This document shows, one piece after another, positions 1-33,600 of a stretch of 33,600 nucleotides of DNA. The stretch covers positions 1 through 33,600 of the forward strand of contig JBMFPI010000001.1 in assembly GCA_049969195.1 (NCBI GenBank). The letters are read 5' to 3'. This DNA comes from Armatimonadota bacterium. Lineage in GTDB: Bacteria > Armatimonadota > UBA5829. Position 1 is the stretch's first letter. Each line of letters begins with the position of its first letter. The position numbers and the translations under genes were made by a program. The notes under the pieces were generated by a model. It saw only the letters and a list, made by a program, of their open reading frames with translations, did no database searches and had not been told where the DNA came from.

Positions 1-2506
1 TTCCGGCGAAGCGATCCAGCGGCAGCTCAAGGACGACCGGCACAGCCGAGCGGGCGGTCGCCTCGGCCTCAACACGCTTGCCGCCGCACTCACCGACCGC
101 CCGGAACACAACGCCGCCGCTGTGGCCTTCCGCCCCAGAATCTAGCCTGCACTCCGCCACCAGTTTCACCCCTTGCGACTCCGGTACGTATAGCCGGAAT
201 AGCGTCTCGGCCGCGCCCCATCCGCCGCCATCACCTTTCCACTGCGGATGCATAAAGAAGCCAGAGCCGCGCGGGTGCACGGCAACACCGGTGCGCTCCT
301 GAATTTCATACGTCAGCGGCTCTCGCCGGCCCGAAGGAGAAACATAGAACGCCTCGGCCCGTGACACGAGATCAAACCCTTCGACCAATACGTCGGTAGC
401 GGACGTACGTATAAACCCTACGACCGGCCCGGCGCAGGCAGATTCGATGGTCGCAGACCGGCCTTCGCACTCAATGTGGAAGGCGCCCGGGTCTCTAGGC
501 TCGGAGAAGTATACGTAGTACCGCGCAGGGTCCAGACCGCAGATGGTAGATCGGTCATAGCAGAATGAGTTGGGAATCGTCCCCGGAAGTCGCACCGACC
601 GGACGCCCGTCACGACCCTCACATGCTCTTCGACCGGCTTGAGCCGCTCGTCAGTCCGGCACAGTGCCCAGCCGTCTGCCAGCGAGACATAAGCAAACGG
701 CTCCCCCGTGTGCGAACGGTACGGAAAGTCGACCCACGACGGCCAGGGGCCGTCCATATACGGCTCCAGGCGGTTTTTCTGATGCACGATGATCTCCTGA
801 AGAGCCTGCCGCGCCGACGGAGTCGGTTTCGCCACCGTAGCTGCCTCGGGCCACCCGAAGCCCGGCAGCACACCCCAATGACGATACGCATCCCTCCAGG
901 CCAGGTGGAACTGTTCGCTATCCGGGGACCCGCTGGCCAGGTAGTCGTAGGGCCTAGTGCGCGCACCGAAGAGGTAGGCACAAATTGGATGAGTCTGCTT
1001 AATAGCAGCCCGGTTGAACGTTTGAGTGTGGGGATAGACGCCGGCAACGTGGCGCTGGGCAAAGGCTTCGTGGATCATTGTCACCTCGTTCAAGCCCTCT
1101 CCGCTCAAGACCACCCCGGGTATCGCCGACCTGAGCTCCCTGTGAAGCGCCAGGTTGCCCTGAGCCATATTGAGGCCGTCCACAAGGCCGCTCTTGTCGT
1201 TGAAGATGCACAGGGTTTGGTCCAGGTGAAGCGCATCAACGCCGGTTCGACGCACGAGATCCGCCATTTTCGCGACGAAAAATGTCCTCCATTCTCGCGA
1301 AGCGGGGTTGATGTAGGCGAATCTGATAGAGGGCTGTCCGGGCGGCCATTCCCACCACTGCAGCGCACCCGAATAGCGATGCCTGATCTGAAACGGCTTG
1401 AACTTCTCGTAGTCCGGCATCTTGGGATCGCATCCGAAGTAGTTGACGTGCAGCATCACCCGGAACCCCAGCTCGTGGGCCTTCGCTACGAAGGGCGCAA
1501 GATCGTCGGCCGGCGTGTAATCCGGATAGTTGACGTCATAGGGATGGGCGCGCCATCCGGAGACGTATAAAATCGTCTGTCCCGGGTCGACACCGGCTTT
1601 CACAAGCGCATCCAAGGCAGCCGGGTCAGTCGTGCAGTGGATTTCGGCGCGGATATCCCGAACCCAGGCAGGTTCCTCGGACGGATTGGGCCTGAATGTC
1701 CTGCGGTGCCAGTCGCGGTAAATCGACGCTCCCCGCCTCCACTCGCCCTTGTACGGTCGAATGTGCCACTCGAGCGATTCCACTCTTCGCTTACCCTCAA
1801 AGGGCGCGTTGTTCTCGGACTCCAGCACTATGTTCCATCCGATACGGCCGGGTGTAAGGTGCAGGTTCTTGAACCGCTTGAACGGTTCAAATGCGCAGAT
1901 CAGAATACCACCGTGCTTGCCCTGCACCTGAAGCATCGCAGCCTCCCAGGTTATGGGCCATTCCATACTCTGCACGCTTCGGAAACCGTCGGATCTATAG
2001 GCATTGCCGCCGGTTGTGGGCACGATAACCTGGGTGTGGGAAAGTGTCGAGCCCAGAGAAAAGCTCATTGACGCGAGACCCTCGAACCTGCCGTCGGCCG
2101 TTGTTCGACCTGAAACGACCAGCTCGTCCTCCCCGGCCCTGACATTAATCGTGACGTCGGCGTCACAGCCCGCGTGCCGGATTCGGCCGGTAAAGCTGAC
2201 CCTGTCGGCTGCCCCGATGCGTGCGGTGAAACTCCCGGGCCTGTCCGGGGACGCAACAATCGACGATCCCTTCTCTACAAAGTGAACCGCCGGGGCGAGC
2301 TTATCTCCGCACAGCAGCGTTTCCCCCGTGGCCCTGTCCTTGAAATACACCAGCGAGCCCCCTGCCAATCTGGCAAGGTAACGGCTCGTAGAAACCTCGG
2401 CCGTATCGGCCTTTACCATCACTCTAGGCCGCGCCGAAACGCTCTGCGCCGACAAGACGGCAAGCAGCAGTGCGCACACGCAGCCCGCGTATCTGAGTTC
2501 AGTCAA
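1..2506 (-). CDS. secreted glycoside-hydrolase-like (TIM-barrel-like) protein, partial (C-terminus beyond left edge)
   Basis: Uninterrupted minus-strand frame from TTG at 2506 (AGGGAG 8 nt upstream) to position 1. It is probably absent from the ORF track because it has no stop in the window. Hand translation starts MTELRYAGCVCALLLAVLSAQSVSA (signal-peptide-like) and contains GFRVMLHVNYFGCD, VDALHLDQT and LSGEGLNE, typical of (beta/alpha)8 glycosidase-like cores. The frame was re-checked at 1-60, 619-700 and 1561-1620. The + strand ORFs here (e.g. 623..1570) are Arg/Pro-rich antisense shadows. Confidence 0.7.
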   Translation of the reverse strand, partial: MTELRYAGCVCALLLAVLSAQSVSARPRVMVKADTAEVSTSRYLARLAGGSLVYFKDRATGETLLCGDKLAPAVHFVEKGSSIVASPDRPGSFTARIGAADRVSFTGRIRHAGCDADVTINVRAGEDELVVSGRTTADGRFEGLASMSFSLGSTLSHTQVIVPTTGGNAYRSDGFRSVQSMEWPITWEAAMLQVQGKHGGILICAFEPFKRFKNLHLTPGRIGWNIVLESENNAPFEGKRRVESLEWHIRPYKGEWRRGASIYRDWHRRTFRPNPSEEPAWVRDIRAEIHCTTDPAALDALVKAGVDPGQTILYVSGWRAHPYDVNYPDYTPADDLAPFVAKAHELGFRVMLHVNYFGCDPKMPDYEKFKPFQIRHRYSGALQWWEWPPGQPSIRFAYINPASREWRTFFVAKMADLVRRTGVDALHLDQTLCIFNDKSGLVDGLNMAQGNLALHRELRSAIPGVVLSGEGLNEVTMIHEAFAQRHVAGVYPHTQTFNRAAIKQTHPICAYLFGARTRPYDYLASGSPDSEQFHLAWRDAYRHWGVLPGFGWPEAATVAKPTPSARQALQEIIVHQKNRLEPYMDGPWPSWVDFPYRSHTGEPFAYVSLADGWALCRTDERLKPVEEHVRVVTGVRSVRLPGTIPNSFCYDRSTICGLDPARYYVYFSEPRDPGAFHIECEGRSATIESACAGPVVGFIRTSATDVLVEGFDLVSRAEAFYVSPSGRREPLTYEIQERTGVAVHPRGSGFFMHPQWKGDGGGWGAAETLFRLYVPESQGVKLVAECRLDSGAEGHSGGVVFRAVGECGGKRVEAEATARSAVPVVLELPLDRFAG

Positions 2507-2557
2507 GAGGCTTGCTCCCTGTTTGTCATTCCGGAGTTTCAGTTACTCAAGTATACA

Positions 2558-2629
2558 GGGATTGCTGCGATATAACGCAAATCCGGCGTTTTCGGTGATT
2601 TGACGCTCCTGTGCTGCGGGAACTCAGCC
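2558..2629 (-). repeat. palindromic intergenic element (PE) copy A, half/decayed
   Basis: GGGATTGCTGCGATATA-ACGCAAATCCG-GCGTTTTCGGTGAT-TTGACGCTCC... matches the bulge-bearing arm plus centre of the family in inverted orientation. The second arm is not recognisable. Confidence 0.55.
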
Positions 2630-2701
2630 TCCCGCACATCCGGTGGGCGAGTGCGACATAGCCGTTCCCACAGCACGCAGGAGGATAGGTGCCTGTAGCA
2701 C

Positions 2702-2766
2702 AAAAAAAAGACACCCGCCCCGTATGCCCGTTGACACGACGGAGTCATCGGCACGGAGCAGGTGTC
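2702..2766 (-). terminator. rho-independent terminator of groES-groEL
   Basis: On the minus strand about 18 nt after the groEL stop. A ~14-bp GC-rich stem (GACACCTGCTCCGT / ACGGGGCGGGTGTC, two G:U) is followed directly by T8 (A8 at 2702-2709 on +). Confidence 0.7.
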
Positions 2767-2783
2767 CGGGTTGCTACGTCTTG

Positions 2784-4454
<1,671 letters not shown>

Positions 4455-4509
4455 CTAAATATATCACGAAGAGAGGCACTTGATCTTCGCACCCGACTTT
4501 CGACTCCGT

Positions 4510-4794
4510 TTATGTCTTTATCGCGTAGATTGAATCCTGATCGAGGATGACATATTCCTTGCCATCGACCGTGACCTCAGTGCCGGCGTACTTGGCGTAG
4601 ATCACCCTGTCTCCCTCCTTGACAGCCATCTCGCCGCGAGAGCCGTCATCGAGGACTTTCCCGGGGCCTACAGCGACCACAATCCCCTCCTGCGGCTTCT
4701 TCTTGGCAGTGTCGGGCAAGATGATCCCGCCGGGGCTCTTTTCTTCCTCCTCTAGCGGTTCGACGACCACCTTGTCACCCAGGGGCTTGATCAT
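4510..4794 (-). CDS. groES: co-chaperonin GroES (Cpn10)
   Basis: 94-aa [47 protein letters not shown], immediately upstream of groEL. CAGGAGGTG RBS. Confidence 0.98.
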
Positions 4795-4860
4795 TGTGCT
4801 GTGTCACCTCCTGTATGAATTTTGAAAGTCAGAGGCTGCGGAGACATCCTCCGCGGGCCG

Positions 4861-4887
4861 TTAGCACTCTCCACTCTCGAGTGCCAA
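4861..4887 (-). promoter_or_regulatory. CIRCE operator (HrcA binding site)
   Basis: TTAGCACTC-N9-GAGTGCCAA, one mismatch to the CIRCE consensus TTAGCACTC-N9-GAGTGCTAA. It lies 67 nt upstream of the groES start, between the promoter and the RBS. Confidence 0.85.
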
Positions 4888-4890
4888 AAT

Positions 4891-4920
4891 ATTCTAACGG
4901 ACAGGGAAAGTCATTGTCAA
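4891..4920 (-). promoter_or_regulatory. sigma70-type promoter of groESL
   Basis: Minus strand reads TTGACA-18 nt-TAGAAT (TGTCAA at 4915-4920, ATTCTA at 4891-4896 on +), directly upstream of CIRCE. Confidence 0.6.
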
Positions 4921-5101
4921 GGGGTGCGGGCGAGCAATCTGTGCATTTCGCGCGTTGTTTTCGTGGAGCTTTTTGTGCTCCGGGGAACGCTCAACTGTTC
5001 CGTAAGTATCCTTTTTCTGCGGCTCAGGCACGGCTGGCCGCGAGCTCGCTTTGCGGCAGACAGACTCAGGTTCGCTCGGCATACCCAACGCCTCACCCCC
5101 A

Positions 5102-5124
5102 CCCTCTCCCGCAAGGGGAGAGGG
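5102..5124 (+). terminator. orphan GC hairpin with T-rich tail
   Basis: CCCTCTCCC-GCAAG-GGGAGAGGG (9-bp stem) followed by AGTTCTATTTTA. There is no + strand gene upstream. Confidence 0.3.
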
Positions 5125-5170
5125 AGTTCTATTTTACCCCGTCCTGCAAATTGAGATGGTGCTCCACTTC

Positions 5171-5270
5171 GGATCGTTGTTGCGGGCGCGTTTTCGGCGA
5201 CCCTCCTGCCTAATCGAGGAGCTTCGAATTGCCGAGAAACGTCGTGAGTGATTTCTATCGCAACAATCTC
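5171..5270 (+). repeat. PE copy B (near full length)
   Basis: GGATCGTTGTTGCGGGCGCGTTTTCGGCGA ... TTGCCGAGAAACGTCG-TGAGTGATTT-CTATCGCAACAATCTC. The inner stem has 12 bp with one bulge and one G:U. Confidence 0.8.
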
Positions 5271-5272
5271 AG

Positions 5273-5302
5273 TGTAAAGAACTGTTACCCCGGTGGTATA
5301 AT
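5273..5302 (+). promoter_or_regulatory. candidate extended -10 promoter for tspO
   Basis: TGgTATAAT (5294-5302) with a weak -35 TGTAAA (5273-5278, 18-nt spacer). Sits between PE copies B and C, 180 nt upstream of the tspO ATG. Confidence 0.5.
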
Positions 5303-5320
5303 GCGTGAGATACTAGTGGG

Positions 5321-5419
5321 TCAGGCTGTTGTGACCGACGCGTTTTCGGCGATTCCTCAGGTTAGTGCGTGCGTGTTGAATCGTCGAAGGCGCTGCGTTT
5401 GACTGTTATCGTAACGGCC
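5321..5419 (+). repeat. PE copy C (full, diverged)
   Basis: TCAGGCTGTTGTGACCGACGCGTTTTCGGCGA ... TCGTCGAAGGCGC-TGCGTTTGAC-TGTTATCGTAACGGCC. The 13-bp inner stem (5340-5352 with 5381-5393) contains 3 G:U pairs on the + strand. Confidence 0.8.
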
Positions 5420-5481
5420 GCTCACCGCCCTGACTACGGGGGCTCGTGAAGGCGGAAGTCTTCGAAATGCGAGGGACAAAT

Positions 5482-5970
5482 ATGTCGGCGCGGACCAGAG
5501 ATATCCTGTCACTCATTGCCTTCCTGCTGGTATGCCAGGCAGCGGGAGGTATAGGCGGATTGTTCACAGCGTCGTCATTAGGAACGTGGTATGCCGAGCT
5601 TCGCAAGCCGCCTTACAACCCGCCTAATTGGGTATTTGGTCCCGTCTGGACGACCCTTTACGTCCTGATGGGCATCGCCGCATGGCTGGTTTGGCGCCGC
5701 CGAGGCGAGGGTGTCGACGTCAGACCTGGGCTGGTCCTTTTCGCGGTGCAGATCGTTCTAAACGCGCTGTGGTCCATAATCTTTTTCGGCTTGAAGTCGC
5801 CAGGGCCGGCATTCGCCGAGCTGGTGGTGCTGTGGGGCGCGATTTTCGCCACGATGTTGCTGTTTCTCAGGACATCGATTGCGGCTGGAATCCTGCTGGT
5901 CCCGTACCTGGTCTGGGTCAGCTTCGCAGGGGTTCTGAACTATGCGATCTGGGCGCTGAATCGCTATTGA
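5482..5970 (+). CDS. tspO: TspO/MBR tryptophan-rich sensory protein
   Basis: ATG at 5482 with GAGGGA RBS. 162 aa with five TM-like segments and WYAELRKPPYNPPNWVFGPVWTTLYVLMG. The track ORF starts 36 nt further upstream at a GTG. Confidence 0.9.
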   Translation: MSARTRDILSLIAFLLVCQAAGGIGGLFTASSLGTWYAELRKPPYNPPNWVFGPVWTTLYVLMGIAAWLVWRRRGEGVDVRPGLVLFAVQIVLNALWSIIFFGLKSPGPAFAELVVLWGAIFATMLLFLRTSIAAGILLVPYLVWVSFAGVLNYAIWALNRY

Positions 5971-6069
5971 GGTTGTTGCGATAGCCGCGTTTTCGGGGAC
6001 TATCCTGCTCAGTCGCGAGGCATCAAATCGCCGAAAACGCTGAGTTTGCGCCCTATCGCAACAACCTCA
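5968..6069 (+). repeat. PE copy D (best preserved, reference copy)
   Basis: 17-bp perfect outer inverted repeat TGAGGTTGTTGCGATAG (5968-5984) / CTATCGCAACAACCTCA (6053-6069). 10-bp inner stem GCGTTTTCGG (5987-5996) / CCGAAAACGC (6031-6040). 12-nt one-sided bulge TGAGTTTGCGCC (6041-6052). The first 3 nt are the tspO stop codon. Confidence 0.9.
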
Positions 6070-6119
6070 GGGATACCACAAGCAGTCTCTCGACCGCGCA
6101 GTTGCGCGTGTAGGCTTGC

Positions 6120-7055
6120 TTATTCAACATCTCCCAGCCGCTTGGCCCCCTCGCACACACCCTGGAACCGACACCACCGGCAGTGATCCGGATTGTCCGT
6201 TAAGGGGAACCGGCTAATGTCCGCATCCTCGAACGCCACCGGCTCGAGCTCGAGCATTTCCTCAAAGCTGCTCTTGACGAGCTCAGTCACGTCCATGATA
6301 TCCTGCGGGGTGGGCGTGAAGGTCTCGACTTTCAATACTGGCTGCAGGTATACAGCAGCGAGCCGCGCCTCGCACGGTTCCCACCCCCAGTTGTGTCGAG
6401 CATATAGTGAGTAAAGGACGAGCTGTCGCCGGTCGTCGTCATCAGCGGCGCCGGTTTTCCAATCTATAATGGCCGGCCGGTCCTGGAACCAGGCAAAATC
6501 GGGACGCGCATACACTTTGATCCCTTCGAGCTCGAATGATGGAAACCCATCCTCGTCCATCGCCATCCAGGTCGCTGGATCAGTTTCGGCGATTTCGACC
6601 CACAGCTTGGACCTGAAAAGGTTCTCGATGGAAGCTGCGGCGACGTCGCGGTTTTCCCTGGCTCTGCGTTCGGTATCCGGGAATCCGTAGTAGTGCTCCA
6701 GGAGATTCGTGAACTCCGAGGCTCTTCGGCCGGGAGGACGGTTGTCGATATGCCAGACTCTGTAATAGGATTCGCGCATCTTCTCGCGCATCAGCGAGGT
6801 TATGCGCTCGCGCGCGGCGTCGAGATCGACCCGGCGCCCTTCGCGCAGTGCGGCCAGTGATTCTGCGATGACCTGGTGCGTGACCTTCCCGCGCAGCATA
6901 GAAAGCGTGGTAATGTTGCGCATTTCGTAGAGCTTCCATCTCAGCTTCGGATCCTGGCCCCAGAAGCGCCAGTAGAAGTAGTATCTCCGGCAGTCGGTAA
7001 AATGCGTCTTTTGAGAGAATGACCAGCTCAGTTGGGAAGGTCGCCAGTCTTGCAT
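6120..7055 (-). CDS. Cas4/AddB-like PD-(D/E)XK nuclease with 4-Cys Fe-S motif
   Basis: Start taken at ATG 7055 (MQDWRPSQLSWSFSQKTHFTDCRRYYF...). Motifs: PDFAW...IIDWKTG (D...DxK), RRQLVLYSLY (QxxxY), and one N-terminal Cys plus C-terminal CRWCRFQGVC (Cx2Cx5C). The 434-aa long form in the track overlaps the well-supported N-terminus of the divergent gene. Confidence 0.8.
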   Translation of the reverse strand: MQDWRPSQLSWSFSQKTHFTDCRRYYFYWRFWGQDPKLRWKLYEMRNITTLSMLRGKVTHQVIAESLAALREGRRVDLDAARERITSLMREKMRESYYRVWHIDNRPPGRRASEFTNLLEHYYGFPDTERRARENRDVAAASIENLFRSKLWVEIAETDPATWMAMDEDGFPSFELEGIKVYARPDFAWFQDRPAIIDWKTGAADDDDRRQLVLYSLYARHNWGWEPCEARLAAVYLQPVLKVETFTPTPQDIMDVTELVKSSFEEMLELEPVAFEDADISRFPLTDNPDHCRWCRFQGVCEGAKRLGDVE

Positions 7056-7158
7056 ATTTGCTGGTTCAACGCTTCCATCGGCATTCCTGCCGAGCGGCAA
7101 GGGAAAGTGCTCGTTTTCGACGAAGTGACCTTTGCACGTTTCTGGAGGTCTATCGTTG

Positions 7159-8169
7159 ATGCAACCGATCGAAGCAATAGAAATTAATCGTCTGGCGATA
7201 CACGGGATAAGCAACTTCTCGGATGAGCCGGACATCGCCGACAGGGAAGAGGTCCTCTCTGAAGGCTTGCGGCATTTCTTCGAGGAACACATTCGCAACT
7301 GCGCGAAGTCACCGGGCGCTAAAGCAGGCAAGTTCAGAGGTTCCGACCGGACCGTTTCCGCCTGTGCGGCGCAAATGATGGCCGCGCCGGACGAGTTTGT
7401 GGAGAAGTGCGCCGTAATCGGCAAGTGGTTCGCCCATCAGACACGTCTGCTCTCCGATTTTCAAACGTACCTTGCCGTTGCTCTTTTCACAGACCCAACT
7501 TCCGAGGAGCGATATCTCGCCATCCTGAAACTTGATCCGGTTACGGCGTATGTGCGCCGGTCCAATGTGGCGGATTTCGAACAGGTAAAGATCCTCCCCG
7601 ACCCGACCCGGCATCTGGGAAGGTTCGCTATCCTCCAGCCCTACAACGACGATGCGCGATATGACCTGATCTTCCGCAACCAGCCTTTCTGGAAAGACGA
7701 GGATCCCGAGTCTGCGGCCATCTGGCTGGATGGTTTCCTCGAAGCGGAGGAGGTGGCGACGCCGCGGCAGATGACGCAGCTAGTGATGAAGGAAACCGAG
7801 AGGTGGATCGAATCGCGCATCGATGAGATCGGCGAGGAGTCGGCAGCACAGCTCAGGAACGCCGTCCGAACGCTCGCTCAGAGTGACGAGCTCGACATCG
7901 AGGCGATCGCTTCGGAAGCGATACCGGACGAAAATCACCGCGGGGACTACATCGGGCGACTCCTGGACCGCGGACTCACCGAGACGCGTTTCGCACCCGA
8001 CCGCGCCTGGGCCGAGCGCGCCTCTCGCAGGACGACTTACCTTTGCGACGACGGCGTGCAAATCAGCGGCCCGAGCGACGTAATCGACGACGTGGTCCAG
8101 ATACTCCCCAGAACCCCTGATCGCAAGACCCGGATCGTCATCGAAACTCGCAGGTTCGTTATGAAGTGA
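7159..8169 (+). CDS. NA37 family nucleoid-associated protein-like (NdpA/YejK-like)
   Basis: ATG 7159 with GGAGG 10 nt upstream. N-terminus MQPIEAIEINRLAIHGI resembles the YejK start (..I.QIALHQL). The central YLAILKLD block, length (336 aa) and overall layout fit the family. Assignment is by remembered family pattern only. Confidence 0.6.
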   Translation: MQPIEAIEINRLAIHGISNFSDEPDIADREEVLSEGLRHFFEEHIRNCAKSPGAKAGKFRGSDRTVSACAAQMMAAPDEFVEKCAVIGKWFAHQTRLLSDFQTYLAVALFTDPTSEERYLAILKLDPVTAYVRRSNVADFEQVKILPDPTRHLGRFAILQPYNDDARYDLIFRNQPFWKDEDPESAAIWLDGFLEAEEVATPRQMTQLVMKETERWIESRIDEIGEESAAQLRNAVRTLAQSDELDIEAIASEAIPDENHRGDYIGRLLDRGLTETRFAPDRAWAERASRRTTYLCDDGVQISGPSDVIDDVVQILPRTPDRKTRIVIETRRFVMK

Positions 8170-8203
8170 CGGTCAGCGGCGTCGAAAGCTACAGTGATGT
8201 GAA

Positions 8204-9829
8204 GTGTCCACGAAGCTCAATGTGCTCATATGCGTCTCGTTGGTTGTCATAACGGCTGCCGTCTACTGGCAAACATGCGGGTTCGACTTTACCAACTTCG
8301 ACGACCGGGTTTACGTAACCGGGAATCAGCACGTCCTCGGCGGGCTGACCCGCGAGAACATCCTCTGGGCATTCACAGCGCGGCGCGCAAACAACTGGCA
8401 TCCTCTGACGTGGATATCCCACATGGTTGATGTGGAGCTGAGCGACTTGGATCCGGGCGCGCATCATATGACGAATGTGATCCTTCACGTCATCAACACG
8501 CTGCTGGTTTTCGTGGTCCTCAACCGGATGACGAACCGCGCGTGGCCAAGCGCGTATGTGGCAGCGCTGTTTGGGGTTCATCCACTCCACGTAGAATCGG
8601 TAGCCTGGATCGCTGAGCGCAAGGACGTACTGAGCACGTTCTTCTGGCTACTCACCACGCTGGCCTACGCGCGTTATGTCAAGAATCCTCGGCCGGCGAA
8701 GTACGCATTGGTTATCGTCGCGTTCATCCTGGGCCTACTGTCAAAGCCCATGCTCGTGTCGTTGCCCCTAGTGCTCTTGATGCTGGATTACTGGCCTCTG
8801 CATCGCGGGTCGTCGTCTTTATCGGGCGTGCGCTTGTTTCGCGGTTTCGTGATGGAGAAGATTCCCCTCTTCGTGCTCGCACTCGCCTCGTGTGTGGTCA
8901 CGTTCTGGGTGCAGAAGACGACAGGTGCGGTGGCGACACTCGACGCCTACCCACTGGGCGTGCGGCTGGCCAATGCCGTGTCCGCGTACCTCCAATACCT
9001 GATCAAGGCCGTCTGGCCTGTGGGCCTTGCGTGCTACTATCCCCACCCCGGCCCCACTCTCCCAGTCTGGCAGACCGCGATGTCTGGAGTGATTCTGTCG
9101 GCAGTCACTGTTCTTGTCGTACGCCATGCGAGCAAAAGACCTTACCTTCTCGTCGGCTGGCTGTGGTATCTGGTAACGTTGATACCAGTTATCGGACTAG
9201 TTCAAGTCGGCAAACAGGCGATGGCCGATCGATATACGTATGTGCCTCTGATTGGCATCTTCGTCATTGTCGCGTGGGGTGTGCCTGATCTGGCGCGCAG
9301 GCTGAGTTTCGGCCGCGGGGAGCTGTCGGTCTGGGCCGGCAGATCGGGCATAGGGGCCGCAGTCGCGATCGTTGCCGTGCTGGCGTTCGCGACACACAGA
9401 CAGGCAGCCTATTGGCGCAACGACAACTCGATCTGGACCCGCGCCCTTGCTGTAACGAAGAACAACGCTTTTGCTCACTACAACCTAGGTACCACTCTGG
9501 CCACCCAGGGCGATAGCGACGGAGCCATCCGACATTTCAGGGAGGCAGTGCGGATCGACCCGAGGAAGTTCGATGCGTACTGTAACTTGGGCGTGATGCT
9601 TGCGCAGAAAGGTGACCTCGACGAAGCCATTAAACATTTCCGGGCCGCGGTCAAACTCAAACCCGGCGATCCCGTGTCACGGAGCAATCTGGGGCTCGCG
9701 CTCGTCAAGCGCGGGCAATATGCCGAAGCTATTCCGCACCTCCGCGCGGCGCTCAAGGCCAATCCGGAGGATGCGGATTCCAGAGAAGCTCTTGCTGTGG
9801 CTGTGGAACAAACACAACGGGCAAAGTAA
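8204..9829 (+). CDS. TMTC-like GT-C glycosyltransferase with C-terminal TPR repeats, paralogue 1
   Basis: GTG start. [51 protein letters not shown] (DUF1736-like) and [14 protein letters not shown], multiple TM segments, then TPR repeats (AHYNLGTTLATQGD...). These motifs parallel human TMTC (FVFDD, YRPLT, YHLLN..H, LFAVHPIHTEAV..GRAELL, AERILYVPSMGF). Confidence 0.85.
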   Translation: MSTKLNVLICVSLVVITAAVYWQTCGFDFTNFDDRVYVTGNQHVLGGLTRENILWAFTARRANNWHPLTWISHMVDVELSDLDPGAHHMTNVILHVINTLLVFVVLNRMTNRAWPSAYVAALFGVHPLHVESVAWIAERKDVLSTFFWLLTTLAYARYVKNPRPAKYALVIVAFILGLLSKPMLVSLPLVLLMLDYWPLHRGSSSLSGVRLFRGFVMEKIPLFVLALASCVVTFWVQKTTGAVATLDAYPLGVRLANAVSAYLQYLIKAVWPVGLACYYPHPGPTLPVWQTAMSGVILSAVTVLVVRHASKRPYLLVGWLWYLVTLIPVIGLVQVGKQAMADRYTYVPLIGIFVIVAWGVPDLARRLSFGRGELSVWAGRSGIGAAVAIVAVLAFATHRQAAYWRNDNSIWTRALAVTKNNAFAHYNLGTTLATQGDSDGAIRHFREAVRIDPRKFDAYCNLGVMLAQKGDLDEAIKHFRAAVKLKPGDPVSRSNLGLALVKRGQYAEAIPHLRAALKANPEDADSREALAVAVEQTQRAK

Positions 9830-9912
9830 CAGTTCGGCGAGGTTTCAACGTCCCGCTGGACAGTCCGGTTGCGCGGGAATCACCTTATGCTGAGTTTATC
9901 TCGGCACCCAGG
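9830..9912 (+). repeat. PE copy E0 (5'-truncated, decayed)
   Basis: Begins 1 nt after the paralogue-1 stop: CAGTTCGGCGA - GGTTTCAACGTCCCGCTGGACAGTCCGGTTGCGCGGGAA - TCACCTTATGC-TGAGTTTATCT-CGGCACCCAGG. The centre and bulge are recognisable; the arms are decayed. Confidence 0.45.
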
Positions 9913-9981
9913 CGCCCAATGGATGGATCCTGAATCGAGTTCACGATGACGGGGGTCTTGGGCATTTGCGCCTGTAAGGCA

Positions 9982-10033
9982 AGACTGAAACCAAACGGGA
10001 GAATCGCCGAAAACACGCGTACTGCAACAGCCT
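9982..10033 (-). repeat. PE copy E1 (half copy)
   Basis: GACTGAAACCAAACGGGAGAA-TCGCCGAAAACACGCG-TACTGCAACAGCCT is the bulge-less arm plus part of the centre, in inverted orientation. Confidence 0.5.
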
Positions 10034-10076
10034 GCTTGCCCGGCCGTTTGACCGATAACTCGCTCGCTGTTAGACT

Positions 10077-10170
10077 TGAGGTTGTTGCGATAGAAAACAA
10101 ACCCGGCGTTTCCTAGCGATTCGAAGGTTGTCGACTGAGCGGGAGAATCTACGAAAACGCTATCCCAAGG
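10077..10170 (-). repeat. PE copy E2 (near full, inverted orientation)
   Basis: TGAGGTTGTTGCGATAG-AAAACAAACCC-GGCGTTTCCTAGCGAT-TCGAAGGTTGTCGACTGAGCGGGAGAA-TCTACGAAAACGC-TATCCCAAGG. The distal outer arm is eroded. Confidence 0.75.
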
Positions 10171-10217
10171 GCCTGATATGTGGCTCCGGGGGCAGCATCT
10201 GAACACAGGGGTGCCGA

Positions 10218-10970
10218 ATGTTCAAAGGCAAGAAAGTCGTTGTGGTAATGCCTGCCTACAACGCCGAGCAAACTCTGCGCCGCACCTATGAGGAGGTAAT
10301 GGAGCAGGAGGTAGTGGACCAGGTTATCGTGGTGGACGATGCGAGCAAGGACGCCACGGTGGCCATTGCAAGGACGCTGCCGAACGTCATAGTGCACGTT
10401 CACCCGGAGAATATGGGCTACGGGGCCAACCAGAAGACATGCTACAGGCTTGCACTGGACGCAGGCGCCGACATCGTGATCATGGTCCATCCCGACTACC
10501 AGTATACCCCGAAGCTGATCCCGGCAATGGCCGCTCTCATAGGCAACGGCTTGTATTCGTGTGTGATCGGTTCTAGGGTGCTCGGCCGAGGCGCACTCAA
10601 AGGCGGTATGCCGCTGTGGAAGTACGTTGCGAACCGGTTTCTTACAATGGTCGAAAACGTGCTTCTGGGCATTAAGCTCTCCGAATATCACAGCGGTTAC
10701 CGCGCGTTCTCGCGCGAACTGCTCGAGCAGCTCCCTCTGGATGCCAACTCGGACGATTTCGTATTCGACAACCAGATGCTTGCTCAGATCGCGTGGTTCG
10801 GCCACACGATCGCCGAGATAAGCTGTCCTACAAAGTATTTCGCCGAGGCGTCTTCAATCAACTTTCGACGCAGCGTGATCTACGGTTTCGGCTGCCTGGC
10901 GACCGGGCTGAAGTTTCGCCTGGCCAGGTGGCGACTGATCAACTCGAAGATGCTCCCTAGGCATGCGTAG
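10218..10970 (+). CDS. GT2 family glycosyltransferase, polyprenyl-phosphate sugar synthase-like (DPM1/GtrB-like)
   Basis: [37 protein letters not shown]. The 250-aa soluble GT-A layout is typical of DPM1/GtrB-type enzymes. Its stop overlaps the start of the next gene (ATGCGTAG). Confidence 0.85.
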
Positions 10971-12561
10971 AAAAAGCTCCCACCCCGTCGATGTGTGGAT
11001 CGCAGTGCTTCTGGCGGGGCTGACCTTCGCTATCTATTTCCAGACGATGCGGTTCGAGTTCACCAACCTGGACGACAACCGCTACGTCACCGAAAACCCG
11101 TACGTCAAAGCAGGCCTCACGCTCCGCGGTATCGCCTGGGCGTTCACTACGCCCTACGCGGCCAATTGGCACCCGCTCACGTGGCTGTCGCATATGCTCG
11201 ATTGCAGCTTGAGCGGCCTAAACCCGGGCAGACACCATCTCACGAATGTTCTCTTGCACGCCGCCAACTCGATCCTGCTATTTGCGGTTCTTCTCAGGCT
11301 CACCGGATTTCGATGGCGAAGCGCTGCCGTGGCGGCCCTTTTTGCCGCGCACCCCCTGCACGTGGAATCGGTCGCGTGGGTCGCCGAGCGCAAGGACGTG
11401 CTTAGCACATTGTTCTGGCTCTTCACGATGCTGGCATACGCGGGCTACGTAAGAAGACCTGATCGTGCCCGGTACGTATTGGTCTTCCTGCTCTACGTGC
11501 TTGGCCTCCTGTCGAAACCGATGCTCGTCTCGTTGCCGCTGGTACTGCTGGCGGTAGACTACTGGCCCCTGGGCCGCATCGCCAGGCGGGGGGCGTTTCG
11601 TTCGATTCTCATCGAAAAGATCCCGCTGTTGGCGGCGGCGCTGGCGTCTTGCGTTGTGACATTCTGGGTTCAGAGGGCCAGCGGAGCGATGCGGGCGATG
11701 GACGTCTACCCAATTGGTGCGCGGCTGGCAAACGCCGTGGTTGCGTATGCGGCGTACATCGTCAAGGCGATATGGCCAGTCGGCCTGGCTTGTTTCTATC
11801 CGCATCCGGGACCGAATCTGCCTTTGTGGCAGACCGTTGCCTCTACCGTAGCCCTCGGCATTGTTACAGCCGTAGCGGTATGCCTGCGAGGCCGAAGACC
11901 GTATATACTTGTGGGATGGATGTGGTATCTGGTTACGCTGATTCCCGTGATCGGCCTGGTGCAGGTCGGCCGACAGGCGATGGCCGACCGGTACACCTAC
12001 GTTCCGTTGGTCGGCATATTCATCATTGCGGCCTGGGCTGTCGGTGACTTTGTTGTCGGAAGCAGGCGGCGGACGGCCGTCGCCGTGGGCGCTCTGTGTG
12101 CGATCCTGACGGTCCTATCGGTCTCGGCTTTCGTACAAACCGGCTACTGGCGGGATAGTATCACGCTGTTCAGCCGCGCCGTTCGGGTCACCCGGAACAA
12201 CGGTTTCGCGGAGTACAATCTCGGTTGTGCGCTGCTCTCGAATGGGGACCGTGAGTCTGCGTGCTACCATGTGCGCAGGGCGCTTCGAATGTTGCCCTGG
12301 GATCCGATTACTAGGAACGGCCTCGGCTGTGACCTCGTGGAGCAAGGCCTGCTGACCGAAGCAATCGAGTGTTTTCAGGCGGCGATCCGGCGCAACCCTG
12401 CGTTCGTCGAAGCTTATTTGAATCTTGGGGTCGCGTACGCGCGAACCGGGAACACGGCGGAGGCAGTTCGAAGCTTCCGAAAAGCACTTCAGCTCGATCC
12501 AGGCAGCACAAGCGCCCGCAGAGCCCTGCAAACGCTCGAGGAACGCTTGGGGGTGAAGTGA
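10963..12561 (+). CDS. TMTC-like GT-C glycosyltransferase with C-terminal TPR repeats, paralogue 2
   Basis: [51 protein letters not shown] and [14 protein letters not shown], with TPR repeats at the C-terminus. Confidence 0.85.
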
Positions 12562-12562
12562 C

Positions 12563-14221
12563 GTGAGCAGAAAAAACCTCAGGAACCCTGATCTATGGAT
12601 CGCTATTGGTCTTGCCATTTTGACCCTTGCGATCTACTGGCAAACCGTACACTTCGACTTCACAAGCTTCGACGACGACAAGTACGCCGAGGAAAACCCT
12701 GCGGTGCGAATCGGCGTACGGTCCCAGACTGTGCTCTGGGCACTCCGCACCAACTACATGGCCAACTGGCATCCGCTCACCTGGATATCCCTTATGGCGG
12801 ACACCGATGCGGCCGCTATCGCCTACTGGCTATTCGACATCAGCCTGGGAAAGCAAAACTCGGGGTTTCACCACCTCGGCAACATACTGCTGCACACAGC
12901 CAACGCAGTGCTGCTTTTCCTTGTGCTCAACGTAATGACAGGCCGGCGGTGGCCGAGTGCGTTCGTCGCGGCTCTGTTCGCGGTGCACCCACTGCACGTG
13001 GAGTCGGTAGCCTGGATATCGGAGCGAAAAGACGTGCTGAGCACATTGTTCTGGCTGTTGACAATGATGGCATACGTGCGTTACGTACGGAACCCGGGCA
13101 CCAGGGCGTACCTGTGGGTTGTCGGCGCCTATGCGCTCGGGTTGATGTCGAAGTCGATGCTGGTTTCGCTACCCATCGTGCTTCTTTTGCTGGATCTGTG
13201 GCCTCTTCACCGCGACACGCGGTCCTACCGCGAGCTATTCGTCGAGAAAGTGCCCCTATTTGTACTTGCTGCCATCACGTGTGTGCTCACTTTGTGGGCT
13301 CAAAAGTCCGGCGGAGCAGTGGCAAGCATAGCCGACTACCCCATTGGCGTAAGGTTGGCTAACGCCGCAGTCGCCTACTTCGCTTATCTGTGGAAGATGA
13401 TCTGGCCGGTGGGATTGTCGATGCTGTATCTACACCCCGGGAGAGGTCTTCCGGTCTGGCAGGTTCTCGGATCGGTTATCGGCCTGATTGTGCTGACGGT
13501 AGCCGCGATCCGAGTGGCTCGAAGTCGACCCTACTTCACCGTCGGATGGCTCTGGTACCTCATAACGCTCGTGCCTGTGATCGGCATCGTACAGGTCGGC
13601 AAGCAGGCGATGGCGGATCGGTATACCTACGTGCCGTTAATCGGAATATTCGTGGCGATAGCATGGGGGGTTCCCGATGTGTTGGGAAGACGCGAAGGGC
13701 GGCAGCAGGTCGCAGGATCGATTGCCCTTGGGATCACAAGCTGCCTGGTAATCGCCGCGCTAGCCGCAACGGCGTATCCCAGAATCGGCGTGTGGCGAAA
13801 CAACGTCACGCTTTTCACCAGCGCCATAGCGGTGGACCCCAAGAACTCGTTCGCCTACTGCGGCCTGGGAACCGAGCTCATCGATCAGGGCGATACTGAA
13901 GGTGCCATTAGAAACCTCCTGAAAGCCCTGAAATACCATCCTGAGTATACGGACGCGCGATACAACCTCGCTGAGGCGTATCGCGAGGCCGGAAGAATCG
14001 ACAAGGCGATCGAGCAATATAAGCTCGTAATTCGGCAGTGCCCCAGGTACGAAAGAGCTCATAACAACCTCGGCAGCATATACGCCCTGCAAGGCAAGTA
14101 CGATCTGGCAATTGCCGAGTTCAAAACCGTTCTGAAAATCAACCCTCATCATCCGAGCGCGCGTAACAACCTCCGAAACGCTCAACGCGCTAAAGCAGCC
14201 AAAGCAGGACTTCTCCGATAG
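12563..14221 (+). CDS. TMTC-like GT-C glycosyltransferase with C-terminal TPR repeats, paralogue 3
   Basis: GTG start 1 nt after the paralogue-2 stop. FDFTSFDD, NWHPLTWISLM, an extra ~25-aa insertion (ADTDAAAIAYWLFDISLGKQNSGF), [37 protein letters not shown], then TPR repeats. Confidence 0.85.
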   Translation: MSRKNLRNPDLWIAIGLAILTLAIYWQTVHFDFTSFDDDKYAEENPAVRIGVRSQTVLWALRTNYMANWHPLTWISLMADTDAAAIAYWLFDISLGKQNSGFHHLGNILLHTANAVLLFLVLNVMTGRRWPSAFVAALFAVHPLHVESVAWISERKDVLSTLFWLLTMMAYVRYVRNPGTRAYLWVVGAYALGLMSKSMLVSLPIVLLLLDLWPLHRDTRSYRELFVEKVPLFVLAAITCVLTLWAQKSGGAVASIADYPIGVRLANAAVAYFAYLWKMIWPVGLSMLYLHPGRGLPVWQVLGSVIGLIVLTVAAIRVARSRPYFTVGWLWYLITLVPVIGIVQVGKQAMADRYTYVPLIGIFVAIAWGVPDVLGRREGRQQVAGSIALGITSCLVIAALAATAYPRIGVWRNNVTLFTSAIAVDPKNSFAYCGLGTELIDQGDTEGAIRNLLKALKYHPEYTDARYNLAEAYREAGRIDKAIEQYKLVIRQCPRYERAHNNLGSIYALQGKYDLAIAEFKTVLKINPHHPSARNNLRNAQRAKAAKAGLLR

Positions 14222-14230
14222 GACATCATC

Positions 14231-14248
14231 GGGCGCGTTTTCGGCAGA
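14231..14248. repeat. PE core motif only (copy F remnant)
   Basis: GGGCGCGTTTTCGGCAGA, 10 nt after the paralogue-3 stop. No partner arm is recognisable. Confidence 0.3.
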
Positions 14249-14358
14249 CTTAGGCGCGGCGCCAACAGTCATTCCGAGCGGTGCAGGGCTTTTCGGCACG
14301 ACTGTCGAACCTACATCCGGCACCGATGCCGATAACGTGCACTTCGAGGTATTTAGCC

Positions 14359-15804
14359 GTGTCAGCAGTCGTCCTGGAAGAACCGATTGTCGGATGCCCA
14401 CCGTTTCGGCGGCTGTTTTTGGACGCCATGGTCGTCGAGGAGTCCGAGGGGCTCAGCCGCATTTTTCACGCCGCAGAAAAGCATCCTGCAAACCCCGTGA
14501 TGCCGAAGGACCGACCCTGGGAAGGCTGGGGACCGTATGTCTACGGCACTGTTATGTGGGACGAAGGCAAGCTCAAGATGTGGTACCAGGTTATCAACCC
14601 GGACCCCGGCATCCACGCGGGCGCTCTGTACGCTGAATCGGGGGACGGTATCAACTGGTTCAAGCCAGACCTGGGAATTGTGGAGTGTCTGGGTTCAACC
14701 GCGAACAACATCTTTGCTGAAAGCGAATGCGGGATTCCCAGCGTGATGAAACTGGCCGACCCGGAGTCGGAGGACAAACGCTGGGCGGTCTACAGCTACG
14801 GACGCGGGGACGTAGGGCCGCACGTAGCGTTCTCTTCCGACGGGCTTCGCTTCCGCTGGCACGAGAAGCCCGAGTACATGAAACTTTTCTCCAGCGGCGA
14901 CGTCGTGAATTTCTTCTATGATCCCTACCGAAACAGGTATGTATCCACGCTCAAGAGCGGCAGCCGAAGACACCGCGCGGTCGGCGTTGCGTTCTCGAAC
15001 GACGGCATCAACTGGCACAAGCCTATCGACTCTGCCGTTTTCGCCGCGGATGACCTGGACCCGGACGCAACTCAAGTCTACGGCATGCCCGTATTCTGCT
15101 ACCAGGGCTGCTATGTCGGCCTGCCGTGGATCTACCACGCCCGATGGATCAAATACGGCAAGTACACGTCTCCAAAGGTTATGTACGAGGCTCAGGAGGG
15201 CAGCCCGTGCACTGTGGATGTGCAACTTGCCTGGAGCTGGGACATGATAAACTGGACGCGCACGCCGACGCGCGAGCCGTTTCTCGCACTCGGTAAGTGG
15301 CCTCACGACTTCGACTGCGGCATGATCTACACGGCACGGGCGCCGGTCGTGGTTGACGACAAGCTGTATTTCTACTACGGCGGGTTCGACAGGCTTCACG
15401 ACGCCGACTTCGACAAGATCAAGGGCGCAATCGGCCTCGCTACCCTGCGACTGGACGGGTTCTGCTCGATGAGCGCCGGCAATGAAGAGGGCTGGCTGAT
15501 CAGCAGGCGCGAGGTGTTCAATACTCCGCGTGTTGCAATCAACGCTCGCATGAGGCCCGGCGGCTATGTACTAGCCGAGCTGGTAGACCGCCACAACAAC
15601 GTGATAGACGGTTTCTCACGAGCAGAATGCGTGCCGTTTGTGGGCGACTCGACCTGCCATGTGCTTGAGTGGAAAACCAGGTCTTTCCCCGCGGAGCTGA
15701 CGGACAAGGACAAGAAGATCAAGTTCTACCTGAAAAACGCCGACCTCTACTCGTACCTGCCGCAGGACATCAACACGCAAATCGACGCGTGGCCGCCCGA
15801 CTAG
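14359..15804 (+). CDS. beta-propeller glycoside-hydrolase-like protein (GH32/43/130-type fold)
   Basis: GTG 14359 (GAGG 9 nt upstream) gives MSAVVLEEPIVGCPPFRRLFLDAMVVEE...KHPANPVM. Recurring blade motifs: SGDGINW, SSDGLRFRW, SNDGINW, WDMINW. No signal peptide. The family call is approximate. Confidence 0.65.
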   Translation: MSAVVLEEPIVGCPPFRRLFLDAMVVEESEGLSRIFHAAEKHPANPVMPKDRPWEGWGPYVYGTVMWDEGKLKMWYQVINPDPGIHAGALYAESGDGINWFKPDLGIVECLGSTANNIFAESECGIPSVMKLADPESEDKRWAVYSYGRGDVGPHVAFSSDGLRFRWHEKPEYMKLFSSGDVVNFFYDPYRNRYVSTLKSGSRRHRAVGVAFSNDGINWHKPIDSAVFAADDLDPDATQVYGMPVFCYQGCYVGLPWIYHARWIKYGKYTSPKVMYEAQEGSPCTVDVQLAWSWDMINWTRTPTREPFLALGKWPHDFDCGMIYTARAPVVVDDKLYFYYGGFDRLHDADFDKIKGAIGLATLRLDGFCSMSAGNEEGWLISRREVFNTPRVAINARMRPGGYVLAELVDRHNNVIDGFSRAECVPFVGDSTCHVLEWKTRSFPAELTDKDKKIKFYLKNADLYSYLPQDINTQIDAWPPD

Positions 15805-15903
15805 CTCGGGCTCGGACTTGGCGCTGAGGCATTGCCGGGCTTAGGCCTCGCCAGCCCGGTTGCAGGCGGATTCGACGCGCGACGGCTCGACGCTCCGGCG
15901 TCT

Positions 15904-16002
15904 CGAGGTTGCTGCATTAGACCTAGACCGGGTGTTTTCGGCATTCAGATGCTTCTCATACGAGCAGCAGAATCACTGAAAATGCCTCTATCGTAACAGC
16001 CT
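15904..16002 (-). repeat. PE copy G (full, inverted orientation)
   Basis: CGAGGTTGCTGCATTAG-ACCTAGACCGG-GTGTTTTCGGCAT ... TCACTGAAAATGCC-TCTATCGTAACAGCCT. The 11-bp inner stem (15931-15941 with 15976-15986) has 3 G:U pairs on +. Confidence 0.8.
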
Positions 16003-16018
16003 AGGGACTTGAAGCGTA

Positions 16019-16047
16019 TTGCTTGCGGCCCGTGCGTAGACTAACAT
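16019..16047 (+). promoter_or_regulatory. candidate promoter immediately upstream of the radical SAM gene
   Basis: TTGCTT-17 nt-TAACAT. The -10 ends 6 nt before the GTG at 16054, so the mRNA would be leaderless or nearly so. Confidence 0.3.
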
Positions 16048-16053
16048 GAGATT

Positions 16054-17658
16054 GTGGGCATCGAGCTCAAGAAAAAAGCGCGCACAAGGCTTGCTGCGGA
16101 GCAGCGAAAGGTCAAGGCTGACCGCGCCGCACCTGTTCGTTTCGCCCTCGCCTATCCCAACGTATACCGCGTCGGAATCGCCTCGCTGGGCTTTCAGCTT
16201 GTCTACCGGATGATCAACGATCTTCCCGATGCTTCGTGCGAGCGCGTCTTCGTGCCGGACCCGGAAGATCTCAAGGAACACGAGAGAACCGGCACAGAGC
16301 TCTTTACCCTGGAGAGCCAATCCCCTCTTTCCGAGTTCGACATCGTGGGTTTCTCGATCGCGTTCGAGATGGACTACCTCAACGTGCTTCGAGTTTTGCG
16401 GCTTGCCAACATTCCCATCAGGTCGGTCGATCGAAATGACTCACACCCGCTGGTAATAGCCGGCGGACCGTGTGCAACGCTGAATCCGGAGCCGCTTGCC
16501 GACTTCGTGGATGCGTTCGTAGTCGGCGACGCGGAGGACGTTCTCTCTCGATTAGTCCCTTCGGTTCTTGAGCACAGGAGCGCAGGCCGGGCCGGATTAC
16601 TCAGGGCGCTCGCAGAACTGAGCGAGGTGTATGTGCCGTCCTATGGCCGCGGCGCAACGCGGGCGGTGTGTAGATGTTTGTCTAAACATCCGCAGAATTC
16701 TTGCATATATTCGCCCGATGGAGAGTTCGGTGAGATCGAGCTGATAGAAGTTTCACGCGGCTGCGGCAGGGGATGCCGGTTCTGCGCCGCAGGCTGGATT
16801 AGTCGTCCCGTCAGGTTCAGAGATCTCCCGGAGACTGTCGGGTCGCGCAGAACGGGTCTGATCGGCGCAGCGGTGTTCGACCATCCAGAAGTAGCGGATT
16901 TCTGCAGGCGAATCGTTACATCCCGCACTGAGTTTAGCGTGTCTAGTGTGCGCCTTGAGACGGTGACGCCCGAGATGGCGAATCTGCTGGCGGCTGGCGG
17001 CCAGAAGACACTGACTATAGCACCTGAGGCCGGCACGCAACGGCTGAGAAGGGTGATCGGAAAGGAGTGCACGGATGATCAGATAGCCAACGCGGTCTCC
17101 GCAGCCTGCAGCGCCGGCCTGCGTAAGGTCAAGCTGTACTTCATGATCGGGCTGCCGAGTGAGACGGATGCCGACGTAGACTCGATCGCCGACCTGCTCG
17201 AGGGGCTTGCGGCAGATTTTCCGTCGATTGAGGTTGAGGCATCCGTCAGCAGCTTTGTGCCGAAGCCCTGGACTCCATTTCAGTGGCATCCTATGGAGCG
17301 TGAGACCGTGCTTAGACGGCGCTATGCGGCGTTGTCCAGGCAAATACGCGCCATTCCCAGGGTCTCTTTGAGCGGCGAAAGCCCGAGACTGGCGATAATC
17401 CAGGGCGTCCTCGCGCGCGGGGACCGGCGAATGGGACAACTACTCGAGGCGGCGCTTGCAACCAACGGCGATTATCGTGCGGCGGTCCGGCAGACCGGCA
17501 TCGATATCGGATGGTATCTACACCGGCCTCGACCGTTAGATGAGGTGCTGCCCTGGGAAGTCATTGATTCAGGAATCGACAAGAAGCTTCTGTGGGCGGA
17601 GTATCAGAAGGCACTTCACGACCTTCCTGCCGACACAAACAAGGGAGGTTGCGCCTAA
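16054..17658 (+). CDS. radical SAM protein (B12-binding-like N-terminal domain; TIGR03960-like)
   Basis: VRFALAYPNVYRVGIASLGFQLVY N-terminal pattern. CxxxCxxC motif in EVSRGCGRGCRFCAAG. Confidence 0.85.
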   Translation: MGIELKKKARTRLAAEQRKVKADRAAPVRFALAYPNVYRVGIASLGFQLVYRMINDLPDASCERVFVPDPEDLKEHERTGTELFTLESQSPLSEFDIVGFSIAFEMDYLNVLRVLRLANIPIRSVDRNDSHPLVIAGGPCATLNPEPLADFVDAFVVGDAEDVLSRLVPSVLEHRSAGRAGLLRALAELSEVYVPSYGRGATRAVCRCLSKHPQNSCIYSPDGEFGEIELIEVSRGCGRGCRFCAAGWISRPVRFRDLPETVGSRRTGLIGAAVFDHPEVADFCRRIVTSRTEFSVSSVRLETVTPEMANLLAAGGQKTLTIAPEAGTQRLRRVIGKECTDDQIANAVSAACSAGLRKVKLYFMIGLPSETDADVDSIADLLEGLAADFPSIEVEASVSSFVPKPWTPFQWHPMERETVLRRRYAALSRQIRAIPRVSLSGESPRLAIIQGVLARGDRRMGQLLEAALATNGDYRAAVRQTGIDIGWYLHRPRPLDEVLPWEVIDSGIDKKLLWAEYQKALHDLPADTNKGGCA

Positions 17659-17702
17659 GAGCACACTGCTCCAGACGGCGAGAAGCGGTCGCGAATGCGT
17701 GC

Positions 17703-17731
17703 TTGACGCGGAAGGACTCGCGTGCCATACT
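17703..17731 (+). promoter_or_regulatory. candidate sigma70 promoter of yggS
   Basis: TTGACG-17 nt-CATACT, 22 nt upstream of the yggS ATG. Confidence 0.45.
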
Positions 17732-17752
17732 GTTCAACTGGTAGGTAGGGGT

Positions 17753-18448
17753 ATGCCCGGCGTTAAAGACAACCTGCGGTTGGTGATGGAACGCATCGAC
17801 GCTGCCGCGCGGAAGTCGGGGAGGACATCAAGCGACATCGCGCTGGTGGCGGTCACCAAGACGCGCAGCACGGCCGAGGTAAGAGAAGCACTGGCCTGCG
17901 GTGTCACCGACATCGGCGAAAACTACGTTCAGGAAGCCGAGGCCAAATACAGCGAGATCGGCGATGCAGCCCGCTGGCATATGATCGGACACCTGCAGCG
18001 CAACAAGGCCAGGCACGCTGTGGAAGTGTTCAGTATGATACAGAGCGTAGACAGCGAGGCGCTTGCGCGCGAGATTGGTCGGAGAGCCGAAGCAGCCGGA
18101 AAGTGCATAGACGTGCTGGTCGAGGTCAAGATCAGCGGCGAGGCGACGAAGTTTGGTGTTGAGCCGTCGGAGGCTTTACCGCTCATCGAAAAGATATCGC
18201 AGGTTACGGGAGTACGGGTATGCGGGCTGATGGGGATGGCACCCCTAGTAACAAACCCGGAGGAAACACGGCCGTATTTCGCGAAGTTGAAAGAGCTTTG
18301 GGACAGGCTGCCGAATGAGCAGCGACAATACCTGTCGATGGGGATGACCCAAGACTTTGAAGTTGCGATTGAAGAAGGGTCGAACATGGTCCGGATCGGC
18401 ACGGCCATTTTCGGCCCCAGGGCCGGGGCCGTCCCTTCGCAGCACTGA
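17753..18448 (+). CDS. yggS: PLP-binding protein YggS/PipY/PLPBP family
   Basis: ATG 17753: MPGVKDNLRLVMERIDAAARKSGR..., VAVTKT (PLP lysine), HMIGHLQRNK, MGMTQDFEVAIEEGSNMVRIGTAIFG. The track ORF has a spurious 71-aa N-terminal extension. Confidence 0.9.
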   Translation: MPGVKDNLRLVMERIDAAARKSGRTSSDIALVAVTKTRSTAEVREALACGVTDIGENYVQEAEAKYSEIGDAARWHMIGHLQRNKARHAVEVFSMIQSVDSEALAREIGRRAEAAGKCIDVLVEVKISGEATKFGVEPSEALPLIEKISQVTGVRVCGLMGMAPLVTNPEETRPYFAKLKELWDRLPNEQRQYLSMGMTQDFEVAIEEGSNMVRIGTAIFGPRAGAVPSQH

Positions 18449-18560
18449 GGCACGGCGAACCGGGGCGGGCAAAAGACTCTATAAGATTCTCAACTTGATC
18501 CAGGGTACACAACTGGACTGATGAGCCTGGTTCGGCTGGACGGCGCCGGTCTCGCGCTAC

Positions 18561-18660
18561 GGGCAATTGCGATAGCCGCGTTTTCGACGGTTGTTCCCGC
18601 TGAGTTAAGGAGCGTCGAATCTCTGGGAATGCCCTGTCTGCGTTCTATCGCACAGCCTCC
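18561..18660 (+). repeat. PE copy H (full)
   Basis: GGGCAATTGCGATAGCCGCGTTTTCGACGG ... TCTCTGGGAATGC-CCTGTCTGCGT-TCTATCGCACAGCCTCC. The 9-bp inner stem (18578-18586 with 18624-18632) contains 4 G:U pairs on +. Confidence 0.8.
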
Positions 18661-18686
18661 GCCGTGGTAGATTTGTGTTTTCGTGC

Positions 18687-18713
18687 TAGACAATCAGAAA
18701 GATACTCTATATA
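18687..18713 (+). promoter_or_regulatory. possible promoter of sepF
   Basis: TAGACA-15 nt-TATATA; the spacer is short. Confidence 0.25.
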
Positions 18714-18796
18714 GGTGCGCAAACGTCAGTGGTTCGGAGTGGTCGCCCAGCACCCAACCGTGACCTGCACCGCCATCAATTGGGAGGGTCGATAAC

Positions 18797-19246
18797 GTGA
18801 GAGCAGCGCCACTTGAAGACTACGACGACCAGCCGCGGAGCTTGTGGGAACGCCTCAAGCACCGTATGGGCTGGGACTACTACGACGACGAAGAGGAGAT
18901 CGACCTCGTCGAAGATCCGGGCGGCAGACACAGGCCGGCGCCTCTTCGCGTGCGTTCATCGCGTATCAATCACGTGTCTGTATGGCTGACGGTTGCATCG
19001 TTTGAGAATGCGCAGCAGGCTGCCGACGGTCTCAAGATGGGCCACCAGCAGATCGTGAACCTCGAGAAAGCGTCACCCGAGGTGTGCACCAGGGTCATCG
19101 ACTTCTTGAGCGGAGTCGTGTACGCGCTGAACGGGTTTGTCGAAAAGGTCGGCGACCGGGTCTACCTGTTTGCACCGGCGAACTGCATGATCCAGGTAGA
19201 AAATGGCGAGGGCCGAAAAGTGCAGGGCCCGTTCCGCGAGAATTAG
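18797..19246 (+). CDS. sepF: cell division protein SepF
   Basis: GTG start with GGGAGGG RBS. C-terminal domain VWLTVASFENAQQAADGLKMGHQQIVNLEKASPEVCTRVIDFLSGVVYALNG matches the SepF signature. Confidence 0.85.
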   Translation: MRAAPLEDYDDQPRSLWERLKHRMGWDYYDDEEEIDLVEDPGGRHRPAPLRVRSSRINHVSVWLTVASFENAQQAADGLKMGHQQIVNLEKASPEVCTRVIDFLSGVVYALNGFVEKVGDRVYLFAPANCMIQVENGEGRKVQGPFREN

Positions 19247-19281
19247 TAGATGAGGAGCCGACGCAAGAGTCGGATCCTCGC

Positions 19282-19376
19282 GGAGGTTGTTGCGGTAGGC
19301 GCGTTTTGATGACTCTCCCGCTCAGTCGAGCAGCGTTGAGTCGGCGAAAACGCTGAGTCTGCGTTCCGTTGCAATC
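19282..19376 (+). repeat. PE copy I (full, distal arm diverged)
   Basis: GGAGGTTGTTGCGGTAGGCGCGTTTTGATGAC-TCTCCCGCTCAGTCGAGCAGCGTTGAG-TCGGCGAAAACGC-TGAGTCTGCGT-TCCGTTGCAATC. It is followed by GGGGTTGTTGCACA, which looks like the start of another outer arm. Confidence 0.8.
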
Positions 19377-19407
19377 GGGGTTGTTGCACAGTCATCAGGA
19401 GCAAACT

Positions 19408-20220
19408 ATGGCGGCTCAAGTCGGGCGACTCGCTATCGTCGGCGCCGGCATAATGGGGTCGGCTTTCGCTGCCGGCGCGATCAGCGCGGGCGTAATCAAA
19501 AGGGACGACATTACGATTGCCGACGTTGATGCGGGCAAACTCGAGAAGCTCGCGCGCGAGCTGAAGGTGACGATAGCCTCCGACAACGCCTCCGCAGCCC
19601 GAAACGCGGATATCGTCTTGATCGCGGTAAAGCCCGGAATCGTGCCGGAAGTGCTCGATGAGATCGCCGGGGAACTAACCGACAACAAGCTGGTCATCTC
19701 GATAGCCGCGGGAGTTAAGCTGGCGACGATTGAATCACGTCTGCCGGGCGCCACAAAGGCAATTCGTGCGATGCCCAACACTCCCTGTCGAATTCGCGCC
19801 GGAGCGGTCGCGTTTGCGCGCGGCAGGGCCGCTGGCGACGCTGAGGTCGCCATAGCGAAGCGGATATTCGACTCAGTCGGAATCTCATTTGAAGTGCCGG
19901 AGAATCTACTCGACGCCGTCACTGGGCTGAGCGGCAGTGGACCCGCGTACGTGTTCGTTATGATCGAGGCTCTCTCGGATGCAGGAGTACGCGTCGGGAT
20001 TCCGCGAGACCTGTCGAGCAAGCTGGCGGCGCAGACCGTACTGGGCGCCGCACGGATGATAGTCGAGGAAGACGAACACCCGGCAAGGCTTAAGGATCAG
20101 GTAGCCAGCCCGGGCGGCACGACTATTGCAGGCATTGACGCGCTCGAGAAGGCCGGGTTCAGATCGGCTATCATCGAGGCAGTCAAGGCGGCAACGAACC
20201 GCGCGAAAGAGCTCGGCTAG
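19408..20220 (+). CDS. proC: pyrroline-5-carboxylate reductase
   Basis: ATG 19408 with AGGAG RBS. IVGAGIMGSAFAAG Rossmann motif, RAMPNTP, SPGGTT. Confidence 0.93.
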   Translation: MAAQVGRLAIVGAGIMGSAFAAGAISAGVIKRDDITIADVDAGKLEKLARELKVTIASDNASAARNADIVLIAVKPGIVPEVLDEIAGELTDNKLVISIAAGVKLATIESRLPGATKAIRAMPNTPCRIRAGAVAFARGRAAGDAEVAIAKRIFDSVGISFEVPENLLDAVTGLSGSGPAYVFVMIEALSDAGVRVGIPRDLSSKLAAQTVLGAARMIVEEDEHPARLKDQVASPGGTTIAGIDALEKAGFRSAIIEAVKAATNRAKELG

Positions 20221-20282
20221 CGCCGGGTCGCACAAGTCTGCGACCTGCCGCGGCAGAGCGGCAGTTGGTTGGAGGCGCCGAG

Positions 20283-20834
20283 ATGGCACTTACACCGGTC
20301 GAAATCACACATACGCGGTTCAAGACCGCGCTGAGGGGTTATAACAAGCATCAAGTAGACGCATTCGTGCGCGCGGCTAGGGAAGCTCTGGAGCAGGCAC
20401 TTGCCGAGAAGTCGGAACTCCAGCGCAAGGCAGAAGTACTTCAACAGGAACTGGACAGGATTCGCAAGATCGAGTCGACAATGTCCAGTGCTCTGACGAT
20501 AGCTCAGAAGAGTGCTGATGACCTGCGGGCCAATGCGCACCGTCAGGCCGAGATGATCCTTCAGGAGGCTGAGCAGGCCAGGGTCAGGATGAATATAGAC
20601 GCCCAGCGCGAGTTGGAAAACGTGCGGGCCGAAATCGGGCGCCTAGAAGCAGCGCGGGACCGGTTCGTAGCCGAGCTGCGTGCTACAGTCTCGGCCTTTC
20701 AGGAGCTGCTTGAGAATCGGACGATTGCCGCGCAGCAGGCTTTGCCTCCCGAGCCCCAGGCCCCGGAGCAGGAAGTTGGGGAAGCCGGTGATGAACCCTC
20801 GCTCCCAGCGCTTCGGTCGGCGGATGCCGGGTAG
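20283..20834 (+). CDS. divIVA: DivIVA domain protein
   Basis: ATG 20283 with GGAGG 7 nt upstream. MALTPVEITHTRFKTALRGYNKHQVDAFV followed by a coiled-coil-like sequence. Confidence 0.85.
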   Translation: MALTPVEITHTRFKTALRGYNKHQVDAFVRAAREALEQALAEKSELQRKAEVLQQELDRIRKIESTMSSALTIAQKSADDLRANAHRQAEMILQEAEQARVRMNIDAQRELENVRAEIGRLEAARDRFVAELRATVSAFQELLENRTIAAQQALPPEPQAPEQEVGEAGDEPSLPALRSADAG

Positions 20835-20840
20835 CGCCCC

Positions 20841-21821
20841 GTGGAAAGCCGTCTGCCGCCTGCGACGAAGGCCTGGCGCTGGTACCTGATGGTGCTGGGG
20901 GTGGTCGTCGGAGCCATCGCAGCGTTAAATGCAGTGCCCGCCGTCTACGAGCCTGCGCCGCGGGCTGTTGAGCACCTTCCGGCGCGTAGCAGTGATATGG
21001 CCGCTACGGTGCTGGTTTTTGTGATAGTTCTGGCCGGCGTTGTAGGACTGGGACTTGCAGCGGGGTTCGTCCGAAACCGGCGCAGGCTCCTTTCGGGGGG
21101 TCGGCCGCGAATACAGCCTCAGGTGCCGCTGTTAGCGCTTCTGGTCTTCCTTGTAGCTAAGGCGGTCTTGGAATTGTGCTTTGCCACGGCAATCCTGGTC
21201 TCCACTTTGGATTCTGAATCGAATCTCGGCGCAACGGTGCATCTGACTGGCCAGATTGCCACCCTTGTGGCCGCGTTTGCGCTGGCGATGCGTGTATTGC
21301 GCTGGCTTACATCCGTTACGAACGAGGACGCCCGAGAGATCGGCTTCCATCCGATTGCGTTGACGAAGGCTGTTGGCTGGGGAATCGGGGGCTATTGCGC
21401 GGCCATACCGATCGCGTACGGGTCCGCTGCGGCCGTGTATTGGTTGTACCGGACATTCTCCGGACAGGCTGCAGTGCCTCAGCATCCGATCGTGCCGGAG
21501 ATGCTCAAAGGCACCCCAGCATTTGTCGTCGCTGTGACCCTGGCCGTCGTGGCGGCACCCGTTGTGGAAGAAACGGTCTTCCGTGGAATGCTCTACAGCG
21601 CTCTGCGCGCGGTTATCGGAACGTGGGGCGCGAGCGTTCTATCCGCGGCTGTCTTTGCCCTGGTGCACCCGACGTCGCCGATTATGTTTGTGCCGCTGCT
21701 GGCACTGGGCATCGTGTTCGCGATTCTCAGGGAGAGCACCGGTTCCCTGGCGCCGTCTATGGTCTGTCACGCCGCGAACAACGCCGTAATGATAGCGCTG
21801 GCCCGGCTAACGTGCGGGTGA
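20841..21821 (+). CDS. CPBP family intramembrane metalloprotease (CAAX/Abi-like)
   Basis: Polytopic membrane protein with EETVFRGMLY, FALVHP and HAANN motifs. The exact start is uncertain (GTG 20841 or downstream). Confidence 0.75.
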   Translation: MESRLPPATKAWRWYLMVLGVVVGAIAALNAVPAVYEPAPRAVEHLPARSSDMAATVLVFVIVLAGVVGLGLAAGFVRNRRRLLSGGRPRIQPQVPLLALLVFLVAKAVLELCFATAILVSTLDSESNLGATVHLTGQIATLVAAFALAMRVLRWLTSVTNEDAREIGFHPIALTKAVGWGIGGYCAAIPIAYGSAAAVYWLYRTFSGQAAVPQHPIVPEMLKGTPAFVVAVTLAVVAAPVVEETVFRGMLYSALRAVIGTWGASVLSAAVFALVHPTSPIMFVPLLALGIVFAILRESTGSLAPSMVCHAANNAVMIALARLTCG

Positions 21822-21978
21822 ACCGCTGGGGAAAGACTGGCTGTTTGGAAGAGCAAGTTCCCCATGCATAGAACCCGGGGCTTGAACTGTGCGCGCGGAG
21901 CTTAACCTTCCGCCTGTCGGAGACCAGTGCCCGATAGTATGAGGTTGTCGCAAACGTTGCGGACGAGGAGAAACTTAG

Positions 21979-22884
21979 ATGAAACTGGTTAGCTACCGCC
22001 GCGAGAGCGGCGAAGAGTGCGTAGGAATGTGGCGTGATGAACTCGACGGCCCGTACGACCTCATTCGCGCGATCATGCTTTTCAGCATCGCCGTTGACGA
22101 GATGCCTCTCCCGGTTGCGGATATGCTGGATCTTCTCGACACCGGACTTGTTGACCCGGAGTTGCTAAGGGAAGTAGATGAGTTCGTGGAGAGCACCGGG
22201 CTCGTTGCAATGCTCTCGGATGCCGATGATTTCACGCTTACGGCCCCAATCGCCCGACCGCGCGCCATCTATGCTCTCGGCCGCAATTACCCCGCTCACG
22301 CCCGCGAAAGCGGCGTGCAGATCCCCGAAGAACCCATCGTATTCGCCAAGGCGCCGACCGCGGTCGTCGGCCCTGAGGACGACGTTGTATATAGAAAGTG
22401 GCTGACGCGGGTAGATCCGGAAGCAGAGCTCGCCGTGATCATCGGAAGAAAAGGCTCAAACATAGCTGAGGAGGACGCATCGCTTTACATCGCCGGCTAC
22501 ACCTGCCTGAACGATGTCACCGCCCGCGACATCCAGCACAAGGACCTGACAAACTCGCACCCCTGGCTCAGAAGCAAGGGGATAGACACATTCTGCCCAA
22601 TGGGGCCCTGGATTGTGCTTCCCGACGAGATCACCCTCCCGCTCGAGCTAGACATCGAAATGCGTGTGAACGGCGAGGTCCGCCAGAAAGACAACACGCG
22701 CAGCATGACATTCAGCGTAGCGTATCTCATAAGCTGGATCTCGCGTTATCACACTCTGTACCCCGGCGATGTGATCTCCACCGGCACTCCGGAAGGCATG
22801 AAACCCGTGTTTCCGGGCGACGTTATGGAGGTGGAGGTCGAGCGCATCGGGGTGCTGAGGAACAAGGTGGTGGCTGAAAGTTGA
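21979..22884 (+). CDS. fumarylacetoacetate hydrolase (FAH) family protein
   Basis: GAGGAG RBS. The C-terminal ~200 aa (IYALGRNYPAHARE..., ELAVIIG, NDVTARD, GTPEG) is typical of the FAH fold. Confidence 0.85.
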   Translation: MKLVSYRRESGEECVGMWRDELDGPYDLIRAIMLFSIAVDEMPLPVADMLDLLDTGLVDPELLREVDEFVESTGLVAMLSDADDFTLTAPIARPRAIYALGRNYPAHARESGVQIPEEPIVFAKAPTAVVGPEDDVVYRKWLTRVDPEAELAVIIGRKGSNIAEEDASLYIAGYTCLNDVTARDIQHKDLTNSHPWLRSKGIDTFCPMGPWIVLPDEITLPLELDIEMRVNGEVRQKDNTRSMTFSVAYLISWISRYHTLYPGDVISTGTPEGMKPVFPGDVMEVEVERIGVLRNKVVAES

Positions 22885-23990
22885 GCGGGCCAACCACAGC
22901 CGAAATCGACCTCTCGGCGATCAGAGACAACCTCAGGGCCATCCTCTCCAGGGTCGGGCCGGGCGTGAAGATAATCCCCGCTGTCAAGGCGAATGCCTAC
23001 GGACACGGGGCGGTGCCGGTGAGCCGTGTTTGCCTGGAGGCCGGCGCGGACGCTCTGGGGGTCGCGTGCATCGAAGAGGCAATCGAGCTGCGAAAAGCGA
23101 ACATCTCTGCGCCGATCCTGATCCTGGGATGCAGCCTGCCCTGCGCCGCGGATGCCATTGTCGAACACGATGTGATCGCGACCTGCTGCGACCTGTCATT
23201 CGCCCGGGCGCTCTCAGAGTCGGCCGTAAGGCGCGGCGCCACGGCGTCCGTGCATATCAAGGTTGATACCGGAATGGGCCGAATCGGAATCTGGCCCGAG
23301 GAAGCAGTCGAGTTCGCTCGGAAGATAGCCGCTCTGCCAAATGTCAGCGTTGACGGCATCTTCACACACTTTCCCAGCGCGGACGAGCCTGACCGTTCAT
23401 TTACTTTGTCGCAAATCGCCGCATTCAGAAAGATCGTGGACGTTGTCAGGGAGTACTTCCCGGCCGTGCTCGCGCACGCATCTAACAGCGCCGGGATCCT
23501 GGCATACCCGGAAGCCGACTTCGACGCCGTTCGGCCCGGAATTATGCTATACGGGTGTTATCCGTCGGACCACGTTCCGCGGGACATTCCAATCAGAGAG
23601 GCTCTCACTCTCAAGACCCGCATCGTGTTCCTGAAGCAATGTCCACCAGGGACCTGCATCAGTTACGGGCGAACACACTCCCTCAGACGCAGATCCGTTA
23701 TCGCCACGATCCCGATCGGCTACGCCGACGGGTACTCTCGCCGGCTTTCGAACAGGGGCGAGGCGGCAGTTCGAGGCGTCCGCGTGCCGATAGTCGGCCG
23801 TGTCTGTATGGATCAGACTATGATCGACGTCACCGAAGTGCCGGGCGTCGCCGTCGGCGACGAGGTTGTCCTGTACGGGGGCGGATACGACTACCTCCAC
23901 CTGAGACGCATCGCCGACCTGGTCGAGACGATACCCTATGAAGTGCTTTGTGCGCTGGGTTCCCGTGTCGCCAGAGTCTACCTCAACTAA
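22881..23990 (+). CDS. alr: alanine racemase
   Basis: TTG start overlapping the FAH stop (TTGA). VKANAYGHG PLP-lysine motif, and a C-terminal GRVCMDQ block. Confidence 0.93.
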   Translation: MSGPTTAEIDLSAIRDNLRAILSRVGPGVKIIPAVKANAYGHGAVPVSRVCLEAGADALGVACIEEAIELRKANISAPILILGCSLPCAADAIVEHDVIATCCDLSFARALSESAVRRGATASVHIKVDTGMGRIGIWPEEAVEFARKIAALPNVSVDGIFTHFPSADEPDRSFTLSQIAAFRKIVDVVREYFPAVLAHASNSAGILAYPEADFDAVRPGIMLYGCYPSDHVPRDIPIREALTLKTRIVFLKQCPPGTCISYGRTHSLRRRSVIATIPIGYADGYSRRLSNRGEAAVRGVRVPIVGRVCMDQTMIDVTEVPGVAVGDEVVLYGGGYDYLHLRRIADLVETIPYEVLCALGSRVARVYLN

Positions 23991-24026
23991 TGGAACGTCG
24001 GCCTGTTTTGCAGGTTTTTCCTAGTT

Positions 24027-24125
24027 AGGCTGTTGCCGTGAGCCCGTTTTCGGCGATTTTGCCGCTTAGTGGGGGAGCGTCGAATCGCCGGAAACCCCGG
24101 ATTTGTATTCCATCGCAGCAATTCC
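24027..24125 (+). repeat. PE copy J (full, diverged)
   Basis: AGGCTGTTGCCGTGAGCCCGTTTTCGGCGA-TTTTGCCGCTTAGTGGGGGAGCGTCGAA-TCGCCGGAAACCC-CGGATTTGTAT-TCCATCGCAGCAATTCC. The 11-bp inner stem has 1 G:U on +. Confidence 0.8.
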
Positions 24126-24232
24126 TTGTTGCAAGCAGCAGGATGTGCAACCCTGCCCGCACCAAGGGTAACGAATCGCCGTTCAGTTTCCCGCAGAAGA
24201 GGAATTCGCCGCGTTTCGGGCTAAATGAAAGA

Positions 24233-24281
24233 CTGGGCGACTGCCGGGGACGTAGCCGTCCCATCTGGATGCGTCGCCCAG
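24233..24281 (+). other. nested hairpin in the 5' leader of the aminotransferase gene
   Basis: 9-bp outer stem CTGGGCGAC (24233-24241) / GTCGCCCAG (24273-24281) enclosing GGGACG-TAGC-CGTCCC. It ends 30 nt before the ATG at 24311. Confidence 0.35.
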
Positions 24282-24310
24282 CCGATTACGCAACTGAAAA
24301 GGAGAGTCAA

Positions 24311-25606
24311 ATGGCGTTGGCTGAGGACAAGCTGGCCATAGACGGCGGCATGCCGGTCAAGACGACGCAGACACCCCCCATGTATCCTGGCGGCCTGGAG
24401 ATAGGCGAAGAGGAAAAGGCCGAAATCCTGGACGTACTTGAACACAAGTACCTCTTCCGGTATTACGGGCCTTCGGATGCTCCTTCGAAGGTGAGGCAGC
24501 TCGAGGTCGAGTTCGCCAAATTGATCGGGATGAAGTACGCACTGGCAGTTAACTCCTGCACCTCCGCCCTGATATGCTCGTTGATCGCGGTGGGCGTAGG
24601 ACCGGGCGACGAGGTCATCGTGCCCGGATACACCTTCTTTGCCAGTTGTGCGGCCATCGTCGCGGCGAAGGCCATACCCGTTATCGCTGAGGTTGATGAT
24701 TCGCTTACCCTGGATCCCGATGACCTCGAGAAGAAGATCACGCCGCGGACAAAGGCCGTGATACCTGTCCACATGCGCGGCGCACCGTGTGACATGGACC
24801 GAATCCTTGCGGTGGCAAGAAAACACAATCTGAAGGTGGTCGAGGACGTCGCGCAGGCGTGCGGAGGGAGCTACAAAGGCAAGCGGCTCGGCTCCTTTGG
24901 AGACTGTAACGCTTTCAGCCTTCAGTATCACAAGATCATCACGGCAGGCGAGGGCGGACTGGTCGTGACGAACGACCTCCTGCTCTACGACCGAGCACAG
25001 GCCTATCACGACACGGCAGCTTGCTGGCGGCCCGACCGCTTCGGTCTACCGCGATACGAAGGCGAGGTCTTTCCCGGCGTGAACTTCCGCATGAGCGAGC
25101 TCCACGGGGCAGTCGCGCTGGCGCAGCTTCGCAAGCTCGACGGCCTGCTCGCAAGAATGCGCGCCAATAAGAAGCGAATCAAGGACCAGATCTCTGACAT
25201 CCCGGGAATCACGTTTCGCCGTCTGAACGACGAGGCGGGAGACACCGCAATCTGTCTCATATTCTTCCTCAAGGACGGCGAGACAACGGAAAAGTTTGCC
25301 AGGGCGCTCGCGGCGGAGGGTGTTCCGGCCGGCTGTATCTACTCGGAAGGCGTTCCGGACTGGCACATTTATGCTCACTGGAAGATGATAATGGACAAGG
25401 TTACGGCCACGCCAGAGGGATGTCCCTACACCTGCCACTACTACACCGAGCGCGGGGGCAAGGCCGAATACAGCCCAGATATGTGTCCAAAGACGCTGGA
25501 TTACCTGGGGCGCACGATCCATCTCGACATACCACCGCAGATGACTGAAGAGGACTGCGACCTGACTGCGAAAGCAATTCGCAAGGTCGCTAAGGCATTG
25601 CTGTAG
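24311..25606 (+). CDS. DegT/DnrJ/EryC1/StrS family PLP-dependent sugar aminotransferase
   Basis: ATG 24311 with GGAGAG RBS. Active-site lysine context FSLQYHKIITAGEGG. The track ORF start (24038) reads through repeat J. Confidence 0.88.
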   Translation: MALAEDKLAIDGGMPVKTTQTPPMYPGGLEIGEEEKAEILDVLEHKYLFRYYGPSDAPSKVRQLEVEFAKLIGMKYALAVNSCTSALICSLIAVGVGPGDEVIVPGYTFFASCAAIVAAKAIPVIAEVDDSLTLDPDDLEKKITPRTKAVIPVHMRGAPCDMDRILAVARKHNLKVVEDVAQACGGSYKGKRLGSFGDCNAFSLQYHKIITAGEGGLVVTNDLLLYDRAQAYHDTAACWRPDRFGLPRYEGEVFPGVNFRMSELHGAVALAQLRKLDGLLARMRANKKRIKDQISDIPGITFRRLNDEAGDTAICLIFFLKDGETTEKFARALAAEGVPAGCIYSEGVPDWHIYAHWKMIMDKVTATPEGCPYTCHYYTERGGKAEYSPDMCPKTLDYLGRTIHLDIPPQMTEEDCDLTAKAIRKVAKALL

Positions 25607-25671
25607 GAAGCTTCCTCCGCACCTGCGTTGCGGCTCCTGTTTTCCGGCGGAGCGCGCCGGGAACTCTTCTC

Positions 25672-25713
25672 CGGCCGTGTCTGACGAGCCGGATGCGCTG
25701 TCAGACACGGCCG
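25672..25713 (+). terminator. strong hairpin between aminotransferase gene and gpsA (terminator or leader structure)
   Basis: 14-bp perfect stem CGGCCGTGTCTGAC (25672-25685) / GTCAGACACGGCCG (25700-25713) with a 14-nt loop. No U-tract follows. Confidence 0.35.
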
Positions 25714-25746
25714 CATATATCGATGCGCTTCATTACGAGGGGCAAA

Positions 25747-26742
25747 TTGAACGTAGCGGTACTGGGTTCCGGGAGCTGGGGTACGGCCCTCGCGGTCTTG
25801 CTGGCTAAAAAAGGGTGCCCGGTCAATCTCTGGGGCATACCTCAAGAGGCCGAGGCGATTGCCCGCGACCGCGAAAATCGGCGCTACCTGCCCGGCGTGC
25901 ATCTATCGGATGCGATTCACCCCACCAGTGACATCGACGAAGCGCTGGCAGCCCGAGAAGCGGTTGTTCTCGCGATCCCGAGTACAGGGGTCCGAGAGGT
26001 AGCCCGACTACTCAAGAACAGGATCTCAGCCGGGGTGCTTCTTGTGAATGCGGGCAAGGGACTGGAGAGCACTACCGGACTCAGGGGTTCGCAGGTCATT
26101 CGTGAGGAGTTAGGGGACGAAATTGGCAACGCGTGCGTTGCGCTTTCAGGACCCAATCTGGCCGTCGAGCTGGCAAGGGATATTCCGACAGCCACGGTTG
26201 TCGCGTGCGCATCAGCGGAGCGAGCCACCGCCGCGCAAGAGTTATTCTGGGCGCCAAGCCTCCGCGTGTACCGCAATTCCGACGTGGTCGGCGTCGAACT
26301 GGGCGGTGCTCTGAAGAACGTGCTCGCCATCGGCGCGGGGGTATCCGACGGTCTCGGATACGGCGACAACACCAAGGCCAGCCTGGTAACAAGGGGCCTG
26401 ATGGAGATGATTCGCCTCGGCACGGCACTCGGCGCGGACCCGCGGACGTTTACCGGCCTTTCGGGTTTCGGCGATTTGATGGCCACGTGCGCTAGTCGTC
26501 TTTCGCGAAACCTGCGCCTTGGGCTGATGCTTGGCCAGGGCAAAACGCTCGAAGAAAGCTTGCGCGAGCTTGGCCAGGTCGCCGAAGGCATGCACACCTG
26601 CGAGGCCGCATATCTCCTGAGCCGGCGACTCGATGTATACATGCCGATCACGAGCGAGGTTCACGCCGTGCTTTTTGAGGGCAAGCCGCCGCGCAGGGCA
26701 GTCCACGACTTGATGTCCCGCGACCACAAGGAAGAGTTTTGA
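25747..26742 (+). CDS. gpsA: NAD(P)H-dependent glycerol-3-phosphate dehydrogenase
   Basis: MNVAVLGSGSWGTALAVLLA from TTG 25747 (GAGGGG RBS). ATG 25723 is an alternative start. GGALKNVLAIGAG motif. Confidence 0.92.
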   Translation: MNVAVLGSGSWGTALAVLLAKKGCPVNLWGIPQEAEAIARDRENRRYLPGVHLSDAIHPTSDIDEALAAREAVVLAIPSTGVREVARLLKNRISAGVLLVNAGKGLESTTGLRGSQVIREELGDEIGNACVALSGPNLAVELARDIPTATVVACASAERATAAQELFWAPSLRVYRNSDVVGVELGGALKNVLAIGAGVSDGLGYGDNTKASLVTRGLMEMIRLGTALGADPRTFTGLSGFGDLMATCASRLSRNLRLGLMLGQGKTLEESLRELGQVAEGMHTCEAAYLLSRRLDVYMPITSEVHAVLFEGKPPRRAVHDLMSRDHKEEF

Positions 26743-26839
26743 ACCTGCCTCTGCGACCGCGGCGAAAGCGCTTCCTAAATCGGCGAAGGATGTATCAGAT
26801 CAACACGACTTCCTAAGGGCACCCGCCGGATAGCAAACT

Positions 26840-26858
26840 TACCCGTAGCCGACGGGTA
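26840..26858 (+). terminator. weak terminator-like hairpin downstream of gpsA
   Basis: TACCCGT-AGCCG-ACGGGTA followed by TTTC (short T tract). Confidence 0.3.
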
Positions 26859-27107
26859 TTTCAAGAGAAACCTCCCGAAACATCTGATAAACACCAATGC
26901 GCGGATACAATCAGGTAGCACAACCCACCAACTGCTCGGCTTGGCAGCATACTCCGGCAAGTGACCTAATTTCCGGACAGCAGATGTTCGAACTCACGCC
27001 GCCGCAATCGGCATGCCCTGAAGGGATAAACCGGGGCCGCGTCTAAGCCGAAAGCCTGAGACACCGCACCACTCATGGTTCACAGAATGTTTGCGAGAGG
27101 ACATCTG

Positions 27108-28514
27108 ATGAAGAAACGACCCAATCTGGTACTGTTCGGTATTGACAGCCTGCGGGCCGACCATATGAGTCTGTACGGATATCACAGGCTGACCACCCCG
27201 CACATGGACAAGCTGGCTGCGCGAGGATGTGTGTTTGAGAACGCGTTCAGCCCGTCCATTCCGACCACGCCGGGCTACGCATCGATGTTCACGGGCATGG
27301 ACTGTTTCGGGACAGACGTAGTTGCCCTGCGCCACGAAGGGATGCTGGGCAGTCACGTCAAGACGCTTGCCGAGGTACTGGGCGAGCACGGATATAACAC
27401 GACGTGCGTGGGGTTCTCAGGCAATCAGGCCTCACGTGGCTTCCAGAATTACATCGACTTCCCAGGTTGGGGATCCTGGGCGGAAGGTCGCAGCCCAAAG
27501 GCCGAAAACCTCAACAAGGTAGCGATCCCTGAGCTGAAGCGCCTGGCCGCCGACGAGAAGCCGTTCTTCCTGTTCTTGCGGCACATGGACCCACATTCAC
27601 CGTATCTGCCGCCCTACCCCTTCGAGCGCATTTTCTGGGACGGGGACGAGTTCGATCCCGACAACCATTCCCTCGACCCGGTTATGAGCTTCAAGCCGTT
27701 TTGCGACTATTTCGCGAGCTGGTTCCCACCGGGCTGCACGGACAAAGACTACATCATCGCCCAATACGACGGCGCCCTGGCGTATATGGACGCGTGCATC
27801 GCCAACATCATCGCTACCGTACGCGGGCTCGGGATAGAGGAAGACACTTTGATGGTGTTCGACTCGGACCACGGGGAAACGCTCTACGACCACGAATGCT
27901 GGTTTGACCACCACGGCCTTTACGACTGCACACTACACATCCCTCTGTTCTTCTATATGCCGGGCAAGGTTCCCGAGGGCAAGCGCTTCAAGGACTACGT
28001 TCAGGTCAAGGACATAATGCCCACGATTCTGGACCTGCTGGGCATCAAGACCAAGATCAAATTCGACGGCCGCAGCCTGGTTCCGCTGTTCGAGGGAAAG
28101 CCGCGCGTGCAGGAACCGGAGTTCTACATAACCGAAGCGACCTGGATGCGCAAGCACGGTTGGAGAACGCCGGAATGGAAGTACATCCACGCTCTTGAGC
28201 CTGATTTCCACTTCAAGCCGGAGATCGAGCTGTATAACCTTATCAATGATCCGGATGAAAACTTTAACATAGCCAATGACAACCCGGAGGTTGTCAGGAT
28301 GCTCGAGGAGAGGATGCAGAAGTGGATAGCGAAGCGCGAGCGCGAGACTGGTCGCACCAACCCGATGTACACAAACCTGAATTGGCACGGGCACGGCGTG
28401 GAGTTCAAGTCGTCTCAGGAAGCCTATGACACATTGCACATAGGCTCGCCTCACGCCGCCCAGGAGCTCCAGGCGAAAGAACTGCAGACTCAGAGGGGGC
28501 AGAAGACGCTGTGA
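27108..28514 (+). CDS. sulfatase-family (alkaline phosphatase superfamily) hydrolase/transferase lacking the FGly motif
   Basis: ATG 27108 with GAGAGGA RBS. LVLFGIDSLRADH, DSDHGE. Where type I sulfatases carry C/S-x-P-x-R, this protein has SPSIPTTPGYASMFTG. Confidence 0.8.
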   Translation: MKKRPNLVLFGIDSLRADHMSLYGYHRLTTPHMDKLAARGCVFENAFSPSIPTTPGYASMFTGMDCFGTDVVALRHEGMLGSHVKTLAEVLGEHGYNTTCVGFSGNQASRGFQNYIDFPGWGSWAEGRSPKAENLNKVAIPELKRLAADEKPFFLFLRHMDPHSPYLPPYPFERIFWDGDEFDPDNHSLDPVMSFKPFCDYFASWFPPGCTDKDYIIAQYDGALAYMDACIANIIATVRGLGIEEDTLMVFDSDHGETLYDHECWFDHHGLYDCTLHIPLFFYMPGKVPEGKRFKDYVQVKDIMPTILDLLGIKTKIKFDGRSLVPLFEGKPRVQEPEFYITEATWMRKHGWRTPEWKYIHALEPDFHFKPEIELYNLINDPDENFNIANDNPEVVRMLEERMQKWIAKRERETGRTNPMYTNLNWHGHGVEFKSSQEAYDTLHIGSPHAAQELQAKELQTQRGQKTL

Positions 28515-29506
28515 AGTTGCGCGTTTGTGTCGTAGGCCTCGGTCCGATCGGCAACCTTCATTCCCGTGTCTACAAAGAGGACGACCTTTGTGAGCTCGTC
28601 GGCGTATGCGACATCATCGAGGACCGCGCGAGGGCAGCCGGCGAACGGTTTGGGGTGCCGTGGTTCCTGAATGCAGAAGAAATGTTTCAACAACTGCGGC
28701 CGGACGTCGTCAGCGTTGCCACAGGCGGATTCGAATATGGAAGCGACCACTACGAGCCTACGATCGAAGCGCTCCGTGCAGGCTGTCACGTCCTCTGCGA
28801 GAAGCCCATTCATAACGAAATAGCCAAAGCCGAGGAAATGGTGCGCGTAGCGCGAGAGCACAATCGATGCCTGGCTGTCAACCTCAACCACAAGTTTACC
28901 CCGGCGGCACGTCTTGCGAAGCAGTGGCTAGATGAAGGGCGCCTTGGCGATCTGTTGTTCTGCAATGTGGCGTTATGGATTGGAAAGCCCGGCTCATTCG
29001 ATTCGCCTTACTTCCACCTGAAGGCACTGAATCCTCATTCTGCGGACATTATGCGCTACTACTGCGGTGATGTGGCACGGGTCCAGTGCTTCGCGATGAA
29101 GGCACCCGGGCGCAATATCTGGTCCACAGCCTCTTTCAACGTGCAGTTTGCAAACGGAGCGGTAGGCCACCTGACGTCAAGTTACGACCTCGCGCGCGGG
29201 CACCCTATGGAGCGCTGCGAAGTCGCCGGCACGAAGGGGCGGTTCGTTCTCGAAGACATGTGGCGCGAAGTCACGCTCTATCCGGCAGACAATCTCGTGA
29301 AATGGGTTTACACAAACCCGGTCTTCGGCGGGTTTCGGGACTTTGATGACACATTTCGAGATCGGTTGCACAGGTTCTTGCATCAGATTGCCGATGGCGC
29401 ATCCCCCGATGAGATCGACGGCTCCGGTGCGGACGGCCTTGCTGCCCAGAAGATCATCCAGGCCGGGATTGAGTCTCTCGAAACCGGCCGTGTTGTAGAC
29501 GTATGA
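28511..29506 (+). CDS. Gfo/Idh/MocA family oxidoreductase
   Basis: GTG start overlapping the upstream stop (GTGA). MKLRVCVVGLGPIGNLH Rossmann motif, CEKP motif. Confidence 0.88.
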   Translation: MKLRVCVVGLGPIGNLHSRVYKEDDLCELVGVCDIIEDRARAAGERFGVPWFLNAEEMFQQLRPDVVSVATGGFEYGSDHYEPTIEALRAGCHVLCEKPIHNEIAKAEEMVRVAREHNRCLAVNLNHKFTPAARLAKQWLDEGRLGDLLFCNVALWIGKPGSFDSPYFHLKALNPHSADIMRYYCGDVARVQCFAMKAPGRNIWSTASFNVQFANGAVGHLTSSYDLARGHPMERCEVAGTKGRFVLEDMWREVTLYPADNLVKWVYTNPVFGGFRDFDDTFRDRLHRFLHQIADGASPDEIDGSGADGLAAQKIIQAGIESLETGRVVDV

Positions 29507-29553
29507 CCGCAAGTGTGAAAAAACCGGTCATATTCGCATCCGAGTTTGCCTTC

Positions 29554-29595
29554 TTGACCTGCGTCAATGTGGCGGGTGCGTATGTGCGGTACAAT
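29554..29595 (+). promoter_or_regulatory. CRP/FNR-family (HcpR/FNR-type) box plus -10 element of hcp promoter
   Basis: Perfect palindrome TTGAC-CTGC-GTCAA (29554-29567). TACAAT -10 at 29590-29595 places the box centre near -41.5 (class II geometry). Confidence 0.6.
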
Positions 29596-29630
29596 ACCCC
29601 CGACTACGAACAAATGGAGGTAAAGTCGGT

Positions 29631-31295
29631 ATGAGTATGTTCTGCTTTCAATGCGAGCAGACGGCCATGGGAACGGGCTGCACGAAGCGCGGCGTGTGCG
29701 GTAAGGACGAAGTCACTGCCGACCTGCAAGACCTGCTGTTGTACCTTACAAAAGGCATCGCTATGTACGCGCATCGCGCCCGAAGTTTCGGGGCCATCAA
29801 CCGCGGGGTGGACGTTTTCACCGTAGAAGCGCTCTTTGCAACGGTTACGAACGTGGATTTTGACCCGGAACGCATAGCTGAGCTGATATACAAGGCCGAC
29901 AGCATCCGGGGCGAGGCCAGAGCCCTGTATCAGGAGGCGTGCCGCAAAGCCGGCGAATCTCCCGAACGCCTGGAAGGACCTGCCGTCTTGACTCCGGCGG
30001 GGGACATCGACGGACTGGTTGCTCAGGCGCTGGAGATAGGCATTCCAAAGCGCCGCGAGCTGCTTGGGGAAGACATTACGAGCCTCCAGGAGATCATCAC
30101 CTACGGCCTGAAGGGCGCGGCAGCCTATGCTGATCACGCCCAGATTCTGGGCAAAGAGGACCCTCAGATCTACGGGATCTTTCACGATGGCCTGAATCTG
30201 CTCACAAAACCGGATCCCAATGTCGACGAGCTCCTGGGTATGGCTCTCAAAGTCGGCGAATTGAACCTCAAGGTGATGGAACTCCTCGACGCCGCCCACA
30301 CGGGCGCCTACGGTCATCCGACCCCTACCCCCGTCCGCATCACACCCGTGAAGGGCAAGGCAATCGTTGTTTCGGGCCACGACCTGCGCGATCTGGAGAT
30401 GCTCCTGAAGCAGACAGACGGAAAGGGGATCAACGTCTACACTCACGGCGAGATGCTGCCCGCGCACGGCTATCCGAAGCTCAAGGCCTACAAGCATCTG
30501 GTGGGCAATTACGGCGGTGCATGGCAGGATCAGGTGAGGGAATTCGACGAGTTTCCCGGCGCGATTCTGATGACGACTAACTGCATTCAGAAACCACGTG
30601 ACAGCTACAAGGGACGAATCTTCACGACAGGTTTGGTCGCCATGCCGGGTGTTTTACACATCGGATCCAGGCCCAACGGCGAAAAGGACTTCACACCAGT
30701 GATTGACGCCGCGCTAGCGGCCCCAGGATTCGCCGAGGACGAACCGGAAAAGACGATCACGGTCGGGTTCGGTCACGAGGCCGTCCTCAGTGCTGCACCG
30801 GCGATTATCGACGCGGTCAAGAGCGGCAAAATCAGGCATTTCTTCCTGATCGGCGGCTGCGACGGCGCCAAGCCGGGGCGAAACTACTACACGGACTTTG
30901 CTCAGCTCGTGCCCAGCGATTGCGTCATACTCACGCTCGCCTGCGGCAAATACCGATTCAACAAGCTTGACTTCGGCTCAATCGACGGCATTCCTAGGTT
31001 GATCGACATCGGCCAGTGCAACGATGCATACTCGGCGATCCAGATCGCACTGGCGCTCTCTAAGGCGTTCGGAGTCGGGGTCAACGAGCTGCCGCTTTCT
31101 TTGATACTGTCGTGGTATGAGCAGAAGGCGGTTGCAATCCTTCTGACGTTGCTGGCACTGGGGATCAAGAACATCCGACTCGGCCCGAGCCTGCCTGCTT
31201 TCATCTCCCCCACGATCCTGAACGCGCTCGTGGAGAAGTTCGACATCAAGCCGATCTCGACGCCCCAGGAAGACCTGAAGGCGATCCTCGGCTGA
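29631..31295 (+). CDS. hcp: hybrid cluster protein (hydroxylamine reductase)
   Basis: MSMFCFQCEQTAMGTGCTKRGVCGK N-terminal Cys cluster, 554 aa. GGAGG RBS 10 nt upstream. Confidence 0.96.
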   Translation: MSMFCFQCEQTAMGTGCTKRGVCGKDEVTADLQDLLLYLTKGIAMYAHRARSFGAINRGVDVFTVEALFATVTNVDFDPERIAELIYKADSIRGEARALYQEACRKAGESPERLEGPAVLTPAGDIDGLVAQALEIGIPKRRELLGEDITSLQEIITYGLKGAAAYADHAQILGKEDPQIYGIFHDGLNLLTKPDPNVDELLGMALKVGELNLKVMELLDAAHTGAYGHPTPTPVRITPVKGKAIVVSGHDLRDLEMLLKQTDGKGINVYTHGEMLPAHGYPKLKAYKHLVGNYGGAWQDQVREFDEFPGAILMTTNCIQKPRDSYKGRIFTTGLVAMPGVLHIGSRPNGEKDFTPVIDAALAAPGFAEDEPEKTITVGFGHEAVLSAAPAIIDAVKSGKIRHFFLIGGCDGAKPGRNYYTDFAQLVPSDCVILTLACGKYRFNKLDFGSIDGIPRLIDIGQCNDAYSAIQIALALSKAFGVGVNELPLSLILSWYEQKAVAILLTLLALGIKNIRLGPSLPAFISPTILNALVEKFDIKPISTPQEDLKAILG

Positions 31296-31334
31296 AGCTC
31301 ACGGGTCGGAACGAGATCAACACGAGGCAAATGA

Positions 31335-31357
31335 GGGCCGGGCAACACACCCGGCCC
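31335..31357. terminator. hairpin between convergent hcp and cytochrome c genes
   Basis: GGGCCGGG-CAACACA-CCCGGCCC (8-bp GC stem). T-tracts are weak on both strands. Confidence 0.45.
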
Positions 31358-31394
31358 TTGCACTTGAATAATAGTCAGCGCCCTGCCCTCTGGG

Positions 31395-31733
31395 CTACTT
31401 GGTGGGCTTGCTCTTCGGGTCGCCGGGCAAAGTGCCGGCCTTGATCTCCGCGATGTTGGAGAACTTGTCTTTGTCGGCGTCCTTTTGCTCGATCGCCTTC
31501 AGCGAGGCGGCCTCGACCTTCTTGCCCTTCAGCAGCTGGCCGTACGGGTTAAGGCCTTTCTTGCCGGCGGTATCCAGGTGGCAGACTGCACACCTGGCCT
31601 TCTTGATCGCTCCGTTCGGCTTCGGCGCGTAGCACTCGTTGAAGACCTTGAACCAGGCAAGCGTCGCAAATGCTGACCCGATGGCCAGCAGTACGCCCGC
31701 TGTCACAAGCACTCCGATGCCAATCTTCCTCAA
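31395..31733 (-). CDS. membrane-anchored mono-haem c-type cytochrome
   Basis: TTG start with AAGGAGG 7 nt upstream. N-terminal TM helix, a single CAVCH (CxxCH) motif, and a DADKDKFSNIAE EF-hand-like loop. Confidence 0.75.
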   Translation of the reverse strand: MRKIGIGVLVTAGVLLAIGSAFATLAWFKVFNECYAPKPNGAIKKARCAVCHLDTAGKKGLNPYGQLLKGKKVEAASLKAIEQKDADKDKFSNIAEIKAGTLPGDPKSKPTK

Positions 31734-31801
31734 GATTCAACCTCCTTTTCCACTCAGACAGCACGCCGGACAGCCGAGCCTCTGTCAGCGATCCGACATG
31801 A

Positions 31802-31832
31802 CAGGCTCTTGCGATAGGCGCGTTTTGGGCGA
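31802..31832 (+). repeat. PE copy K (left arm; a decayed remainder may extend to ~31916)
   Basis: CAGGCTCTTGCGATAGGCGCGTTTTGGGCGA. Downstream GGCTGAGGTGGCGCA and TAGCGACGAGG weakly resemble the bulge and distal arm. Confidence 0.55.
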
Positions 31833-32017
31833 TGCGCCCGTCCACTGCCCATCGTCCGGGGCCTTGCTACTCCGGCTGAGGTGGCGCAGGCACCGCGCCC
31901 GCATCTAGCGACGAGGCCGTACATTATCTGGGACCGGCTATGTGCTGGCTTCCTTCATGCCCCACGGCCCTGACTTGCCGATCCACGCCGTTGCGCGGCC
32001 GCGATCAAGCCCTATCC

Positions 32018-32114
32018 GCCCTTGCCGCGTAGTTTTTCGGCCCAGCCATTGTCGCGGCTCAGAAGCGTCGAGTCGACGAAAGCGCCGGCTTTGCGTCCTA
32101 TCGCAATAATCTCA
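32018..32114 (+). repeat. PE copy L (full, left arm shortened)
   Basis: CCCTTGCCGCGTAG-TTTTTCGGCCC-AGCCATTGTCGCGGCTCAGAAGCGTCGAG-TCGACGAAAGCGC-CGGCTTTGCGT-CCTATCGCAATAATCTCA. Confidence 0.75.
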
Positions 32115-32166
32115 CATGACTGTATGACGAGAACCTCGGGCAATCCTCCCCCCAACCCTGCCTTTA

Positions 32167-33540
32167 CTATCGGGCGCGGATGATAAGCCATTCGTCCCAC
32201 GACGTGTCGACGGCGAACCGAAGAGCGGCATAGCCCCCGGTGTAAGCGTTGGCAGGCGGAACGTAGATACCCAGGCCGTGCGCGTTCCGCATGTCCGGGC
32301 CGTGCGCCTCAGCAACGATTGCCCTATCGGCGGCCTGTGACAACCTCGCGTAGGCACCCTGAGCGGAGACCCCGATTGCGGACGCGCATCGTGAAGCATA
32401 GTCCACCAGGTCCAGATAATTGCGATTGGCACTGCCGTCGGCGGTAGAGTAGTTGAGCGCAGACACACGAGCCGACTCCAGAGCACTGCGCCGATCACCG
32501 CTGCCGATCAGCAGCCTTGCAAATTCGTCTACCGCGCCGACAAGCTCGCCAACCCGGGAAAGATCGACCGCGCTGTGCGCAATGCCCTTGCGGGGCGGCG
32601 GGTAGGCCGCGACATACTCGTTCACCAGAATCTCGCACAACTGTTGGGGCGTTGTATCCGTAGCTACCCGGCTGATCCAGGAGAAGTAGTCATATCCCGG
32701 CGAGGGCTCGGCCGAAGGCGAGCCGACCATATAGCCGGCGCAGTCCTGCAACTCGTACGCTACTTCGATCTGCTGCATCAGGCACGCATCGAACGCCAGA
32801 ACCGAAATACCTTTACCGGTAAGGGCCCTGGGTATGTCGGTGACGTTCATTGCGGAATAGTTCGTTTCGTCAGAGGCGATGTACCGGTGCTGCGGAAGTG
32901 CCAGAGTCTTGAACTGCCACCCCGTTCCGTGGTCCCAGATAACCAAGCAATAGTTGTCGGAGGGCGACTCGCGCATGCCCCACTCCACGAATTGCGCCAA
33001 CGTTCGCCAGCTCCCCATATCGAGCTCGCCGAGCGGCGGGTCGTCAAGTCGCAGGGAGTTGATCTTGTCGGAATCAAAATCGCGGGTCACCAGATAGCGA
33101 CGAGTATCGGTCCAGTCGCCGTTGGAAGAATCGTGGCCCGCAGCGCGGTCGATCTGCACGAGGATGTGCACATCCCGCGTGGATCCGATCATCTCCATCT
33201 GGTTAACATTGGCAACGCCGGAGGACTCCAGGTCGTTGTCGGCGTCCATATAGACGAGTATCGTCCAGGCCGAGTGCTGCCCACATTCTTCCCTCGTCGA
33301 TATCGCGGGGCTGGAGTTCGGCACGTTGAGATTGGGACCGCCGACAACCGGTAGCGGCGTATACATACTCCTTGTCCCGGACCCGCAACCGCCAGCCAGC
33401 GCTGCGAGAACCGTCACAAGCACTGTACGAATCTTCAATAGCCTATACCATCCGACACGCGCCAAACTTATGCAACGTATTAGCTCAGTCTTGCCAGCGC
33501 AAACCACCGGGTTGCGTTCTATTGAGCCTGTCCCAGCCAT
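32167..33540 (-). CDS. clostripain-like (peptidase C11) cysteine protease, probable lipoprotein
   Basis: ILVYMDADNDLE, VIWDHGTGW (catalytic His), AFDACLM (catalytic Cys). Signal/lipobox-like KIRTVLVTVLAALAGGC suggests the real start may be TTG 33438 rather than ATG 33540. Confidence 0.8.
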   Translation of the reverse strand: MAGTGSIERNPVVCAGKTELIRCISLARVGWYRLLKIRTVLVTVLAALAGGCGSGTRSMYTPLPVVGGPNLNVPNSSPAISTREECGQHSAWTILVYMDADNDLESSGVANVNQMEMIGSTRDVHILVQIDRAAGHDSSNGDWTDTRRYLVTRDFDSDKINSLRLDDPPLGELDMGSWRTLAQFVEWGMRESPSDNYCLVIWDHGTGWQFKTLALPQHRYIASDETNYSAMNVTDIPRALTGKGISVLAFDACLMQQIEVAYELQDCAGYMVGSPSAEPSPGYDYFSWISRVATDTTPQQLCEILVNEYVAAYPPPRKGIAHSAVDLSRVGELVGAVDEFARLLIGSGDRRSALESARVSALNYSTADGSANRNYLDLVDYASRCASAIGVSAQGAYARLSQAADRAIVAEAHGPDMRNAHGLGIYVPPANAYTGGYAALRFAVDTSWDEWLIIRAR

Positions 33541-33600
33541 AGTGGAAAGTTGGCTGGTGGCTCGCCTATTCTATGCCGCTTTGCCCTCCTGGTCAATATG

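Follow-up and report, generated by a model that had tools for sequence, protein, structure and literature searches.

The window analysed here, 33,600 nucleotides from the start of contig JBMFPI010000001.1 of an Armatimonadota bacterium (assembly GCA_049969195.1), carries on its forward strand three genes for TMTC-like GT-C/TPR glycosyltransferases and one for a GT2 glycosyltransferase. Paralogue 1 (8204..9829) encodes a protein of 541 aa with 11 predicted TM helices and 4 predicted periplasmic TPRs. After a gap of 388 nt (9830..10217), a possible internal promoter region, comes the GT2 gene (10218..10970), whose product of 250 aa has a GT-A fold, is without a TM anchor and is predicted to be a polyprenyl-phosphate hexose synthase (DPM1/PpgS/AglJ-like). 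Paralogue 2 (10963..12561, 532 aa) and the GT2 gene share 8 nt, the ATG lying at 10963 and the TAG at 10968-10970; the TGA of paralogue 2 ends at 12561, leaving a spacing of 1 nt to the GTG of paralogue 3 at 12563 (12563..14221, 552 aa). A 507-aa ORF on the same strand (14281..15804) encodes a conserved hypothetical neighbour that may be distantly GH130-like (beta-mannoside phosphorylase/hydrolase fold). The reading frames are found where the first-pass annotation had placed them, and both the overlap and the spacing that it described can be read directly in the sequence. The 388-nt gap gives no match in Rfam and contains a single weak promoter-like site (10048-10076) that is not above chance; the corresponding gap is 60 nt in one of the two Armatimonadota relatives considered below (L001) and absent in the other (L002).

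Alignment of the three paralogues gives pairwise identities of 55, 51 and 50% over their full length and of 56–62% over the N-terminal ~400 aa, in keeping with the earlier estimate that these parts are well over half identical. ADRYTYVP is among the motifs that are invariant in all three. The C-terminal TPR regions do differ, as had been claimed, with 31–37% identity among the three; in the comparison that covers the orthologues, the values are 28–38% between paralogues and 49–76% between orthologues. At the nucleotide level the paralogues are 55–63% identical, the third-position identity at identical residues is ~45% and the longest exact shared runs are 14–17 nt, which means that the long nucleotide-level conservation pointed out earlier is merely what the conservation of the amino acids imposes. 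Nor does the same comparison point to a recent duplication or to gene conversion. The duplication is old: synonymous sites have reached saturation, and two other Armatimonadota genomes (L001 and L002) each carry positional orthologues of all three paralogues. As judged from their sequences, the paralogues are ancient and subfunctionalised rather than recent copies. In paralogue 3 the first periplasmic loop is longer by 12 aa, not by the ~25 aa given earlier, and this insertion is conserved in the paralogue 3 orthologues.

The AF2 models of the paralogues (pLDDT 90–92, pTM 0.91–0.92; 92.1 and 0.91 for paralogue 1) consist of 11 TM helices and 8 TPR helices, the latter forming four TPRs in each protein; Pfam TPR matches fall at 415–540 in paralogue 1. 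Lys and Arg residues are concentrated in the predicted cytoplasmic loops (positive-inside), which places the DD motif and the TPRs outside. In a Foldseek comparison of the N-terminal model with the PDB, solely GT-C enzymes are found above E = 0.3, namely STT3A, Pmt4, PglB, AglB, ArnT, DPY19, ALG9, AftB, Emb and PIG-U, with the oligosaccharyltransferases STT3, PglB and AglB at the top. Together with the AF2 models, these matches confirm the proposed GT-C fold. The order in which the GT-C classes appear does not discriminate between them (E 1e-3 to 1e-1, TM about 0.5), and ArnT (5f15; rank 9, TM 0.42) is matched only as far as the general GT-C fold goes. The sole Pfam assignment of the TM domain is to PMT_2, a broad GT-C model, with borderline values in two of the three paralogues only (3.5e-7 for paralogue 1 and 1.5e-5 for paralogue 3). 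This domain of 400 aa is the best-conserved portion of the proteins. Ten of its residues (D33, D34, H126, P127, E131, R139, D141, K181, R343 and Y346) show no variation in 64 family members, and all three paralogues retain the catalytic DD.

The relationship to TMTC1-4 was examined with an HMM of the bacterial N-terminal domain comprising 401 positions (hmmsearch E-values at Z = 1e6). Human TMTC1-4 are matched with 70–81 bits and E-values of 1e-17 to 1e-21, TMTC1 being aligned to positions 12–396 of the model, and the hhalign comparison of the bacterial profile with TMTC gives a probability of 99.2% and an E-value of 1.3e-19 over 348 columns with 24% identity. ArnT (5EZM) and Pmt1 (6P25), on the other hand, give no match to the HMM and less than 0.5% in hhalign. 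At the level of sequence the N-terminal domains are specifically TMTC-like, not ArnT- or PMT-like. The first-pass annotation had set PMT/TMTC against ArnT as the closer relative and would have taken closeness to ArnT as a refutation; this is a poorly posed alternative, because ArnT is the best solved relative of the TMTCs themselves (PMC7801869).

The motif set of the TMTCs, which the paralogues were said to carry, is retained in part. The DD of the first loop (M1; D33/D34) is aligned to D52/D53 of TMTC1, the loop-2 segment with RxD and the preceding HPxHTE (M3) aligns to HPIHTEAVAG..GRAD of the TMTCs, and ADRYTYVP, at the position of ERxxY before TM10 (M7), aligns to AERVLYMP. Of SHKSYRP (M2) in loop 1, the paralogues keep just (W/Y)(H/R)PL, as NWHPLT, and the His, Lys and Ser of SHKS are not conserved. 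In the loop-3 motif KE(T/Q)xxT (M4), K181 is invariant and the position of the Glu is taken by P182 (SKPML), while the DW of the TM7-TM8 loop (M5) is aligned to Y278-Y279. DNPA occurs as an insertion in TMTC only, and Pfam DUF1736 (PF08409) gives no match in the paralogues even at E<=10. The set is thus incomplete, with DD, HPxHxE, RxD and (D/E)RxxY retained and KE, DW and DNPA/DUF1736 absent. In the TMTCs, the Lys of M4 is proposed to bind phosphate and the Glu to bind metal. Since the proposed metal residues (E of KE and D of DW) are not kept, the details of the active site differ from those of the TMTCs.

Apart from this, the metazoan TMTC1-4 (CAZy GT105), which use Dol-P-Man in the ER to O-mannosylate cadherins and protocadherins, are very much alike in architecture, with an 11-TM GT-C core followed by a non-cytoplasmic TPR arm. 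The shared motifs are DD, (Y/W)(R/H)PL, HxxN..LH, HPxHxExV...(G/E)RxD(V/L)L, the loop-3 Lys and A(E/D)RxxYxP, and a DPM1-type enzyme supplies the donor there, as is predicted here. The differences are that the cluster has KP instead of KE and, in loop 4 (the DUF1736 region), (F/Y)Y-P-H-P instead of DW and no DNPA, that the bacterial paralogues have only 4 TPRs whereas the TMTCs have about 8–10 or more, that the carrier here would be undecaprenyl rather than dolichyl phosphate, and that the bacterial genes occur in operons and tandem arrays.

Turning to the GT2, it is matched by Pfam Glycos_transf_2 (3.7e-26), and its best NCBIfam matches are AglJ, PpgS and Dol-P-hexose transferase, followed by PgfS and ArnC, with scores of at most 59 bits that all lie far below the curated cut-offs (at least 325). 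The best PDB match is the P. furiosus Dol-P-Man synthase (5mlz, 4.4e-9), to which VVDDxSxD, IGSR and SG(Y/F) are aligned; HPD stands in place of DAD, and this HPD at the canonical DxD position is invariant in 15 orthologues. Although below the curated cut-offs, the matches to AglJ, PpgS and 5mlz agree with the earlier assignment of the protein to the polyprenyl-phosphate-loading type. It is probably a polyprenyl-phosphate sugar synthase and the likely maker of a lipid-linked donor.

Among 80 family loci, 12 have a GT2 orthologue (60–76% identical) no more than 5 kb from TMTC-like genes. These loci belong to Desulfobacterota, Planctomycetota, Chlorobi, Acidobacteriota, Gemmatimonadota and Verrucomicrobiota, and in 8 of them the GT2 and TMTC-like genes share a strand and directly abut. 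Overall, the GT2 orthologues near TMTC-like genes are about 60–87% identical, that is, more conserved than the GT-C genes. The recurrence of this linkage across phyla makes chance or an unrelated function unlikely. The 12 loci come from at least five other phyla, and GT2 orthologues of 60–87% identity are near TMTC-like genes in at least six.

It is important to note that the cluster belongs, as an ordinary member, to a bacterial family that is very large (24,371 clusters at E<=1e-30) and already noted. Full-length prokaryotic homologues of the TMTCs, TPRs included, were noted in 2021, an example being AMJ42_05695 of Deltaproteobacteria bacterium DG_8, with the remark that their hosts are typically not yet well characterized (PMC7801869). 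These belong to the same family as the three genes in the window. The GT2 linkage, the tandem arrays, the motif differences and the orthologue-specific TPRs are not covered in that report, which gives a BLAST match only. As the first-pass annotation stated, the bacterial homologues are uncharacterised as far as the searched literature goes, in which their existence is noted (PMC7801869) and no functional test was found. Some sources label members of the family 'Flp pilus assembly protein TadD' or 'Tfp pilus assembly protein PilF'.

The interpretation that we favour, and to which we would give roughly even chances, is that of a two-step, lipid-carrier-dependent periplasmic glycosylation module that follows the Dol-P-Man/TMTC logic, with Ser/Thr of envelope proteins as the likely acceptors. 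By homology, the anchorless GT2 would act on the cytoplasmic side of the inner membrane and load polyprenyl (undecaprenyl) phosphate with a single sugar, most likely a hexose, taken from a nucleotide sugar. The lipid-linked sugar would then be flipped to the periplasmic face; no flippase candidate (GtrA, MATE or other) is present among the ORFs of the window scanned with Pfam. Finally, each TMTC-family GT-C, for which the fold, topology and motifs are established above, would transfer the sugar with inversion, using the loop-1 DD, the loop-2 HPxHxE...RxD, K181 and the arginine of the loop-5 DRYxY, onto an acceptor presented by its own four-repeat periplasmic TPR arm. Since these arms are kept in orthologues and share only ~28–38% identity among paralogues, each of the three enzymes most likely has an acceptor of its own. 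The first-pass annotation had proposed that the TPRs select different acceptor proteins; the arms are indeed paralogue-specific and conserved between orthologues, while the protein nature of the acceptors is something that we infer. The same applies to its protein O-glycosylation module, of which the TMTC-like GT-Cs, the GT2 type and the linkage are borne out, the protein acceptor, the O-linkage and mannose being inferred only. No candidate acceptor gene is linked to the cluster, and by analogy with TMTC, TfpW, Ppm1/Pmt and GtrB/PgtC2 the acceptors are most likely Ser/Thr of envelope proteins.

Several of these systems offer useful comparisons. P. aeruginosa TfpW is a pilin D-arabinofuranosyltransferase with 11 predicted TM helices and TPRs (bioRxiv 10.1101/2020.04.19.049825). 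By its description it resembles the paralogues in being a GT-C with 11 TM, a periplasmic DDx, C-terminal periplasmic TPRs and a protein substrate, and differs in being encoded beside pilA and linked to a D-Araf precursor cluster. In GtrB/PgtC2 and PgfS/PgfM1 of streptococci, a GT2-made polyprenyl-P-monosaccharide is used by a GT-C to modify Ser/Thr of extracytoplasmic proteins (PMC12041528). This GT2-then-GT-C logic, also that of Ppm1/Pmt in Actinobacteria, is the same as proposed here, but the GT-Cs are PMT (GT39) or YfhO without a TPR arm, and GtrB-type synthases are membrane-anchored, unlike the GT2 of the cluster. The two- or three-component logic is shared also by ArnC/ArnT, GtrA/GtrB/Gtr and PpgS/Rv3779, with PpgS resembling the GT2 in size and in the absence of TM helices; what they modify, however, is lipid A, O antigen or arabinogalactan, their enzymes lack a TPR arm, and a GtrA-like flippase gene is absent from this window. 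We have also considered, and rejected, assignment to PMT/POMT (GT39), for which there is no Pfam PMT (PF02366) or MIR match and no HMM or hhalign match to Pmt1, to ArnT (GT83), for which 5EZM is likewise unmatched and the TPR arm is present here, and to TMEM260 (GT117), for which there is no match to Pfam DUF2723 at E<=10 and no structure in the Foldseek list.

The same GT2/GT-C logic could instead serve non-protein acceptors such as LPS/lipid A, exopolysaccharide, peptidoglycan or other envelope glycans or lipids, on the models of ArnT, the Gtr O-antigen systems, PpgS/Rv3779 and the GT136 three-component systems, with the TPR arms docking onto export or assembly machinery or binding glycan. 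We regard this as possible, though on the unlikely side. Glycan-modifying GT2 + GT-C pairs are the commonest bacterial precedent (PMC11127046), and PpgS is the second-best NCBIfam match of the GT2; TfpW, however, is a bacterial GT-C with a TPR arm that is able to act on protein. The breadth of PMT_2 and the presence of ArnT among the structural matches would fit a glycan acceptor, but the TMTCs, which act on proteins, are the sole relatives detectable by sequence, ArnT and Pmt1 being undetected. In Desulfobacterales, tandem arrays of the family adjoin deoxy-/amino-sugar nucleotide genes typical of surface-glycan loci, whereas in the window no Wzx/Wzy, ABC exporter or initiating transferase is found near the cluster. 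As to the TPRs, they are no proof of a protein acceptor, because such domains occur also on polysaccharide-handling proteins, including polysaccharide export proteins, and BcsC and PgaA are among the weak NCBIfam TPR matches; three distinct, orthologue-conserved arms are nevertheless easier to reconcile with several macromolecular clients than with one polymer.

It is rather improbable, in our view, that the GT2 is an ordinary Leloir enzyme of another pathway, its gene being in the operon by chance, and that the GT-Cs take their lipid-linked donor, which could be an oligosaccharide, from a different source, in the manner of oligosaccharyltransferases. No curated cut-off is reached by the GT2, which is also missing the first Asp of DxD and any membrane segment, but polyprenyl-P monosaccharide synthases consistently come up as its best matches. 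While the flanks fetched for 68 of the 80 family loci contain no such GT2, an orthologue of this high identity lies near TMTC-like genes across phyla, mostly abutting them, and the oligosaccharyltransferases at the top of the Foldseek list carry little weight given the non-discriminating order. Still less credible, to the point of being very improbable, is a purely structural role, with the proteins acting as TPR scaffolds without catalysis, for instance in pilus assembly. The labels 'TadD' and 'PilF' given automatically to some family members, which point in this direction, come from the TPR part only, whereas it is the TM domain that is best conserved, with its GT-C catalytic residues invariant in the 64 members, and pilus genes are absent near the cluster in the window.

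Returning to the favoured glycosylation module, the 507-aa neighbour is probably not a core part of it, and its linkage to GT-C genes is seen in Armatimonadota loci only. The ORF gives no match in Pfam or NCBIfam and, as a single sequence, none to GH130 structures. It has 778 homologues of about 480–500 aa, and the family profile reaches GH130 weakly (4onz at 3e-6, from three weak stretches summed; 7fip at 7e-4; 5a7v at 0.06). By eye, no signal peptide is seen in the ORF, and its true start is probably at 14326 or 14359.

The cluster consists of three TMTC-like GT-C/TPR glycosyltransferase genes, P1 (8204-9829, 541 aa), P2 (10963-12561, 532 aa) and P3 (12563-14221, 552 aa), with the putative donor-making glycosyltransferase gene GT2 (10218-10970, 250 aa) lying between P1 and P2. 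The ORFs in the window agree with the coordinates of the first-pass annotation, and the 8-nt overlap between the GT2 stop codon and the P2 ATG, as well as the 1-nt spacing between the P2 stop and the P3 GTG, can both be seen in the sequence as claimed there. The same gene order is found in an Armatimonadota MAG (L001, GCA_029907315.1) and in a 202-kb Logan contig (L002), namely a PD-(D/E)XK nuclease on the opposite strand, P1, GT2, P2, P3, a 480-aa protein and a B12/radical-SAM protein.

P1 and GT2 are separated by 388 nt of non-coding sequence (9830-10217), which may represent an internal promoter or be left over from an insertion. The corresponding spacing is 60 nt in L001, and the two genes abut in L002. 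Inside the gap there are a 108-aa minus-strand ORF (9880-10206) without a Pfam match and a single weak promoter-like site (10048-10076). The promoter and terminator scan gave nothing above chance, and the Rfam search of the window gave no match.

As to the fold of the GT-C proteins, Pfam recognizes the C-terminal TPRs and, in P1 and P3 only, a borderline PMT_2 domain; the membrane domain of P2 has no Pfam match, and DUF1736 is not matched even at E<=10. AlphaFold2 models were built from a 62-64-sequence alignment, both for the full-length protein (pLDDT 92.1, pTM 0.91) and for residues 1-405 (pLDDT 90.3, pTM 0.92). Each of the two models comprises eleven transmembrane helices, with additional juxtamembrane helices in loops 1 and 4, and ends in four TPRs built from eight C-terminal helices. 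Lys and Arg are concentrated in the loops predicted to be cytoplasmic, which places the loop-1 DD motif and the TPR arm on the periplasmic side of the modelled protein.

A Foldseek search with the full-length model matches TPR proteins alone, and the N-terminal model was used in its place. Every match above E = 0.3 is then a GT-C enzyme (STT3A, Pmt4, PglB, AglB, ArnT, DPY19, ALG9, PIG-U, AftB and Emb, with E 1e-3 to 1e-1 and TM ~0.4-0.5). Since GT-C enzymes are returned throughout, the assignment of the modelled N-terminal domain to the GT-C fold is secure. No TMTC or TMEM260 structure is among the Foldseek matches, and no solved TMTC structure turned up in the PDB copy searched. Sequence searches of the PDB were swamped by TPR matches when the full alignment was used, and gave no match with the N-terminal profile.

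Among the GT-C classes (STT3, Pmt4, PglB, AglB, ArnT) the Foldseek ranking is too flat (E 1e-3 to 1e-1, TM ~0.5) to single out a nearest structure or to serve as a criterion between TMTC and ArnT, and profile comparison was used instead. The N-terminal sequences of human TMTC1-4, together with the aligned ArnT (5EZM) and yeast Pmt1 (6P25) segments, were taken from the supplementary alignment of PMC7801869. An HMM of the bacterial N-terminal domain (the first ~400 aa) finds TMTC1-4 with 70-81 bits and E 1e-17 to 1e-21 (nominal database 1e6), TMTC1 being aligned over HMM positions 12-396 of 401, whereas ArnT and Pmt1 are unreported even at E<=1000. With hhalign, the bacterial profile and the four-TMTC profile are matched at 99.2% probability (E 1.3e-19, 348 aligned columns, 24% identity), compared to less than 0.5% for the ArnT and Pmt1 controls; these are single, partly masked sequences and thus weaker than a full profile, but the contrast is still very large. 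The closeness to TMTC proposed from the sequence is thus supported by the profiles.

The motifs listed in PMC7801869 give a more divided picture. The loop-1 DD, whose loss would have counted against the TMTC reading, HPxHxE...RxD in loop 2, the Lys of loop 3 and (D/E)RxxYxP in loop 5 are all kept and are invariant in 64 family members. On the other hand, only WHPL remains of SHKSYRP, the Glu of KE(T/Q) is Pro, DW is replaced by (F/Y)Y followed by PHP, and the DNPA segment is missing, so that the TMTC motif set of the first-pass annotation holds in part. On this motif-by-motif comparison, the bacterial family is thus a genuine TMTC relative, differing in the loop-4 (DUF1736) region and in the residues proposed to bind metal.

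P1-P3 can be aligned along their entire length, and long invariant blocks are present in all three ([43 protein letters not shown] and [12 protein letters not shown]). Identity to P1 is 55% for P2 and 51% for P3 overall, rising to 62% and 56% within the first ~400 residues, in line with the earlier estimate of well over half for the N-terminal parts. The nucleotide identity is 55-63%, with ~45% identity at third codon positions of identical residues and longest exact runs of 14-17 nt; the conservation noted earlier at the nucleotide level is therefore no more than the amino acids require. In a neighbour-joining tree, P2 and P3 each cluster with their own positional orthologue. The identity of the membrane domain is 55-68% between orthologues and 47-61% between paralogues, and for the TPR arm these values are 49-76% and 28-38%, the latter confirming that the C-terminal regions diverge. 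The extra segment in periplasmic loop 1 of P3, initially put at ~25 aa, has 12 aa and is common to all P3 orthologues.

Recent duplication or gene conversion among P1-P3 is ruled out by the nucleotide comparison, the tree and the domain-wise identities. The clustering with positional orthologues, these identities and the shared P3 insertion together indicate that the triplication is old. Each copy has retained a TPR arm of its own under selection, as would suit different partners or acceptors. Every invariant catalytic residue is present in P1, P2 and P3, and therefore none of them looks like a pseudoenzyme.

It should be stressed that the family is very large. A word-indexed search gives at least 8000 matches, the best 120 of which are 52-79% identical, the P2 of the window apart. 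They are named 'tetratricopeptide repeat protein', 'TadD' or 'PilF', and by JGI 'protein O-mannosyl-transferase'. An exhaustive HMMER run limited to the N-terminal profile, with clustering at 50% identity, gives 92,507 clusters at E<=1e-3, 60,822 at E<=1e-10 and 24,371 at E<=1e-30. In GTDB species genomes, two exact peptide patterns alone retrieve at least 593 loci, spread over Planctomycetota, Desulfobacterota, Verrucomicrobiota, Acidobacteriota, Gemmatimonadota, Chlorobi, Hydrogenedentota and Armatimonadota. Tandem arrays are common, with two or more copies in 36 and three or more in 21 of 80 family loci from other genomes. Near-full-length TMTC homologues, TPRs included, have been described in many poorly characterised prokaryotes, with an example given (PMC7801869). 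The literature searched contained no characterised bacterial TMTC homologue or functional study, in agreement with the first-pass annotation. The locus in the window is hence a typical member of a family already noted in print and still uncharacterised.

GT2 has its best NCBIfam matches among polyprenyl-phosphate sugar synthases (AglJ, PpgS, Dol-P-hexose transferase, PgfS and ArnC), which is the type assigned to it from the sequence, although all scores are far below the curated cut-offs. Its closest solved relative is the Dol-P-Man synthase of Pyrococcus furiosus (5mlz, 4.4e-9), with which VVDDxSxD, IGSR and SG(Y/F) align, and H-P-D takes the position of D-A-D. GT2 has no transmembrane segment. 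The sequence HPDYQY is invariant in 15 of 15 orthologues, where the synthase has DADLQH. These anchorless proteins are a GT2 subfamily of their own, highly conserved between phyla (60-87% identity) and outside the reach of every NCBIfam model.

In a scan of the 80 loci, 12 (L029, L035, L037, L041, L042, L060, L066, L072, L074, L080, L083 and L085) have a GT2 orthologue with 60-76% identity no more than 5 kb from a TMTC-like gene, and in eight of these the two ORFs directly adjoin each other in the same orientation. The 12 loci belong to delta-proteobacterial, Pirellulales, Chlorobiaceae, Acidobacteriota, Gemmatimonadaceae and Verrucomicrobiae lineages, and the GT2 is conserved more strongly than the GT-C genes. 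This recurrent neighbourhood is the strongest argument that the GT2 and the TMTC-like enzymes may be functionally linked.

The analysis establishes the fold and topology, the conservation of the catalytic residues, the specific homology to TMTC, the operon structure, the recurrent linkage of GT2 and the paralogue-specific TPRs, whereas the carrier lipid, the sugar, transfer with inversion and the kind of acceptor are inferred in the proposed module, which would work as follows. GT2 would charge undecaprenyl phosphate with a single sugar on the inner side of the membrane, a protein encoded outside the window would flip the lipid-linked sugar, and each GT-C enzyme would, in the periplasm, pass the sugar to whichever acceptor its own TPR arm holds. 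We favour Ser/Thr of proteins as acceptors, with about even confidence, because the sole sequence-detectable characterised relatives act on proteins, because TfpW, a bacterial GT-C enzyme that like P1-P3 carries a TPR arm, glycosylates pilin (bioRxiv 10.1101/2020.04.19.049825), and because protein O-glycosylation by a GT2 and a GT-C enzyme is established in streptococci (PMC12041528). The main rival is that a glycan or lipid is modified, as in the ArnT, Gtr, PpgS/Rv3779 and GT136 systems; we consider this rather unlikely. The family could tentatively be seen as a widespread, so far unrecognised protein O-glycosylation system of diderms (Armatimonadota, Desulfobacterota, Planctomycetota, Verrucomicrobiota, Acidobacteriota and others). 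A dedicated anchorless polyprenyl-P-hexose synthase would feed TMTC-type arrays, whose TPR arms would each choose a different envelope protein client. Such a system would correspond, in prokaryotes, to the animal TMTC pathway of cadherin O-mannosylation, which may even have evolved from it.

TMTC genes of animals are disease genes, with links to cobblestone lissencephaly and hearing loss. Their bacterial relatives make up an enormous, confidently modelled family, found in operons with a probable donor synthase. If this family glycosylates proteins, many environmental phyla possess a major envelope modification that has escaped notice, and tractable, paralogue-rich models would be available for client choice by TPR arms and for TMTC catalysis. 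The interest stems from the family and not from the locus, as the result for the window is mainly good annotation of typical members in an uncultured Armatimonadota-like genome. The initial finding is real and its annotation largely right, with corrections to the insertion length, the nucleotide conservation and the match of the downstream ORF.

In Desulfobacterales contigs (L003/L004, 777-17611), five to six TMTC-like paralogues stand in tandem and a PMT/PMT_2 gene is present separately, beside a block of genes of the NDP-sugar epimerase/dehydratase, DegT aminotransferase and methyltransferase types. It may therefore be that a modified deoxy- or amino-sugar is transferred in some lineages.

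The 507-aa ORF downstream of P3 (14281-15804), described earlier as glycosidase-like, has no Pfam or NCBIfam match, but its family profile weakly matches three GH130 structures (4onz, 3e-6; 7fip, a beta-1,2-mannobiose phosphorylase, 7e-4; 5a7v, 0.06). The 778 homologues, essentially without Pfam annotation, are mostly of 480-500 aa, and the true start is therefore probably 14326 or 14359; a further member of the family lies at 8001-9503 in L006. The family adjoins GT-C genes in Armatimonadota loci only and stands alone elsewhere. The B12-binding radical-SAM gene (16054-17658; TIGR03960 at 397 bits, below the 462-bit cut-off of the model) is likewise syntenic with the cluster only in three Armatimonadota loci, and no functional connection to it is evident. 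Both genes were rejected as parts of the module, their synteny being confined to Armatimonadota; the 507-aa protein appears to be a neighbour that gives, at most, a faint hint of mannose.

Otherwise the window carries housekeeping genes (GroEL, TspO, ProC, DivIVA, alanine racemase, GpsA and others), and no flippase candidate, glycan-assembly gene or obvious client gene is found in it. An NA37-type nucleoid-associated protein gene (7132-8169) lies between the nuclease gene and P1; since neither L001 nor L002 has a gene called there, it looks like an insertion specific to this lineage. The maximal ORF of the NA37-type gene overlaps that of the nuclease (6120-7424, minus strand) by ~290 nt, so the start codon of one or both is probably further in. 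About 10 kb from the cluster there is an ORF of the sugar-aminotransferase type DegT/DnrJ/EryC1 (24038-25606, 522 aa), in which the Pfam domain begins at residue 122, reflecting either a long N-terminal extension or a miscalled start.
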